Shown here: positions 1 through 64,000 of the stretch, one piece after another
How the letters are laid out: each line of letters begins with the position of its first letter
Position numbering within the stretch: the first letter of the stretch is position 1
Virus record (IMG/VR): IMGVR_UViG_3300044816_000066
Coordinates: 2,155 to 66,154 of that record
Source of the DNA: a virus
Taxonomy: Duplodnaviria > Caudoviricetes
DNA: 64,000 nucleotides
Reading direction: 5' to 3' (one strand)
Program-made: the position numbers and the translations under genes
Notes under the pieces: model-generated
Database searches by the model: none
Told to the model about the DNA's origin: nothing
The model's input: the letters and a program-made list of their open reading frames with translations, nothing else

Positions 1-2
1 GA

Positions 3-224
3 TACAGCACCGTTCTGGATTTCAAAACCGGGATGATGGGCGCGGTTCGTTACCAACTGGCGGCTTATGCCCATGGGGTTGCGTGCGGACAGCGTGCCGC
101 CGTGAAGCTCAACCGTGACGGCTCTTACGCGATGAAGTGGTTTCTTCCCGAGACGCGGCGGCATGATTTTGCCGTGTTCCAGTCAGCTCTTACCGTTTTC
201 AATGCAAAGAAGGAGAAGCAATAA
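3..224 (+). CDS. PD-(D/E)XK exonuclease, RecB/Cas4-like (5' truncated)
   Basis: Frame 3 from the window start reads YSTVLDFKTG...YQLAAY (DxK and QxxxY motifs); lies upstream of the recombinase. Confidence 0.75.
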   Translation, partial: YSTVLDFKTGMMGAVRYQLAAYAHGVACGQRAAVKLNRDGSYAMKWFLPETRRHDFAVFQSALTVFNAKKEKQ

Positions 225-940
225 TGGCAGCCCTATCGCTACCAAACGAACTCGAAACGCGAGCGCTCTCACTGACGGAGCAGGCGCAAGTACTAACGGT
301 CCGATCTCAGCCGGACTTCGAGAGGGCGGGAAAGTTCATCACGGAAGTTATCAAGCCGTTGATCAAAGAAGCCAGCGAGATTTTCGATCCGATCATCGCC
401 AAGGCTCACGAAGCCCACAAAGAGGCTATCACTCAAAAGAAGAAGATTGTCGAGCCGCTGGAGTTGGCCGAACGGACCATCAAGGGTGAAATCTCCCGCT
501 ACTGCACCGAGCAGGAGCGCGTCGCACGGGAAGCGCGGCTTGCTGCGGAGCGAGAACAGCAGAGACTACTTGACGAACAGATCGAGCGCGAAGTCGAAGC
601 GGCGGAGGAAATGGCCAAGGCGTTCGGTGACGCTCCGGAGCAAGTGGAGGCCGAAGTCAAGGCCATCATCGAACAGCCGCGCGTTTACCCTCCGACTCCC
701 ATGCCGGCCGTTCGACTGATGCCGGTGAAGGGCGTCTCGACGGTAGACGTTTACAGCGCCGAAGTGGTGAACATCCGCGAGTTGTGTCGGGCTGTTGCCG
801 ACGGGCGCGCAGGGGCAAATCTAGTTCTTCCGAATCAGCCCGCATTGAACGGACTAGCACGGTCACTGAAGGAAGGCCTTAGCGTGCCCGGAGTGCGGTG
901 CATCAAAACGAAACAGGTAAGCGCAAGGAGCGCTCGATAG
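224..940 (+). CDS. Coiled-coil early protein, Gp157/Gam-like
   Basis: Long charged helix, C-terminal VPGVR motif, position between nuclease and annealase. Confidence 0.55.
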   Translation: MAALSLPNELETRALSLTEQAQVLTVRSQPDFERAGKFITEVIKPLIKEASEIFDPIIAKAHEAHKEAITQKKKIVEPLELAERTIKGEISRYCTEQERVAREARLAAEREQQRLLDEQIEREVEAAEEMAKAFGDAPEQVEAEVKAIIEQPRVYPPTPMPAVRLMPVKGVSTVDVYSAEVVNIRELCRAVADGRAGANLVLPNQPALNGLARSLKEGLSVPGVRCIKTKQVSARSAR

Positions 941-942
941 AC

Positions 943-1839
943 ATGGCATCAGGAACGGCAGTAACCGAAACGAACGCGGTCGCGACGGTCCCGCAACCTT
1001 CCACGATTTACCACTCGCCCGACGCGGAGCGCTTCGCGATGGAGCAGCGCATGGCACGGGTATTCGTCACCAGCGGATTGTTTGGCGACATCAAGGGACA
1101 AAGTGCGGAGCAGTCAATCGCCCAGGCGTACGTCAAGATTGCGCTCGGCAATTCGATGGGATTCTCACCAGCGGAATCCATGCAGGGGATCGACCTGATC
1201 CAGGGCCGCCCGGCGATCAGCGCTCAGCTTCGAGCAGCGCGCATGCAGCGGGCCGGGTTCTCGTGGGCGCCCACGGCCACGGATAAGGGTTGCTGGCTGG
1301 CAATGTTCTACCAGGGCAAGCCGATCATGATTCCGCGTATCAATCCGCAGACCGGCGAGATCGTTCGGGCATCCGACGGTAGCGTAGCGCTGGAGCAGGC
1401 GATTGTCAGCTATACGGAGATCGACGCAAGGGCGGCGGGGTTAGCGGGCAAGGACAACTACAAGAAAGATCCTAGTTCGATGTACTTCGCCAGGGCGGTA
1501 ACGCGGGCGCAGCGGCGCTTCGCTCCCGGAGTGCTGAGCGGCGACATCCTCTCTCGCGAGGAAGCTTTTGATGTTCCGGTCGATGGTTACGAGGTCATCG
1601 CCGAACCTCGATCCAAGTACGAGACGTTGCCAGCGAAGACGGAGGTGGAAGCCGAAGCACTGCAACCCATCACGGATGGTCAGTGCAAGCGATTCTACGC
1701 CATCGCGAGTGAATCCGGATGGCAGACCAGCGAGACAGACAAGCTCCTGGCCGCCAACGGCTGGACATCTGCAAAGCAGATCACGCGCGACAAGTACGAC
1801 GCCATCATCGAAGCCTTGCAGGGCGGAAAAGATTCGTAG
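943..1839 (+). CDS. RecT-like single-strand annealing protein
   Basis: VKIALGNSMGFSPAESMQGIDLIQGRP and PSSMYFARAV motifs; ATG 943 follows AGGAG. Confidence 0.7.
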   Translation: MASGTAVTETNAVATVPQPSTIYHSPDAERFAMEQRMARVFVTSGLFGDIKGQSAEQSIAQAYVKIALGNSMGFSPAESMQGIDLIQGRPAISAQLRAARMQRAGFSWAPTATDKGCWLAMFYQGKPIMIPRINPQTGEIVRASDGSVALEQAIVSYTEIDARAAGLAGKDNYKKDPSSMYFARAVTRAQRRFAPGVLSGDILSREEAFDVPVDGYEVIAEPRSKYETLPAKTEVEAEALQPITDGQCKRFYAIASESGWQTSETDKLLAANGWTSAKQITRDKYDAIIEALQGGKDS

Positions 1840-1867
1840 TTGAATCTAGCACATAAAGGAGGAACGC

Positions 1868-2022
1868 GGAACCAGTGAATTGACCGAGCGCGGCCTGTCA
1901 GGGCGATCTGACAGCGCCGCAGGATCATCGACATGCCAGCAAGGCATCGAGCTGGCGGTACCTAAGCTGGATTCGGACTTGTCGATGGTCCTGCAGCGCG
2001 ACCTTAGCGCGAGAACGGTTCC
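1868..2022 (+). ncRNA. Candidate structured RNA (element A)
   Basis: Closing GGAACC/GGTTCC; hairpin 1895-1914; 15-bp stem 1919-1933/1980-1994 with inner hairpin 1935-1956; hairpin 1997-2011. Confidence 0.55.
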
Positions 2023-2045
2023 ATGTAGTGAAAGGACTAATCAAA

Positions 2046-2225
2046 ATGAAAACATTCAAGATCTTACTTCGCGGGCAAAGCACGGTAACGGTGAGCGCCG
2101 CGTCTTTCTCCCTCCAACTCTTTTTCAATAGCCGTTGGTACGTATTCGCTGACGGCGGGAACATCGAAGTAGCCCGGTTTGCGCAAGGTGAAGTGCAGGC
2201 GATCGGCGAGTATTCCCAAGCATAG
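2046..2225 (+). CDS. Small hypothetical protein
   Basis: ATG preceded by AAAGGA. Confidence 0.6.
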   Translation: MKTFKILLRGQSTVTVSAASFSLQLFFNSRWYVFADGGNIEVARFAQGEVQAIGEYSQA

Positions 2226-2254
2226 AAGCCGGAATCAAATCTGACAGGAGACGA

Positions 2255-3325
2255 ATGCCAGTTGAGCACCATCGCAATCACCCAGACGTACATCATCCCT
2301 GGTCGGGCTGGTCTGAAGATCAGACGCTCCACGTGGCGACGGCATACTCCAACCCATTCCGGTGGAGGATGCGCCGCGAATTGGCGAACGATTTCCGCCG
2401 GCATATGGGCCACTCCGCAAACGTCGATCTCCACTTCGGAGAACTGGCTTACGCTAACCGCCCATTCGAAGTTACGGACGTAACCAAACATCCGAATGAT
2501 GTTCAGATGCGCACGCAGAATGAACTGTTTCACAAGGAAAACATTCTCAATCGCGTCATTACCCACTTTCCGGCCGATTGGAAGTACGGAGCGATCATCG
2601 ATGCCGATTTCCACTTCACGCGCCACGACTGGGCTCTGGAGGCCGTGCATCAACTCCAGCACTACGACTTCGTTCAGTTGTTCTCCAGCTACGTCGATAT
2701 CACTGGCGACGTCTACGGACAAAAGGACTTACCGATCCGGGCTAACACGGGCTTCTTTTTCAATTACATCAACAACGGATACAAGGTCAGCCCGCAGTAC
2801 CACAACACGCACATCAAGTGCGGCAAGGGCAAATACGAGGATTCGGTATTCATGCGCGGCGTGGGCGCCACCGGTGGAGCATTCGCGTTCAGGCGCTCCG
2901 CATTCGATGCTGTCGGCGGCCTGCTGGATCGCTGCATCCTTGGGCACGCAGACTGGTACATGGCGTTCGGCCTGGTGAACGTGGAGCCACCGGACATTCA
3001 TTCCCAGAAGTATCACCCGGACTATAAGCACTACATCCGCACCTGGATCGAGCGCGCCAAGGTGCTGCAAAAGAACATTGGCTACGTGGATGGAATGGCC
3101 GTCCACAACTTCCACGGATCCAAGACGCGCCGGGCTTATTCAAGTCGCGATGTGATTCTGGCGAATAACGAGTACTCTCCTTACGTTGACGTGCATCAGG
3201 ATTACCAAGGGATCTGGCAACTGAATCCCAACAAGCCAAAGTTGCGGGATGACATTCGGCAGTACTTCATTCAGAGATCAGAGGATGACGCGAATCTGTA
3301 CTCGCCGGAAAAGACGATGGTGTGA
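2255..3325 (+). CDS. GT-A glycosyltransferase-like protein
   Basis: HKENILN...WKYGAIIDADFHF (DxD after a hydrophobic strand), GGAFAFRRSAFDAVGG, GHAD, C-terminal HNFHG. Confidence 0.65.
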   Translation: MPVEHHRNHPDVHHPWSGWSEDQTLHVATAYSNPFRWRMRRELANDFRRHMGHSANVDLHFGELAYANRPFEVTDVTKHPNDVQMRTQNELFHKENILNRVITHFPADWKYGAIIDADFHFTRHDWALEAVHQLQHYDFVQLFSSYVDITGDVYGQKDLPIRANTGFFFNYINNGYKVSPQYHNTHIKCGKGKYEDSVFMRGVGATGGAFAFRRSAFDAVGGLLDRCILGHADWYMAFGLVNVEPPDIHSQKYHPDYKHYIRTWIERAKVLQKNIGYVDGMAVHNFHGSKTRRAYSSRDVILANNEYSPYVDVHQDYQGIWQLNPNKPKLRDDIRQYFIQRSEDDANLYSPEKTMV

Positions 3326-3485
3326 GGTGGGCGGGATGATCGGGAAACCGATCGCCCTGCAAGTCCGATCGGCGCTGCCACAGAAAGGATTGGCTTCTTC
3401 CGGGGGGAGGAAATACCAATCTTGCCGATCGGACTCGCAGGGCGAGCACTTGAAGGCCGCTGGCTGGCGGTGCCCGTCTCAGCCA
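3323..3485 (+). ncRNA. Candidate structured, tRNA-like RNA (element B)
   Basis: Closing stem 3323-3332/3472-3481 followed by GCCA; 6-bp GAAA hairpin 3338-3353; 20-bp stem 3354-3373/3424-3443 (1 mismatch) with further apical stems. Confidence 0.65.
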
Positions 3486-3489
3486 TTTA

Positions 3490-3516
3490 GGGAGTTTACG
3501 GGGCTCCCGTGTTTTT
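3490..3516 (+). terminator. Intrinsic terminator-like hairpin
   Basis: GGGAGTTT-acg-GGGCTCCC followed by GTGTTTTT. Confidence 0.5.
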
Positions 3517-3528
3517 GAAAGGAACGTG

Positions 3529-3783
3529 ATGGACATAGCAATAAACGAACAAGCGCCGATCAACGTCATCGAGCATCGCATCGTCAACCGCGTTCAGAAA
3601 TGCTCCCGAGATCAGAAGTGCTTCTCGATGCAGCGATGCCTTGACGATGCCCTTCCCAAGCATGGCTTGCGGCTACAGGGCTATCGCGGGGCCGATGGTG
3701 AAACGATCTGGTCAGTCGTCTATCACGTTGCCGGGCTGGATCAGCATTGTTGGGTTTGTCCGTTTTGCTTGGGGGAATTATGA
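3529..3783 (+). CDS. Hypothetical protein (C-terminal CxxC)
   Basis: RBS AAAGGA; ATGA coupling to the next gene. Confidence 0.6.
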   Translation: MDIAINEQAPINVIEHRIVNRVQKCSRDQKCFSMQRCLDDALPKHGLRLQGYRGADGETIWSVVYHVAGLDQHCWVCPFCLGEL

Positions 3784-4376
3784 TGCAGGCCGAGATAGAC
3801 CGAATCGCGGAAAACGTTGAACGCCTGGCCACCAAGCAGGAGATCCGCGCGGCGCTGGATCGATTGGCCGCGGCGGATTTCCCTGAGCCGAAATGCACAT
3901 GCACGCAAACTGATGTTGATGCGTTCGACACCCGAACGTGTGAGTTTTGCAACCACGACAGCGCGTGGAATTGCGAGCTACGAAATGCTGTATTGGCCAT
4001 CGAGAATAATGCCGCTCGCTGGCTGGAGTTTCTGTTGAAGGAGACCGAATGCCAAGGTGGAGGGCTTGCTGTGAGCCTGACTCCAGAATACGTGACACCG
4101 AACTACATGAACGTGACAGTACGCGGCACCGGCGGATTCGACAGGACGGTTAACCATCCGGCGCACTACGGCGGCGCCGATGATCCCTACGAAGCCATCA
4201 AGGTGATCGAGGCATTGGGCCTTTGCTTCCATTTAGGTAACGCCTTTAAGTACATTGCGCGGGCTGGGAAAAAGGGCTCCGAGATAGAAGACTTAAAGAA
4301 GGCCGCATGGTATTTACAGCGGAGGATTGACCGGCTGGAGACTCTGGCTAGTGCGGATGACGGGCGGGCCAAATGA
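3780..4376 (+). CDS. DUF3310 (SaV-like) domain protein with N-terminal Cys motif
   Basis: VNHPAHY...EAIKVIE...GNAFKYIARAGKKG..EDLKKAAWYL. Confidence 0.85.
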   Translation: MMQAEIDRIAENVERLATKQEIRAALDRLAAADFPEPKCTCTQTDVDAFDTRTCEFCNHDSAWNCELRNAVLAIENNAARWLEFLLKETECQGGGLAVSLTPEYVTPNYMNVTVRGTGGFDRTVNHPAHYGGADDPYEAIKVIEALGLCFHLGNAFKYIARAGKKGSEIEDLKKAAWYLQRRIDRLETLASADDGRAK

Positions 4377-4765
4377 AGACTCTCAATGATGTCCAGGTGG
4401 GCGATGCGGAAATAATTATAGCCCTAACTCAGAAAGTCATGCAATGGAAAGTAACCAATCCCGGACCCCATCCGAGAGGGCATCTCTTTAGTTACGAGTT
4501 GAAAACACCAGAAGGGAAGACGCTTTATTGCCGAGACGGAATGGGTAGCCTTCCCGGCTCTTGCTGGAATCCGCTCGAATCGATCGCCGATGCGTGGATG
4601 ATCGTGGAACGTATGTATGAACTGGGCTGGACTTGGGAGATCTCCAGAACGGCGAATCCGAAATGCGTTTTTTATTCCGACCGAGAACCATTCGTCGCTT
4701 GTTCATTTGCCGAGTCCGCTCCGCGTGCCATCTGCCTTGCGGCATTGAAGGCGGTGGGCTTGTGA
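4373..4765 (+). CDS. Phage ABA-sandwich (BC1872-like) protein
   Basis: WNPLESIADAWMIVE...ESAPRAICLAALKA. Confidence 0.75.
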   Translation: MKTLNDVQVGDAEIIIALTQKVMQWKVTNPGPHPRGHLFSYELKTPEGKTLYCRDGMGSLPGSCWNPLESIADAWMIVERMYELGWTWEISRTANPKCVFYSDREPFVACSFAESAPRAICLAALKAVGL

Positions 4766-4902
4766 CCGAGAAGCAAGGTGAAACGATCATCTCCCAACTG
4801 ACCGGCATATCAATCATTCTGGTTTGCATGGTGCTCATTTTGGTCATTGGTCAGTTAGGGCTCAGTTCAGTGCTCTATTCGATTTTGGGGAAGATTCGAT
4901 GA
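4762..4902 (+). CDS. Small membrane protein
   Basis: GTGA-coupled; single hydrophobic span. Confidence 0.5.
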   Translation: MTEKQGETIISQLTGISIILVCMVLILVIGQLGLSSVLYSILGKIR

Positions 4903-4949
4903 CTTTGTTGGATACTTGCGCGGCGGCCAAGCTCACAAGGTAGTTCAGA

Positions 4950-5162
4950 TTGAGGAATCCATGCGCGACGGAGCGCCACTACAGCCCGAAGGAGATCGCC
5001 GAAATATGGAACTTCGACATCACAACTATCCGGCGAATCTTCAAGGACGAACTTGGAGTGATATGCCTACCGGCGACTACCACTCGCGGCAAACGCAAAT
5101 ACGAAAGCATTCGCATTCCTCAGTCGGTTTTCGACCGCGTGTATCGACGGCTGTTGAAATAG
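4950..5162 (+). CDS. Excisionase-like HTH protein
   Basis: HYSPKEIAEIWNFDITTIRRIF...SIRIPQS, directly upstream of the integrase. Confidence 0.75.
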   Translation: MRNPCATERHYSPKEIAEIWNFDITTIRRIFKDELGVICLPATTTRGKRKYESIRIPQSVFDRVYRRLLK

Positions 5163-5167
5163 TCTCC

Positions 5168-6283
5168 ATGCCCCTTTTCCGCCGACATCTCAAGAGCTGT
5201 AAGCACTCCAATAAGGGCCGGGATTACACCCGATGCAATTGCCCCATCTGGGCCGACGTCAGAATTGAAGGATTCCCGCGCGTCCTCAAGAGTACGGGCG
5301 TACGCGATTGGAATAAGGCCGAGCGGATCTATGAAGATTGGCAAGCGGGGAATATTGGTAAGTCTGCTTCCAAGATCACGATTTCCGATGCCGTGGAGCA
5401 ATACCTGATCCTCCGCAAGGACAACATTTCTCCCTCCACCATCGACAGCTATCAAGCAACGTTGCGGGCACTCGGGAGGAAGTATCCGGGCCGGACGGTC
5501 CAGTCGCTCACCTTGAATGACCTGATCCACTTTGAGAAATCCCGCAACCTTGCCGCCAGCACGGAGCGCAAGGACATTGAATGTCTGAAGATTTTCTACA
5601 AGCACGCCATCACTCACAAGTGGACCGGCGAAAACGTCGCGCTCAAAATGGAGCACCCAAAGGATTACCGGCGCCCGACGCTTCCCTTCTCTGATGCCGA
5701 AGTGTACGCACTGCTTTCGGCATGCGACCGGATCGAAGAGAGCAACAAGAAACGACAGCCGCGCACCCGACTGCTAGCGAAGGCCCGCGTTCTAGTTCTG
5801 CTCAATACCGGGCTCCGCGTCTCGGACGTGATGCAACTCAAGCGATCCCAGGTTAATTTTGAGACCGGCGACATTCTCATCCGGGTAATGAAAACCGGGA
5901 CAGATATGTACCTGTGGGTTGACTCCGATGTTATCGATACCCTGCGTGCGATTCCAGGCGATGGCGAATACTTTTTCTGGTCCGGCAAGTCCGATATCCA
6001 TGTGGCTTGTAATGTGGCGCGACTGTCGCTCTCGCGGGTTGCCAAGATTGCGAATGTTTCGGATGCTCACCCGCATCGCTTCCGTGATACATTCGCCGTC
6101 CGCCTGCTGGATTCCGGGGCGGACATGAGGACGGTGCAACTCCTCCTCGGGCATTCTTCGATCACCACAACGGAGCGGTATTATGCGCCGTTCGTTAAAA
6201 GCTCACAGCGCCGAATTACTGACGCGCTGAAGAAAATGCACGGCAAAGTGGGTGCGGTAAAAGATTCATATAAAGATACGTAA
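5168..6283 (+). CDS. int: Tyrosine integrase
   Basis: TGLRVSD, K, HRFRDTFA, LLGH...TERYY catalytic set; N-terminal RRH..C.H....C.CPIW. Confidence 0.95.
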   Translation: MPLFRRHLKSCKHSNKGRDYTRCNCPIWADVRIEGFPRVLKSTGVRDWNKAERIYEDWQAGNIGKSASKITISDAVEQYLILRKDNISPSTIDSYQATLRALGRKYPGRTVQSLTLNDLIHFEKSRNLAASTERKDIECLKIFYKHAITHKWTGENVALKMEHPKDYRRPTLPFSDAEVYALLSACDRIEESNKKRQPRTRLLAKARVLVLLNTGLRVSDVMQLKRSQVNFETGDILIRVMKTGTDMYLWVDSDVIDTLRAIPGDGEYFFWSGKSDIHVACNVARLSLSRVAKIANVSDAHPHRFRDTFAVRLLDSGADMRTVQLLLGHSSITTTERYYAPFVKSSQRRITDALKKMHGKVGAVKDSYKDT

Positions 6284-6328
6284 TGACTTGCTTTTGTATG
6301 TTAACGCGCGTAGAATGAGTTAATAGCA

Positions 6329-6352
6329 GGCGGAAGCCAGTGGGTGTCGAAC
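6329..6352 (-). other. attP core resembling the 3' end of tRNA-Sec
   Basis: Minus strand reads G-TTCGACA-CCCAC-TGGCTTCC-G-CC (T-loop, 5-nt T strand, 8-nt acceptor strand, G73, CC); 45 nt after the int stop. Confidence 0.7.
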
Positions 6353-6484
6353 TTAATCGTTTACCTCCCAACTAACTGAAACCTGCTCCAGTAAGCGGAT
6401 CGCCAATAGGCGGCAACCCGCAGAAAGGGCAAGGATGCGCTATTTGGATTCACGGCTAGATACGTGGGCGCGTCCGTCTGACGT

Positions 6485-7300
6485 TTGAAAAACACATACG
6501 AAGTTAGGGGCGAAACGGTCGCCATTAATCTTGCGGGTGGACTGGAATGTCTGATCGACGAGAAGGCTTTGCCGCGTGTATCACGGGCTGCGGGCACTCA
6601 CTCCTGGTTCGCCAAGCTTGACACACGAGACGGGATTTATCGGGTGGTGGCGAAGCTCACCGATGGTGAGATTTTCGTCCGGCGCGTAGTCGCCGAGGCC
6701 TCAGCCGAAATGGTCGTCTCTATGAAGAATCGGGACGGGCTAGACTGTCGGGCCGCAAACCTTAAAATCTCATTCATACCGCCGCGGATTCAGGCACCAC
6801 TTATTGTTCCTCCGCAAGTCCCGGAAGGCGCTCAGCTTGTCCCGCTGAACAGGAGTTTCGCAATCGTCGATTCTGCCGATGCGGAGATGGTTCGGAAGTA
6901 CCGCTGGAAAGAGAACCAAGGGTACGCTGTCCGCTCTAACGGGCGCGCCGCAACGCTGAGTATGCACCGGCTGATAATCGGCGCGGTGGATGGTCAATAT
7001 GTTGACCACATCAACGGCAATCCGCTGGACAATCGCCGATCCAATCTCCGCGCCTGCACGAATGCCGAGAACTCTTGGAACGCCAAAAAACAGAAGCGAT
7101 CGAAGTCGCCACTGAAGGGCATAACGCTCAATAAATCCACCGGAAAGTTTCGCGCCCAGATCATGATTAATTACAAAAAGATCAACCTGGGCGACTACCC
7201 TACGCCTGAAGAGGCTGCGCGTGTCTATGACGTTGCAGCCCGCCAACACTTCGGCGCATTCGCCCGACCGAACTTTCCCGCACCCGAGCCAGCGGCATGA
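6485..7300 (+). CDS. HNH endonuclease with AP2 domain
   Basis: SMHRLI...VDHINGNPLDNRRSNLR...N; KFRAQI....INLGDY.TPEEAARVYD. Confidence 0.9.
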   Translation: MKNTYEVRGETVAINLAGGLECLIDEKALPRVSRAAGTHSWFAKLDTRDGIYRVVAKLTDGEIFVRRVVAEASAEMVVSMKNRDGLDCRAANLKISFIPPRIQAPLIVPPQVPEGAQLVPLNRSFAIVDSADAEMVRKYRWKENQGYAVRSNGRAATLSMHRLIIGAVDGQYVDHINGNPLDNRRSNLRACTNAENSWNAKKQKRSKSPLKGITLNKSTGKFRAQIMINYKKINLGDYPTPEEAARVYDVAARQHFGAFARPNFPAPEPAA

Positions 7301-7461
7301 CCGAGCTCTACACCATAGAATTTTCCGACGGAGACGTCCTGGCCACGTATCACGAAGAATTCGCCGTATTCGAAACACGCGCCGAAGCTGAGGCCAAGAA
7401 AAACCAATTCGACATCGCGGATGGGCCGAAAATCGTCCGCTGGGTGAAAGGGGCTCTATGA
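7297..7461 (+). CDS. Small protein (54 aa), paralog 1; not in ORF track
   Basis: MTELYTIEFSDGDVL...VFETRAEAE...IVRWVKGAL; ATGA-coupled at both ends. Confidence 0.8.
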   Translation: MTELYTIEFSDGDVLATYHEEFAVFETRAEAEAKKNQFDIADGPKIVRWVKGAL

Positions 7462-7634
7462 CGGAACTGTTCATCGTGGAGTACGAAGACGGCGACATCC
7501 TCGGCGATGACGACGGAATCACCGTGTTTACTACCCGCGAAGACGCTGAACTTGCGATCCACAAAATCGAAGGCTGTCGCGTCGGTGGAGAACCAAGACT
7601 CGCCATCGTTCGCTACGTGAAGGAGTCTCTATGA
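7458..7634 (+). CDS. Small protein (58 aa), paralog 2; not in ORF track
   Basis: MTELFIVEYEDGDIL...VFTTREDAE...IVRYVKESL; ATGA-coupled. Confidence 0.8.
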   Translation: MTELFIVEYEDGDILGDDDGITVFTTREDAELAIHKIEGCRVGGEPRLAIVRYVKESL

Positions 7635-8293
7635 ACCCCTGCTGCCTCAAAACGGTCGAGCGCTGCGCCGGAATAGTGGAGGGCGTTAATACAAACAAAA
7701 AAATGCTTTCCGATCTCTTCAAATCCATCGCTGAAACCATCCGTGCCGAATTCCTCGAGCCCACGCCGGAACCACTTCAGCCGGGAGATATCGTTACCTC
7801 TGAAGACTGGGGAGACCGCAACGGGCTAACCATAGACACTATTCTGTACAAGGACGACCTGGCAATTAGGAAAGACGTTGCCATATTTAGGAACGGGAAC
7901 GGTAGCTATTACTTTCCTCTTTCAAGACTCACCAAGGTCACTGGCCCGCCCGAAACTCCCAAGCCCGCCATCAAGGTCGGGGACTTAGTAACCAGCCCGT
8001 ACTGGGATAAGCCGCGGATTGTGAAGCGCATCCATGTGCCGATTGGAGCTCCCGGTCAAGAGCCCAATGCCACGTTCGAAGACTTCTTTGGCACCCGTCC
8101 AGTCTCCGAACTGACCAAGGTCAGCCTCCCGGTTGATGGAGAATCCATCAAAATCGGCGATATCGTCAGGCACCCTGAATTTTACCTACCGCATGTGGTC
8201 GAGAAAATCATCCCGGCATGGTACGGCGCGTCTGCATTGCTGGATAACGGCTACTGGCGTCCGGTCTCCGAACTTACGAAGGTGCCCAAATGA
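7631..8293 (+). CDS. Protein with three SH3/KOW-like repeats
   Basis: Three units (L/I)xxGD(I/L)V...P(L/V)S(R/E)LTKV. Confidence 0.7.
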   Translation: MNPCCLKTVERCAGIVEGVNTNKKMLSDLFKSIAETIRAEFLEPTPEPLQPGDIVTSEDWGDRNGLTIDTILYKDDLAIRKDVAIFRNGNGSYYFPLSRLTKVTGPPETPKPAIKVGDLVTSPYWDKPRIVKRIHVPIGAPGQEPNATFEDFFGTRPVSELTKVSLPVDGESIKIGDIVRHPEFYLPHVVEKIIPAWYGASALLDNGYWRPVSELTKVPK

Positions 8294-8487
8294 TGCCAAT
8301 GAGCCGGGTGATGGGCCAACCCGGTCATCAGATAACGGTGACGCCCACGACAAAGGGGCTATCAATCCTGATTGAAGAAGATGGCGCTCCAGCGGAAGTC
8401 ATTATTCGATTGAGCCGTAGGAACGCCGTCATGCTCCACAGCTTCATCGGGTGGGCACTGGACAACCCAGTGGTGGAGGGCAAGTGA
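8290..8487 (+). CDS. Hypothetical protein
   Basis: Coupled ORF within the operon. Confidence 0.55.
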   Translation: MMPMSRVMGQPGHQITVTPTTKGLSILIEEDGAPAEVIIRLSRRNAVMLHSFIGWALDNPVVEGK

Positions 8488-8675
8488 CGCTACTACCGTG
8501 CCCGTTCTGTGGGTCAGGAGACATGTTTGTCGATGGGGCTAATAACCGATGGGTGACTTGCGTACAATGCTACTCGTCTGGACCGTCATTCGATGGCATG
8601 GGCAAGATTGAAAAGGCGTGCGCGGCATGGAACAAGCGCACGCCCCTGCCAGAAGATTCGGGGAGTGCCAAGTGA
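8484..8675 (+). CDS. Lar-family restriction alleviation protein
   Basis: LLPCPFCG...CVQC.SSGP...AAWNKR. Confidence 0.8.
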   Translation: MTLLPCPFCGSGDMFVDGANNRWVTCVQCYSSGPSFDGMGKIEKACAAWNKRTPLPEDSGSAK

Positions 8676-10993
8676 AGCACGTTTCGGAACTGCTGGAGAA
8701 GATTCCGTACGCGGAGTTCCTGGCGTCGAAAGAAAAGAAAGCTCTCGATTATGGATGGGACGTCGGACTATCCGACCTGAATCCGCGAATGAAGGATTTC
8801 CAATCCGCCATTGCGAAATGGGCGCTTAAACGAGGACGTTCCGCTATCTTCGCGGGGACCGGACTCGGCAAGACGTTCATGCAGATGGAATGGGCTAGGG
8901 CAATCGTCGATAAAACGTTCGGAGCCGTTTTGATACTGGCTCCTTTCGCTGTAGCCAATCAGACCGTGGGCGAAGGGGATAAGTTCGGCATCGAGATCTA
9001 CCGGGCAATGGATCAATCGGAATGCGGGAATGAGGGTATCTATGTAACGAACTACGATCGGCTTGATAAGTTCGACACGTCTAAGTTCGCGGGCGTCGTA
9101 CTCGATGAAAGTTCAATCCTCAAGTCCCTAAACGGTGCAACCAAAAAAGAACTAATCGAGCGCTTCAGCCGAACGCAATACCGATTGTGCTGTACCGCAA
9201 CCCCGGCTCCAAACGATCACATGGAACTTGGCAACCATGCTGAGTTTCTCGGGGTAATGACAGCAGTCGAGATGCTGGCGACATGGTTCGTTCATGACGG
9301 CGGCGATACGTCCAAGTGGAGACTGAAGGGCCATGCCACGAAAGACTTCTGGCGATGGGTCTCATCATGGGCCGTGTCCATCGAGAAGCCGTCTGATCTT
9401 GGATTCAGTGACGATGGATATGACCTCCCACCGCTCCATATTATTGAGCATGTGGTGAAGGTGGATCAGTCTATAGACACCGATGGAATGCTGTTCCGCG
9501 CGCCGGACATGAGCGCCACTGGGCTACATAAAGAGATGCGGCTTACGACCGCTCCTCGCGTCGAGAAGTTGATGGAACTCGTGGACGAAACATCCATGGG
9601 TGTGATCTGGTGCAACACGGATTACGAGGCTGATGAGATCAATAGGCAGGCCCGACTAGAGAACTTTGATCTGTATGAGGTTCGTGGTTCCGGGATGACT
9701 TCCGAGCAAAAGGAGAATATTCTATCCCGGTTCTCCCAAGGAGACATAGACTGGATTCTCACCAAATCGAGAATCGCTGGATTTGGGATGAATTGGCAAC
9801 ACTGCAACTGGGTTGCATTCGTCGGACTGTCCTACTCCTATGAGCAGATGTACCAAGCCATCCGCCGATGCTGGCGTTTCGGGCAACTACGGCCCGTCTA
9901 TGTCCACATCATCTGCGCGGAGACCGAGGGCAAGGTAGCGGAGTCTCTCAAGCGCAAAGAACAGGAAGATATTGTCATGCGTCGTTCACTCGTTGAAGCG
10001 ATGCGCGAGACGCAACTGGACGGAGCGATGCGGACGAAGGTTCCCTACCGAACGGAATGGCGAACGGGTGATGGTTGGAATTTAGGACTGGGGGATAGCG
10101 TGGAAGTTTTGCAAAAGGTGCCTGACGATTCGGTGGATTACATAATTTACAGCCCGCCATTTAGTTCGTTATATTGCTATTCCAACTCTGACCGCGACAT
10201 GGGCAACTCGCTCACTTACCGGCAGTTCATCGACCACTATAGGTTTCTGGCAAAGGAGTTATACCGAGTCCTCAAGCCGGGCCGCCTACTCTCCTTCCAT
10301 TGCATGAACCTGCCCTTATCTAAGGAACGAGACGGAGTGATCGGGCAGCGCGACTTCCGCGGGGCGTTGATTAAAGCGCACGAACGTTGCGTCAATTGCG
10401 ATAATCCACGGCCCGAGTTCGGCGATGATGAACCGCACGCTTGCGGGAACTATCAAGGCATGGTGCTCCATTCCGAGACGTGTATCTGGAAAGACCCAGT
10501 GACGGCCATGCAGCGTACGAAGGCCATTGGACTCCTTTACAAGCAGCTTCGTAAGGATTCCGCACTATCTCGGCAGGGCATTCCCGACTACCTCATCACA
10601 ATGCGCAAGGATGGCGTGAATCCTGATCCGGTAACCAAGACTCACGAGTCCTTCCCGGTGTCTGAGTGGCAGGAATACGCATCGCCAGTTTGGATGGATA
10701 TCGATCCATCGGACACACTACAACGCGAGTCGGCACGGGAGCACAAAGACGAACGTCATATCGCTCCGCTTCAACTCCAAGTCATCAGTCGGGCCATTCG
10801 GTTATGGACTAATCCCGGTGATCTGGTGTTATCCCCATTCGCAGGCATCGGATCAGAGGGTGTAGTGGCGCTGGGGATGGGCCGGCGCTTTCTCGGGGTG
10901 GAACTGAAAGAGTCGTATTTTGGACAAGCCGCGCGTAATTTAGACGAACAGTCCAACTCGATCCAGGGTAATTTACTGGAGCACTTAGCATGA
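8672..10993 (+). CDS. SF2 helicase fused to beta-class N4-C/N6-A DNA methyltransferase
   Basis: GTGLGKT, LDESS, TATP, GMNWQ, QAIRRCWRFGQ; then YSPPF (motif IV) before VLSPFAGIGS (motif I). Confidence 0.9.
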   Translation: MKHVSELLEKIPYAEFLASKEKKALDYGWDVGLSDLNPRMKDFQSAIAKWALKRGRSAIFAGTGLGKTFMQMEWARAIVDKTFGAVLILAPFAVANQTVGEGDKFGIEIYRAMDQSECGNEGIYVTNYDRLDKFDTSKFAGVVLDESSILKSLNGATKKELIERFSRTQYRLCCTATPAPNDHMELGNHAEFLGVMTAVEMLATWFVHDGGDTSKWRLKGHATKDFWRWVSSWAVSIEKPSDLGFSDDGYDLPPLHIIEHVVKVDQSIDTDGMLFRAPDMSATGLHKEMRLTTAPRVEKLMELVDETSMGVIWCNTDYEADEINRQARLENFDLYEVRGSGMTSEQKENILSRFSQGDIDWILTKSRIAGFGMNWQHCNWVAFVGLSYSYEQMYQAIRRCWRFGQLRPVYVHIICAETEGKVAESLKRKEQEDIVMRRSLVEAMRETQLDGAMRTKVPYRTEWRTGDGWNLGLGDSVEVLQKVPDDSVDYIIYSPPFSSLYCYSNSDRDMGNSLTYRQFIDHYRFLAKELYRVLKPGRLLSFHCMNLPLSKERDGVIGQRDFRGALIKAHERCVNCDNPRPEFGDDEPHACGNYQGMVLHSETCIWKDPVTAMQRTKAIGLLYKQLRKDSALSRQGIPDYLITMRKDGVNPDPVTKTHESFPVSEWQEYASPVWMDIDPSDTLQRESAREHKDERHIAPLQLQVISRAIRLWTNPGDLVLSPFAGIGSEGVVALGMGRRFLGVELKESYFGQAARNLDEQSNSIQGNLLEHLA

Positions 10994-11595
10994 CGACCCT
11001 AGCCAGAATAGACGCGGAACTATGCGACATCCGCGAAGGCGACTACATCCAAACGTTTACTGGGCGTAAGTTCTGGCCACTGGACCCGCGACCGGAAGAG
11101 ATCGACATACAGGACATTGCCCACGCACTCTCGATGACGTGCCGATTCAATGGACACACGTCGCGCTTCTATTCAGTCGCCGAGCACTGCGTGCATGTCA
11201 GTCTGTTGGTTCCGCCAGCCGATGCTCTATGGGGATTACTTCACGATGCAGCGGAAGCCTACATAAGCGACCTATCCAGGCCGATCAAAAAGAATTCCCG
11301 ACTGGGCGATGAGTACGCGCTGATCGAGAAACGCCTCATGCTCAATGTCGAGGTGGCGTTTGATCTCGGGGACGAACCCGCATCGATCAAAGAGGCAGAT
11401 AACCGGATGCTTGCTGTTGAGGCCGGGAAGTTGATGAACCATGACCCGGAACTATGGTCTGGTCAGCTAGTTCCGTTGACTGGCAACGAGCCTGGTATTC
11501 AGTGCTGGACTCCATTCAGGGCCAGGACGATATTTAGGTGGCGTTTCAATCAACTGATGGCCGAGCGGCTGCTGGTGGAGAAGGAGAGCGCGTGA
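10990..11595 (+). CDS. HD-domain nucleotide phosphohydrolase (YfbR/YfdR-like)
   Basis: DIAHALS..CRFNGH...YSVAEH...LLHDAAEAY.SD...AD. Confidence 0.88.
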   Translation: MTTLARIDAELCDIREGDYIQTFTGRKFWPLDPRPEEIDIQDIAHALSMTCRFNGHTSRFYSVAEHCVHVSLLVPPADALWGLLHDAAEAYISDLSRPIKKNSRLGDEYALIEKRLMLNVEVAFDLGDEPASIKEADNRMLAVEAGKLMNHDPELWSGQLVPLTGNEPGIQCWTPFRARTIFRWRFNQLMAERLLVEKESA

Positions 11596-11816
11596 CAGAC
11601 AAGGAGTTACTTACTGCGGCCGCTAGGCAATTGTTCGCATTGCGGAAATTGTCAGACAAGGCCGAATCCGTTCTCATATCCCATCTTTCCAGAATCGACT
11701 TACCCCAAAATGCTTTAGCCAGAATGCTTGCAGTGAGTCCGCAGCATATGAACGACATGATACACGGACGAAGAAGCATCACTACTGAGATGGCTGAATT
11801 GTTAGGTGACATGTGA
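11592..11816 (+). CDS. XRE-like HTH protein
   Basis: PQNALARMLAVSPQHMNDMIHGRRSIT. Confidence 0.7.
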   Translation: MTDKELLTAAARQLFALRKLSDKAESVLISHLSRIDLPQNALARMLAVSPQHMNDMIHGRRSITTEMAELLGDM

Positions 11817-11914
11817 ATGTGGCTCCACTTACCTACATATCTTTGTTCTCCGGCGCCGGAATGGGCGCGGCACTTGTCGAGCTTATTAGGAGGTCGATGA
11901 ATGTGTCTGCATAA
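11813..11914 (+). pseudogene. Remnant of a C5-cytosine methyltransferase (motif I only)
   Basis: 33-aa coupled ORF VNVAPLTYISLFSGAGMGAALVELIRRSMNVSA; ISLFSGAG matches C5-MTase motif I at the expected N-terminal position. Confidence 0.5.
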
Positions 11915-12101
11915 CTCCCATTCCTTCCCCCAAACAGACCCGATAACTCACCTCACCACCGTTCAATGTTTCTCTTGCGCAAATCGCCTGATTTATTCGT
12001 GGGAATCGATGAAGATTGTACGCAAACCGATGTTCCCGCGCATCCAACAATTCATGTCTGAGCGTCGTTATTTGCGGGCATTGCGGGGGTTTAGTAGATG
12101 A
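11901..12101 (+). CDS. Small Cys/His protein
   Basis: C.H...CxxC; AGGAGG upstream. Confidence 0.55.
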   Translation: MCLHNSHSFPQTDPITHLTTVQCFSCANRLIYSWESMKIVRKPMFPRIQQFMSERRYLRALRGFSR

Positions 12102-12208
12102 ATCCCACCGTTCAGTTCCGCATCGACAACAACGGTCACGGACAGGTGCTACCGTTCATGCCGATCAATCTTAGATATGTAGCGCTTGAAAGGAGCGCAA
12201 GTAACCAA

Positions 12209-12565
12209 ATGCAGGAAGAAGCGGAAAGTGATCACAAGGTGGCCGATATCCTTTCGACCATCTGCGAATTGAATAGAGGTAACTTCGCCATTGAGTGTGG
12301 CCGTAAGCTCCAGGAGCTATCGGACGCCATCATCGACACGGGCGGCAAGGGAAGGCTGGTTATCACTCTCGATGTCACGCCGAGCGGGCTGAAGAAGGGG
12401 CGCATCAACCAGTTCGAAGTTCGCCCGGAAGTGAAGATTACCAAGCCGCAACATGATCAGGGGTCGAGCATCTTCTTTGTCACTCCTGACGGCAAACTAA
12501 CGCGCGACGATCCGGATCAGATGGACCTGGAACTCAAAGAATTCTCCGAAGAAAGAAGGAAGTAA
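12209..12565 (+). CDS. YfdP-like partner of DUF2303
   Basis: TGGKGRLVITL...IFFVTPDGKLTRDDPDQ; AAGGAG upstream. Confidence 0.7.
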   Translation: MQEEAESDHKVADILSTICELNRGNFAIECGRKLQELSDAIIDTGGKGRLVITLDVTPSGLKKGRINQFEVRPEVKITKPQHDQGSSIFFVTPDGKLTRDDPDQMDLELKEFSEERRK

Positions 12566-12566
12566 T

Positions 12567-13397
12567 TTGGCAAACGAAACGAACTTAGACAAGACGGCGC
12601 TACTGGCGGCCGTCAGCTTGGGTCAGAAGCTCGCGGAGCCGCACCTTGGCGTAGATCTTCAAATCCCGTATGCGATTGTGCCGAACGATTCGAAGCTCGA
12701 ATCGCTCATGGCACTGAAGCACCCACATGGGTTGCGGCCGGACCGGATCAAGGCTGCCCCCGTATTTTCCAACGCGGTTAGTTTTTGCCGCTACGTGGAT
12801 CTGTTCCGCGACGAGCGTACGCAGGTTTTCGCGAACCCTGAAAAGCTTTCATTCCTGGCGGTGATTGACTACCACGGAACTGGCGAGATGCGCCCGGAGT
12901 TCTGTGACCATAAGGCCCACTTCACACTGAAGCAATCAGTTCAGTGGCAAACGTGGTTCGGCAAGAACACCGTTTCATTCACGCAGGTAGAGTTCGCTGA
13001 GTTCATCGAAGACAACATGACGGACATTGCGAGCCCGGCGCCAGCTTTCATGCTGGAGGTGGCTCGGGATCTCAACGCAAAGACAGACGTCAACTTCGCT
13101 TCTTCGGTATCACTGAAGAACGGGCAGACACAACTCCGTTACGAGGAGACCATCAAAGGCAGTGTTGGCGTTGGCAACCTGGACGTTCCCGAGCGGTTCT
13201 CGATCAGTATTCCGGTGTTCTACGGAGAGGACAAGATTACCATCTCGATCCGCCTCCGGTTCCGCATCTCGCAAGGGAAACTCACCTTCCATTACAAGAT
13301 GAACGGCCCGACTGAAATCCTGAACGATTCTTTCGATAAGGCGGCTGGCTCCATCGGGGAAACACTGCAATACGACATCCTGCGCGGCACCATGTAA
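12567..13397 (+). CDS. DUF2303 (YfdQ-like) protein
   Basis: AVIDYH...FCDH...QVEFAEFIEDN...PERF.ISIPVF.G...RLRFR. Confidence 0.85.
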   Translation: MANETNLDKTALLAAVSLGQKLAEPHLGVDLQIPYAIVPNDSKLESLMALKHPHGLRPDRIKAAPVFSNAVSFCRYVDLFRDERTQVFANPEKLSFLAVIDYHGTGEMRPEFCDHKAHFTLKQSVQWQTWFGKNTVSFTQVEFAEFIEDNMTDIASPAPAFMLEVARDLNAKTDVNFASSVSLKNGQTQLRYEETIKGSVGVGNLDVPERFSISIPVFYGEDKITISIRLRFRISQGKLTFHYKMNGPTEILNDSFDKAAGSIGETLQYDILRGTM

Positions 13398-13402
13398 TCG
13401 CC

Positions 13403-13846
13403 ATGCTTTCATCAGACATCAAGGCCGTGCTCAATCCGGATCACGGCCAAATACTGTCGATCACCGTCTATGGCAAGTCAGAGCCCCAAGGTTCAACGAA
13501 AGCCTTCATGCCGAAGGGTTGGACGCGGCCCGTCATCACAACTGACAACGCGGCACTGAAGCCCTGGCGTCAGCAGATCTCCTGGACGGCTGCGGGTCAG
13601 CTTGCCGGACAGAAGCCAACAAGCCAAGCCGTAAGCGTGGCGATGCGCTTCTACTTCGCCCGGCCGAAGAGTTTACCTAAGAAAATCATTCACAAGACGA
13701 CAAAATCTGATGTCGATAAATTGGCGCGTGGAGTTCTCGACGCCTTGTCCGGAATTGCCTTTGTGGACGATTCGCAAGTGATCTCCCTGTCGGCAACGAA
13801 GCAGTTTGGGCTACCCGAGCGCGTTGAGATTGAGGTGAGTTTGTGA
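13403..13846 (+). CDS. rusA: RusA Holliday junction resolvase
   Basis: PQGS, DVDKLARGVLDALSG..FVDDSQV. Confidence 0.9.
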   Translation: MLSSDIKAVLNPDHGQILSITVYGKSEPQGSTKAFMPKGWTRPVITTDNAALKPWRQQISWTAAGQLAGQKPTSQAVSVAMRFYFARPKSLPKKIIHKTTKSDVDKLARGVLDALSGIAFVDDSQVISLSATKQFGLPERVEIEVSL

Positions 13847-13856
13847 TCCCGCGGCT

Positions 13857-14221
13857 GGCGGATGGAGGGAAGAAATACTGATGACGCGATATTGGATTTC
13901 TTGGGTTCAACCGACCGAAGATTACAGGCCACTTAGTGATCCACCGAAGAACCAAGCGGTAATTGGCTGGTGGGTATCTGGCTACGATTCTCAAGATCAT
14001 GCGTGCATCTGCGCCCTCGTGACGGCCAGCAGCGATACCGATGCAATGAGTGTGGTGGCTACCGATTGGCCTGAGTCCAAATCGGCCGCTTGGCGATTTT
14101 GCCACGAACGCACGCCGCCCTACATCCCCGGTGATCGATTTACGTTCGCGCGCTGGATGGTCGATAGGGAGCGCTCTGACCGTGAGGCCCGCCAGGCGGA
14201 TGGAGGGAAGAAATACTGATG
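13857..14221 (+). repeat. 27-bp perfect direct repeat (13857-13883, 14195-14221)
   Basis: GGCGGATGGAGGGAAGAAATACTGATG occurs twice, each carrying RBS, stop and start. Confidence 0.95.
13881..14219 (+). CDS. Trp-rich hypothetical protein
   Basis: ORF bounded by the 27-bp repeat. Confidence 0.75.
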   Translation: MTRYWISWVQPTEDYRPLSDPPKNQAVIGWWVSGYDSQDHACICALVTASSDTDAMSVVATDWPESKSAAWRFCHERTPPYIPGDRFTFARWMVDRERSDREARQADGGKKY

Positions 14222-14476
14222 CGAGAAGAACTGGAAACAACCCATTACATGAGCGACCCCGAGCGCTGCTTGGAGATGCTGGGAGTTTACTGCTTGCGGC
14301 CGAAGTCCGAATATCGCCAAGAATACGGGGCTGTTCTCTGGTGGAAGCCGCAAACCGAAGAAGAGCCGGTCGTCGGAGGTATGCGGGCAGCATATGGAGA
14401 CTATTTCAGTCATTGGTCCCCACTGCCCGATTGCCGCAAGATGACCGTGAGCGATGGAGCGAAGCTATGCCGATAA
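14219..14476 (+). CDS. Hypothetical protein
   Basis: RBS in the repeat; SHWSPLP motif common in small phage proteins. Confidence 0.7.
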   Translation: MREELETTHYMSDPERCLEMLGVYCLRPKSEYRQEYGAVLWWKPQTEEEPVVGGMRAAYGDYFSHWSPLPDCRKMTVSDGAKLCR

Positions 14477-14640
14477 CCAATGACGAGATGTCCGAGTTGA
14501 AATGGGCAATAGAAGTGTTACTAAGCACTGACCGCAAATTGCGGGATGCCCAACTTGCTAAGGATGAAGCCGAGAGCAAACTGAATGGCTTGGTATGGAA
14601 AATGAAAAACGAGAACGATAAGCCCGTACCGGACAAATGA
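14467..14640 (+). CDS. Small coiled-coil protein
   Basis: GGAG RBS; coupled to the next ORF. Confidence 0.55.
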   Translation: MPITNDEMSELKWAIEVLLSTDRKLRDAQLAKDEAESKLNGLVWKMKNENDKPVPDK

Positions 14641-14861
14641 AGCAACCCCGCCGCTTAGTCCGCATTGAGTTCATCCGCGAGTTCGACCTGGGCGCCGCGA
14701 AGCCCCACCATGTCGGTGAAGTGATCGAGGTGGCGGATTTCATAGCGAATGCGCTGATTAAGGGCGGCCGGGCGAAGGAGTGGGCACCGGGACCAGAGCG
14801 GGATTGGGAAGACGTACGTGGGTTGGTTCAGGTTCCATTGTTTAGTGATGAGATTAAGTAA
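14637..14861 (+). CDS. Hypothetical protein
   Basis: GEVIEV....ANALIKGGRA motif; ATGA coupling. Confidence 0.6.
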   Translation: MKQPRRLVRIEFIREFDLGAAKPHHVGEVIEVADFIANALIKGGRAKEWAPGPERDWEDVRGLVQVPLFSDEIK

Positions 14862-14915
14862 GTTGGTCGGCTTAAATGCGGTTGAATTTCAGGAAAACAC
14901 GGGGGAGTTGTTATG

Positions 14916-14944
14916 TTGCGGAATGACCTTGGGATCAGTATGAT
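14916..14944 (+). promoter_or_regulatory. Sigma70-type promoter of the replication operon
   Basis: TTGCGG-17 nt-TATGAT, followed by leader hairpins 14954-14988 and 15000-15015. Confidence 0.6.
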
Positions 14945-15018
14945 GGTTTATGCGGGTTGGCGTGAAGCTTGCGACCTCACACCAACCCTAAAGCAATACC
15001 GGAAAGAGGTTTCCGAAA

Positions 15019-15546
15019 ATGCTCTCAATAGAGTATAACGCGCCGTCCGCGGACATCGTTCCAATCCCCACCAGGTACCGGCATTATCTCACCCGTAGCC
15101 GTCTTGAAGCACGCTGGATGGTTTTCTTCGACAACATCGATCTGAAGTTCGAGTATGAGACGGAGGGCTACCAGTTGGGCTCCGTCCGCTACCTTCCCGA
15201 TTTCTGGTTTCCTCAAATCCGGTTGTGGGCCGAGGCCAAACCGACCACACTAAAACCGGAAGAGCAGACCAAGGCAAACCTACTGGCGGTGCGCAGCGGA
15301 TTCGATGTCCTGCTGCTTGTCGGGCCGCCTGAGTGTCGCTTGTATCCCGGCGCAACGATGGACGCCGGTGAAGTCACTCACGCCTTTTATTCCCTGGACA
15401 TCCACTTTCACCGAAAACAGTTCAAGCAGGGGCGCCTATGGTCGGAGAGTGAATCCGGCGACTGGCTGGACGATGACAGCTTTACCGAGCGCTACAAGCG
15501 AGCGATGGGCGAAGCACTCAGTTACGACTTCCGGGAGGCGGCATAG
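15019..15546 (+). CDS. PD-(D/E)XK nuclease-like protein
   Basis: RSRLEARW..FFD....FEYE.EG......YLPDF.......EAKP. Confidence 0.75.
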   Translation: MLSIEYNAPSADIVPIPTRYRHYLTRSRLEARWMVFFDNIDLKFEYETEGYQLGSVRYLPDFWFPQIRLWAEAKPTTLKPEEQTKANLLAVRSGFDVLLLVGPPECRLYPGATMDAGEVTHAFYSLDIHFHRKQFKQGRLWSESESGDWLDDDSFTERYKRAMGEALSYDFREAA

Positions 15547-16437
15547 ATGCGCGCTCGTTCTATCAAGCCATCGTTTTTCAAAAGTGACACAATTGCCGAG
15601 CTTCCCTTCTGGGTCAGGATTCTGTTTCAGGGTTTATGGTCCATGGCCGACCGGCGCGGCATCATGGAGGATCGGGTAAAGAAGATCAAGGCCGAGATCT
15701 TTCCGTACGACGATGTCGATGTCGAGTCTGGGCTGATATTGCTCTCCGAAAAGGGATTCATCATCCGGTACCGTCCCGACTCCGGCGCGGCTATAGGCAT
15801 TTTGAACTTCTCGAAACATCAACATCCGCATCCCAAGGAGCCGGATGCCGAGATAGAACATTTCCAGAAATTTCTTGCAACGGCTAATTCCGGTAAAGCC
15901 ACGGCTAGTTCCGGCGAAGCAACGGCTAGCAACGGAAAAGCCGGAACCGGCCCGTCTGGTTCTTGTTTCTTGGTACTTGGTTCTTGTAACCCTTTACCCG
16001 AAACCGGGCTTGAGGAAAAAATCGTCGAGGAACCAAAATCCGAAAACGTGTTCGCCTTCAAACCGAAGGTTAACCCGAATGAGCAGAAGCAGCTGGACAC
16101 CGCGATGGAGCATGAGCAGATTGGGCCTGGCCTAAAATACTCCAACCCTTGCGAATGGTTCATCGATACGTTCCTCGGCGAAGTCAAAGGCGACACGTGG
16201 CGATCATTCGGCAAGTACGTTGCCAGCAGCGAACTACTGCTTTCGTTGCTCACAAATCATCCCCTCTGGATGAAAACCCGCAAATGGCAGGAGGGATTTA
16301 CTACAGACTCCGAAAAATACCTAAAAGGGCAAACGTGGATTCGGCCTCCCACGGCGAATCTGTTTCCGAGTGGTTTCATTCCAGGTGCGGTAAATGGACA
16401 GAGCAGTCAGCCACCCGAAGGGTCTATTCTCAGATGA
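15547..16437 (+). CDS. Phage replication initiator / replisome organizer
   Basis: RARSIKPSFF....LF.GLW.MADR.G N-terminal wHTH; internal repeats; upstream of the helicase. Confidence 0.8.
   Translation: MRARSIKPSFFKSDTIAELPFWVRILFQGLWSMADRRGIMEDRVKKIKAEIFPYDDVDVESGLILLSEKGFIIRYRPDSGAAIGILNFSKHQHPHPKEPDAEIEHFQKFLATANSGKATASSGEATASNGKAGTGPSGSCFLVLGSCNPLPETGLEEKIVEEPKSENVFAFKPKVNPNEQKQLDTAMEHEQIGPGLKYSNPCEWFIDTFLGEVKGDTWRSFGKYVASSELLLSLLTNHPLWMKTRKWQEGFTTDSEKYLKGQTWIRPPTANLFPSGFIPGAVNGQSSQPPEGSILR
15877..15988 (+). repeat. Putative origin: 3 x 21-bp iterons plus T-rich 7-mer repeats
   Basis: GC(A/C)ACGGCTA...CGG.(A/G)AA at 15877, 15898, 15919; TCTTGGT-like units 15954-15988. Confidence 0.65.
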
Positions 16438-18191
16438 ATTTCCTCGAATCCGAAGTCAGAACCTACTACGCGATACGACTCCCGCAACTGACTCAGCGCG
16501 GGCGTGAATGGCGCGGACCTTGCCCTGTCCACAACGGCGAGGGAGACAACTTTTCGGTCAATTCGAAGACTGGGTTCGCCAACTGCCACAGCAAATGCGG
16601 CAAGGGCTGGGACATCATCTCACTCGATCAGGCCTTGAGTGGAACTGAATTTCCGGTGGCCAAACGGGAGGTGTTCAAGTTACTTGGGAGGACGGATGAT
16701 GATCTTTACGGAGATCGATTCGAGGCAGAATACCCGTATCACGATCAGTTTGGGAATGTAGTGTTCCGGGCCGTCCGTATGCGTTTGGGAGACGGAGACA
16801 AGAGATTCACACAGCAGCGGCCACACCGGGGAGGCTGGGCAAATGGAATCAAGGGCATTGAATTGGTCCCATATAACCTCCCGAACGTGTTGGCCGCCGA
16901 TTTGGTTTTCATTGCCGAAGGTGAAAAGTCAGTTGAGACACTGCGCGGGTTAAATCTCACCGGAAGTTGCAATAATGGCGGAGCCAAAAACTTCGCACCG
17001 GGTATTGTGAAATGGTTCGCTGGTAAGCACATCGGCATTCTTCCGGACAACGACCAAGCGGGTCGCGGGCACGCATTGAAAGTTGCCGAGATGTTGTCAG
17101 CAGTTGCCAAGTCAGTTCGCATAATTGAACTTCCTGGACTACCAGAAAAAGGGGACATCGCCGATTTCATTCAGGATGGCGGAACCGTCGACCAGGTTCT
17201 CGACCACTACGCACGGGCTCAGGATTGGTCGAAAGATTGGACGTTCTCGCTAGACGTTCCGCACGGAAATGACAAATACCTGCGCACGTACGTTCAGGCA
17301 ATCGAAGATGCCGGCGGTTTTTCCGCCTTCTGGGATCTAGCCGCTACCGAAGGGATACCAACTCCATGGTCGAAACTCACCGATGCCATGGCGGGCGGTC
17401 TACGCAACAGCGAGGTGTACATCATCGGCGCCAACCAGGGAGCCGGGAAGACTTCTCTGGCAATGCAGTTCGCTTGGACTGCATTGCGCTCTGGAATCCC
17501 TACGCTGATCTTGTCAATGGAAATGAACTGGCGGGATTGTTTTCAGCGCATCTGCTCAATCGAGGCTCGCGTCGATTTACTTGATCTTCGATGGAACCAG
17601 AAGCATCCGGCCAACAGCCCGGCGCACTTCTCTGAAATGCGCGAATCCATCAACTCGGTCAGCTATGAACTCGCCAAGATGCCGCTTTACGTATCCAACA
17701 AGTCTTCGGTATCGCCGGAGTTTATCGTTTCGGAGGCCACCCGTCTCAAGAAGCGCGATGGCATCGGGCTGGTGATTGTCGATCACATGCAACTGATGTC
17801 GGCCGATGCCAAGGTGCGCGGCGACGTCGAGAAGTTTACTGATATTTCAAGAGCCACCAAGCGGGCTGCGATGGAGTGTAATCTTCCGGTTTTGCTTGTC
17901 AGTCAAACGAGTCGCTCCAATTCGGCGGATAAGCGTACCGAACTGGAGGTAAGCGACTTGCGTGGCTCAGGTGCTATCGAGGAAGACGCCGCTACGGTGC
18001 TCCTCCTCTATCACGACAAAGACGACCGCGACCGGACCACGGCGAACCAAACGTTTTCCAAGGGGCCGGTGAAAACGTGGCTGAAGATCGGGAAGAATAG
18101 ATACGGCCTGCAGCACATGTACATGCCGTTGATGCACTTCAAAACCTGCACGCGCTTTGATCCATTCGAATATCACCCCGAGGCCGCATAA
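16434..18191 (+). CDS. Primase-helicase fusion (CHC2 Zn finger, TOPRIM, DnaB-like)
   Basis: CPVH...CHSKC; AEGEK; PDNDQAG; KGDIAD; GANQGAGKTS; IVDHMQL; DLRGSGAIEEDA; KNRYG. Confidence 0.92.
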   Translation: MNFLESEVRTYYAIRLPQLTQRGREWRGPCPVHNGEGDNFSVNSKTGFANCHSKCGKGWDIISLDQALSGTEFPVAKREVFKLLGRTDDDLYGDRFEAEYPYHDQFGNVVFRAVRMRLGDGDKRFTQQRPHRGGWANGIKGIELVPYNLPNVLAADLVFIAEGEKSVETLRGLNLTGSCNNGGAKNFAPGIVKWFAGKHIGILPDNDQAGRGHALKVAEMLSAVAKSVRIIELPGLPEKGDIADFIQDGGTVDQVLDHYARAQDWSKDWTFSLDVPHGNDKYLRTYVQAIEDAGGFSAFWDLAATEGIPTPWSKLTDAMAGGLRNSEVYIIGANQGAGKTSLAMQFAWTALRSGIPTLILSMEMNWRDCFQRICSIEARVDLLDLRWNQKHPANSPAHFSEMRESINSVSYELAKMPLYVSNKSSVSPEFIVSEATRLKKRDGIGLVIVDHMQLMSADAKVRGDVEKFTDISRATKRAAMECNLPVLLVSQTSRSNSADKRTELEVSDLRGSGAIEEDAATVLLLYHDKDDRDRTTANQTFSKGPVKTWLKIGKNRYGLQHMYMPLMHFKTCTRFDPFEYHPEAA

Positions 18192-18193
18192 AA

Positions 18194-18529
18194 ATGCCAC
18201 AAACACCACAAGAACATTCCGAATCCCGCATCGGCCATGTATGGCGGGAATCCGACCATGAGGCCATTTGCCACCACATCGCGGAGATCGACCGCACGGC
18301 GATAGAGGTGATGCGGCAATCGCTCGGCTGGGTGGACTGCCAGGCGCACGTAACTGTGAACCACCCAGGAATGCGTCAATTTGAGTACGACCTACCGCCC
18401 AAACCAAAGTACAGAACACCGGCTGAGATTGCCAAGCAATATGGCTTGCGCCCGCCAACGCTTGAACAGCAGCAAGAATCGATCGACCAGGAAATTGGTG
18501 GGTCAGCCTCAATGATTAACCCCGAATGA
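18194..18529 (+). CDS. Hypothetical protein
   Basis: ORF directly after the helicase. Confidence 0.55.
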   Translation: MPQTPQEHSESRIGHVWRESDHEAICHHIAEIDRTAIEVMRQSLGWVDCQAHVTVNHPGMRQFEYDLPPKPKYRTPAEIAKQYGLRPPTLEQQQESIDQEIGGSASMINPE

Positions 18530-18539
18530 AGGAGCCTTC

Positions 18540-18980
18540 ATGCTAGAGATCCATTCCCACTACGCAACCCTCCAATCATGGCCGGGCAACCGGGATCCCC
18601 GCTTCGAGGAACTCGACCGGCTGATAGCAGCCGAGCAGCCGGAACGCCGCATGCATCCCGGTCGGCCGATTCCGCGCTACCGCGGGAGCTACTCGCAGGA
18701 GCAACGCGACCAGGTTATCGAACTGGCGAAGCAGGGCCTACCCAACACTGTGATTTCGATGCGCACCGGGATCCCAAGGCGCAGTGTTTGGGGGATGCTG
18801 AGCCGGGCGGTAATCCCGCTACGGCATCCGCCGAAAGCAGATCGCCGATTCGTTACCGAGCTGGAAGCGGTCATGATGACCAAACTCCACGATGACGGAA
18901 TGAGTTACGCCCAGATCGGGCATCGGTTTGGTGTCAAGGGGCCGACTGTCTGCAGAGTGGTTAAGAGGCAGCGGCAATGA
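18540..18980 (+). CDS. Double HTH DNA-binding protein
   Basis: QGLPNTVISMRTGIPRRSV and DGMSYAQIGHRFGVKGPTV; AAGGAG RBS. Confidence 0.75.
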   Translation: MLEIHSHYATLQSWPGNRDPRFEELDRLIAAEQPERRMHPGRPIPRYRGSYSQEQRDQVIELAKQGLPNTVISMRTGIPRRSVWGMLSRAVIPLRHPPKADRRFVTELEAVMMTKLHDDGMSYAQIGHRFGVKGPTVCRVVKRQRQ

Positions 18981-19171
18981 CTCACTGGGTTACATCGCCA
19001 GATCGTGATGGACTCGCTCACATGATTCCAAATTATCCAAAAGACGCCGCCCCATGGGAAACGCGCACCGCAACAACACTGTGCGGGTGTACAGCCAATT
19101 ACATCGAGGTGCAATGTACCGGATTAGCGGTGTGCGAACCCTGCTGGGAAATAGCCAGCACGCCATGCTAG
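18977..19171 (+). CDS. Small Cys/His (zinc-binding-like) protein
   Basis: AH...TLCG...CEPC. Confidence 0.6.
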   Translation: MTHWVTSPDRDGLAHMIPNYPKDAAPWETRTATTLCGCTANYIEVQCTGLAVCEPCWEIASTPC

Positions 19172-19184
19172 GGGAATTGAAGAA

Positions 19185-19634
19185 ATGAAACAGACAACGA
19201 TCGATTGGGTAGGCGGTATCGCCGGGCTAATTCTCGGCGTGGCCCTTGGGCTCTCAATTACCTTGCCGATACGGAGGGTGGTTTCTCACGACGATCAGCA
19301 AATGAAGCAAGCGGTGGAACAAGCCATCCACCGCAAATACAACCCGCCCGGCCACTGCCCGCATCCGTACGGCTGCTTTGTGAGTTGGATAGGGCCGACC
19401 AGTATGTATGGATGGCCTTGCGAGGCGATGGCTTGCGGCGGGATTCCCTTCAATGGCGGCGATGATTCCGTGATATGGACGGATGGCGTTGGTACCGAAG
19501 ATGACGGGAAGAGGGTCGCCATTGCACTTGAGTTGAGTAAGCCGGTCGGTCGCGTAACGGAAACGATTTGGAAAGTTGCTGTAATGAGCCATCCAGGCAC
19601 GGATACCGGAACCATCGGGAGCATGGCCAAATGA
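19185..19634 (+). CDS. Membrane-anchored hypothetical protein
   Basis: N-terminal TM helix; Cys-containing domain. Confidence 0.6.
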   Translation: MKQTTIDWVGGIAGLILGVALGLSITLPIRRVVSHDDQQMKQAVEQAIHRKYNPPGHCPHPYGCFVSWIGPTSMYGWPCEAMACGGIPFNGGDDSVIWTDGVGTEDDGKRVAIALELSKPVGRVTETIWKVAVMSHPGTDTGTIGSMAK

Positions 19635-19798
19635 AACCCAAAACAAACACCAAGCAAGACATCGATCATCTCGAAAAGCGGATTGAGATAATCGTCGATC
19701 AGTTCGAGCATCGCACGGCCCTGAAGGTGGGGGTAATCAAGATCAACCACGATGCCGATCTCAACGGGGCGGCACAAGTGAAAGTGGAGGTTTCATGA
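19631..19798 (+). CDS. Small hypothetical protein
   Basis: ATGA coupling at both ends. Confidence 0.55.
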   Translation: MKPKTNTKQDIDHLEKRIEIIVDQFEHRTALKVGVIKINHDADLNGAAQVKVEVS

Positions 19799-20019
19799 AA
19801 ACGCTTCTGCCATGCCCGTTCTGCGGGTTCCCCGAAGTAAGGCAAGTGTCACGTTGCGGAACTTACTGGATAGAGTGCTTTAATTGCCAGACAAGCGGGC
19901 CGGGGAGATTAGATGAACAGGGATCGATAGATGCGTGGAACACTCGGCCCGGAACCATAACTCTCAAGTACGGCGGACGAGGCGCACCGAAACCACTCGA
20001 CATGGAAGACAACTTATGA
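19795..20019 (+). CDS. Second Lar-family protein
   Basis: LLPCPFCG...CFNCQTSGP...DAWNTR. Confidence 0.8.
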   Translation: MKTLLPCPFCGFPEVRQVSRCGTYWIECFNCQTSGPGRLDEQGSIDAWNTRPGTITLKYGGRGAPKPLDMEDNL

Positions 20020-21086
20020 AAACGACAATCGCGCTACTCATCACCACTTCGTTCGCGTGCGCGGCGTTCGGGCAAACCACAAAGTCCGCAACTCCAACAA
20101 TACTGACGATAGTCGAAAAACATCAGGAGGCCATCGATTCCATCAACCGCTCCATTAAATACCTAGGAGATTCGGTTCACCTTCAGACAACTTTAATTCA
20201 AGCGGAACAAAAGAAACTCACCGAGAACGAGCAGAGGATAGAGCTTCTTAAGGGGAACGTTACTTCACTGGATAATCACTTGATTTCACATCAGGAAGAG
20301 ATCGACACGATGGCTAGGACGCTTAGGTCGGTGGAGTCACGTGTTTATGCCCTCGAACATCCGAAGATGAATGCGCAGCTATCAACGCGGCAGTTCCGAA
20401 TAGTGAAGGCTCAGGCTATTACTCCAATGCCAAATGGTGTCATGAAGGATGGAGCTTGCATCACGCCGAATACAGATTGCCTCGTCCCATCGGGGATCGA
20501 CGTTAATGGCGGTGAAGTCTTATACCAGCACCACCCATCCGTACATCCAATACCCGACAATTGGCCAATCGTCGCTCCGCCAGTTATCGGAGCGCAACGG
20601 ATGAACATTGGTGGCAATTGCGAGGTGTTCGATGGGCAGAATTGGACCAAGATCGATTGCGGCAATATCGGCCAGCACCATGCGTTCGAGAGCAACTTGG
20701 ACAATTCGAATTACATCGGCATAGCGGATGTGGTGCCGCCAATAACGCGATCTATCAGGGTCGGAGCCTCATACACCAGCACCGACGATCCATACATGAA
20801 GTATTGCCTGCACGATTCAACTGATCCAATCGATATCCAAACCGATTGCCTTGTGATGGTCGATCCAGCAGACGGAGCGGTCACGGTGAGCATCAAACGC
20901 CCGAATGCAGCCATTGCCGCCATGCAAGCCAAACTCACACGCTACGAGGCTCTGGGCTCAGCGGCCAACCAGCTTATCAACCAGCAGAAGCAGCAACTCA
21001 TCGATGCCCACAACGCGCTGGTACTGGCGTGCTCGGCCGTGCTGGTAGCCAAGCAGCATGAGGTTTGTGGGGAGCTGGGGTATTGA
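20016..21086 (+). CDS. Secreted coiled-coil/Cys protein
   Basis: Signal peptide MKTTIALLITTSFACAAFG|Q; N- and C-terminal coiled coils; paired Cys. Confidence 0.7.
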   Translation: MKTTIALLITTSFACAAFGQTTKSATPTILTIVEKHQEAIDSINRSIKYLGDSVHLQTTLIQAEQKKLTENEQRIELLKGNVTSLDNHLISHQEEIDTMARTLRSVESRVYALEHPKMNAQLSTRQFRIVKAQAITPMPNGVMKDGACITPNTDCLVPSGIDVNGGEVLYQHHPSVHPIPDNWPIVAPPVIGAQRMNIGGNCEVFDGQNWTKIDCGNIGQHHAFESNLDNSNYIGIADVVPPITRSIRVGASYTSTDDPYMKYCLHDSTDPIDIQTDCLVMVDPADGAVTVSIKRPNAAIAAMQAKLTRYEALGSAANQLINQQKQQLIDAHNALVLACSAVLVAKQHEVCGELGY

Positions 21087-21093
21087 ATCCCAC

Positions 21094-21291
21094 CTACGCG
21101 CGACAGTGAGATCGTGACTCAACCGCGCCATCGCACATAACCCCACACTTCGAGCAAGCCGTGGGTTTCTTCGGCCTCCCGCCAGCGCCACGCGACACGG
21201 ACTTCATGATCGCGCTACGCTCGGCGGGTGTGGTTTTTTCCCAACGATGCCGGACCAAGGCGGCGCCGGGTGAGAGTTTCTTCTTGCTCAT
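21094..21291 (-). CDS. Small basic protein (GGRPKK, CxxC)
   Basis: ATGA-coupled last gene of a minus-strand trio. Confidence 0.65.
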   Translation of the reverse strand: MSKKKLSPGAALVRHRWEKTTPAERSAIMKSVSRGAGGRPKKPTACSKCGVMCDGAVESRSHCRA

Positions 21292-21644
21292 TTTACCCGG
21301 CACAATAATCCCCCTATGTTTCGCCACTCACCGCCAGCGTCGCTCGTAACAAAGTTAATTTCGCCCCTACCGGTAGCCATCTGCCGTAGCACGTAGTCCG
21401 CGCTGCAATCACGATCCATCGCACTCCCGCGATAGAAAATGCTGTAGGTGTGGCATCCGGGCAATATCTGGTCGAGCATCATCTCCGCATTCTCCCTGTC
21501 CTGCGAGTCGCGCGCGGAGTTGTATTCGCCATTCCGATGCCGGGCTTCGATGTTGGCGAGGAATTTCTCTCCTAGCGACTTGGCGGAGCCAATCGCTGGT
21601 CCAATGTAGTTCTCGATCTGTGTCTTTGCGCTTGACGTGTTCAT
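21288..21644 (-). CDS. Hypothetical protein
   Basis: GGAGGTGGGG RBS; ATGA coupling. Confidence 0.65.
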   Translation of the reverse strand: MNTSSAKTQIENYIGPAIGSAKSLGEKFLANIEARHRNGEYNSARDSQDRENAEMMLDQILPGCHTYSIFYRGSAMDRDCSADYVLRQMATGRGEINFVTSDAGGEWRNIGGLLCRVK

Positions 21645-21853
21645 TTCCCCACCTCCCAAGTCCCAATCTTCGCCTTGCCTACCGTATTCGGATCGCTGAT
21701 CGCCTTAGCGCACGAATCGGAACAGGCGTGAACCGTTGCTCGCATAACAAACTCGCGACGGAACCAGCAGCCATTGTTCCCTAGTCCCCATCCGTCATTC
21801 GCGGATATCTTTGATCCGCACGAATCACAGATCCATCCGTTTTCGTTTGTCAT
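21641..21853 (-). CDS. Zinc-finger-like protein (CxxC...CSxxC)
   Basis: GAGGGAG RBS; promoter upstream. Confidence 0.65.
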   Translation of the reverse strand: MTNENGWICDSCGSKISANDGWGLGNNGCWFRREFVMRATVHACSDSCAKAISDPNTVGKAKIGTWEVGK

Positions 21854-21871
21854 GTTCACTCCCTCTACACA

Positions 21872-21908
21872 ATAATCTCATACGTACGAGTTCATGTCAA
21901 GAGATTAT
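21872..21908 (-). promoter_or_regulatory. Promoter with overlapping inverted-repeat operator
   Basis: Minus strand TTGACA-17-GATTAT (preceded by TGn); ATAATCTC/GAGATTAT inverted repeat brackets it. Confidence 0.55.
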
Positions 21909-21939
21909 GAAAATATATTTCAGCGACCCGATCATTACC

Positions 21940-22066
21940 GAGTTCCACTCAGTTGTCAAAATCGACAATGTTGCGTTACCATACACAACAGACATTTCGT
22001 AACTGAAATGTTTAGGACGGCGCCACCACCCGCCACTCTGTACTGCACGACCTGCTCGGTCGCCCA
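21940..22066. ncRNA. Candidate multi-hairpin RNA/leader
   Basis: Abutting hairpins 21953-68, 21969-90, 21991-22012, plus 22019-34 and 22048-62. Confidence 0.4.
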
Positions 22067-22082
22067 TTCCCAAAAATAAACT

Positions 22083-22463
22083 ATGACGCTCTCGCCCCAG
22101 CGCGCCTTGGCGATTATTGACCTGACAGCTACCTACGAAGTCAGGAAACCGGAAGCAAGCGGCCAATTTCGAACTCTGGAAAAGCGGGTTTCTGGCGTCG
22201 AGCTGATGTTGATGATCGATGCTCAAACCGTCGAAATAATCGGTAATCGATCGCGCATTACTCGCGCCCTGATGGTCTGCGATGAGGCTGAAGTGAAGCA
22301 TCGGATGGAGATCCGAAAACAGCAACGAGCCGCTGAGCTGAAAGCGGAATCCGGCGAAGAAACAGACGGCCGATTCAACAACCAAGCCAGTAAAACCGTC
22401 GAGCGCGTCTATTGGGATCGATTCAACGCACCCGGCTCCTGGATGTGGCAATTCTGTGCCTGA
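22083..22463 (+). CDS. Hypothetical protein
   Basis: First ORF of the rightward late region. Confidence 0.65.
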   Translation: MTLSPQRALAIIDLTATYEVRKPEASGQFRTLEKRVSGVELMLMIDAQTVEIIGNRSRITRALMVCDEAEVKHRMEIRKQQRAAELKAESGEETDGRFNNQASKTVERVYWDRFNAPGSWMWQFCA

Positions 22464-22746
22464 TCTCCCGCCAGCACTCGAGCGCATCGGGCGCCGAATG
22501 CAATACGAGGTAAACCTGCCTCCGACCTACTCCCGCTGCGGCCGCGTATTCCCTGGAAGATCCTATCCAATCCCTCCCTCATCCGACCCTGCAACTTACC
22601 CCGTCGCCTCATCTAAAGTGTTGATGCGCAACGGGATCTCGTGCAATGAAATGGAAGCGCCACGGCAGCAGGAAGCGCATCCCATGGTGGCGAAGCGGAA
22701 GTATCAGCGGATGAATGGGGGATCACGAAAGGCAAGCATCCAATGA
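22456..22746 (+). CDS. Hypothetical protein
   Basis: Fills the gap between coupled ORFs. Confidence 0.4.
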   Translation: MPDLPPALERIGRRMQYEVNLPPTYSRCGRVFPGRSYPIPPSSDPATYPVASSKVLMRNGISCNEMEAPRQQEAHPMVAKRKYQRMNGGSRKASIQ

Positions 22747-22910
22747 GCGGATTGCAACTCATGGTCAAGGGTAAGCCGGTGCGGGAAATGTGCAAGTTCT
22801 GCTCTCTCCTGAAGGCTTCGTCTGGTTTCCGGGTGTTTCCGAGCGGAACTCGGATTTGCCCAAATTGCTACTCACGTAAAGCCGCGCGCAGAGAAGAGCG
22901 CACCGCGTGA
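22743..22910 (+). CDS. Small CxxC-CxxC zinc-finger protein (not in ORF track)
   Basis: CKFC...CPNC; ATGA/GTGA coupling. Confidence 0.6.
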   Translation: MSGLQLMVKGKPVREMCKFCSLLKASSGFRVFPSGTRICPNCYSRKAARREERTA

Positions 22911-23347
22911 AGTCTATATCTGTACGTGTACACCCCCAGGAGGTGAACGGTTGCGTTCACCCCGTAGTGAACGGTCAGATTTCTTGGCTGTATTCCAAAA
23001 TCCCGCCAGATGTCATGTTCGATGATCGGCTAAACCGTACAGATTTAAGGGTTTATTCCTGCATAGCAGGCGTTGTGTGGCAGGGAACCGTAGCTTCGAT
23101 TGGAATCAGGCTGATTGCCAAGCAAATAAAGCGTTCGGTCGCGCTGGTCGCCAAGAGCCTTGATCGTCTCGAAAGGGCAGGACACATCAAACGTCAACCA
23201 GTTAACAACGGGAAGCGGTCAAAGATTGACCTTACGCCTTACGATGTATTCGGCACCAAGCAGCGTGACGGCATCACCGAGATTGTCAGTTGCCCCCGTG
23301 GCGATCGGCGCATGGTATCCGTCGGAAAAGAAAGACTTCGCGCTTAA
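22907..23347 (+). CDS. Winged-HTH protein
   Basis: D.RLNRTDLRVY...IAKQIKRS.ALV.KSLDRLERAGHI. Confidence 0.7.
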   Translation: MKSISVRVHPQEVNGCVHPVVNGQISWLYSKIPPDVMFDDRLNRTDLRVYSCIAGVVWQGTVASIGIRLIAKQIKRSVALVAKSLDRLERAGHIKRQPVNNGKRSKIDLTPYDVFGTKQRDGITEIVSCPRGDRRMVSVGKERLRA

Positions 23348-23352
23348 CCCTC

Positions 23353-23844
23353 ATGCCACGCGTATGCACGATCTGCGGGAGCCCGAAACGCAAGCAGATC
23401 GAGATAGAGGTACTCAAAAACAGGCCTATCCGCGAAATAGCGCAACGGTTCGGAGTGACTCACGATTCACTCGGGCGGCACACAAAAAATTGTATTTCTA
23501 CCCAAATCAAACTGGCCAAAGAGCATGTAGCCGTAAACTTTGCAGAGTTGCTCATTTCAGATCTTGAAGAAGCACGTAAATCACTGAGATCAATAGAATT
23601 AAAGGCGACTAAAGGACGTCAGTACAACGCTGCGGTATTGGCGATCGAGAAGCGAATTGAGGTAACACTGACCGGATGCGAGTTCCAGAAGCCCTCCGAA
23701 AGCGCATCGAGAAAATCCGGGGTGACTCACAGATTCGCTTTAACGATCGAGGAGACGAAAGAGTTCTACGGTATTTCCCCTGGCCAAGTCAGCGAAAATT
23801 CCACAAACTCCGAACTCGATACCGAGGATTCTCAGGTTCAGTAG
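23353..23844 (+). CDS. Probable terminase small subunit
   Basis: MPRVCTIC..HTH..RH; precedes and overlaps TerL. Confidence 0.65.
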   Translation: MPRVCTICGSPKRKQIEIEVLKNRPIREIAQRFGVTHDSLGRHTKNCISTQIKLAKEHVAVNFAELLISDLEEARKSLRSIELKATKGRQYNAAVLAIEKRIEVTLTGCEFQKPSESASRKSGVTHRFALTIEETKEFYGISPGQVSENSTNSELDTEDSQVQ

Positions 23845-25100
23845 GGTCGGGAAAGAGCTTGGCCTTGGTGGGCGAAGCTTATCGTCTAAGCGTGGTCAAT
23901 GCCGGGCTTACCGGGCTGATCGGGGCTCCAACATATCGCATTCTGGAAGACGTGACCCAGCCGGCCTTCTTGGACCTACTGGACGCCAGCGGAATACCGT
24001 ACCGGTTCGAGAAGCAGGCGCACCGGCTGACCCTGCTTGACACTGGAAGCAAGATATTCTTTCGTTCGCTGGATAATCCTGAGCGGCTGCGCGGTCCCAA
24101 CTTGGCGTGGTTCGGAATCGACGAATTGACATATTGCCAGCCAGCGGCATGGTCGCGACTTGAGGCTAGGCTTCGGCACGGTAAAGCGTCGGAGCTTTCA
24201 GGATTCGCGGTTTGGACTCCCAAGGGATTCGATTGGGTTTACGAACTGTTCGTCGGGGAGAAAACAAACAAAGACTACTCCATGATTCGAGGGGTGCCTA
24301 AAGAGAATGCTGCGAATCTTGCGGAGGGATTTTACGAGACCCTGGCAAGATCGTACGATGCTCGATTCTACGAGCAGGAAGTACTCGGAGAATACCTCAA
24401 CATCCTGAGCGGGCGCGCTTATTACGGCTTCGAGCGGAAGCAAAACCTGTCCGTGGATCTGAAGTTCAACCCGAACTTGCCGCTCTGTTGGGCGTTGGAT
24501 TTCAACGTGGACCCGATGTGCTCGATCTTGGCGCAAGTGGAAGACAACACCAGCCGGGCGGACATAATGCTAGGCAAGAAGCGCAAGCGGGTCAATGTGC
24601 TTGATGAGATCTGCTTACCGGATTCGGATGTGGGTAAAGCTTGCAACGAGTTCCTGCGGAGAACGGAAGGCTTGCGAATAGCCGCGGGCGGACAGCTTCA
24701 AGTCAACGTCTATGGTGACGCGACGGGAAACAACAGGGCGCACAGCGGCAAGACGGATTGGGAGTTGGTCAAGCAGCACTTCAGGGGCAATGGGGCTTAC
24801 CAGATGCACTACCGGGTGCCGGATTCCAACCCATTTGTGAAGGATCGCGTCAACGCTGTGAATGCGGCAATGATTAACGCCGCGCAGGAGGTTCGGTGCT
24901 TCATCGACCCGCGGTGCAAGCAATTGGTGGCTGATCTGGAGCAGGTGTCCTGGAAGCCGGACAGCAATGGAAACCTAACGGGCGATCTGGATGAAAGCGA
25001 CAAGCAGCGCACCCACGTTAGTTCAGCGCTCGGGTACATGATCTGGAGCGAATTGCCAATCCTGCCCCGCGGCGGCCCGATGAGTTCGAGGATTATCTGA
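23676..25100 (+). CDS. terL: Terminase large subunit
   Basis: Q motif, GSVGSGKS, LRGPNL.WFGIDE, WTPKG..W, DFNVDP nuclease motif. Confidence 0.95.
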   Translation: MRVPEALRKRIEKIRGDSQIRFNDRGDERVLRYFPWPSQRKFHKLRTRYRGFSGSVGSGKSLALVGEAYRLSVVNAGLTGLIGAPTYRILEDVTQPAFLDLLDASGIPYRFEKQAHRLTLLDTGSKIFFRSLDNPERLRGPNLAWFGIDELTYCQPAAWSRLEARLRHGKASELSGFAVWTPKGFDWVYELFVGEKTNKDYSMIRGVPKENAANLAEGFYETLARSYDARFYEQEVLGEYLNILSGRAYYGFERKQNLSVDLKFNPNLPLCWALDFNVDPMCSILAQVEDNTSRADIMLGKKRKRVNVLDEICLPDSDVGKACNEFLRRTEGLRIAAGGQLQVNVYGDATGNNRAHSGKTDWELVKQHFRGNGAYQMHYRVPDSNPFVKDRVNAVNAAMINAAQEVRCFIDPRCKQLVADLEQVSWKPDSNGNLTGDLDESDKQRTHVSSALGYMIWSELPILPRGGPMSSRII

Positions 25101-25101
25101 C

Positions 25102-25434
25102 ATGATGAATTTCTATCCGCAGGGCGCGCGAGTGGTTGCCACGCCCGGAGTTCTGGTTACGCTGGCGGTCACGCAAGCTTCGCCAATCGCCGGCGCTTCC
25201 AAGTTGATGGTTCAGCCACTCCCGGCTAATGTCGGGAAAGTCTACATCGGCGTTGCCGGGATGGTGCGGGCGACGTTCGTTGGCGTCATCACCTATATCC
25301 CGCAGACGGCGATGTGGCCGCCCCTGTTCATCGAATCGCAGGATGGCGAGGGCAATCCCATCGATGAACCGCAGTTCCGGCTCGATGCGGACAACGCAGG
25401 CGATGGCGTGATCTACACATGGGTGACCGTCTAG
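25102..25434 (+). CDS. Small beta-rich structural protein
   Basis: ANVGKVYIG motif; between TerL and portal. Confidence 0.6.
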   Translation: MMNFYPQGARVVATPGVLVTLAVTQASPIAGASKLMVQPLPANVGKVYIGVAGMVRATFVGVITYIPQTAMWPPLFIESQDGEGNPIDEPQFRLDADNAGDGVIYTWVTV

Positions 25435-25438
25435 CTCG

Positions 25439-26986
25439 ATGCCGTTCGAGTTCTCATCGTCGCTGGATGTAAAGAAGCTGGACAACCATCACCCGGAGTA
25501 CAAGCTTTTCAGTAAGACGTGGCGTGACTTGGGATTGCTCTATGCGGGCGGGGATCTGCTTAAAGACAAAGCGCCCGACTTCCTCGCGCGACGTCCTAAA
25601 GAGCCGCCAGACATTTGGGCTTCGCGTCAGGACGTGTTCGATTACACGAACCTAATTGGCAATATCTGTGGCTGGTACACAGCGGCTGCGTTCTCCAAGC
25701 CGATCGAGTTCATGTTCAAGTTGGCGAATGCGGCCAATGAAGAGGCGGCAATGAAGTTGCCGGCAGACGCTCAAGCATTCATTGATGATTGGCAAGCAGA
25801 TTGTAATGGCGCTGGTGTCGATCTCCCAACATTCTGGCAGCGCGTGTTTGAGCAAGTTCTGATTTACAAGCATTCGTATGTGTTGATCGACCTGCCCGAG
25901 CCCGGCTCCGCTGTGTATGCCTCCAAGATGGAGCAGCGCATAGCTGGCGCGCTGGATCCGGTTTTAATCAACTACGATCCCACTTGCATCAAAAATTGGG
26001 GAACGGACGATTACGGAAACTTGCAATGGTGCGTGCTGAAGGTGACCACGTTCGAGTCGAAGCCGCTCATGCCGAACATGGTGCGGGATTGCTGGTACAT
26101 CTACGAACCGACTCAGGTTTGGGCATTCGCGAACGAGTATGAAGCGGACATTACGACCGGACGCCAATCGGATGCAAAGGCGACCAAGGTCGAGGGATAT
26201 CCAAGGCCGCACGCACTGACATCGGTTGGACGTGTGCCCATCCGCAAGGTGTGCGTACCTGATGGGCTTTGGTTGGGCAACCGGATCATTCTCAAGCTGC
26301 GCAAGCACCTCAACATGGAGAATGCCCTAGATTGGCAACTCATCAATTCGTGCATGGCGCAGCTTGCAGTATTCGGCGACTACGATGAGAATCCGCAAAT
26401 CTCAGAAGTCGCGTGGCACCATTTCCCGAAGGGAACTGACGCAAGGTGGTTAGAGCCCGAAGGAAAGGCCTCGACCATCACCAGTGAGAGGCTGGCCAAG
26501 ATTGAGGAGAACATCTACAAGTCCTGTTACCTGATGGATCAGGCGCGCACCAATAAGTCCACGCCGAGCGCTCAGAGCGGCATCAGCAAGCAGATGGACA
26601 AGACGCCCTCGCGCGATGCCTTGCAGTCGTACATGGGAATCCTTGGGCCTGAGGCCCAGCGGGTAATCGATGATGTTCTGATCGTGCGGCAATTCGGGGA
26701 TCAGATCACGGCAGATGTCCGAATGCCTCAGTTTGTGGATCGGGATTCGACGGACACACTGGAAGAAGTGCAAATCCTGCAATCGATGAATATCCAATCG
26801 GATTCATTCGATAAGGAACTTCAGAAGCAGGCTATTCGGGTGGCATTACCGGAGGGGAATCCGGCCCTGATCGAATTGATCGAAAAAGAGATTGAAGCGG
26901 CTCCGACCAAATCGGAGATGGCAGCGCAGCAGGCGCAAGTACAGCAGTTGGCGTTCGAGCAGTCGTTCGCCAAAAACCTACAGTAG
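25439..26986 (+). CDS. Portal protein
   Basis: Position and size; HPEY...W...LYAGG, SAQSGISK motifs typical of DUF4055-like portals. Confidence 0.85.
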   Translation: MPFEFSSSLDVKKLDNHHPEYKLFSKTWRDLGLLYAGGDLLKDKAPDFLARRPKEPPDIWASRQDVFDYTNLIGNICGWYTAAAFSKPIEFMFKLANAANEEAAMKLPADAQAFIDDWQADCNGAGVDLPTFWQRVFEQVLIYKHSYVLIDLPEPGSAVYASKMEQRIAGALDPVLINYDPTCIKNWGTDDYGNLQWCVLKVTTFESKPLMPNMVRDCWYIYEPTQVWAFANEYEADITTGRQSDAKATKVEGYPRPHALTSVGRVPIRKVCVPDGLWLGNRIILKLRKHLNMENALDWQLINSCMAQLAVFGDYDENPQISEVAWHHFPKGTDARWLEPEGKASTITSERLAKIEENIYKSCYLMDQARTNKSTPSAQSGISKQMDKTPSRDALQSYMGILGPEAQRVIDDVLIVRQFGDQITADVRMPQFVDRDSTDTLEEVQILQSMNIQSDSFDKELQKQAIRVALPEGNPALIELIEKEIEAAPTKSEMAAQQAQVQQLAFEQSFAKNLQ

Positions 26987-26998
26987 GGAGAAATTTAA

Positions 26999-27187
26999 AT
27001 GACAATCGAAACCGAAGCAATCCTGTTTTTGTTGGATCAGGCATGCAAGCAATCCGAGCCGCTGATGGTCGAAAGAGCGGAAGTTCTGAAGAGTGAAATC
27101 AAGGCGGCCAATAAGCCGGTCCTGGTTCCAGTTGCTCCTGTTGGTCCAGCCGCGGTGCCGCCCGTGCCGCCGAAGGACGTCAAGTAA
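26999..27187 (+). CDS. Small hypothetical protein
   Basis: AGGGAG RBS. Confidence 0.55.
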   Translation: MTIETEAILFLLDQACKQSEPLMVERAEVLKSEIKAANKPVLVPVAPVGPAAVPPVPPKDVK

Positions 27188-27189
27188 AA

Positions 27190-27636
27190 ATGGCGCACGC
27201 TCACCTCACTCAAGTGCAAGTCAACGGCTTGCTAGGAGTGGCTGCTACGGTCAGCGCAACTGCGAAGACGATCACGGGGGCCGTTGCGCTTACCGGGCTG
27301 GTCAAGCTGACCGCTACCGCGCACGGCTATTCGACCGGGAACGTAGTCCTCAATACCGGCATCGTTGGCACAACCGAAGGTAACGGCCTTTTCTCGATCA
27401 CGGTGATAGATGCGAACAATTTCACCATTCCGGTCACGTTCGTCAATGCCTATACCTCGGGCGGGACGGCGCAGTTGGTCACATCGCAAGGGACGACAAT
27501 CTCTGGGTTGAGTACTTTGTCAGGCGGCCTAACGGCACAACTGACGAAGCGGCAACTGTACGAGTTGTACGATTTGTCTCAGCATATTCCTGATAGCGGA
27601 TTGCCTATCAGCGTCACGCTGGCGGTGGCTCCGTAG
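27190..27636 (+). CDS. Structural protein with E1-FCCH-like beta-barrel
   Basis: TAHGYSTG..V...GIVGTTEGNG.F.ITVIDANNFTI....AYTSGG. Confidence 0.7.
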   Translation: MAHAHLTQVQVNGLLGVAATVSATAKTITGAVALTGLVKLTATAHGYSTGNVVLNTGIVGTTEGNGLFSITVIDANNFTIPVTFVNAYTSGGTAQLVTSQGTTISGLSTLSGGLTAQLTKRQLYELYDLSQHIPDSGLPISVTLAVAP

Positions 27637-27660
27637 GGATTCCAAGAAAGGAAACGTAAC

Positions 27661-27810
27661 GTGATCCTTCTCCTCATTTTGTTGCTAATTCTGTTCGGTG
27701 GCGGTGGCGGATATTGGGGCTATCAGGCCTATGGCGCGCCGGGCGGGCTCGGGATCGTTCTGTTGGTTATCGTCCTGTTGTTCCTGTTCGGTCGAGGGCG
27801 TATTTTCTAG
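27661..27810 (+). CDS. DUF3309-like two-TM peptide (not in ORF track)
   Basis: MILLLILLLILFGGGGGYWGYQAYGAPGGLGIVLLVIVLLFLFGRGRIF; AAAGGA RBS. Confidence 0.7.
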   Translation: MILLLILLLILFGGGGGYWGYQAYGAPGGLGIVLLVIVLLFLFGRGRIF

Positions 27811-27951
27811 CAACTAGGGCGTAATGAAACGCAGAACGGAGGTGATCCGTTTAGCAGTGCAGTACCAAGCATCGCCGTGGATGCTCACCTAATCACGGGT
27901 AGAAGCAAATGGGCCGCGCCATCTCGCGGGGTAAGGAAATCCAAACAAAAC

Positions 27952-28662
27952 ATGAAACCATTCGGCATATTTGGTCGCGGCGTGCTCCGCGACCCAGACC
28001 CAGCACCGGGCGGGGGCGGCCCTCCTCCAGTAGCCTTCGACTCGGCCAAGTTCTTCGCCGATCTCGACACCAAACTGAACGGCTGGCAGAAGTCCACCGA
28101 CAAGGCAATCGAAAAGAGATTGGCGGATTGGAAGCCAGCCGGTCCTCCACCGAAAGCGGATGATCCTCCACCACCGCATTCTGATCCCAAGCCCGCGGAT
28201 GGCATTACGGATCCCGCACTTGCAGCGAAACTGGCAGCGCTCGAACGCACCAACAAGGAAATGCGACAGCAGATGGACGAGAATACCGCGTCCACGAAGC
28301 GGGAGCGTGAGGCCGCGCTGGAGATGGACCGAGTAGCACAGGTGCGCACTGCCCTGGCGAAGCATCCGCTAAACAATCCGGATCGTGCGCTTGCCATGTT
28401 CCTGCCGGACGTGAAGCGTGGCGAAGATGGCCAGCTTTATGGCGGCACCGGCAATATCCCGCTAGCCCAGTTCGTTGACGACACAGTGAAGGTCGAAGAC
28501 TGGATGCTTAAGCCGGTCAACGTCGGGGGAAGCGGCGCCCGTCCGAACCAAGGCGGGAATGGCGGCAACAAGATGGCCGATTTAGAATCTCTCAAGCCCG
28601 GTGCTAGCAAAGAAGATCTTGCTGCATACCGGGCATCGATATTAGGCGTCCTGCAAGGGTAG
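27952..28662 (+). CDS. Capsid scaffold protein
   Basis: Pro-rich N-terminus, coiled coil, GGSGA tail; directly before the MCP. Confidence 0.8.
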   Translation: MKPFGIFGRGVLRDPDPAPGGGGPPPVAFDSAKFFADLDTKLNGWQKSTDKAIEKRLADWKPAGPPPKADDPPPPHSDPKPADGITDPALAAKLAALERTNKEMRQQMDENTASTKREREAALEMDRVAQVRTALAKHPLNNPDRALAMFLPDVKRGEDGQLYGGTGNIPLAQFVDDTVKVEDWMLKPVNVGGSGARPNQGGNGGNKMADLESLKPGASKEDLAAYRASILGVLQG

Positions 28663-28730
28663 GACGCCAATTCCTGATACAGCGCTCCGGGATGGAGAGC
28701 GCATATTCCACACAGTAGGAGGCGTGCATC

Positions 28731-29639
28731 ATGCCCGCTATCACATCAGCAAATGTAGCTCAAGCAATCGTCAAGTTGGTAGCTGCGGACGCGCTTCCGG
28801 CGTTAGTCGGCCAGCTCGTAATGGGGAATCTGGTCAATCGTGACTACGAACCCGTTCTGGCGCAATCCGGCGATACGGTAAACATCCCGATCAGCCCGGT
28901 ACTGACCGCAAACAACATCGCGGAGGGCGGGACGGTAGCAACGCAGAATCCATCGCTCGGTAACGCGCAACTGGTCCTCAATCGTCACATCGAATCAACG
29001 TTCCAGATTCCCGACGTAACCCGCTGCCTAGCCGTCCCTGACCTGCTCATGACGTATATGAGCCCGGCCATGATCGCTCTTGCAGAGGCGATGGAAACCG
29101 ATCTCCTGAATCTCTATGCCGGGCTTACGGTTAATACCGCGGTCGGTGGCATCACGGCGATGGACGAAGCCCGCATCGATCTTGCCGATACTGAACTGGT
29201 CACCAGCAAGGTTCCGATGAACAACGAATGGAACTTAGTCCTAAGCCCCACGGCTTACGGGCAAGTCCGTCAAATCGGCCGATTCACCGAACTGCAAACC
29301 ATCGGCTCGGGACTCCGCGGCGTCAACTCCATTGAAAATGGCATGGTGATGATGGTGAAGGGTTTCCGCACCATGCGCTCGGTGTATGTGGCCAAACCGA
29401 GCACTACGACTTTCAATGTGGCGTTCCATCGCAATGCCTTCGGTATGGTGATGCGCCGCTTGCCCATCCCACTGCCGGGCACTGGCGCCATTGCCGAATA
29501 CGCCGAAATGGGCAACTTCGGGATGCGCATCACGATGAGCTACCAACCCAACGTGCTGGCTCAGCAGTTCACTGTCGACGTGCTCTATGGAACGGGCATT
29601 CTGCGCGCCTCTCATGGCGTCCAGGTGCAAAGCAACTAG
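28731..29639 (+). CDS. Major capsid protein (P22 coat-like family)
   Basis: GNLVNRDYE...GDTVNIP...NVAFHRNAF...DVLYG; AGGAGG RBS. Confidence 0.92.
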   Translation: MPAITSANVAQAIVKLVAADALPALVGQLVMGNLVNRDYEPVLAQSGDTVNIPISPVLTANNIAEGGTVATQNPSLGNAQLVLNRHIESTFQIPDVTRCLAVPDLLMTYMSPAMIALAEAMETDLLNLYAGLTVNTAVGGITAMDEARIDLADTELVTSKVPMNNEWNLVLSPTAYGQVRQIGRFTELQTIGSGLRGVNSIENGMVMMVKGFRTMRSVYVAKPSTTTFNVAFHRNAFGMVMRRLPIPLPGTGAIAEYAEMGNFGMRITMSYQPNVLAQQFTVDVLYGTGILRASHGVQVQSN

Positions 29640-29661
29640 CGTTTCCTCAAAGGTAAAATCC

Positions 29662-30012
29662 ATGTTCAAAGACACGAAAGATTACTGGAACCAGGTCCGT
29701 ACCATTGCCGAATCTCACCCTGGACCGATCTTCATTACCTCGCTTGATTCCGCGCGCATGACAAGCGAGGTTTACCCCGAGCGGGGAGCGCGCTTCATTG
29801 TCGAAGGGACGCATCGGCTTTCGACCGATGAAGACGTGGCCGCGTACAAGGCGGACGCCAAGGCGCGCGTGGATTCCTATCACGTCGCTGAGATGAATAA
29901 GAAGCAGGCAGTTCGGATCGAGATGGACACCCAAGGGATGATCCAAACCGCAGTCGCGGCGGGTATCGCGGCAGCAACGAAAGAAGCCGGCAGGCCCGGT
30001 AAAGGAGCGTAA
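29662..30012 (+). CDS. Post-capsid hypothetical protein
   Basis: Position after the MCP. Confidence 0.65.
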   Translation: MFKDTKDYWNQVRTIAESHPGPIFITSLDSARMTSEVYPERGARFIVEGTHRLSTDEDVAAYKADAKARVDSYHVAEMNKKQAVRIEMDTQGMIQTAVAAGIAAATKEAGRPGKGA

Positions 30013-30015
30013 AAA

Positions 30016-30378
30016 ATGGCTAGGACAAACATTACTACTGGTGAACAAACAGTCACCGCTACCGGGGCCATCACAGGGACTCTCGACACCTCCGGGTTGA
30101 GCGGGAATTACTACATTGCGCTGCGAGTGCGCGGGTTGGTAGGTGGATCGATCCAGATCGTTTTGGAAGATACCACCAATGCCACTCCATTCGCGACCTT
30201 ATCGCAGCCTTGGAGCTACACGTTTACAACGTCTAGCTCGATTGACGGAGTGGAAGCGGGTGTCAATTCGTACCTGATTCCATTGGCGTCGTTTGGGGTC
30301 GCTAATTCGAAGTTCCGATTCAACACGCAGAAGATCACGGCATCGACTTGCTTCGTATTGGGCGAACTGGTTCAGTAA
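30016..30378 (+). CDS. Putative head decoration/structural protein
   Basis: Thr/Gly beta-rich; AAGGAG RBS. Confidence 0.6.
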   Translation: MARTNITTGEQTVTATGAITGTLDTSGLSGNYYIALRVRGLVGGSIQIVLEDTTNATPFATLSQPWSYTFTTSSSIDGVEAGVNSYLIPLASFGVANSKFRFNTQKITASTCFVLGELVQ

Positions 30379-31371
30379 TTGGCTCTCTTTACCGATTCTG
30401 ATGTGGTAACCGTCGCGGATCTCAGCGCAATCGATGCTGAGATCGTGGCGGCTGCTGCAAGCGCCGCGCCCGGGTCGCCCATCGTCCTTTCTGGCGATGG
30501 GAGTATCATCCGGCAAGCATGGTCGGAAGTCGGAGTCATGATCCTAGAGGATCAGCAGCTTTATAACACCTACTACGGCTATCAGAGCACACCGGGCGGG
30601 GCCGCTTATGCGGTCTCAATCGTTGGAACGGCCGGCCGTTCGCAGGCCCGGTTGCGGCTCAATCAAATCGTTGTCGATTTCTCTTATGGCAATGTGATTT
30701 CGGCGATGAAGCAGTGGATCGCCTACTACGCACTGTACTTGTTTTACCGCGATGCTTCCGTCCGCAAGTCGGTAAAGAAAGAAGATCGGCTGAGCGACAA
30801 GCGCGACATGTTTGAGATCATGGCGAAGAAGCGCCGGTCGAACATCCGCAATATCGGGATCCCGTTCGTGGCCCAGATGATGGAGTGTCCTGGAGCGCTA
30901 CACGCCTTCAATCCGGGCACGTGGGGAGCGGCCAATCTTTCCAACGTCACGCTGGGATCGGCAACTCAGCAGATCGTCTTCGTGGCGATTACCTATATTG
31001 ACCGAAGTCTTTACGGCGGCCCTGGAATCCTCAACCTTAACGGGGAAAGCGGGCCGAGCGCCAAACTGCAATTCACCATCACGGCCAATTCAGTGCTTGG
31101 TGTGTCCATCGCTTCCCTGATTCCGCCTAACGGCGTGGATGATCCGGTTGGTACGGCCGATGGGCTCTGGGTGCCACTCAACGCAACGGGTTGGAATGTT
31201 TACGTAGGTGCGAGCGCTACAGTGATGTACCTCCAGAATGCGACACCGATCCCGATTGCGACCAAGACATATCAATTGGCGGCGGCTCCGGTTCTATCTG
31301 GAACGCTCTTGGGAACCGGGCAATTTAGCAACTTGAACTTGGTGTTTGCGCGAACGATCAACCGGATGTAG
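30379..31371 (+). CDS. Head-tail adaptor-like protein with beta-rich C-terminal domain
   Basis: Synteny; helical N-half; GESGPS and GWNVYVG motifs. Confidence 0.6.
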   Translation: MALFTDSDVVTVADLSAIDAEIVAAAASAAPGSPIVLSGDGSIIRQAWSEVGVMILEDQQLYNTYYGYQSTPGGAAYAVSIVGTAGRSQARLRLNQIVVDFSYGNVISAMKQWIAYYALYLFYRDASVRKSVKKEDRLSDKRDMFEIMAKKRRSNIRNIGIPFVAQMMECPGALHAFNPGTWGAANLSNVTLGSATQQIVFVAITYIDRSLYGGPGILNLNGESGPSAKLQFTITANSVLGVSIASLIPPNGVDDPVGTADGLWVPLNATGWNVYVGASATVMYLQNATPIPIATKTYQLAAAPVLSGTLLGTGQFSNLNLVFARTINRM

Positions 31372-31377
31372 CGCGCG

Positions 31378-32226
31378 ATGCCTTCCCTTGAGCAGATTCA
31401 TGCCGATCAGGACCGCGGCATAACCGCACTCGTCTCCGCATTCGAGCAGCACCTAAAGCAGATTGTCTCCCGCGCCGAAACGCGCGTGATTGCGATCCTG
31501 CAAGCGCGGCTGGCAACAGAAAATGGCTCTATCCTTCGCACTCCTGGTAATTCGCGTTTGCTTAGGCGTGTGGATGTTCTGTTCACGGATGCGCTGGACA
31601 AAGAGGGCTACCAACGGCTGGTCGACGCGTATGTGAATCAGTTCGCCGGTCAGATCCCGTTCTTTCAGGAGACACTTGCGGAACTGAGCCGGATCGCGGG
31701 GACGTCGCTAGGTCCGGTACGGTTCACCGGTGCGGATAAGGCTTCGTTCGCGGCCTACCAGTTGGACATTGCAAGCGCCATTCGATCGGCGGTAGAAGGT
31801 GCGGCGGGACGCGCAACCCAGCAAGCTCTATTCAATGTGGCTGGACTGAAGTTCGGCGCTCTGGTGGAGTTGCTGAAAGAGAAGCTGAATGTAAGCGTGG
31901 CGCAAGCAAAGACGTTGGCGGACACGGGAGTAACCAGTTTCATCAGGACGGTCAATGCGCGTGGCTATGAAATCGTTGAGGAAGCAAATCCGTCGTTCGA
32001 ATTTCGGTACAGATACTTCGGGCCGCTCGATAAGAAAAACCGCCCGTTTTGCAGACGCATGGAAGAAGGCTCAAAGGCGGGCGCGCAATTCACTCGGGCG
32101 GAGATTGACAAGATGGATAACGGGCTAAGTCCTGTCGGTACCGTATTCACGCTATGCGGTTTTTGGAACTGCCGGCATGTCTGGCTCTTGGTGCCAATCG
32201 CGCAATCCGCAACAAAGGCCGCCTAA
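31378..32226 (+). CDS. Minor head protein (MuF/SPP1 gp7-like)
   Basis: YFGPLDKKNRPFC...GFWNCRH.W. Confidence 0.75.
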   Translation: MPSLEQIHADQDRGITALVSAFEQHLKQIVSRAETRVIAILQARLATENGSILRTPGNSRLLRRVDVLFTDALDKEGYQRLVDAYVNQFAGQIPFFQETLAELSRIAGTSLGPVRFTGADKASFAAYQLDIASAIRSAVEGAAGRATQQALFNVAGLKFGALVELLKEKLNVSVAQAKTLADTGVTSFIRTVNARGYEIVEEANPSFEFRYRYFGPLDKKNRPFCRRMEEGSKAGAQFTRAEIDKMDNGLSPVGTVFTLCGFWNCRHVWLLVPIAQSATKAA

Positions 32227-32414
32227 TGGAAGACAACGCTCCAGTAATCATCTGTTTCCGGCGCGATAACGATTTGTGCATCGGCTTCAAGAATGTGGCA
32301 ATCGTTGAGGTAGAGGGAGCGCTGATGCCCATCGTTGCGATGACGCCCGAGACGGCTGCAACGTTGGCGGGCGTGCTGTTTGAGTACGCGGAGCACAAAA
32401 TCAAAACGAGCTAA
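32226..32414 (+). CDS. Small hypothetical protein
   Basis: TAATG coupling. Confidence 0.55.
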   Translation: MEDNAPVIICFRRDNDLCIGFKNVAIVEVEGALMPIVAMTPETAATLAGVLFEYAEHKIKTS

Positions 32415-32482
32415 GGTTGCTGGGATTCTTCTGGAGTATGCGGAGCAGTCTCAGATTTGATCGATTCGGGAGTTAGTTATAC

Positions 32483-33190
32483 ATGGACGCCATATTCCTT
32501 AAATGCAGGGCGTGCTTGACACTTAAGCCGTCCACGTTGTTTAAAAAGAGGAATGACAGGAAGTCTGGTGTATGCACGATTTGTAAGCAGTGCAGAAACG
32601 CAAGAGAGGGTAGATTACCAAAACAGAAGTTCGAACCCCTCATCGACGGACATAAGCGTTGCTGTAGTTGCAAAGAACAAAAGGCCCTCCACGAATTTCC
32701 GATAGATAGGTCCAACAAGGACGGCAGATTCGCATACTGCAGGCCCTGCGTTTCTTCGCGTTTCACGAAGACTGACTCTGCAAGAAAGAATGTGTCGGTT
32801 TGTGGCGCTCGTTATCGAGCAGCCAATCCAGAAAAAATAGCCCTTAAGGGGTGGCGACGGAGGAACGGCCCGGGTCGCGATGAACTACTTAAAAGGCAGC
32901 GCTCAAGTGAGCACAAGAGAAGAACACAAAGAACGCAGGCTGGCGGCTCATATTCTGTTGAGGAGTGGGAGTCTTTAGTAAAAAAGTTCAAGGGCCTATG
33001 TGTTCGCTGCGGAGAGAAAAAGCCCCTAACCGCTGATCACATAGTCCCAGTCTCGCGCGGCGGCTCCAGTCACATATCAAATATCCAACCACTCTGCAAG
33101 GCGTGTAATTGCAGTAAAGGCAACCGCATTTCATCCGATTACACCTTGATGCCGTTTACAGGAAAATTCCAATCTGTTCTTTTTGGTTGA
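32483..33190 (+). CDS. HNH endonuclease (CxxC repeats), copy 1
   Basis: CVRC..LTADHIVPVSRGG....NIQPLCKACN.SK; AT-richer than flanks. Confidence 0.9.
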   Translation: MDAIFLKCRACLTLKPSTLFKKRNDRKSGVCTICKQCRNAREGRLPKQKFEPLIDGHKRCCSCKEQKALHEFPIDRSNKDGRFAYCRPCVSSRFTKTDSARKNVSVCGARYRAANPEKIALKGWRRRNGPGRDELLKRQRSSEHKRRTQRTQAGGSYSVEEWESLVKKFKGLCVRCGEKKPLTADHIVPVSRGGSSHISNIQPLCKACNCSKGNRISSDYTLMPFTGKFQSVLFG

Positions 33191-33196
33191 TCTTAG

Positions 33197-33718
33197 ATGA
33201 ACGCTTCATTCACCACTTCCGCCGGGCGTGATCCCTTGACCGCTTGGATCGATCTCCGTCTTGCCGCTAACCCGACCGTCGCTGATGCACTGTACGCGGG
33301 CTCGATCTTCCACTACAACATCCGAACGCGCACCGAGCAAGGGGTGGACTACCAGAATCAACCGTTTATTCCCTATTCGAAAGCCTATGCGCGAGAGAAA
33401 TCTAAACGCCTTGGACATGCCGATACGGTAGACCTATTCGGCTTTCAATTGCATCCGCATATGCTCAATTCTATCGTGTTCAGTGGTGGCGGTATCCAAC
33501 AACCCTTGGACGGTGGAATCTCGATCGCGGGTACAGATCCCATCGATCATTTCGAGATCGGGTTTTACGGGGAAGAAGCAGTTCGCGCCGAGGCGATCAA
33601 CGAAGGTCGCCAGCCTCAACCCATTCGCCGATTCTTCGACGTAACGGCGGATGATGTGGCGCAAGCTGAGCGCGGTGTCGGGGAATTGATCGATGCGCGA
33701 TTGTCCTCCAAAATCTAA
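33197..33718 (+). CDS. Virion morphogenesis / neck protein
   Basis: IRTRTEQG.D....F.PYSKAY...K...VDL.G...MLNS...RRFF. Confidence 0.7.
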   Translation: MNASFTTSAGRDPLTAWIDLRLAANPTVADALYAGSIFHYNIRTRTEQGVDYQNQPFIPYSKAYAREKSKRLGHADTVDLFGFQLHPHMLNSIVFSGGGIQQPLDGGISIAGTDPIDHFEIGFYGEEAVRAEAINEGRQPQPIRRFFDVTADDVAQAERGVGELIDARLSSKI

Positions 33719-33843
33719 TGCCGAGGTTGCTCGGCTTTAAGGCTATGGTTGTGAACGGGCAGGCTGTCTACCTGTTTGCCTACATGCGGCTGGTTAACGC
33801 AATGGTGAGTGTCCCGTATTGCCTGAACTAAACCGGGAAGCAA

Positions 33844-34110
33844 ATGAAGTATCTCACCGATGTGACGTTCAAGCATAATTGCGAACTGGAGCAGTTTGCC
33901 GAATTGAGCGATGAGCAACTTGCAGCGATGATGCGGGACGCGCTGCACATGGCGATGAATGACCGCAACAGGCAAACGCGAATGGCTGAACATCTTGCTG
34001 CTGCTGAGAAGAGCTTCTCCAAACGTCAGTCGGCCAACGATAAGAACGCCTTGAAAGAGGCTGAGAAGCGATTCGCCAAGATCGACATTACGTGTTTTAT
34101 GCGCGACTAG
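33844..34110 (+). CDS. Hypothetical protein
   Basis: ORF with GGGA RBS. Confidence 0.55.
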   Translation: MKYLTDVTFKHNCELEQFAELSDEQLAAMMRDALHMAMNDRNRQTRMAEHLAAAEKSFSKRQSANDKNALKEAEKRFAKIDITCFMRD

Positions 34111-34113
34111 CCC

Positions 34114-34683
34114 ATGAGTTTCGTCGAAGTAATCCAGCCCGTCCAGCTATCCATCCTTGCGCGGCTCGCCGATGGAGCGCTAGGCTTCAATGCCAACTTC
34201 GCGGCTGCTGTGGCTACTGGGCATTACACCCTTCCGGCCGAAGCCACCGCAACGCCGATCACATGGACATTGACAGCAGGATCCAATGTTGCGTTCGGGC
34301 GCATCGATAATCCCGCCATTCTGACCGAGACGTCCAATTTCAATTACCCGTTCTTCACAGTGGAAGTAGTTACCGGGAGCGCTGCGGCTCCTCTCGGGCA
34401 GCGCATTCTTGCCTATCGGTTCAGTGGGCCGGTGCGGTGCAGTATCCAGGTGTTCCTGTCATGGGAAGCGCAACAATTCGTCGATTTCTCTAGTTGGGGA
34501 AACGCTGTCATCGATTCCCTGATTGCCACGATCAATACGCCTTTTACCAATCCGTGGGGCGTCGAGAACGGGGCGCAGTACGCGGGTGAAATGACATTCG
34601 CCAAATCGCCAATACGCCAAGGCGGGATGGGTTTCCTGATGGGAATCGACTTTGGTTTCAACATGCGGTTAAACGTTCAGTGA
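34114..34683 (+). CDS. Tail terminator/completion-like protein
   Basis: Synteny before the tail tube; YP motif. Confidence 0.55.
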   Translation: MSFVEVIQPVQLSILARLADGALGFNANFAAAVATGHYTLPAEATATPITWTLTAGSNVAFGRIDNPAILTETSNFNYPFFTVEVVTGSAAAPLGQRILAYRFSGPVRCSIQVFLSWEAQQFVDFSSWGNAVIDSLIATINTPFTNPWGVENGAQYAGEMTFAKSPIRQGGMGFLMGIDFGFNMRLNVQ

Positions 34684-34693
34684 GGTTTTTAAC

Positions 34694-35077
34694 ATGGCAA
34701 AATACGTATTTCTCGGGTTTGAATCCGTAGTGGGCACCGTCAAACTGACGCGCTTCGGACAGACCATCGAACTTCCCGAAGATGTGGCCGATCGGGAGAT
34801 TTTCAATAACGTTCCCATTCTGCCGGCTGCTAAGTTTGACGCCATTTTCAACACGGAAGAATTGAAGGCGGACTTGGTAAAGTTTCATGCGGCTCCGTTG
34901 CATGAACAGGCGTCGCCGGAGTTCCAAGCCAAGGTGCTGGCAGCCCGGATTGCGTTGCATGAATGGCGCGAATCCATCGTTAACCCGGTCGACAAGCCCG
35001 TGCCAACTCCGGTAGTGATCCAGCCGGAGCCTGTCGGCTTCGTTAAACCCCACGCCGCGTCCGAACCCGTCGAATAG
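34694..35077 (+). CDS. Hypothetical tail-region protein
   Basis: GAGGT RBS. Confidence 0.6.
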   Translation: MAKYVFLGFESVVGTVKLTRFGQTIELPEDVADREIFNNVPILPAAKFDAIFNTEELKADLVKFHAAPLHEQASPEFQAKVLAARIALHEWRESIVNPVDKPVPTPVVIQPEPVGFVKPHAASEPVE

Positions 35078-35113
35078 TTTGAGCAACCGGCCATTGGCCA
35101 AAGGAGAATTCCC

Positions 35114-36169
35114 ATGTCTTTTTTCAATCCATCCAATAGCCGCGATTGGACTCATTACGTTATTCCGCAGACAGACCCGCGGGTTGTGCCGAATACCGCA
35201 GGTGTCATCACCACCACGGGCGGCGCCCGCATCCGTGTTGACTCGGTTGGGCTGTCGCCCGGCACTCCCGAGTTGAACCCGCAGAATTACAAGACTGGTT
35301 CCAGTTCCTCGCTGGTCGGGATTCCGGGCCGCGTACTGGCTCAGGTGCCCATTAAAATGCCATTCATCCCGAGCGGAGCCGCGGGTACTAAGCCGGACTT
35401 TGATCTTCTATTGCAATCCATCTTCGGGCAGGCTCCCACGGTATCGGCGGGGGTCAGCGTCACCTATGCGTATTCCGACGCTATCCTTTTCAGTACGATT
35501 CTGGCGTACAATAAGACGCCCGGATTGACGGCGGCGCGCACCAGCGACATGTACGCCTTTGGCTGGTCTCCGCTGTCTTGGGAACTTGCCTATAACGGCA
35601 CCGAGTTCACGCTGACGCTCAATGGTCAGGCGATCAACGTTGCCTCCAAGCGGCTGTTCAGTGTGAGCTATACCGGCACGTACGTTGCCGCGAAGGGCGG
35701 GCTTACCACCTATCCGGTAGAGCCTTCGTTCAGCACCAATGGCCAATCGGTACCGGCATTCGGCGGCGTGTTTACCTTGGGCGGCGGGCAGGTGTTTGAG
35801 GTAGTTGGACCGTTCACGGTGGGCGGAACGACTGGGATCAATTACCAGAACGACGGATACCTCGATGCCTTCGCACTGACGGCGACGCGCGGCCTGCGTA
35901 CCACGTACATCACCTGTAAGGTTCTGGACACCGATTCCACCATCCTCCAAACGCTGTCGCAAGCCACCTTCAGCAAGGCTCCATTGACGCTTTCTCTCTC
36001 GCTCGGGGCTACGGCGGGGCAGATCGTTACGGTCAACATGACGAACATCCAGTTACCCGCGGAGTCATGGTCTGAGACCGAATCGACCGTGGAGATCAAC
36101 TACAACACGGCGACCGCGCATGAAACCACGGCTGGCGCGAAAGATGATTTGACAATTGTTCTTAGTTGA
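35114..36169 (+). CDS. Major tail tube protein
   Basis: 351 aa, Thr/Gly beta-rich, P...LLQ..FG, C-terminal DDLTI; AAGGAG RBS; precedes the chaperones. Confidence 0.8.
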   Translation: MSFFNPSNSRDWTHYVIPQTDPRVVPNTAGVITTTGGARIRVDSVGLSPGTPELNPQNYKTGSSSSLVGIPGRVLAQVPIKMPFIPSGAAGTKPDFDLLLQSIFGQAPTVSAGVSVTYAYSDAILFSTILAYNKTPGLTAARTSDMYAFGWSPLSWELAYNGTEFTLTLNGQAINVASKRLFSVSYTGTYVAAKGGLTTYPVEPSFSTNGQSVPAFGGVFTLGGGQVFEVVGPFTVGGTTGINYQNDGYLDAFALTATRGLRTTYITCKVLDTDSTILQTLSQATFSKAPLTLSLSLGATAGQIVTVNMTNIQLPAESWSETESTVEINYNTATAHETTAGAKDDLTIVLS

Positions 36170-36185
36170 AAACAAAGGACTTACA

Positions 36186-36785
36186 TTGCAATCTAGAACG
36201 ATCAGCTTTCCATCGAAAGCACATCCGGGAGTGGCCGTTACCATCGCGCGAGTTGGCCCGAAGATGCGGGCCGAATTCCAACGCGAGAATGCGGCCGCAC
36301 TTGCGGAACTATCCGACCTAGGGATGGAGATTCTCCGCAACCGGGAACAACTCACTGCCATCATTCGTGCGGCACTCCCATCGAAGGATGCGGTTCCTGA
36401 ACCTTCGTTCGAGCCAACCGACGAAATGAAGGCGCTCAGTTCCAAACTCAACGAACTGGAGCGCGATTACAACCTGATCGAGTCGGAAAAGCTGGTTCCA
36501 CTCTGGATCAAACGGACGCTGCTATCGGTGACCGGCGGCGGGATGGATGGAACGACCGCCGATGACCTGGCTGAGTTCGGTCCGGACACCTTGGTAGCTG
36601 AGATCGTTCTGGCGATCGGCCAATGTCGCGAGATGACGCCTGATGAAATTCAGGCTTTTTGGTTGCCTTCCACTTCTGGCGCTCAAGCGGATGGCGAGAT
36701 GAAAACTGGCAGTGCGCCACCTGTAGAGACCGCGGCCTTTACGTCAATCGCAATTGCCGGAAATATCCCGATTTCTCCCATCTGA
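36186..36785 (+). CDS. Tail assembly chaperone (G-like)
   Basis: TTG start after AAAGGA; between tube and TMP. Confidence 0.75.
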   Translation: MQSRTISFPSKAHPGVAVTIARVGPKMRAEFQRENAAALAELSDLGMEILRNREQLTAIIRAALPSKDAVPEPSFEPTDEMKALSSKLNELERDYNLIESEKLVPLWIKRTLLSVTGGGMDGTTADDLAEFGPDTLVAEIVLAIGQCREMTPDEIQAFWLPSTSGAQADGEMKTGSAPPVETAAFTSIAIAGNIPISPI

Positions 36786-37153
36786 TAAAAACGCGCATCC
36801 GTGCGTTCATTCCCTCCTTACGATTCGTCTATGAAGGCCCGGAACTTCCGATAGTTTGGCGTCCGACCTACGGGACGACGGTGATGGAAGGCAAAACCGA
36901 GCGCAAGAAATCGGCCCAGCCCGAGGGGATCGAGTCGGACGAATGCCCGGTTAGCGTGGTGCACCGCAATCCAGAGATGCAGCAACTGGTCCAGATTCTT
37001 GACCAATCATGCGCTGCGCGGATGAGGCCGGTTACCGTGTTCGGCCCTGTCGCCAGATGGGACGCCAAGACTCTTGACCTCATGGCGATGTATCACCAGC
37101 AACGCTCTATCGAGAAGTCTACCTACATGCAAGCCGTTCGATCCCCTTACTAA
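36659..37153 (+). CDS. Tail chaperone -1 frameshift extension (T-like)
   Basis: -1 frame, no RBS, entered at G GCT TTT T (36653-36660). Confidence 0.7.
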   Translation: MVAFHFWRSSGWRDENWQCATCRDRGLYVNRNCRKYPDFSHLIKTRIRAFIPSLRFVYEGPELPIVWRPTYGTTVMEGKTERKKSAQPEGIESDECPVSVVHRNPEMQQLVQILDQSCAARMRPVTVFGPVARWDAKTLDLMAMYHQQRSIEKSTYMQAVRSPY

Positions 37154-37156
37154 ACA

Positions 37157-37870
37157 ATGACTAGGATTTGCCGATTGTGCTCAACAGAAAAGCCGATCGA
37201 TGAGTTTTCAATTTACCGCCTCGTTAATGGCTCGGCCCGTAGATTTCAATGTAAGAGATGCATACAGGATAGAGAACTTGAGCGCAGACAGAGAACTGGC
37301 GATGGCAAGAGGTATTCGCGGGAGCACCGGGAACGCGTTGGCCCGGATGTCCTCGGTGAATCCAGAAGGGCCGCATATAAAGCAAACCCGAAACCCTCCA
37401 TTGAAGCAACGACGCGATGGAGGTTAAATAACCTCGAAAAAGATGGCGAAAGGCAAAGGTTGTGGAGAGAAAAGAATCCCACATACCAGAGCGCATGGTA
37501 TCAGAAAAACAAAGTAAAGAGGGACGCCAAGAGCAGGGAGTGGGAGGCAATCCATCCCGCGAAGATACGCCAGTACTCGCTCCTCTCAGGCCATAAGAGA
37601 AGGGCAGAAAAAGCCCAGTCTGGTGGATCTTTTACCGGGCAACAATGGCTGGAAGTTATAAAGAAGTTCGACGAAAGATGCGTTTGTTGTGGTGACAAAA
37701 AACCACTTACCGCCGATCACGTTGTTCCGCTTTCGCGCGGCGGGTCAAGCTTTATAGAAAACATACAGCCCCTTTGTAAGTCCTGTAATTCCAGCAAGGG
37801 AAATCACCACAGCACTGACTACAGAAAGTTCCCATTCAGCCGGATGGGGCAGTCTATCCTTTTCGCCTAA
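37157..37870 (+). CDS. HNH endonuclease, copy 2
   Basis: CVCC.DKKPLTADHVVPLSRGG...NIQPLCKSCN.SK. Confidence 0.9.
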   Translation: MTRICRLCSTEKPIDEFSIYRLVNGSARRFQCKRCIQDRELERRQRTGDGKRYSREHRERVGPDVLGESRRAAYKANPKPSIEATTRWRLNNLEKDGERQRLWREKNPTYQSAWYQKNKVKRDAKSREWEAIHPAKIRQYSLLSGHKRRAEKAQSGGSFTGQQWLEVIKKFDERCVCCGDKKPLTADHVVPLSRGGSSFIENIQPLCKSCNSSKGNHHSTDYRKFPFSRMGQSILFA

Positions 37871-37878
37871 TCCTAAAA

Positions 37879-40800
37879 ATGTATACCCTCGGGTTTGATC
37901 TCCGAACGCAAGGCGCGGATGCCCTCAAGCAGATTGACGCGATCGTTGCTAACCTCCAGAAGAGCACCAGCGCTACGTCTGCACAGCTAAGCATCTTTGC
38001 TCAGCAGATGAAGTTCGGGATCGACAACGGAAAGTCTCTTGAGGCAACCCTTCGGGCGCTCTCATCTTCTACGGCCAAGGTTGACTCCACCACCCGTAAT
38101 TATGCGCGCGGGTTGGTAGACCAAGCCAACTCACAAAAGAAAGCCGAAGACGCAGCCAAAGCCCACGCCAGGGAGATAGACAATCAAGAAAAGGCCTATC
38201 GCCGTCTCGCGGCGGCGCAGGATGCGGCCAACAAGGAAAACGCCAAGCGCAGCGCTGCCCCTCCAGGATTGCTCGATGGGTTCGGCAAAGGATTCGGATC
38301 ATCCGCACTTGGACTTGGGGTAGTTGGCGGTATTGGTCTCCAGTTAGGCCGTGCGGCATTCGACGCGATTTCAGGCAGTGTCCGAGCGCTTACTTCCGAC
38401 TTCGGAAAATATGCCCAGGCAGTTGTAAACGCATCCGATCGGACGGGATTAACTACCAGAGAGTTCCAGCAGTTCAGTGGTGCCGCGTCGATTGCTGGTG
38501 TCAATGCTGGGGCGTTGACGACCGCCATGCGTACCCTTTCGCGCGGGCTGGCGGAGGGTGAAGACGAAGGCAAGAAGCAAGCCGCCGTATTGCGCAAGAT
38601 GGGAGTGGATGCGGCCGAAGCGAGCGGCAAGATTCGCCCGGTCGGGGATATCATTCTCGACGTCTACAAGAAGCTTGGGGATATTCCGGCTGGCGCACAG
38701 CGCGATTTCTTCGCGCAGACGATATTCGGGCGTGGTGGACTCGAAACGCTTCCGCTTGCTGGGCGGCTAGATGAACTCTCGGCGGCTGTTAAGCGTTCTG
38801 GCGCGGTGATTTCCGATCAGGGCATCAAAACCGGGCAGCAATACGCGGAGCAACTTGCCCGCATTGGGCTGGCATGGGATGGATTGGTTCATCGGCTTGC
38901 GGTTCCAATCGTCGGGACAATCAATCTACTCCTTGATGCCGGCAATCCGCAAATCCAGACGGCCACGGGCGCGCAAGCCGCGGCTTTCGGTAGGCGTGGA
39001 CGCGCGGGCACTATTGGCGCAAGCGACCCGCGCGGGACGCAAGGCCTATTCGACCAGGCCATCTTTGGAGCGAATTCCCTTGTAAGCTCGAGTTCCACCC
39101 AATCAGCCAACAAAGCTGCTTACGATCGATTCGTAAAGGGAAACCTCCGCGAGCAGTTGAGTTTGGCTGAGGGTGACCTTGCGGCTACTCCTCGCCCGAA
39201 TGCGTCTACCGGGCAAGCGGGGATTGATGCCTACAATGCCGCGCAAGCGAACGTCGAACGGCTCCGTAAGGCTATTTCTGAGGCTGGTTCAGACGCCAAA
39301 CGCAGCGCAGCGGAGATTCGTGAATTCGATCAGGCCGTACGGTCACTATCGGGTGCTGGTGAATCTAAACTCCTCACGCTCCAGAACCGCTACCAGGACA
39401 CCGTTGAGCGGCTGAGCGGGACGGGAAAACTCACATCAGCGCAGCGCGCAACGCTGTATGGTGCATACAGCCAAGGTGCGTCGAATGAGATTGCCGATTC
39501 AGCGGCGCAGGTTCGCAAGTCCTTGGCAACGAAGTCTCTCGAAAAAGAAAAGAAGGACGTCGAAGGCGCTCTCACCTTCCTGGAGTTCCAGAACTCGGAA
39601 GACATCCGGGCAAGAACGGAAGCGACACGAAACTCCGATCGACAAACAAAAGAAGAAGATACTCAAAAGATCTCTGGTATCCGGGACAACGCATCTAGGC
39701 GTGCGCGTCTACTCGGGGTCAACACTCAGCCCGGACAGGAACTTTCCCAATTATCTCAAGAGCGTAGTATCCGCCGTGAGGCAATCGACCAAGAACGGCA
39801 GATCTTAGAGTCCCATAGTGGGATTTATGACATCGACGCCAAACGTTATGAACTTCAAAAGCAAGCCAATGATGCAGATCTAGAATATCTCGAACAGGCA
39901 GCTCGATTGGCGAAGGAGCGAGAGCAGTCTTTCGCCTCTACATTCGCCACGGGTGCATCCGCAATCCTACGTGGACAGGGGCGCGGGTTCATTCAAAGCG
40001 TTGGCAATCAATTAGAAAATACAGTACTCACAAATGCCGGGAAGCTCATTTACGAATCTCCCCAATTCAAAGGCATTGCCTCATCGCTGCATATCGGTGG
40101 CGACCCAAACTCCACATTCGGCCGGCTGCTAGCGGGAACGCCCTTCGGCCCGAAGGACGGACAATCCAGCGCTGTAAGCATCAACACTCAAGCCACGATA
40201 GACAACACGGCGGCCACGGGTGCGCTGACCAATCTCATCGGGGCGACTACCGGCACTCCGGTCAACGGGGTAGCTGGTGCGGGTTCTATCGGGACTCCGG
40301 GCAGTCTGTCTTTCCCCGGATTCGGCAGTGGCACGGTAGCGGGCGGAATCCTCGGTGGCATCGGCGCCGCTTCCAGTTTGCCCGGACTTGGCGGGATTCC
40401 TGGACTTGGATCGCTCTCCGGCATTCTCAAGGCTGGCTTCCCGATCAGTTCGACCCAATCCTATTCGGGATTCTCCGGCTTCGCTGGGGGGCTAGCGCAT
40501 ACCGGCGACCTGCAAGGCATATTTACGGGCGTGGGGAGCAATGCGGAATCCCTCAGCACCTCGGAACGTTTCGGCGCTGGAATCGGCAGCATCGGTGCAG
40601 CGGCTGGCGGAACACTGAGCGCAATCAGCGGGTTTAAGCGCGGCGGTGGACGCGGGATCACCCAAGGTATCGGCTCAATTGCAGGGACGGCGGCTTTATT
40701 CGATCCAGAACCGATCAGCAAGGCGGTTTTGGCTGGAGTGGCGCTGGTCAGCGGCGTTATCAGTGGAATATTTGGCGACCCGAAACAGAATCGCGAGAAC

Positions 40801-41211
40801 GCCATTAGCAAGTACATCGCGCAGAACCGCTACCTTGCTCCTGAATCACTGAACGTCAGGCAAGGGCCGGGCGGGACATTCGAGGACTTCGACGCCCGCG
40901 GGAATATCCGAACGTCCAGCTTGCGGGCGCTACCCACGGTGGCGCAGCCGTACATTGCTTACCACGGATTCAACGGCACATCGGGCGGGACGCCTTACTA
41001 CGATGTGCCGGGCTATCAATCCGCCCCATTCAGCGGCTCGCCATCGGGTTCGGGCCAAGCACCGGTAACCAACGTGACCATCATGGCGTTGGACGCCCAG
41101 AGTTTTGCGGATTTCGCTCAGAAGAATCATGCAGCATTGGGCAACGCGGTAGCCACCCATCTCCAGATTCACGAGGGACGGTTGTCGAATGCCATCAGGA
41201 ACGTGGTGTAA
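37879..41211 (+). CDS. Tape measure protein
   Basis: 1110 aa, Ala-rich helical, Gly-rich C-terminus; follows the chaperones. Confidence 0.92.
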   Translation: MYTLGFDLRTQGADALKQIDAIVANLQKSTSATSAQLSIFAQQMKFGIDNGKSLEATLRALSSSTAKVDSTTRNYARGLVDQANSQKKAEDAAKAHAREIDNQEKAYRRLAAAQDAANKENAKRSAAPPGLLDGFGKGFGSSALGLGVVGGIGLQLGRAAFDAISGSVRALTSDFGKYAQAVVNASDRTGLTTREFQQFSGAASIAGVNAGALTTAMRTLSRGLAEGEDEGKKQAAVLRKMGVDAAEASGKIRPVGDIILDVYKKLGDIPAGAQRDFFAQTIFGRGGLETLPLAGRLDELSAAVKRSGAVISDQGIKTGQQYAEQLARIGLAWDGLVHRLAVPIVGTINLLLDAGNPQIQTATGAQAAAFGRRGRAGTIGASDPRGTQGLFDQAIFGANSLVSSSSTQSANKAAYDRFVKGNLREQLSLAEGDLAATPRPNASTGQAGIDAYNAAQANVERLRKAISEAGSDAKRSAAEIREFDQAVRSLSGAGESKLLTLQNRYQDTVERLSGTGKLTSAQRATLYGAYSQGASNEIADSAAQVRKSLATKSLEKEKKDVEGALTFLEFQNSEDIRARTEATRNSDRQTKEEDTQKISGIRDNASRRARLLGVNTQPGQELSQLSQERSIRREAIDQERQILESHSGIYDIDAKRYELQKQANDADLEYLEQAARLAKEREQSFASTFATGASAILRGQGRGFIQSVGNQLENTVLTNAGKLIYESPQFKGIASSLHIGGDPNSTFGRLLAGTPFGPKDGQSSAVSINTQATIDNTAATGALTNLIGATTGTPVNGVAGAGSIGTPGSLSFPGFGSGTVAGGILGGIGAASSLPGLGGIPGLGSLSGILKAGFPISSTQSYSGFSGFAGGLAHTGDLQGIFTGVGSNAESLSTSERFGAGIGSIGAAAGGTLSAISGFKRGGGRGITQGIGSIAGTAALFDPEPISKAVLAGVALVSGVISGIFGDPKQNRENAISKYIAQNRYLAPESLNVRQGPGGTFEDFDARGNIRTSSLRALPTVAQPYIAYHGFNGTSGGTPYYDVPGYQSAPFSGSPSGSGQAPVTNVTIMALDAQSFADFAQKNHAALGNAVATHLQIHEGRLSNAIRNVV

Positions 41212-41972
41212 TGCCGTTCTCCCCGCTTCCGATCATCCGCGGCACGTCGACGGCGCTCTATCCGTTCACGCAAACGTTCATCACATTCACGGGCGTCAGT
41301 GATTCACAGAGCGCCAACCCGGTGCGATGGGTGCAGGCACTCCCCATTGTTCAGTTCGCCCTGCCCTACAAGCCGGTGACGCTGGCAGACAAGAACACAC
41401 TTCGCGCGGCATTCGTGAGCGCGAAGGGGCAATTCGTTTCAGGCGGCTCGGGCTCGCTGTCAGTGACTACCGATATCGAGTACGACTATCTTTCATTCGA
41501 CGATGACGAATTCGGCGCAGCTCAGCCGCAGGCGGCCCTGTACGGAACGAACTGGACGCTGACCCAGACCTTACCGCAGAACCTTTCACCCGGTACCGCG
41601 GGGACCGCTTACCCGACCATCGGCGGGCACATCTCGAAACTACCCTACACGCAGAAGGAACGATTCCAGACCATCGTCAGCAAGTCGGCATTCGGGCCGA
41701 AATACACGTTCGCCGAGTTTGCCGGTGGGCTGACGAACTTCCCGAGCACCTCCCTGATGGGCTGGGAGTTCGATGAAGTTCTGACCGATACCGAAGTGGC
41801 TACGAAGGTTGCTCACTTTCTCAATAACTGGGGCAGGTTCAGCCCGTTCCAGTTCACGGACGAAGGTCCAGTTACCTATTCCAACGTTTACTACGCCGCT
41901 GACCGCTTCACCATCGAGCGCCTTCAATTCAATCAGAGCCGCGTCAAAACGGTCCTGATCCAGATGAACTAA
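41211..41972 (+). CDS. Distal tail protein-like (two internal repeats)
   Basis: After the TMP; P.I.G...(A/K)(L)YP-type unit duplicated. Confidence 0.65.
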   Translation: MPFSPLPIIRGTSTALYPFTQTFITFTGVSDSQSANPVRWVQALPIVQFALPYKPVTLADKNTLRAAFVSAKGQFVSGGSGSLSVTTDIEYDYLSFDDDEFGAAQPQAALYGTNWTLTQTLPQNLSPGTAGTAYPTIGGHISKLPYTQKERFQTIVSKSAFGPKYTFAEFAGGLTNFPSTSLMGWEFDEVLTDTEVATKVAHFLNNWGRFSPFQFTDEGPVTYSNVYYAADRFTIERLQFNQSRVKTVLIQMN

Positions 41973-44900
41973 TGTCTTTCACGATCTATTCTGGGAAGGA
42001 AGGTAATTCTCCCAAGCGCCCGCTCTTTCTAGTCTCTATCGTGGCACCGGACGGAGACGTGTGCCTGCTTACCACGGTTCCGTATATCGGCACGACGGAC
42101 ATCGTTTACAACTCAAGCACCTATTTGGCACGCATCCAATCGAACACGTTTCAGCCCATCCAAGCCATGAGCCCGCAGGGATACGACACCGTGCCCGGTT
42201 TCTCCATGACGATCAACGATGGAGACAAGTTCATCTGGACCAACCATTGCTTGCAACACGGATGGCGCGGCTCTGCCGTAACGTTAACGGTCATCCTTTG
42301 GGATGTGGTGGCGAATCAATACTCCACCGATTCCCTCAACTGGACCTTCATCGGCGGGAATCCGGGATACGATCATTCAAGCGGTACTGTCAATTTCAGC
42401 ACCAGTTCATCAACAAACTTCACGCGGCTGAAACTTCCCAGTATCGCGATTCAGTATCGCTGTCCGTGGGACTTCCCTACTACTTACCTACAGCGGCTGG
42501 ACGGTCTGATAAACCCGTCCTCGCTCTTTTACCAGTGCGGCTATTCGGCGGATGTCAATGCCGGAGTAGGCAACCTGATCGCGAGCACCACGCTATCGGG
42601 GGCGATTGCAACCACGGGCGCAACGTCCTGCACTGTGGCATCTGCCACGGGCTTCCCCGCGGTTCCGTTTCAGGCCGTAGTTGGCTCTGAGGAGTTGCTG
42701 GTGACGTTGGTTGCCGGAACCACGCTGACCATCGCGCGCGGCCGGCATCTGACTACGCCAGCAACGCATGGTTCAGGATCTCCGTTTCTGGTTCCATATA
42801 CGAAATGCGAGTTGGTCAGGAGTTCGGCCGATCTTTCCGTGGGCTGCATGGCGCGGCTTGGAAATCACTCTACAACTTCAGTGGCGCCCGATGGCGACAT
42901 TGACCATGACATCGCCGGGCACTTAACCGGGAGGTACGGTGGTGTCACTTGGATTGCACCGTCGCAAGGATTCACTGGAAAGCAGTTCGTTAGCGGGAAC
43001 AGGGTTTTTGGCTTCAATAGCCCAAACACGGCCATTGCGGGCGACTACTACAACATGGTTTATGGCACGCAATGGGTGGATTGTGCGGTCCTGGCTCCCG
43101 CAGGTGATCCGAACTCCAACCGCTCGGAGTGCGTTCCATGCAGCGCATTGTACGGCCCGGCGCAAGTGCAGGTTGTTCTGGTCAATGGCGTCACGATTCC
43201 AAAGGACAATTCGGACGTTCTGAACACGTGGCGGTACATCAACCCGGGCGGACGTGCCGGACACCTCAACGGTGATGCCATTTACGATCAGCACGGCGAC
43301 CCGCACGGTTCGGTCTGCTGTTTTGAGTTTGTAGTCCCGCAGGAGATTGCCGCGGCCGGCTCCGTCCCGGAAGTAAAGGCGCTGGTCAGCGGGCCGCCAA
43401 TCCTGAATGTCTATGCGATTGCAACGGCAACGGCGTCAGGGGGCGCCATCACAGTCACGTTCACCGGCCCGAACTGGGCAGCATTCCCCGGACTGAACCA
43501 ATATACGGGCGCGTCGGTGTCCCTGATTATCGTAGGGAGCACTTGGGCGGGACTGAATAACGTCTGGACGGTTACCGCGGCTACAACCGGACCTCCCGGA
43601 ACGGTTACCTTGAACGGCGGGCCATTCACCGGAAGCGGAACGGGCGGCGCCGCGTTCTTCTATTCGACGCCAAGCCTCAGCGACACGGGCGGGAACTTGG
43701 TTAGCAATCCGTCAGTTCAGACACAGAACGTTTCCGGCCCGGCCGCGAACTTGGCCTATGTCGTCATGGATCTGATGACGTGGGGCAATATCACAATCGA
43801 CCAGTTCGATGCGCCTAGTTGGTATGCGGCGGCCCAGGTATGCGCCACGCCTGTCGCCTATATTGCGGCCAATGGATCGACACAGACACATGCGCAGTTC
43901 AAGTGTTCGTTTGCATTGAATGGATTACAGCGACAGACCCTTGCGCAAGTCATAACGGCCGTGCGCAACGCGGGCAATCTGATGGTTGCCCCTAATTCGA
44001 TAACGGGATTAATTCAGGCATTTGTCAAACAGACACTCCACGATCAGCAACCCGCGGCGATTTCTGGATCGAATTACTCTACCCCGGTCAGTTCACTTAC
44101 AGCGGCAAACACTGTTGCCAATGGATTCTATGCCTACCTGTTCGATGAGACAAATATTGACAAAGACAGTTTTCGGGTGTCGGTCACTAACATCGAATCG
44201 ACGCCAAACACAGTCAATTTCGCTTTCCAGGACGAACAAAACGGATTTCAGCAAGACTCCATCACCGAAATTGATCCCATTGCTTACCAATATTCTGGTA
44301 ACCAAGAGATCGCGGTACCCGTTCCTATACTGGGCGTTCCTAATTTCGACCAAGCGACTCGCGTATCAAACGTTCAGTTAGCCGAAGCGTTGTTCGGGAA
44401 TTTCCGAAACGATGCGGGGGGAACATTGTACTTCGAGTTTAAAACGAATCATCGCGTATTGCATTTAGCATCGCGAATAGGGCTAATTTGCGGTTTAACG
44501 TGGCAGACATTGGGAGTGGGTGTTTCCGCTCCTCAGTCTGTTCGCATTCTTTCAGTTCAACCTGACACTGACGGCGAAAGCTGGAATGTGAAAGCAGCAT
44601 GGCACCAGGATCAGTGGTACACGTATGCGTACGGTCAGAATCCGGGTGCATTCCATCGGAATCCATTGCTGTTCGCGCCGGATCGTCCTCCTTATCCGTG
44701 GCGACCGGGCGAGACTACATGGAGTCCAAACGATGTCCTGTATCCAAACCAGTCCAGCTTCCATTTGGTAGTTGATCCATCGTCCTATCCAACTCAGGTG
44801 AAAGTGGGGGGGTTCGTTCCGGTTAATGCGCAGCAAATCACGCTTGCGCCATTGCTACCTCTCCAATGCGCGACAGCGCCAACTGGCGGGAGTATCAAAC

Positions 44901-45976
44901 CGGGAACCTATTTCATTTCCCTGAGCCCGAATGGGGCGAGCGGCCCGGCATCTCTGTTCAGTTCATGCGTTGTCCCGGTCGGCACCAATACCAACACGAT
45001 CACATTGTCGGGTGTTCAATGGAGGGATAACGTGGCGGCGCCGAATGTGACTCTATTCGCGGGCGCATCCGCCATGCAGATGTCGTCCATTACGAACATT
45101 GGAAATTGGACCAGCAGCACGCCGGATGCGTTCGGCAATGACACCATGTTTGTCATCAACAAGATACCGAGCATCATAGGCCTTGGATTGCCAGATGTGA
45201 ATTTCAATAAATTCCTAGTCGAAGAGACTGATATATTCCACGGCGGCGTGTTTGGAGATGCTGTTGCGACGGCTACTCTGGTCACGATCACGGCAGGGGT
45301 TTTTGGAACTAAACTGACGATGCCCCATGGAACCGGTTGGGGTGTTAATCAATGGGCCGGATACACGCTGTCTCTGTACTACCGTCCAATCCCAACACTA
45401 GGCGACCAGCCCGGCATCAACGCTCCCGTAGTGTCTAATGACGCAACGTCAATCACGGTTCTGGGCACCTTGGTATTCAATCCCGGCGACATCGTTGTGA
45501 TGCGAGCGCAGGCATCGATCGTAAGCGCGAACACAATAGGCGATCCCAACTTTGTTAACGCTCTGGAGCCTGCCGGCTTTAATGTCAACGAGGAAGCCGG
45601 GCGGCAAATCCTCATCATCGCCGGTACTGGGGTCGGATATCCAGCCAAGACGGTTGCATCGAACACGAACACCACCTTTACTATCAATGGTTCTTGGGAG
45701 GTAATGCCGGACATCACTACGGTATTCATTGTCCTGTCGCCAACGATCACGTATTCATATGCAACAAAGCCGTTTGATTCACCAGATCCAACGGTCAGCG
45801 CGTACAGCGAAATCGCAACCACCAAGGCCGTAACGACGCTGGAGCAGCAATTTCTCATCCGGGTATCGACGGCGGATGTGAACGGCAAGACAGCGCCATC
45901 GCAGTATCAGCCATTCCGGGAAGTCTACATCCCAGTCCAGAATCTTCTAGGTCCGGGCTCCGGCATTCAGTTCTAA
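41972..45976 (+). CDS. Tail tip / central hub protein
   Basis: 1334 aa; CPW.FP, PNTV...FQDEQN.FQQDS, G.PNFDQATR motifs; synteny. Confidence 0.8.
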   Translation: MSFTIYSGKEGNSPKRPLFLVSIVAPDGDVCLLTTVPYIGTTDIVYNSSTYLARIQSNTFQPIQAMSPQGYDTVPGFSMTINDGDKFIWTNHCLQHGWRGSAVTLTVILWDVVANQYSTDSLNWTFIGGNPGYDHSSGTVNFSTSSSTNFTRLKLPSIAIQYRCPWDFPTTYLQRLDGLINPSSLFYQCGYSADVNAGVGNLIASTTLSGAIATTGATSCTVASATGFPAVPFQAVVGSEELLVTLVAGTTLTIARGRHLTTPATHGSGSPFLVPYTKCELVRSSADLSVGCMARLGNHSTTSVAPDGDIDHDIAGHLTGRYGGVTWIAPSQGFTGKQFVSGNRVFGFNSPNTAIAGDYYNMVYGTQWVDCAVLAPAGDPNSNRSECVPCSALYGPAQVQVVLVNGVTIPKDNSDVLNTWRYINPGGRAGHLNGDAIYDQHGDPHGSVCCFEFVVPQEIAAAGSVPEVKALVSGPPILNVYAIATATASGGAITVTFTGPNWAAFPGLNQYTGASVSLIIVGSTWAGLNNVWTVTAATTGPPGTVTLNGGPFTGSGTGGAAFFYSTPSLSDTGGNLVSNPSVQTQNVSGPAANLAYVVMDLMTWGNITIDQFDAPSWYAAAQVCATPVAYIAANGSTQTHAQFKCSFALNGLQRQTLAQVITAVRNAGNLMVAPNSITGLIQAFVKQTLHDQQPAAISGSNYSTPVSSLTAANTVANGFYAYLFDETNIDKDSFRVSVTNIESTPNTVNFAFQDEQNGFQQDSITEIDPIAYQYSGNQEIAVPVPILGVPNFDQATRVSNVQLAEALFGNFRNDAGGTLYFEFKTNHRVLHLASRIGLICGLTWQTLGVGVSAPQSVRILSVQPDTDGESWNVKAAWHQDQWYTYAYGQNPGAFHRNPLLFAPDRPPYPWRPGETTWSPNDVLYPNQSSFHLVVDPSSYPTQVKVGGFVPVNAQQITLAPLLPLQCATAPTGGSIKPGTYFISLSPNGASGPASLFSSCVVPVGTNTNTITLSGVQWRDNVAAPNVTLFAGASAMQMSSITNIGNWTSSTPDAFGNDTMFVINKIPSIIGLGLPDVNFNKFLVEETDIFHGGVFGDAVATATLVTITAGVFGTKLTMPHGTGWGVNQWAGYTLSLYYRPIPTLGDQPGINAPVVSNDATSITVLGTLVFNPGDIVVMRAQASIVSANTIGDPNFVNALEPAGFNVNEEAGRQILIIAGTGVGYPAKTVASNTNTTFTINGSWEVMPDITTVFIVLSPTITYSYATKPFDSPDPTVSAYSEIATTKAVTTLEQQFLIRVSTADVNGKTAPSQYQPFREVYIPVQNLLGPGSGIQF

Positions 45977-46008
45977 GTAAAATACTCAACCCGACAATTC
46001 GACCACCT

Positions 46009-46038
46009 AAGCCTCGCGGAAACGCGGGGCTTTTTCTT
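46009..46038 (+). terminator. Intrinsic terminator
   Basis: GCCTCGCG-GAAA-CGCGGGGC-TTTTTCTT. Confidence 0.85.
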
Positions 46039-46043
46039 GCCAC

Positions 46044-49000
46044 ATGCCAACACAATACCCACATTCGATATTTCTGTCACCCAGTCCGGCCGATGCGAGA
46101 AATCTCTGGAGCAAGACCGGAGAATCTCCCGCGTTCACCGATTTCGAGCTCGGTCCGGGCATGTGTGGTGCGCAGGGCGATCTGATTTGGGTCAGTTCGA
46201 TATCGGCAACGGCCGGCAGTCCAACCGTTACCGCTAGCGCTGGTTCAACCACCACTACGTCGGCCGTAACCTCGACCGGATCTCAAACGGTCAACGTTGC
46301 CAGCCTTGCAATCTTCAACGCTGGAACACAATCCTTCAACGCTCTGGGCTATGTGGTGGCACGCGGTGCGGCCGATCAGGAAATCATATTCCCCACGTCG
46401 AGCACCGGAACGCCGTCAATCACGGCGGTATTTGGCAAGACACACCTCTCGGGCGTCACGATTGAATGCGTCATCTTCGTGCCCAATGACGGCGGATATG
46501 TGGACTCCCAAGGGCGGACACATCCGGCGAAGTACGTCTATATCCCCGGCGCAGGGCCGACCGTGGACAACCTGGTAGTGGCCAACACGCAGGGCGGGCT
46601 CAGCGATGACGGAACCAACGGCGGGCTGACGCATACCGCACTGACGGTCACGGACCAAAGCATCATTCCGTCCCAGGGTGGAACGAAGATCAAGTTCGGT
46701 ACGTTCTCTATCGGGCAAGCGGGATTCCTCAACCCCGTCGCCTTTGTGATCTACGGCGGCGCGTCCCATGCGGCGGTAAAAAGCGGCACGCGCACCATTG
46801 TCTATGGCAGCGACATTACCAGCATCACGGTGTCCGGCGGCTCGCTGATTATCGGCCTGAACGCGGGGCATGGGTTCTCCGTCAGCGATCAACTTTCCGT
46901 CCTTCAGGTTGCCGGGCTCACTGGCGTGTTCCCGATCACGGCGGTCACGTCCACATCCGCAACCGTCACGGGAACATACGGCGGCACCTACGTCTCTGGC
47001 GGCGTGGCCGCGCACGTTCTGCAACCGAATACGGCGACTGGCTTCAATTACGGGCATGATTGCGCAACCCTGTTCGCCCCTCTGTCGTTCGCTTTCTACG
47101 GAATTGGGTTCGCCAGCGCGAATCCAGGAGCATCCGGTATCGCATGGGGAAGCCTGACTACGTTTGGCAAGGGGCTAACGTCCCAGATCGCGAGCTATAT
47201 CGATCCCTGCACGGTCACGATATCGACCAATGCGACCACAACGGTAACGGGCGTGACCGGATTTCAGAATGCTTTCTTCGGGACGGCGAACGATGGCGCA
47301 TGGACCAACATGGTCTCATCGCTGACGCAAAACCCGCAGCAATTTACCGGGCCGCAATTCAACGGGCAAGGCGGGCATGGCGTTCTGTTCTCCAAGGGGA
47401 ATTACCTCTTTCTCAACACGATCAATTCGTCCGTGGTGCGAATGGTCGTGAACAATTCCATGCAGGCCGTGAACATCGTTTTCGATCCGACGATGACGCC
47501 AGCCAGCATGGTAGTTAACGGGATCGACCTGAAGCCCCAGCTTGTTCTGGGCGACCTCCAACTATTCGATCGATTTGGTTCAGGCGCCCATGACCTTACC
47601 GTGAACGGCATGTCCGTTCCGGGCGCGACAAACGTTGTGTTCGAGCGCCAAGAAGAGGGATGCATCTTGGCGCGCATCCAGGTATTCCAGCACAGCAAGC
47701 GCGGCTTTGTATTCGTCAATCCGAGCGAGACGGCGGCATCGCGGTTATGGATGCCGGGCGGCTCCGGTTGGGATTCGTTCCCGTTGTTCCCGATTCGCGT
47801 AACGGCAGCGGTAACACCCATTGTCGGCACCGTGACCACATGGACACCGAGCGGCGGAAGCGTCATTATCGGCTTCGCTGTCGATCCGGCAACGCTGGGC
47901 TTCACCGTTGGCGGGCAGGTGGCTATCAGCGGGGTGTTTGGGGTCTACGGCCCGTACGCAATCACGGCGATCAACTCCGGGGCGCACACGCTCACCTTTA
48001 CGCTGACCTACACGGGTGCGACTCCCACAAATGTTGTCACCGCGGCGGGCGTCCAAAACGTTGCAGTGAACAAAACCGGCTTCACTGCTGGTGATGGGCT
48101 GGTTGGTTATGGCGTCACTGAAATCTGGATGGGCTTCAATACGGTACGTTCTGAGCGGATGTCTAACTCGACACTGGTAGTCAACGACACCACCATCTCA
48201 TGCGCGCCAACACAAACCCATCCGATCGGTGAGGCCATCGTGGTCGGCCCCGCCAATCAGGCATATGGGATTCAAGCGCTGAGCCCGGCCGGTACAAACT
48301 CCCTGCACGATTGCACTGTCAATATCGGCGGTTTCAACTCCGTATGGGGAATCGGGACGGACCTCCAGCAGGGTTTCATCGAATCGGCCCAGCACTATGA
48401 AAGCGTGATGATCGGCTCTTTGAACCCGCTGGATCTAAATTTCTCCTTCGGAAACCACAACGTGACCGATATGGTTTACGTCGATTCCGGCATCCAGGAA
48501 TGCAAAATAAGGAACATCTCGGCGTACTCGAAAGCGTACAACGTGTTCGACGCAATGACCGGGTTCGCTGACAACAATTACAACCTAAGTATCTATCAGT
48601 CCAGCAACCTTCCCAACGTGTACGCGTGCTCGGGCGTGTCCGGCTCCTACGATTTTAACTACACCCACTCAGGCCTGGGCATGAAGGCGGACAACAGCGG
48701 GGTACAAATTGGGCTCCTGAAGGTGGGCGATGGCTCATCTCTAGGGCCGGTTCTTCCATTTGGCTTTCCGGTTTCCACGGGGCGTCATCAATTGCGGGCG
48801 TTCAGCTTCTTCCAGAATCTTGCGGGATTCTACGGCAGTTCGAACTCGGGATCTTCGTTCGCGCCCGTGCTTACGTGGGACGTGTTCGGCCACGTGTTCG
48901 CTGCCATGCTTTATTTCGGCGACGGAGCAACGCAGGGGAACCTGCTACCGATCGGCAATGACATCACGGCGAATCGAGCCTACTTCTTCCACGGCAACAC

Positions 49001-49208
49001 ATCGGCGCAAGATCTTGAAATCCTCGTATCGACGAACTCCGGAACCACCAAGAATCCAGCGCTAACGATTCACATCCCAACGCGCGATGTCACTGTCCCG
49101 GCTGCCCTGAATGCGGCTACGCTGCACGCTGGCAACGGCGCGACGGCGACTGTCGGCACTCCCGTATCTGTGACTGTCGTCAACGGGATCGTGACGGCCA
49201 TATCCTAA
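46044..49208 (+). CDS. Tail fibre / tailspike (beta-helix-like)
   Basis: G(A)QGD, TANDGAW...LFSKGNYL pectin-lyase-like entry motifs; Thr/Gly-rich; no signal peptide. Confidence 0.75.
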   Translation: MPTQYPHSIFLSPSPADARNLWSKTGESPAFTDFELGPGMCGAQGDLIWVSSISATAGSPTVTASAGSTTTTSAVTSTGSQTVNVASLAIFNAGTQSFNALGYVVARGAADQEIIFPTSSTGTPSITAVFGKTHLSGVTIECVIFVPNDGGYVDSQGRTHPAKYVYIPGAGPTVDNLVVANTQGGLSDDGTNGGLTHTALTVTDQSIIPSQGGTKIKFGTFSIGQAGFLNPVAFVIYGGASHAAVKSGTRTIVYGSDITSITVSGGSLIIGLNAGHGFSVSDQLSVLQVAGLTGVFPITAVTSTSATVTGTYGGTYVSGGVAAHVLQPNTATGFNYGHDCATLFAPLSFAFYGIGFASANPGASGIAWGSLTTFGKGLTSQIASYIDPCTVTISTNATTTVTGVTGFQNAFFGTANDGAWTNMVSSLTQNPQQFTGPQFNGQGGHGVLFSKGNYLFLNTINSSVVRMVVNNSMQAVNIVFDPTMTPASMVVNGIDLKPQLVLGDLQLFDRFGSGAHDLTVNGMSVPGATNVVFERQEEGCILARIQVFQHSKRGFVFVNPSETAASRLWMPGGSGWDSFPLFPIRVTAAVTPIVGTVTTWTPSGGSVIIGFAVDPATLGFTVGGQVAISGVFGVYGPYAITAINSGAHTLTFTLTYTGATPTNVVTAAGVQNVAVNKTGFTAGDGLVGYGVTEIWMGFNTVRSERMSNSTLVVNDTTISCAPTQTHPIGEAIVVGPANQAYGIQALSPAGTNSLHDCTVNIGGFNSVWGIGTDLQQGFIESAQHYESVMIGSLNPLDLNFSFGNHNVTDMVYVDSGIQECKIRNISAYSKAYNVFDAMTGFADNNYNLSIYQSSNLPNVYACSGVSGSYDFNYTHSGLGMKADNSGVQIGLLKVGDGSSLGPVLPFGFPVSTGRHQLRAFSFFQNLAGFYGSSNSGSSFAPVLTWDVFGHVFAAMLYFGDGATQGNLLPIGNDITANRAYFFHGNTSAQDLEILVSTNSGTTKNPALTIHIPTRDVTVPAALNAATLHAGNGATATVGTPVSVTVVNGIVTAIS

Positions 49209-49399
49209 TGCCCACCACAATTCTCAGCATCACCGATCCGACTCAGTTCGTGACGGCCTCAACGCTACTAGTCTCCGGGTACATCTTCTTCGGCTCGGAA
49301 TGGGCCGGACCCAACACTATGACATTTGCTACCGCGGAGATTGCAGCCTCAGCCGTTATTGTGCTCTCCGATCAGAGCGTCGATTCCACTTACGTCTAA
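49208..49399 (+). CDS. Small protein (possible fibre chaperone)
   Basis: TAATG-coupled to the fibre gene. Confidence 0.55.
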   Translation: MPTTILSITDPTQFVTASTLLVSGYIFFGSEWAGPNTMTFATAEIAASAVIVLSDQSVDSTYV

Positions 49400-49415
49400 C
49401 CGAAAAAGGAAAACA

Positions 49416-49670
49416 ATGAACATTTTCAATTACATCGCCCTTGCGTTTGCTGCGCTGTCAGCCGTCCAGCAAATCCTTCTGTTCACAAAGGATCACCAGC
49501 CGCTCTCGACCGTTCTGCTGAAGTCGATCATCGATCCTCTTTTGTTCACGCTGGCGCAGACCGTGCCGGCCGCCAAGGTAACTCCTGATCTGGAGACAAA
49601 GATTCTGGATGCAATCGTGGCGGCCGTGAATGAGCACAACGGCACCCCGGCCGCACCGACTGCGGTTTGA
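49416..49670 (+). CDS. Small hydrophobic protein (holin candidate)
   Basis: AAAGGA RBS; N-terminal hydrophobic helix. Confidence 0.5.
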   Translation: MNIFNYIALAFAALSAVQQILLFTKDHQPLSTVLLKSIIDPLLFTLAQTVPAAKVTPDLETKILDAIVAAVNEHNGTPAAPTAV

Positions 49671-49672
49671 CC

Positions 49673-50194
49673 ATGAAGTTATTCTGCCTGCTGACCTTCG
49701 CATGCTCACTGGCGGCGCAAGTCACCGTCACGTTCTCGCCGGGATCCGGACTTACCAGGCATTCGCAGCGCTGGTCTGTTTGGACGTGTAATGCCGGGCC
49801 ACAGAGAAACCTGGACTCGGGCAAGGTCTATCAGGCAGCATCAACGAAGATCTCCCCGCTTGCCGTATCTGACGCGCAATGGCAGTATTCCAGATCGAGA
49901 CGCCGCGATCCTTTGGTAATTCTCAGTAACGGTGTCTCGATCGCAGGCAACGGTACGGCCGTGTTGATTGCGGGCGGGGCCATCCGTGCCGGATCAAGCT
50001 GGCTCACAGGCGCGCTGGTTGCTGGTCAGATTGCTCAGATCATCAGCGGGATGTTGCAGCCCGATCTTCCGCCGTCCGGGATTGCTGATCTGCTGATGGG
50101 CACTGTTGTTCTGCCAGAGGGCGGATGTTTCGGAAATTCTCTGGTGGCCGTAAAAATGAAAGACGCAAAGGCATTCACGGTAACCATCCAATGA
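49673..50194 (+). CDS. Secreted/membrane protein
   Basis: MKLFCLLTFACSLAA|Q; hydrophobic hairpin. Confidence 0.65.
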   Translation: MKLFCLLTFACSLAAQVTVTFSPGSGLTRHSQRWSVWTCNAGPQRNLDSGKVYQAASTKISPLAVSDAQWQYSRSRRRDPLVILSNGVSIAGNGTAVLIAGGAIRAGSSWLTGALVAGQIAQIISGMLQPDLPPSGIADLLMGTVVLPEGGCFGNSLVAVKMKDAKAFTVTIQ

Positions 50195-50622
50195 ATCAAT
50201 TCACCCCGAAAGACTGGCTTGAACTGGGCGCCGAGCTAGTGACGATCGTAACGGTAGTGTTTGGATACCTCGACCAGCGTCTCAGACTGAACAAGGGAAT
50301 CAACACAGTAACCGGAAAGCTAGATACCAACACGGCATTAACGCAGGACAACCACGACGCGATTACCAGCGCTACCGAAAAAATCGATACAAATACTGCC
50401 TTGACCCAGAACAATCAGGACGCGATTGCTATCACTCAGGTTGCAGTTGCGCAGACTAAGAATGTAGTTTCCGATACGAAGGATGCCATGAACGCATTGG
50501 AAAGGCACACTAATTCGAAGTTAGACGCTCTCTTGAAAGTAACTGGTGAATCAGAGAAGGCAAAGGGTAAACTGGAAGGGCGGGCCGAAGTCACCGCTGA
50601 GAATGAACAGAGAGGCAACTGA
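50191..50622 (+). CDS. TM plus coiled-coil protein (holin/spanin-like)
   Basis: One TM; 21-aa tandem repeat TxKxDTNTALTQxNxDAI. Confidence 0.55.
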   Translation: MNQFTPKDWLELGAELVTIVTVVFGYLDQRLRLNKGINTVTGKLDTNTALTQDNHDAITSATEKIDTNTALTQNNQDAIAITQVAVAQTKNVVSDTKDAMNALERHTNSKLDALLKVTGESEKAKGKLEGRAEVTAENEQRGN

Positions 50623-50883
50623 ATGCCTGTTGTGGATTGGACAATCAACCCTGCGACCCTGATGGCATTGGGCGCGTTCTCGGTCAGTTTGTGGAGAGCC
50701 CGGCGCGATGTGCAAAAGGCGCGGGATCAGACTACCGAGCAACTGGATTCGCGGTTGGATGATATCGAGAAATCTCTATCGTTGATCGTTCTGCGCGTGG
50801 AGCCGCTCGAAGCTTGGTACAGAGATTTTGAAAAAGAAGCCCGGAAGCAATTCGCATGGGGCGGCGGAAAGTCTGGAGATTAA
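50623..50883 (+). CDS. TM plus coiled-coil protein (holin-like)
   Basis: N-terminal TM, RLDDIEK..RVEPLE. Confidence 0.55.
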   Translation: MPVVDWTINPATLMALGAFSVSLWRARRDVQKARDQTTEQLDSRLDDIEKSLSLIVLRVEPLEAWYRDFEKEARKQFAWGGGKSGD

Positions 50884-50903
50884 GAAAAAAGGATGTTCTG
50901 TTT

Positions 50904-51104
50904 ATGAAACAAAAAGGTGAAGTAGCTTACGAGGCTTATCGGGCAAATGCGTGCGAAGTCCCGACAGTATTGACATTTCCGCTCCCTCCTTTTTCTGAAT
51001 TAAGAACACCCGTTCAGGAAGCATGGGCAGCAGCCGAACAAGCCGTGATCGAGGCACTCTCGGAGCCGAAGCGTCCGCCCATTCCGCCCGGCGCGCCAAG
51101 GTAA
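50904..51104 (+). CDS. Small conserved-type phage protein
   Basis: GEVAYEAY...LPPFSEL...QEAWAAA. Confidence 0.65.
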   Translation: MKQKGEVAYEAYRANACEVPTVLTFPLPPFSELRTPVQEAWAAAEQAVIEALSEPKRPPIPPGAPR

Positions 51105-51145
51105 AAATACACACACTTTACGCGATTAAATGATACGCTGAACGT

Positions 51146-51376
51146 GTGATTTTCCACGCTCCAGCGTTGAATATAGTTCTGGGAGTCGCGGCAATATATT
51201 ACGCAGCCAAGAGCGCTTACCGCGTTCATCAATCCAAGCGCGAATCACGGCTGGATAGGCTGGAAATTGCGGTACGCCAAATCGAAGCGAGGGTGAATAA
51301 ATACCACCCAAGCCCAAGCAATATAGCAGCAGCCGATGGCAAGCATATTGGCGTCTCCGCAATTCCGCCAAAGTGA
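51146..51376 (+). CDS. Small TM plus coiled-coil protein
   Basis: Hydrophobic N-terminus; GTG lies 6 nt after TGnTACGCT. Confidence 0.5.
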   Translation: MIFHAPALNIVLGVAAIYYAAKSAYRVHQSKRESRLDRLEIAVRQIEARVNKYHPSPSNIAAADGKHIGVSAIPPK

Positions 51377-51877
51377 ATCATTCCATTTTGGCGGCACCAT
51401 CCACAGTACGTCACAAATCAGCGTAGGAATCCACGATAAGGTCAGGATCGTCAGGTGCGGCCCGCGTGTCTCGGCTTTTCGTCTCGGTGCGATCCAGGCG
51501 GTAATGAGTGAGCACGCGCAAGCGATCTGAATCAGTACTTGAATCTGCACAAAGTTAGTCAGCCCATCCCGCACAAAAGACACTTCGCACAACGAAGCAT
51601 CGAACATTCCCAACATTAAAGACGTGGTGAGCAATCCCGGAATCCTTTGCCGGTGAATTGCCTCGATGCAGGCCAGCAAACTCAACAGAGCTAGCCCCGC
51701 GGACACGGGCAGCCATACCGAGCGCAGCCATGAGTAGGAATCGGGATGGTAGAGCCATGCAAGCACAGCCGAAGGCAACAGCGTAGCCAGGAATAGAGGA
51801 TACCGACAGCGAACCACGGGACTGCGTAGTCCAGTCAGCAAGGCGAGACATTCACAGATCGCCAGAAAGTAATGCAC
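51245..51877 (-). CDS. Polytopic (about 6-7 TM) membrane protein, antisense
   Basis: Alternating hydrophobic spans; RYPLF motif. Confidence 0.65.
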   Translation of the reverse strand: MHYFLAICECLALLTGLRSPVVRCRYPLFLATLLPSAVLAWLYHPDSYSWLRSVWLPVSAGLALLSLLACIEAIHRQRIPGLLTTSLMLGMFDASLCEVSFVRDGLTNFVQIQVLIQIACACSLITAWIAPRRKAETRGPHLTILTLSWIPTLICDVLWMVPPKWNDSLWRNCGDANMLAIGCCYIAWAWVVFIHPRFDLAYRNFQPIQP

Positions 51878-51885
51878 AAACCATT

Positions 51886-52221
51886 ATGACCGGCTTACGC
51901 AGATTCATCATCTCTATCGTGATTGCCGTTGCGATCGCGAATGCCCAATCTTTCTCGAACGATCCAAAGTTTCTCATGCAAATGCATCTCGAACAGAGCC
52001 GGAGGGACGCGTTCAACGCTCCACTGGAAGCCATGCTTCGCCAGCAAGCGACGGCGTACAGTGCCCGTCATGCTCGGCGCGTAGCACTGAACAAGTTGGA
52101 TATCGATCTTCACATAGCCATCGAGGCCCTTGAATCCCATATGACTGACGTCCGTGAATCAAGAAGGTTATTGGCCGATTGGAAAAGTCTCGCCAGAGCT
52201 TACGAAATGAATTACCGATGA
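51886..52221 (+). CDS. Secreted helical protein
   Basis: Signal peptide ...IAVAIANA|Q. Confidence 0.65.
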   Translation: MTGLRRFIISIVIAVAIANAQSFSNDPKFLMQMHLEQSRRDAFNAPLEAMLRQQATAYSARHARRVALNKLDIDLHIAIEALESHMTDVRESRRLLADWKSLARAYEMNYR

Positions 52222-52760
52222 GTAAGTGGAAGGGGATTGTGGCGAGAGGCTTCACCGCCGAATCCTTACCGGATTACCTGGAGACGGTTGAGATGAACGC
52301 ATGGCACCCGCTGTTCGTCGTTCTGCACAACACGTTCGCGCCGCGGCTCGACCAATGGCACTCGGTGCCCATCGCCGATCGAATGCAGAATCTCCAGCAC
52401 TACTACCGCGATGAACTGAAGTGGTCTGCCGGCCCCCATCTGTTCGTGGCCGATGATCTCATCTGGGTATTCACTCCGTTGAAAGTGCCGGGCGTTCATT
52501 CGCCCTCATGGAACGGTGTTTCGTGGGGCGTGGAAGTGGTGGGCGATTACGATTCGGAGTCGTTCGGTACTGGCGTGCAGCGGAACACGCTGGCTGCTCT
52601 GGCGGCGCTCCACCAATGGGGCGGGCTGAATCCTGATTTGCTCCGGCTCCACAAGGAAGATCCCAAGACGACGCACAAGAATTGCCCTGGCAAGAACATC
52701 GTAAAGGAACAAGTGGTCAGCGAACTGAAAGCCTTACTCGCTACGCCCGTGACCTCTTGA
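52218..52760 (+). CDS. Endolysin, N-acetylmuramoyl-L-alanine amidase (Amidase_2)
   Basis: VVLHNT, PHLFV, GVHS..WN..SWGVE.VG, LHKE....HKNCPG. Confidence 0.88.
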   Translation: MSKWKGIVARGFTAESLPDYLETVEMNAWHPLFVVLHNTFAPRLDQWHSVPIADRMQNLQHYYRDELKWSAGPHLFVADDLIWVFTPLKVPGVHSPSWNGVSWGVEVVGDYDSESFGTGVQRNTLAALAALHQWGGLNPDLLRLHKEDPKTTHKNCPGKNIVKEQVVSELKALLATPVTS

Positions 52761-53095
52761 TGCAAAGCAGACTGCAAGAGGCCACCCATGCCGCTGCCAC
52801 TTCGCTTGTGTTCGCGATCCGGGATTGTGAGGCCGGACGCGCGATGTATGAGCGTATTTGCGCTCGCGCCAAGATCCTGGAGGATGCCGCGGATTGCGAG
52901 CTGCGGGCGATCTCCTTCGATGATGTCCGCCAGACTCCGAAGATAAGAACGGTTCCGCTCGAACGCCTTGCCAACTCTATCGAATCGATTGAACGAAAAC
53001 CTTATTCCCGGCTGCATGAACGTGCCGCTTTCCTGATCGCGACCGCTGATCTCGCGGCGAACGCCCAAGCAATCTGCTGGGAACTTCTCGACTAA
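52760..53095 (+). CDS. Hypothetical protein
   Basis: TGATG-coupled to the lysin. Confidence 0.55.
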   Translation: MQSRLQEATHAAATSLVFAIRDCEAGRAMYERICARAKILEDAADCELRAISFDDVRQTPKIRTVPLERLANSIESIERKPYSRLHERAAFLIATADLAANAQAICWELLD

Positions 53096-53121
53096 CCAAC
53101 TTCTTCCAAAGGTAGACCCAA

Positions 53122-56100
53122 ATGAAAACCAGAACCGCCATGCGGCGCTTTGCGCTGCTTGTAATCCTCGCCTGCTCGCTCGGGGAATTGTATGGACAGC
53201 AGACCGTGGACAACTCAGGAGCGGCCGTAGTTATCCCGTTTCCAATGGTTAGCGACTTCCCCGGACGGTGCCGGGCAGGACAGCACGTCATCTATACTCC
53301 AACCGTTCCTCCCAACGTCTACGAGTGCGCGGCGGATGGCGTGTCTTGGGTGCTCGCCAGTGGCAGCGCAGCAAGCCTTCCTAGCAACATCAATGTCATC
53401 TCAACCAACGGTGCGGGGACACCCGGATCATCCAACGCGCACAACCTTTCCGCGCCATCAACCTGCGTTGTCAGCTCCAGTTCGGCCACGGTTTACGCCT
53501 GCACAACCAGCCCGACATTCGTGCCGGCAGATGGCGATGCAATCTATTTCAAGGCGAACCTGGCTAACACCGGCGCGGCAACCCTGAACGTAAATGCGAG
53601 TTCCGCGGTGGCCATGACGACACAGGGCGGAACGTTCACGCCGCTTGTGGCCAATGACCTCAAGGTGAACCAGCAGAGCCTGTTTGTGTTCGACGGGACG
53701 CACTGGCAGATGCAAGGACAGACCGGCAACGCAGCGGCTGGCGGTGGGGTATCCGCCGTTTCCGGTACCGGCCCTATCTCATCGACGGGCGGCGCCACTC
53801 CAGCAATTGCTTGCGCAACCTGCATCATCAGTTCGACCACCTATTCCAATCCGGCTTGGATAACGAGCATTGCATCGTCCATATTGAGCGGAGCTCTCCC
53901 AGCAGGCAACGAGCCAGCGCACACGGGCGACATGACGAACACGGCTGGTTCACTGGCCACTACAGTGTCTCGAATCAATGGCACGGCATTATCCGGGTTG
54001 GCGACCGGGATCGTAAAAAATACAACTGGTACGGGCGTGCCCTCGATAGCGATCGCTTCTGACTTTCCCACTTTGAACCAGAACACAACCGGGACCGCCG
54101 CGAATATCACCGGCGTGGCTGCGGTAGTTAATGGCGGATCGGGCGTCACGGCGGCGCAGGGCAACGGCACTAAGGTCCAGCTAAGCACCGGCACAACTAC
54201 ATCCAACAATTGCGTTAAATTTGACGCAAATGGGAACACGGTGGATGCGGGCGCAGCTTGCGGGACGGGAGGGAGCACGTCTCCGGGAGGTGTGGCGACG
54301 GACGTACAGATCAATGGCGGCACGTTCGCGGCGGATACTGGGAACTTCCAGGAAGACAACGTTTCGCACACACTGACCATCCCGAACGTAACCAGCAGCG
54401 GCACAATGCAATCAGCCATCAGCAGCGCCCAGCGCTCCAACGCCGTTTATCAGATGGCGGCGTATCCGGCCGGCGTCTCCTGGACTTCATTTCCCGGAGC
54501 AGGTACCGTATACAATCCACCCACTCTATCGACGGGATGTCAGGCCGTTGGCAATTCGACTGACGGCGTGACTTACATCTTCGTAGGTCCGTCTCCGTTC
54601 ACTTCGCTGTCTACTCAATCTAGCGACCTTGTCCATTGGTGGCCTATTCCGGGATCGGACGGAACGACCAACAAAACACCAGCGAATGCCGATTGCGCAC
54701 ATTACCTAGCCCTCGCGGATCTCAACGCGCGTGGCCTGAAAGTAGGCATGATGCACGTGGTTGGCGTCAACCTGACCAACTACGGATTGTGTATGCCCAC
54801 GGATTCCACGCTTCCGACATTGATGTACTTCGGAGAGGCATCATCCAACAACAATCCATCCTCAAGCGAGATCCGGGCGACCGGAACGATCCCTAATTAC
54901 CCGCGCGTTTGCGATGCCATTATCACTTACCCGGAGACGACCGCCAGCCCGAGGACGGCAGCTGGGGTATGGAACCTCTCTTTGATCGGCAACAACAACG
55001 CAAACAATATCAATTCGTTTGCTGCTCATGGCCTTTCAAATTACAACTCCCACTCAATCACCTTTCAAGGGGTTTATGTAACTGGCGTTTACAATAACTC
55101 GTTCCAACTCGGGCCGCAGAACGGTTTCCAGGGCGACAATTGGGGAGCGGGGAATTACAACGCTGGCGGCTACGAAGTCACCTTGAGAGACGTAAGTCTC
55201 AAGGCCAATGGACGCACGCCCGGATCATGGGCGCACGTAGCGGCGATCACGCCCTCGGGTGGATCGATCAACGGAACGTACAGCACTTTCACGGGCCTCA
55301 ACTCCTATATCAATCAGCCGTTTTTCAACAAGATCATCTCGGCGGTGATGGCCGGAACCGCTACGGTCACGGGGACGCGCGATCAGTACTGCATCGTCAA
55401 CACTTTCAATGGTGGCGGAACCGGGCAAACCGGGCGCGTCTACCTAACTGGCGTGAACACGATCACCACCGGGCAGCCGATCTCATTGGACTTCGGGGCG
55501 GGCTCCGATGGCTACACTGGGGCGGTTACGACAGCGAACCTCGTGAACGGTACCGCTACCTGCTCAGTCACTGGGCAAGCGGTTACCGCCAACGTCTACT
55601 CGTCTGTGACGGTGAACGGTACGGGAGCTACGGGTGCCGTGGCGTGTTCGACTACGCCACCTGTTATCACGGGTGCTTCGTCCGGTTCAGCGGGCGCGTA
55701 TTCCATGACCAGCATTACCCTGTCTGGCTCGTCTGGCTGCGTGGGTTCGGCCTACATCGTGGCGAACGATATAGCGCCAATCGAATATGGTCTATACATC
55801 GCAAGTACGACTGACGGAAGAACATTCAACGTAACCACTAGCTCGCTCGGAACGGATGCCGCAATCGGCGATTTCGCGGGGGCATGGGTTCATCATGGAC
55901 CGCACCCGATCCAAGGCAATACCTGCATTCGGGATAGCGGTATCGGCGATCAATGGTATGGTCCTCAGTTCGACTCATGCCCTGGATTCGGGGCGCGCAT
56001 ATATGCCAACGAGAGTCGCTGGTATGGTGGCCTTGCCGAAATGAACGATGCACAAACCAGCCTTGCAGTAGGCGGATATACCCAATGGTTTCTGGGGCCA

Positions 56101-58491
56101 TCCGCAACGCGGATTGAGGCGTATGGCCTAACCGCTGGTTCGATCCTGCTGACCGGCGGCGGATACCATATGTGGAACGTCAATGGCACGTTAGCCGCGA
56201 ACAGTTCGCTTGCTACCCTGCTCCCGCAATCCACATTCCAGGGGATGTACAACGCCGATAGCAGCACGCTGACTACAACGTTTTTTGGGCCAGCAATAAC
56301 CACGCCAAAACTCCAGATTCCTCTAGACAGTTCTACGGTGTCAGCGGCGACCTTCGGGAGTGGAGCGAATGCCAATGTCTACCTGGACTTTGCAACTAGA
56401 TGGACGCCCGGTTGGACATCGGGCTTTATCGTCGAGATGGGAGCCAAGAACAACTATTGCTTCGGTACGAATGGCTCATCGGCTGGCTTCGGAAACACCA
56501 CGGCGGATTGTTCTTTCTGGATCGGCAACGCAGGTCTCGGACTGAGTGCGCTCGGGGCCGGCAGTTCCACCATTTTGAACAATGCGGTTTGGCTAACGGC
56601 CACGCCCGGAAGCAATCACGGGATCGTTCCCGGAAACATGTTTGAGAATCAGGACACATCAGTTACTTCCAGGACCATCGGAGCAAACTGCTCCGCTAAC
56701 TGTGTAATCGTAAACGGCACTGGTGCGGTTTCCTTGGTTACCGGATCGGCTCTTATTACCGTTACGGCGGGAACGACCGGCTTCGTTAATCTCTACATCG
56801 ATGAGGCTGGAGTGTATCAGGTGACAACGCCCACGGGTGTAACCGTTACGTGCGTCGGAACCGGGGCCACTTGCACCATCACGGCGCTTGGGACTGCTCA
56901 GCCAGGATGGATTCCCCTATACCAGTACGGGGTGAACGCATCTACCCAATTCAGCCAAGATGTGGATGTGCGGACGCCAATGAAATCGAACGGGGCGAAC
57001 CGCGCGACCAAGCCAAACACGGTAACATTCGCCACTTGTAATAATTGCGCTCCGGCCGTAACGGCATCTTCGAACACAAACACCATCGTCAACATCACGC
57101 TGACCGGCAACATGCTGGTAGGTACGGGCGGCGGCACACTCACCGGGCTTGTGGCCGGGCAGTATGCAACCTTCTCCTATTGCGCTGGCGCTGGCGGCCC
57201 CTTCACGGCTTACCTGCCCACCAATGTTCTCGGCGTGGCATCCCCCTTCTCCGTTGCGGCCAACACGTGCGTGAACTGGATTTCTCTGTCTGACGGAACG
57301 AACGCCAACCTGGTCAGCACAGTTCAGTCGACAGGCAGCGGAGTGCTCCCTGGAATATCGATACCGGCTTCTGGTGGCGGAACAGGCTCCACGTTCCATC
57401 AATCGGCCAACACTTCATCGGCCCTTACCGTCACTGATCCGGCATTCAGCGGGACGCTGGTAGGGCTCGCGGGTGTCAACACCTTCACGGCGGCCGGTAC
57501 GGCGGACTTCAGCGCTTCGACCGTGGCCGATGCCTTCAAGGTTCCGGTCAAGGCCGCATTCACGGCCGGGGCCAATGGCTCCATCGGCTTCGATTCAACG
57601 AACCTGAACTATCACGGTTATAACGGGGCGGACGGGATCGTGCCGCTCACAACGGGCACGCCGGCGAATAACGATTGCGTCAAGTATGTTGTTGCCTCCG
57701 GGAAGGTAACTCAGACCACAGCGGGCGCGGCTTGCGGTAGTGGCTCTGGTGGAGGGGTTCCCTTCGCGGCAGACACAACGAACAACGGAACGCAATATAC
57801 CAACGCCCCAAGCGGGTTTGTCCTGACAACCGGTGCTGTGGTTGGGATGACAACCACAGCGGCGAACTCCACGGGCGCCCCTACTCTGAATGTGAACGGC
57901 ACCGGAGTCAAGAACATCATTATCTGTAACGGGAACGGGAGCCAATCTTTGCAGAACGGCGACCTGGACACCCTTGCCAACGGTCAAGTTCATTACTTTG
58001 CATACAACGGAACGGCATGGAATCTCCAGAATCCAAAGATTACGAACTGCACGACTCTGATGACGGGCATCAACAATGGATTCTCTACCAACGGTAGGCT
58101 CACTGGATTCAACGGAAACAGCACCGGTGGTCTTGGGTTGTACGCTATCCACGGCGATTCGAACTTCATCAGCAATCACGGGACGGCCGCAATTACTACC
58201 ACGACCCTCGCGGCATGGCAGGGCAATACCGGTGAGTTCTGGAATGTCCAGTGTTACGCGAACGTCCACACCACTGGCACCGGCACGCTCACGGTGACTA
58301 TCGGTTGGACAGACGGAAATGCAACGGCAAAAACAGATGCCACGATGACACTGGCGATGACGGGAGCCGCTGGCTCACTCGCCAGACTAAACATACCTAT
58401 CATCGTCGGCGCGGGAAATATCACCTACGCGGGTAGCGCTACCACGACCGGCACGTACGATCTTCGCTGTCTGGCGGCGAGGGGCGCGTAA
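53122..58491 (+). CDS. Giant secreted fibre/adhesin-like protein (1789 aa)
   Basis: Signal peptide; two NTG.xTLNVN...DL...(F/Y)xGT.W tail-fibre modules; beta-helix-like middle; many paired Cys. Confidence 0.8.
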   Translation: MKTRTAMRRFALLVILACSLGELYGQQTVDNSGAAVVIPFPMVSDFPGRCRAGQHVIYTPTVPPNVYECAADGVSWVLASGSAASLPSNINVISTNGAGTPGSSNAHNLSAPSTCVVSSSSATVYACTTSPTFVPADGDAIYFKANLANTGAATLNVNASSAVAMTTQGGTFTPLVANDLKVNQQSLFVFDGTHWQMQGQTGNAAAGGGVSAVSGTGPISSTGGATPAIACATCIISSTTYSNPAWITSIASSILSGALPAGNEPAHTGDMTNTAGSLATTVSRINGTALSGLATGIVKNTTGTGVPSIAIASDFPTLNQNTTGTAANITGVAAVVNGGSGVTAAQGNGTKVQLSTGTTTSNNCVKFDANGNTVDAGAACGTGGSTSPGGVATDVQINGGTFAADTGNFQEDNVSHTLTIPNVTSSGTMQSAISSAQRSNAVYQMAAYPAGVSWTSFPGAGTVYNPPTLSTGCQAVGNSTDGVTYIFVGPSPFTSLSTQSSDLVHWWPIPGSDGTTNKTPANADCAHYLALADLNARGLKVGMMHVVGVNLTNYGLCMPTDSTLPTLMYFGEASSNNNPSSSEIRATGTIPNYPRVCDAIITYPETTASPRTAAGVWNLSLIGNNNANNINSFAAHGLSNYNSHSITFQGVYVTGVYNNSFQLGPQNGFQGDNWGAGNYNAGGYEVTLRDVSLKANGRTPGSWAHVAAITPSGGSINGTYSTFTGLNSYINQPFFNKIISAVMAGTATVTGTRDQYCIVNTFNGGGTGQTGRVYLTGVNTITTGQPISLDFGAGSDGYTGAVTTANLVNGTATCSVTGQAVTANVYSSVTVNGTGATGAVACSTTPPVITGASSGSAGAYSMTSITLSGSSGCVGSAYIVANDIAPIEYGLYIASTTDGRTFNVTTSSLGTDAAIGDFAGAWVHHGPHPIQGNTCIRDSGIGDQWYGPQFDSCPGFGARIYANESRWYGGLAEMNDAQTSLAVGGYTQWFLGPSATRIEAYGLTAGSILLTGGGYHMWNVNGTLAANSSLATLLPQSTFQGMYNADSSTLTTTFFGPAITTPKLQIPLDSSTVSAATFGSGANANVYLDFATRWTPGWTSGFIVEMGAKNNYCFGTNGSSAGFGNTTADCSFWIGNAGLGLSALGAGSSTILNNAVWLTATPGSNHGIVPGNMFENQDTSVTSRTIGANCSANCVIVNGTGAVSLVTGSALITVTAGTTGFVNLYIDEAGVYQVTTPTGVTVTCVGTGATCTITALGTAQPGWIPLYQYGVNASTQFSQDVDVRTPMKSNGANRATKPNTVTFATCNNCAPAVTASSNTNTIVNITLTGNMLVGTGGGTLTGLVAGQYATFSYCAGAGGPFTAYLPTNVLGVASPFSVAANTCVNWISLSDGTNANLVSTVQSTGSGVLPGISIPASGGGTGSTFHQSANTSSALTVTDPAFSGTLVGLAGVNTFTAAGTADFSASTVADAFKVPVKAAFTAGANGSIGFDSTNLNYHGYNGADGIVPLTTGTPANNDCVKYVVASGKVTQTTAGAACGSGSGGGVPFAADTTNNGTQYTNAPSGFVLTTGAVVGMTTTAANSTGAPTLNVNGTGVKNIIICNGNGSQSLQNGDLDTLANGQVHYFAYNGTAWNLQNPKITNCTTLMTGINNGFSTNGRLTGFNGNSTGGLGLYAIHGDSNFISNHGTAAITTTTLAAWQGNTGEFWNVQCYANVHTTGTGTLTVTIGWTDGNATAKTDATMTLAMTGAAGSLARLNIPIIVGAGNITYAGSATTTGTYDLRCLAARGA

Positions 58492-61400
58492 TGCGAGCGC
58501 TTTTTCTCTGCTTGGTTCTGTGCGGGGCTCTCTCCGCACAGCAGACTTACACACTCACCGAAGCGACTACGGTTCAAGCAACGCCGCTACGGCCCGGCAT
58601 CAACTTCGCGCAAACTTCCGTTTCTGGAGTGGGTCAGCCGTGGAAGGATCTGTTTTATCCGGCCAATGGTCAGATGGAGGGGTATGTCACCTCGCAACTA
58701 TGGGCGTGCGGGGCGGGAACAACCACTTCCTGCTCGATGTACAACATCCATCAGGGCGATCTCTATGACTCTCAAATCCCGCTGAACTTCTTCGCCGGAG
58801 GGACCTTCACAGTCTTGGTGGCAAATACCAACGGTGGAGGTGCGGGAGCGGCGCGCGGTTGTACTGGTTCAATCACTGGGAATTATCAAGGCGCGCAATC
58901 GGTTCACAACACCCTGACGGCCACATACAACAATGGAACGGGAGTCGCCACCTACACCAATTCGAGCGCGCTCCCGGCATCGTGGGCTAATGGTGACTAC
59001 GTTGCGATTGATGGCGGTCAAGGCGGCGGCTTCTCCCAGAACGGATACGGCAATAACAACAACCCAGTAATCGGGGCTTTGCTCAATGTCACCGGGACAA
59101 CCTTTCAACTCCAGCTTGCCACCGGTCTAGGGCTTACTTCCGATAGCAATGGCAACGGCGGGAGACTGATTAAATTCTCGTTTGGTACAACATGCGGAGC
59201 GGCCATCCAAAACGGAGACGTGATCGGCATTACGACGTCTGGCGCTCCAGCGGCCTGCTCTTCTTCGTGCGTCAATCATTTCAATTCAGGAGACTATCAG
59301 GGTAGTTCGGGAGGTGTCGGTAGCCTTGAGAGTACCGACCTTCCTCCGGGAAGCACCGGGCATTACGCGCTTAAGATAGACAACTCGGCCAACTCCAGTT
59401 CACAATCCAACGTTGAGGTATCGGTGGATACAGGCGGCGGCGGAGACTCTCCCGGTGTGCTCATGAACGGCGGCACGTGGCGCGTGCAATTTCAGATCAA
59501 GACAACCTCCTGCACGGGAACCTGCACAGTGAACGCGAGCATCGCCAGATATGGTGGGACTGGATTCACAACCAATTTCGCGGGCAACCCGTACACTATT
59601 ACGCCGAATGGGACGGCAGGCGCAGGATGGCAGACGATCACGCAAGACTTTACGCCGGCTGAAACGGCAGCATCGGCCGCGGGCGGGAAGATCAGATTTT
59701 TACTTTCGACATCGGCAACGCAGGGCGTTTACCTTCTCAAGAATGTAAAGGTATTCCAGCTCACCGGAACAAACGGGGCAAACACCACCGTCTACCGAGA
59801 TGCGATCGTAACGGCGCTGACGAATTTCAAGCCCGGAACGCTTCGCCTATGGGATGGAAACACCGGCGAGACGCTTGATAATTGGATCTCGAATCCAGAC
59901 GGCCATGCGATCGCACGGTTCAATGAATATCCAGGATCTGCTGACGGTAAAATTCAATCCCTTCCGGAGTTTCTTGAGTTGTGCGTATTTCATGGGGCGG
60001 ACCCGTTCATCTCCGTACCGACTTGGTTCGATAACACATCCGCCAGCAACCTCATCGATTACCTTGCCGGGAGTGGCGCAACCACATACGGAGCGAAACG
60101 GAACGCATGGCTGGCGGCAAATGGCTACGCGCAAACCACCTTTACCTCGCTGTTCAATAAGATCCACCTCGAGCTTGGGGATGAATCCTGGAACAGTGCT
60201 GGCGGTTTCACCGGACAGAACCTTATCTATCAGATTCAGATGGGTCAACTAGACAAATACACCTTTGGAGCGATGAAGGCAAATTCCAATTACACCTCGG
60301 GCAAGTTCGACATGGTGCTGAACTGTCGGCAGGGCGACAACAGCACCTTCGGGCCGTGCTACGCCAATCACCAAGCAGACACGACCGGCCATGACTCGAT
60401 TACCCAGTCTGGCTATACGTATCTTGTCGACGGAATGACCACGACGAACTCAACGACGGAGTGGACCGCCAAGGTCGCTACTACGTGGGGATATATCAAC
60501 GATGCAACCAACGGCAATGGCGCGGTGATGACCGCCCTGATCGCTGGAAGCGGACGGGTTGTCCCGATCAACATCTATGAGGAGCAGGACAGCCAGCAGG
60601 GCTTCGGCGGCACCACCACCGTCAACAATGCTCAAATGTCCAATGATGTTTCGGCGCAGGGTTCGGGATTGGCGCAAGTAATCGGCTACATGGAAATCAT
60701 GAAAGCATGGAATGCCCCCCAAAACATCTGGAATTTTATGCAGTATGTGGACCAAGCCTGTTGCAGTCTAGGGAACATTCCCATATGGGGAATCGGTATC
60801 GGCTATGGGGGCGGGAACAATCAACAACGTCCCGTTCAAGTCATGCAGGGCGCGGCTAACCAGTGCATCATCGGCACCGAGTACGGCGGGGCATGGACCT
60901 CACGCAACACCTTCAACAGCGCGGCGCTAAATGGCTATAACGCCCTGAATGGCGTTCCGTACGCGCACATGTGGGCATTCAAGAGCGGAACGAGTCGCTG
61001 TATCGTCGCGGTCAACGCTGATCCTACGAATGCCCAAGTGGTGACGTGGGGCGGAAACGTCCCGTCCGGCTCGATGACGCAAACGCTTATCAGCGCGGCC
61101 GAGAATGCGACGAACGAAGTTGCTGGCACGATTAGTATCGCCCCGGCGGTCTCCACAGTGACGGCAGCCAGCACGTACAGCATCCCGGCCCACTCCATGG
61201 TCACCTTGGCCTTCACCTCGGGTGCCCCAACGCCCTCCATCGCCTCGGTGACGCCAAACACCGGCGCGCAAGGCACAACTATCAGTAGCGTGGCCATCGT
61301 CGGCACATCTACCAACTTCGTTAACGGAACATCCGTGGGGAGCTTCTCGGGTACCGGGATCACGGTGAACACCACCACGGTATCGGACGCCACCCACGCC

Positions 61401-61580
61401 ACGCTGAATATCACCATCGCAGGCGGGGCAACCCTTGGCGCGCGAGACGTCACGGTAACGACTGGCGCTGAGGTGGCAACTATGACATCGGGTTTTACTG
61501 TAAGCGCCGCCGCCGTTCCAAGTCATCAGTCTACAATGTACGGCAACGCGCACCCGTCCGGTAACATCTCGGTTCACTAA
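58491..61580 (+). CDS. Secreted clan GH-A glycoside hydrolase-like protein (GH51/GH79/GH44-like) with CBM-like and IPT/TIG domains
   Basis: Signal peptide; KPGTLR, LPEFLELC...ADP, IHLELGDESWN, INIYEE, PAHS; PSIASVTP..GAQG IPT domain. Confidence 0.75.
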   Translation: MRALFLCLVLCGALSAQQTYTLTEATTVQATPLRPGINFAQTSVSGVGQPWKDLFYPANGQMEGYVTSQLWACGAGTTTSCSMYNIHQGDLYDSQIPLNFFAGGTFTVLVANTNGGGAGAARGCTGSITGNYQGAQSVHNTLTATYNNGTGVATYTNSSALPASWANGDYVAIDGGQGGGFSQNGYGNNNNPVIGALLNVTGTTFQLQLATGLGLTSDSNGNGGRLIKFSFGTTCGAAIQNGDVIGITTSGAPAACSSSCVNHFNSGDYQGSSGGVGSLESTDLPPGSTGHYALKIDNSANSSSQSNVEVSVDTGGGGDSPGVLMNGGTWRVQFQIKTTSCTGTCTVNASIARYGGTGFTTNFAGNPYTITPNGTAGAGWQTITQDFTPAETAASAAGGKIRFLLSTSATQGVYLLKNVKVFQLTGTNGANTTVYRDAIVTALTNFKPGTLRLWDGNTGETLDNWISNPDGHAIARFNEYPGSADGKIQSLPEFLELCVFHGADPFISVPTWFDNTSASNLIDYLAGSGATTYGAKRNAWLAANGYAQTTFTSLFNKIHLELGDESWNSAGGFTGQNLIYQIQMGQLDKYTFGAMKANSNYTSGKFDMVLNCRQGDNSTFGPCYANHQADTTGHDSITQSGYTYLVDGMTTTNSTTEWTAKVATTWGYINDATNGNGAVMTALIAGSGRVVPINIYEEQDSQQGFGGTTTVNNAQMSNDVSAQGSGLAQVIGYMEIMKAWNAPQNIWNFMQYVDQACCSLGNIPIWGIGIGYGGGNNQQRPVQVMQGAANQCIIGTEYGGAWTSRNTFNSAALNGYNALNGVPYAHMWAFKSGTSRCIVAVNADPTNAQVVTWGGNVPSGSMTQTLISAAENATNEVAGTISIAPAVSTVTAASTYSIPAHSMVTLAFTSGAPTPSIASVTPNTGAQGTTISSVAIVGTSTNFVNGTSVGSFSGTGITVNTTTVSDATHATLNITIAGGATLGARDVTVTTGAEVATMTSGFTVSAAAVPSHQSTMYGNAHPSGNISVH

Positions 61581-61596
61581 GTAAAGTTTTCCGCCT

Positions 61597-61631
61597 GATC
61601 CTTTCGTTGGCCAATCCCTAGCGAAAGGATT
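61597..61631. terminator. Hairpin between convergent units
   Basis: ATCCTTTCGTTGG / CTAGCGAAAGGAT stem. Confidence 0.6.
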
Positions 61632-61641
61632 TCCCTCCTTA

Positions 61642-61719
61642 CTACTTAGTCCAAATCAACGTGGCGATCACGGCGAGTATCCCGGCGATCACAAGCAGTA
61701 GGATGCGGATCGGTTTCAT
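61642..61719 (-). CDS. 25-aa single-TM peptide (not in ORF track)
   Basis: MKPIRILLLVIAGILAVIATLIWTK; ATGA-coupled; double stop. Confidence 0.55.
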   Translation of the reverse strand: MKPIRILLLVIAGILAVIATLIWTK

Positions 61720-62069
61720 GCAGACATCGTTTCTTCAACTTCGGGAGCCCCACAGCTACCGCAGAAATGATGTCTTAGTGGGATCGACGCTCCGCATTCA
61801 CCGCAGAACTTACCCTTGGAAACTACTTCTTCAATGGTCTGCTCTCGCAAGTCGGCCTGACACTTCGGACACCTGACTGCGCTGTCACTAATTCGGCTCC
61901 TGCAGAATCGGCAAGTCGTATTCCTGTCTCCCGATAGGAACGCCATCGCAAGGCCCAGCGGTCCCAATAAAACACCAAGGCACAACCATAGGAATCCATT
62001 TCCGCCACGCGATATGGCCACGGCCATTGCTGCGAAGCCGAACACTAGCCAAATCAGCAGGATTTCCAT
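61716..62069 (-). CDS. Membrane protein with double zinc ribbon (superinfection-immunity-like position)
   Basis: Two TMs (RGGNG.LW..LG.LLGPLG) then CxxC x4; GAGGG RBS. Confidence 0.75.
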   Translation of the reverse strand: MEILLIWLVFGFAAMAVAISRGGNGFLWLCLGVLLGPLGLAMAFLSGDRNTTCRFCRSRISDSAVRCPKCQADLREQTIEEVVSKGKFCGECGASIPLRHHFCGSCGAPEVEETMSA

Positions 62070-62076
62070 TTAACCC

Positions 62077-62280
62077 TCACCCTTCGCCACGTTCCACCCA
62101 CAACTCCTGAAGTTCATGCTCCTGTTCGCTCCACAGGTTTTGAATCTCCTGCCTCAGTTCCTCCAGTGCGGCCCGCCCTTCCCTTTCCAGCTTTCGACAC
62201 CTTACTAACCTCTTTGATAAAGCGCTCAACCGCTCCAGCCTTGTCTGAGGCCGCGACGGAACCAACGCCAGCAGCCTCAT
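62077..62280 (-). CDS. Possible coiled-coil protein overlapping the repressor 3' end
   Basis: Amphipathic heptads; fills the gap to 62069. Confidence 0.4.
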   Translation of the reverse strand: MRLLALVPSRPQTRLERLSALSKRLVRCRKLEREGRAALEELRQEIQNLWSEQEHELQELWVERGEG

Positions 62281-62668
62281 TGCCCATTGCCACCAATCGC
62301 TTGAACTGCTTCAGGTTTTGCGTGATCGCGGCAATCACTTCCGCATCGCCAGACCGCAGCACATCCACTAACAGACTGATCTGATCCCATTCTGATTCGC
62401 TTAACGGCGGATTCGTTGATTCGGAATAGGGCGCCGAGGGGGTTGCGGTACTGGGTTTCTCAATTCGTGGCCGGATCGGAAGTGCTTGGGTACCGATCTT
62501 TCGGCTAAACTCCCATGCCTCTACGACCAATTCCCTTCTGGATGGTTCCTTTCCCGTTGCGCGCGCACGTCGCGATGCTTCAGCCTCTAATTCAAGAGCC
62601 ATTGAGATGCCAACGTTAACCGTTGGGTTAACTTTTTTGACATTTTTATCTGACTCATTTTCAGACAT
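62114..62668 (-). CDS. Putative immunity repressor with RHH-like N-terminus
   Basis: Strand-helix-helix PTVNV....ELEAEA...PSRRELVVEAW; first gene of the leftward unit. Confidence 0.6.
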   Translation of the reverse strand: MSENESDKNVKKVNPTVNVGISMALELEAEASRRARATGKEPSRRELVVEAWEFSRKIGTQALPIRPRIEKPSTATPSAPYSESTNPPLSESEWDQISLLVDVLRSGDAEVIAAITQNLKQFKRLVAMGNEAAGVGSVAASDKAGAVERFIKEVSKVSKAGKGRAGRTGGTEAGDSKPVERTGA

Positions 62669-62689
62669 TTGAATGGGCTTCCCCGTAAT

Positions 62690-62736
62690 CTTTGCACTTG
62701 GTGACCTTGACACCTTTGCACTTGGTAACCTATCAT
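62690..62736 (+). promoter_or_regulatory. Early promoter with tandem 18-bp operators
   Basis: TTGACA(62707)-18-TATCAT(62731); CTTTGCACTTGGTRACCT at 62690 and 62714. Confidence 0.8.
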
Positions 62737-62769
62737 CCATTCAGATTCACCAAACAACCAAACAAGATC

Positions 62770-62943
62770 ATGGCACAAATAAACCAAACCGAAGATAAGC
62801 CAGACCTGATGAGGGCGTTCACGGTACGCGTTCCCGACGAACTTTGGGAGCAAGCCTCGATCCTGGCAGTGAAGCAACGCAAAAGTCTCAATGACGTGGT
62901 CACCGACGCAATAGAAAAGCATTGCGAAGCGCACGACGTTTAA
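62770..62943 (+). CDS. Arc-like ribbon-helix-helix regulator
   Basis: AFTVRVPDELWEQASILAVKQRKSLNDVVTDAI. Confidence 0.85.
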   Translation: MAQINQTEDKPDLMRAFTVRVPDELWEQASILAVKQRKSLNDVVTDAIEKHCEAHDV

Positions 62944-62964
62944 AAAACCATACCGGGAAACCTC

Positions 62965-63264
62965 ATGCCAAGCCAGCAGCCAAAACCGCAAGCCATTGAA
63001 GTAAAGGCAAATCGATTGGGGCGCATGATTCGCCCGAAGAAGGAGAGACTCCAGTCGCTATCCGCGGATGAGCAGCGCGTGATCGCGAGCGCGGTAATTC
63101 ATCTGTTCGATATGAGGATGAGCCTCGCCCGCATCTCCGAGCGGCTAGGAATTTCGCTGGCGGATGCGAATGACATTTTGCATCGCGACACCAGACGCAA
63201 GGAGCCGCAACCGGAGAAGTACACGGGAGCCAAGATTCTGGAAATGAAAGCGAGGACAGCGTAA
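62965..63264 (+). CDS. HTH-like protein
   Basis: MSLARISERLGIS...NDILHR. Confidence 0.6.
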   Translation: MPSQQPKPQAIEVKANRLGRMIRPKKERLQSLSADEQRVIASAVIHLFDMRMSLARISERLGISLADANDILHRDTRRKEPQPEKYTGAKILEMKARTA

Positions 63265-63516
63265 ATGCCACTGAAAAGCAACCTCCTGAAGGCCACGGAT
63301 GAACGCGAGTACGGACAGGGACAAAGCATAGGGTCTACCCAACGACTCCGTAGGCGGGAACGCGGAACGCTGCACACGTCCGGCACCAAGGGCCATCACC
63401 CTGGCGATGAATTCGAGATGGGCGATACCACCTACAAGGTGGGCCGTAATGGTGAGTTCATCCGATTGGCTCCCCTGCTTCCCGTTGGCTCGATTCCTGA
63501 AAAGGTGGACGCGTAA
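63265..63516 (+). CDS. Hypothetical protein
   Basis: GAGGA RBS; abuts its neighbours. Confidence 0.6.
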   Translation: MPLKSNLLKATDEREYGQGQSIGSTQRLRRRERGTLHTSGTKGHHPGDEFEMGDTTYKVGRNGEFIRLAPLLPVGSIPEKVDA

Positions 63517-64000
63517 ATGTGCAATTTCGCGTCTTTCGTCCTGACCAAGGATTCCGTTCATTGGCTTGCTGATTCCGAGCATCATTCCGAAATCATCACA
63601 GCTTTCTCGCTCAACGAGAGCAATGCCGCTGGCGGCCTTAACATTCTTAAGGTCGAAATCCGACCGACCAATAAGGTCAAACAATGGCCTGACCTGCGGG
63701 CGTGGAAATATTCCATCGACCAGGACTTGATGCCGGAGTGGCACGATGCGGCCAAGGATGAGCGTCGGGCGCGTGCGGCGCTCCGCAAGCGCTTCAAGGA
63801 AGGTTTCAAGACCGTGGACGCCAGTGGCTGCACGGCGCTGACGGAACTCAAGGCTGATGCAGCGAAGACCGTGGACGCCAGAGGCTGCACGGCGCTGACG
63901 GAACTCAAGGCTGATGCAGCGGAGTACGTGGACGCCAGTGGCTGCACGGCGCTGACGGAACTCAAGGCTGATGCAGCGAAGACCGTGGACGCCAGAGGCT
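63517..64000 (+). CDS. Leucine-rich repeat protein (3' truncated; not in ORF track)
   Basis: MCNFASF...; then 19-aa units (KT/EY)VDA(S/R)GCTALTELKADAA. Confidence 0.85.
   Translation, partial: MCNFASFVLTKDSVHWLADSEHHSEIITAFSLNESNAAGGLNILKVEIRPTNKVKQWPDLRAWKYSIDQDLMPEWHDAAKDERRARAALRKRFKEGFKTVDASGCTALTELKADAAKTVDARGCTALTELKADAAEYVDASGCTALTELKADAAKTVDARG
63808..64000 (+). repeat. 57-bp tandem repeat (at least 3.4 copies)
   Basis: Units start at 63808, 63865, 63922 and 63979. Confidence 0.95.

Follow-up and report, generated by a model that had tools for sequence, protein, structure and literature searches.

Structured elements predicted on both sides of a putatively acquired glycosyltransferase-fold gene in a temperate soil phage

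In the early region of a temperate, uncultivated soil virus, whose host probably belongs to the Bryobacterales (Acidobacteriota), two predicted structured elements, A and B, enclose a small gene cassette and share short words in both orientations, which raises the question of what the two elements are and how they came to flank one gene. Our analysis covered a window of 64 kb. The unit formed by A, the gene and B is located in the early-left recombination-to-integrase region of the phage, and the plus strand is the coding strand of all genes neighbouring A and B. The main genes around the unit are as follows.

224-940: exonuclease gene (PHROG 10477), upstream of the RecT-like gene
898-1839, plus strand: RecT-like annealing protein gene (PHROG 561 and 4171), the last backbone gene before element A
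4916-6283: tyrosine recombinase (integrase) gene, 1.4 kb downstream of the cassette

That A and B bracket a cassette, as the sequence-only reading had it, was confirmed: a 59-aa ORF and a 356-aa gene of predicted GT-A fold lie between them.

2046-2225, plus strand: 59-aa ORF with no assigned function; its ribosome-binding site, AAAGGA, is 9 nt ahead of it
2255-3325, plus strand: 356-aa gene, predicted GT-A glycosyltransferase fold (from homologues, AlphaFold2 and Foldseek)
3529-3783, plus strand: 84-aa Cys-rich ORF; no other gene intervenes between it and B with its terminator-like hairpin

The 356-aa protein has no sequence-profile match in Pfam, PHROGs or PDB, and its class was approached through its 952 homologues, the best of which are ~60-73% identical; the nearest protein homologues are put at 71-75%. 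D116-A-D118, a DxD motif, is invariant in the 29 sequences aligned. The AlphaFold2 model has a mean pLDDT of 72.3, with ~100 residues of low confidence, and the Foldseek matches listed for it in PDB are glycosyltransferases or nucleotide-sugar transferases (best E 7.8e-5, TM ~0.3). With its predicted Rossmann-like fold and DxD motif, the modelled protein has the features of a GT-A enzyme. The gene is widespread in otherwise unrelated contigs, mostly Bryobacterales MAGs among 50 genome loci, and tblastn against GenBank phages gave one match (39.5%, Xanthomonas phage XaC1). The 59-aa ORF displays coding-like GC by codon position (0.53/0.42/0.63); neither it nor the 84-aa ORF has a Pfam or PHROG match, and the two have the ribosome-binding region TGAAAGGA in common. 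No tblastn match to the 59-aa ORF was found in 78 viral loci holding homologues of the 356-aa gene, with which, in these loci, it does not travel.

Several observations suggest that this unit was acquired. The closest backbone relative, L080 (RecT 76% identical), which is the one usable relative, carries a different gene directly after RecT and has no A, cassette or B; its genes further downstream are likewise unrelated to those of this phage. The GC skew is negative inside the cassette and positive in its flanks. Given this gap in L080, the shift in skew and the wide occurrence of the 356-aa gene on its own, the unit looks acquired. Megablast of positions 1-8000 against GenBank phages and single-protein locus searches of viral contigs each gave no match, and RecT found distant tblastn matches only (25-32%) among GenBank phages. 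ARAGORN found no tRNA or tmRNA gene in the 64-kb window.

The elements themselves and their parts, as predicted by folding, are as follows.

1866-2024, plus strand: element A, intercistronic leader with predicted structure; closed by the stem 1868-1873/2017-2022, with three hairpins and a weak one inside
1892-1918, plus strand: hairpin P2 of A; 11 pairs, one bulge, GCGA loop at 1903-1906
1914-1999, plus strand: long stem P3 of A; MFE arms 1919-1933/1980-1994, 15 bp
3326-3484, plus strand: element B, structured trailer; closing stem 3326-3334/3474-3484
3352-3445, plus strand: long stem of B; inverted repeat 3352-3373/3424-3445, 22 nt at 95%, around a branched apex of 50 nt
3497-3516, plus strand: intrinsic-terminator-like hairpin; UACGGG-GCU-CCCGUG, then UUUUU

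The structured character that had been ascribed to both elements held up against shuffle controls. The region of A (1840-2046) folds at -78.9 kcal/mol (z -3.83) and that of B (3326-3529) at -103.8 kcal/mol (z -4.94), and in neither case was any of 200 shuffles as stable. When the plus strand of the whole window was scanned in stretches of 160 nt, B was the strongest outlier of the 64 kb (-5.2 sd) and A was among the top few (-3.2 sd). Of the inverted repeats that are 14 nt or longer, 17 across the 64 kb, only the long stems of A and B reach at least 90% complementarity. By contrast with this stability, the claim that the two have the same layout proved uninformative, a closing stem with at least three branches being present in 20.6% of 500 random 159-nt windows; the shapes also differ, [[][][][]] for A versus [[][[][]][]] for B.

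In A, hairpin P2 contains the words CAGGGCGATC and CAGCGCCG, and P3, which as an inverted repeat extends over 1914-1933/1980-1999 (20 nt at 90%), ends in a 46-nt apical part that includes GCTGGCGGTACC and CCUAAG. In B, the first inner hairpin (3338-3353) carries a GAAA cap at 3344-3347, the MFE of the long stem pairs 3354-3373 with 3424-3443 (7 bp, a 1x1 mismatch, 12 bp) and is continued by an 8+7-bp apical arm, and the branched 3' hairpin (3446-3473) contains GCTGGCGGTGCC. The GCGA loop of A and the GAAA loop of B are GNRA-type tetraloops, and in both elements they cap the first inner hairpin on the plus strand but not on the minus strand. Folds of the minus strands are about equally stable (z -3.73 for A, -5.84 for B), so the strand assignment rests on the two tetraloops, the one terminator-like site and gene orientation. 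The A/C mismatch of the B long stem would become a G-U pair on the minus strand. Since no homologue exists for covariation, the structures of A and B are single-sequence predictions.

The hairpin after B (3497-3511) has the form of an intrinsic terminator, with 6 pairs (4 of them G-C), a 3-nt loop and a following TTTTT, and it overlaps an alternative hairpin at 3490-3508, so that the two are mutually exclusive. A scan of 9 kb with the terminator consensus found 12 sites against 9.3 expected, and because this background is high, a single site of this kind is weak evidence. Element A has neither a terminator nor an obvious helix sequestering a ribosome-binding site. No sigma-70-like promoter was found in 1840-2046, in a scan limited to that promoter type, from which host rules may differ. 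Clustering of GATC (Dam) sites in B was considered and set aside, as clusters of 4 per 100 nt are common across the window.

We then asked what is related to A and B. The earlier impression that they match no RNA family agrees with Rfam 15, which gave no match at the gathering score over the 64-kb window; on 1700-3700 at E <= 10, MIR918 alone appeared, at a meaningless 20.9 bits against a gathering score of 268 (E 0.68). No further copy of A or B was found in this phage, and the covariance models built from each do not find the other, that of B missing A at E <= 10 and that of A missing B. Across 250 fetched loci (~1.5 Mb) the two models gave no significant match, the best scores (E 0.015 for the B model, 0.0094 for the A model) falling in non-syntenic places, and host-family genomes gave none in 151 for either model and none in a set of five for the B model alone. 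Neither element recurs beside 208 fetched loci encoding homologues of the 356-aa protein. Searching the first 78 loci for A and B with blastn-short and nhmmer, and the four RecT relatives with blastn, gave chance-level matches only. The exact 20-base pattern of the B arm has no match in viral contigs or in genome contigs, nor have the A arms with a gap, as an exact pattern, in viral contigs. The 19-mer of the B P2 hairpin has one match elsewhere (L266), within apparent coding sequence and with nothing else in common, and was regarded as chance. Recurrence with covarying pairs, the mark of a riboswitch or conserved cis-regulatory RNA, was not observed.

In a comparison with 401 genomes of the likely host family, DNA similarity is confined to the coding sequence, at 2255-3300; A or B as attP was rejected, host-genome DNA matches being in coding regions only. 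The idea that the gene family as a whole has structured flanks was likewise rejected, as a window of z < -3 occurs upstream in 2 of 108 non-redundant loci and downstream in 4 of 108 (14/140 and 13/147 when duplicate loci are counted and this window alone serves as baseline).

The words shared between A and B were found exactly where they had been reported. CAGGGCGATC (1899-1908) and TCGGACTTG (1973-1981) of A have their reverse complements adjacent to one another in B (3350-3368), and GCTGGCGGT(A/G)CC is present at 1951 in A and 3463 in B. An additional reverse-complement word, CAGCGCCG, links 1912-1919 of A with 3370-3377 of B, so that words from A tile 27 of the 28 nt of B 3350-3377. These cross-matches exceed controls: three exact matches of at least 9 nt arose in a fraction of 0.0017 of the dinucleotide shuffles (3000 in all) and 0.0028 of the random window pairs (2893), and the 27/28 tiling, a statistic defined after seeing the data, in none of 5794 random window pairs or 20000 shuffles. 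The cyclic order that had been read into the three words was not confirmed as informative, agreement having a chance of 1 in 2. Seven direct matches of at least 7 nt were also counted, against ~3 by a rough estimate with no computed control, and four of five direct shared words are in the same order in A and B. The words are individually frequent in this genome (CAGGGCG, 20 copies; GCTGGCGG, 22 copies). CAGGGCGATC as a phage-wide site was discarded, its other two exact copies being inside large coding sequences in unrelated context.

Taken together, we tentatively favour, at somewhat short of an even chance, the explanation that A and B are orphan RNA structures, the leader and the trailer of a gene gained by horizontal transfer, with B serving as stabiliser with a terminator and both elements as possible RNase III-type substrates. 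Both would be untranslated plus-strand structures flanking the acquired GT-A gene and the small ORF upstream of it. A would act as an intercistronic leader without a terminator, the 20-22-bp helix and branched apex of B would protect the 3' end, and the intrinsic terminator after B would close the unit. As each element has a double-stranded helix of ~20 bp, each is a plausible RNase III-type substrate; by prediction, the stems (7+12 bp in B, continued by the apical arm, and 15 bp in A, or 20 nt at 90% as an inverted repeat) reach the length set for such substrates, ~20-22 bp. The review PMC3867540 gives the idealised RNase III substrate as 22 bp and describes five RNase III processing signals in the polycistronic early precursor of T7. 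Cleavage of this type would cut the cassette message from a long early transcript, or set its stability, and a processing pair would be the most plausible surviving part of the sequence-only reading. The sharing of words is statistically odd and more than the leader and trailer explanation, taken strictly, would lead one to expect; the scrambled words may be a trace of shared origin or of patchwork copying when the junctions formed, and not a working A:B duplex. The analysis shows the predicted structures and their singularity in the window, the terminator-like site, the fold of the gene product and a lack of homologues in the searched sets; we infer plus-strand transcription, a part in processing or stabilisation, and where the common words came from.

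The strongest competitor, unlikely but with a real chance of being correct, holds that A and B are non-functional junction scars, left where illegitimate recombination or template switching accompanied capture of the gene, their stability being a by-product of inverted duplication. It would account for the orphan status of both elements in the 250 loci and 151 host-family genomes, for homology to relatives ending at the borders of the coding sequence, and for both strands folding equally, as plain inverted DNA repeats would. The layout of the shared words, frequent as they are in this genome, is also in its favour, since it ignores structural units: one word spans a hairpin loop in A, and the order is permuted. 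However, two multi-helix elements of ~160 nt seem too elaborate for simple fold-back duplication. Further points against scars are the closing stems, the GNRA-type caps, which lie on the coding strand, and the terminator located exactly after B, as well as the fact that A and B are the sole such elements in 64 kb and both flank one gene.

It is improbable, in our estimate, that a single class of cis-regulatory leader is present here twice, as the diverged copies A and B, working as an attenuator that binds a ligand or protein or else as a processive antiterminator. A would then control the 59-aa ORF and the transferase gene, and B, with its terminator, the 84-aa ORF onward. The ORF after each element does have the TGAAAGGA ribosome-binding region, B is directly upstream of a terminator whose hairpin (3497-3511) excludes another (3490-3508), the first hairpin is GNRA-capped in both, the colinearity of four of the five direct words fits common descent, and A has a motif, CCUAAG opposite CAAGG, that resembles a tetraloop receptor. 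Against this, the covariance models fail to cross-detect, neither Rfam nor the searched loci and genomes hold a relative, seven direct matches are only mildly above a rough expectation of ~3, and A has neither a terminator nor an obvious helix over a ribosome-binding site.

A role at the DNA level is highly improbable: A and B would be the ends of a mobile or invertible cassette, with the inverted words as the sites on which a recombinase, for instance the tyrosine integrase, would act. In its favour are the integrase gene 1.4 kb downstream, the wide spread of the transferase gene over otherwise unrelated contigs, and the inversion in B of words of A across ~1.4 kb (10 bp exact, 18 nt at 83%). 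But inverted matches of 9-11 nt are locally frequent, with 23 pairs in 2 kb, and the words follow neither the mirrored order of terminal inverted repeats nor the colinear order of att sites. The suggestion of mobile ends also fares badly on comparative grounds: no A- or B-like ends are found at the 208 loci with the gene, where in most close homologue loci the next ORF begins a few tens of bases past the stop; DNA similarity stops inside the coding sequence; the 59-aa ORF does not co-travel; and the enclosed protein is no transposase. Two specific candidates were examined and rejected. Integron attC sites have the core motifs R'' (RYYYAAC) and R' (GTTRRRY), and neither outer stem, GCGGAAC.../...GGTTCCA in A or GGGCGG.../...CCGTCT in B, fits both. 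An IS110-type bridge or seek RNA was dismissed because the adjoining 356-aa protein, without a Pfam match, has a predicted GT-A fold and is no DEDD/IS110 recombinase.

There is a very small chance that A and B represent an undescribed class of phage RNA, multi-helix junctions with GNRA caps acting as a matched pair, in which mutually exclusive pseudoknotted pairings, or a contact between the GAAA loop and a receptor, gate the glycosyltransferase. CCUAAG of A (1960-1965), opposite CAAGG, resembles what we take to be the 11-nt GAAA-tetraloop receptor. The scrambled, nearly complete complementarity of 3350-3377 in B to three segments of A would be the mark of these partial pairings. Processing or terminator read-through at B would in this way depend on the state of A, and the enzyme so gated would be a lysogenic-conversion glycosyltransferase.

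Coding is a remote prospect. An 83-aa ORF (1880-2131) runs across A and a 60-aa ORF (3336-3518) across B; both frames are open, and the latter has a GAGGTG ribosome-binding site. The 60-aa product has an exact self-match in the protein library (P0241), and an identical protein there means that some pipeline called the ORF as a gene. Codon-position-2 GC is atypical in both, however, at 0.55-0.57 against 0.36-0.48 in genes. The 83-aa ORF has no homologue at E <= 0.1 and overlaps the better-supported 59-aa ORF, the 60-aa ORF matches, besides itself, only a repeat-derived 247-aa sequence, and coding would leave the extreme secondary structure unexplained.

Least probable of all is the long-range RNA switch first proposed, in which an A:B duplex loops out the two genes: although 3350-3368 is exactly complementary to 1899-1908 plus 1973-1981, and 3370-3377 to 1912-1919, in a tiling unmatched in controls, the three helices cannot coexist because only the 3 nt of 1909-1911 would be there to bridge 28 bp of helix, even two would need a pseudoknot that opens the 20-bp stem of B and P2 and P3 of A, the MFE of the 1840-3530 transcript model (1691 nt) retains the local folds of A and B with only three trivial edge pairs between the ends (1850-1852 with 3526-3528), and the duplex energy, by duplexfold, a crude measure that permits very long loops, is equalled by 8-13% of random partners.

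If the leader and trailer explanation is true, a captured host-surface-modifying gene would be insulated in an early operon by RNA structure on both sides and by its own terminator. The example would come from an uncultivated Acidobacteriota phage and would add two orphan structures to the non-coding repertoire of soil phages, and the sharing of words between A and B could record how such junctions form. Known systems resemble parts of this arrangement. Like REP- or MITE-like repeats, A and B are GC-rich imperfect intergenic palindromes that share words in both orientations, but those repeats are multi-copy and A and B have no further copies in the phage, in 151 host-family genomes or in the 20-base pattern scans. 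The putL and putR RNAs of HK022, ~70-nt two-stem antiterminators clearly alike in sequence, are also a pair of structured cis-acting RNAs in phage early transcripts, upstream of terminators, whereas A and B cannot be aligned and neither covariance model detects the other element.

In T7 early mRNAs and at the lambda sib site, RNase III-type processing sets the fate of the message. The lambda sib/tI retroregulator, downstream of int, sets mRNA fate via RNase III and is, like B, a terminator-associated extended hairpin 3' of an early-left gene near the integrase module; sib acts on int, whereas B follows a glycosyltransferase-fold gene and precedes further plus-strand genes. Each RNase III site of T7 is one irregular hairpin that T7-like phages conserve and that experiments have shown to be cleaved, whereas A and B are multi-branch orphans of ~160 nt for which cleavage is predicted only. 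Like A and B, the T7 early signals are coding-strand intergenic hairpins of about two helical turns that bracket individual cistrons. Elaborate structured flanks on both sides are not known for morons, which PMC3594210 describes as having their own promoter and terminator, and no sigma-70-like promoter was recognised upstream of the cassette (1840-2046). The cassette would nevertheless resemble the morons of temperate phages in being an extra gene absent from the nearest relative, of different composition and ending in a terminator-like site of its own, and lysogenic conversion would be a fitting role for a surface-modifying enzyme encoded near the integrase.

A and B, the structured spacers 5' and 3' of the glycosyltransferase cassette, lie on a 66-kb IMG/VR viral contig, most of which is covered by the window. 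The contig has 55% G+C, and its completeness is estimated at 80. The surrounding genes are all on the plus strand, and the region is the recombination-to-integrase arm of a temperate phage:

224-940, plus: exonuclease gene
898-1839, plus: RecT-like annealing protein gene
206-nt spacer with A (1866-2024), between the RecT gene and the 59-aa ORF
2046-2225, plus: 59-aa ORF
2255-3325, plus: 356-aa ORF
203-nt spacer with B (3326-3484), between the 356-aa and 84-aa ORFs
3529-3783, plus: 84-aa Cys-rich ORF
downstream of the 84-aa ORF, plus: DUF3310 protein and ABA-sandwich protein genes
4916-6283, plus: tyrosine integrase gene

To judge from its pattern CxxxxxC...C...CWVCPFC, the 84-aa ORF may encode a small zinc-binding protein; it has no match in Pfam or PHROG. 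The stretch 1856-1882 carries a strong Shine-Dalgarno-like AAGGAGG just 5' of A's closing stem and, 12 nt further on, the two-codon mini-ORF GTG-AAT-TGA.

The spacer with A folds at -78.9 kcal/mol (z -3.83) and that with B at -103.8 kcal/mol (z -4.94), values equaled by none of 200 dinucleotide shuffles in either case; the minus strands of both elements fold about equally well. In a G+C-corrected 160-nt scan of the whole window, B was the top plus-strand fold (-5.2 sd) and A was among the top few (-3.2 sd), with the remaining outliers lying within coding sequences. The next most stable folds (30361-30560 and 44441-44600 on the plus strand, 21081-21240 and 14921-15080 on the minus strand), at about -3 to -3.7 sd, are all or mostly inside coding regions. 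Seventeen inverted repeats of at least 14 nt with partners within 120 nt occur in the window, two of which reach at least 90% complementarity; the long stems of B (22 nt, 95%, apex 50 nt) and A (20 nt, 90%, apex 46 nt) are the two best, which together with their outlying stability indicates that A and B, each a single-sequence prediction, are real and singular features flanking the same gene pair. What favours the plus strand is slight, though all in agreement: the flanking genes all lie on it, a GNRA-type tetraloop caps the first inner hairpin of each element on this strand only (GCGA 1903-1906 in A, GAAA 3344-3347 in B), and a terminator-like hairpin with U5 (3497-3516, plus strand) lies 3' of B.

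The enclosed 356-aa protein is one of a large, tightly conserved family (952 hits, many of them, including the best, 60-73% identical) in which D116-A-D118 is invariant, and it has no match among Pfam or PHROG models. A form of 318 aa, thus shorter, is in the protein library from the same contig, but homologues back the start at 2255. Its AlphaFold2 model (mean pLDDT 72.3) matched GT-A glycosyltransferases in the PDB (best E 7.8e-5, TM about 0.3), fold-level support that makes the glycosyltransferase label of the sequence-only reading a reasonable one. Homologues come mostly from Bryobacterales or Bryobacteraceae MAGs and from soil viral contigs; such MAGs make up most of the 50 genome loci, which suggests the host group. 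G+C skew is negative within the cassette and positive on either flank, weakly consistent with foreign origin. The simplest account would be that the early-left arm acquired one glycosyltransferase-fold gene at a site close to the integrase that is a common seat of lysogenic-conversion genes, and that this gene now has a structured leader, A, on one side and a structured trailer, B, with a terminator on the other.

Among the alternatives, A and B as non-functional junction scars fares best, and it draws on the words that the two elements share. Every word and coordinate in the sequence-only reading was correct, and we found a further word, CAGCGCCG, at 1912-1919, with its reverse complement at 3370-3377, such that three A words, in permuted order, together cover 27 of the 28 nt at 3350-3377 of B. 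Tiling of this extent by 8-mers was reached by none of 5794 random pairs (maximum 20) and none of 20000 shuffles of A (maximum 26); this statistic was defined post hoc, so the fair one is the occurrence of three exact A-B matches of at least 9 nt, seen in a fraction of 0.0017 of 3000 shuffles and 0.0028 of 2893 random segment pairs from the same window. These words recur often in this genome (CAGGGCG 20 times, GCTGGCGG 22 times), inverted matches of 9-11 nt form 23 pairs in 2 kb locally, and agreement of three words in cyclic order, as once remarked on, has a 1-in-2 prior. An exact 11-nt inverted match, CTTGCAGGGCG, also links the last codons of RecT (1815-1825) to the 5' arm of B (3353-3363), and GCAGGGCG is itself common, with 11 copies. 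We judge the sharing to be probably real, though modest; it is the sole remaining unexplained oddity, and on the main reading, too, common origin or patchwork copying at junctions would explain the scrambled words better than function.

A diverged pair of regulatory leaders is a less likely alternative. The supposed common layout proved uninformative, as a closing stem with at least three branches occurs in 20.6% of 500 random 159-nt windows, and the abstract shapes are unlike ([[][][][]] for A, [[][[][]][]] for B). Covariance models built from single sequences, R1 for B and R2 for A, with rough E-values from a shortened calibration, each recovered in the window nothing but the element used to build it and the reverse strand of that element, with no cross-detection at E <= 10. 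At 3490-3516, two mutually exclusive hairpins have a common GGGGCUCCC core, and the second (3497-3511) alone abuts the U-run, an arrangement used by attenuators. The apical arm of A places CCUAAG (1960-1965) opposite CAAGG (1941-1945), which we take to resemble the 11-nt GAAA-tetraloop receptor; together with the GAAA loop in B's first hairpin (3344-3347) this may be coincidence, the hexamer having a chance of about 4% in 155 nt.

Recombination sites at the ends of a mobile cassette are an unlikely alternative. Against recurrence of such ends, A and B were absent by blastn or nhmmer from the first 78 loci, and R1 and R2 did not recur over 250 loci (about 1.5 Mb; best E 0.015 and 0.0094, non-syntenic). 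The loci encoding homologues comprised 78 viral, 80 metagenome (a collection searched by protein) and 50 genome loci. Neither model matched in a sample of 151 host-family genomes, nor did R1, used alone, in 5 genomes. A DNA search of 1-8000 matched 36 of 401 host-family genomes, always inside coding regions (for example, the transferase, 2255-3300) and never in A or B, and exact-pattern scans gave one 19-mer, in coding sequence and judged chance. Rfam gave no match at the gathering score across the window, in line with the sequence-only reading, which recognised no RNA family, and only a meaningless miRNA-model match on 1700-3700; no tRNA or tmRNA was found in the window. A and B are orphans, and the collection of their homologues proposed earlier came back empty from these loci and genomes. 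Strongly structured flanks are not a trait of the transferase family: a window at z < -3 lies upstream of the gene in 2 and downstream in 4 of 108 non-redundant loci, and at most close loci the next ORF begins within a few tens of bases past the transferase stop. In the closest backbone relative (L080, RecT 76% identical), RecT is followed directly by an unrelated gene, without a structured spacer. A tblastn search of the 78 viral loci with the transferase gene returned nothing for the 59-aa and 84-aa ORFs. Long near-perfect hairpins (about 26-30 bp) lie directly 3' of the homologue at three unrelated loci (L159 2560-2625, L064 3368-3465, L002 4150-4340), without sequence in common with B.

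The long-range A-B switch put forward in the sequence-only reading finds its basis in the complementary words and is disfavoured by energy and geometry. Both elements retain their local folds in the minimum free energy structure of the entire 1840-3530 RNA, linked only by 3 trivial pairs at the outer intergenic edges (1850-1852 with 3526-3528), and 8-13% of random partners equal or better the duplex energy. The complementary words are contiguous on B, and on A a gap of 3 nt separates 1899-1908 from 1912-1919, although these two would have to pair at opposite ends of a 28-bp helix; at most two helices could form together, as a pseudoknot, at the cost of melting B's 20-bp stem and P2 and P3 of A; selection for pairing would not account for all three words. 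Small proteins are likewise an unlikely alternative: the ORFs across A (83 aa) and B (60 aa) show unusual GC at codon position 2 and have no true homologues.

If the cassette was captured and framed in this way, processing or stabilisation of its message would be the most likely role of A and B, by analogy with the T7 early transcript, whose five RNase III processing signals are noted in PMC3867540. Each element is predicted to form about two helical turns, as in the idealised RNase III substrate of that source, which points to such a role. Compared with the moron as defined in PMC3594210, with its own promoter and its own terminator, the cassette would match by half: a terminator-like site is present, and no sigma-70-like promoter was recognised in 1840-2046.
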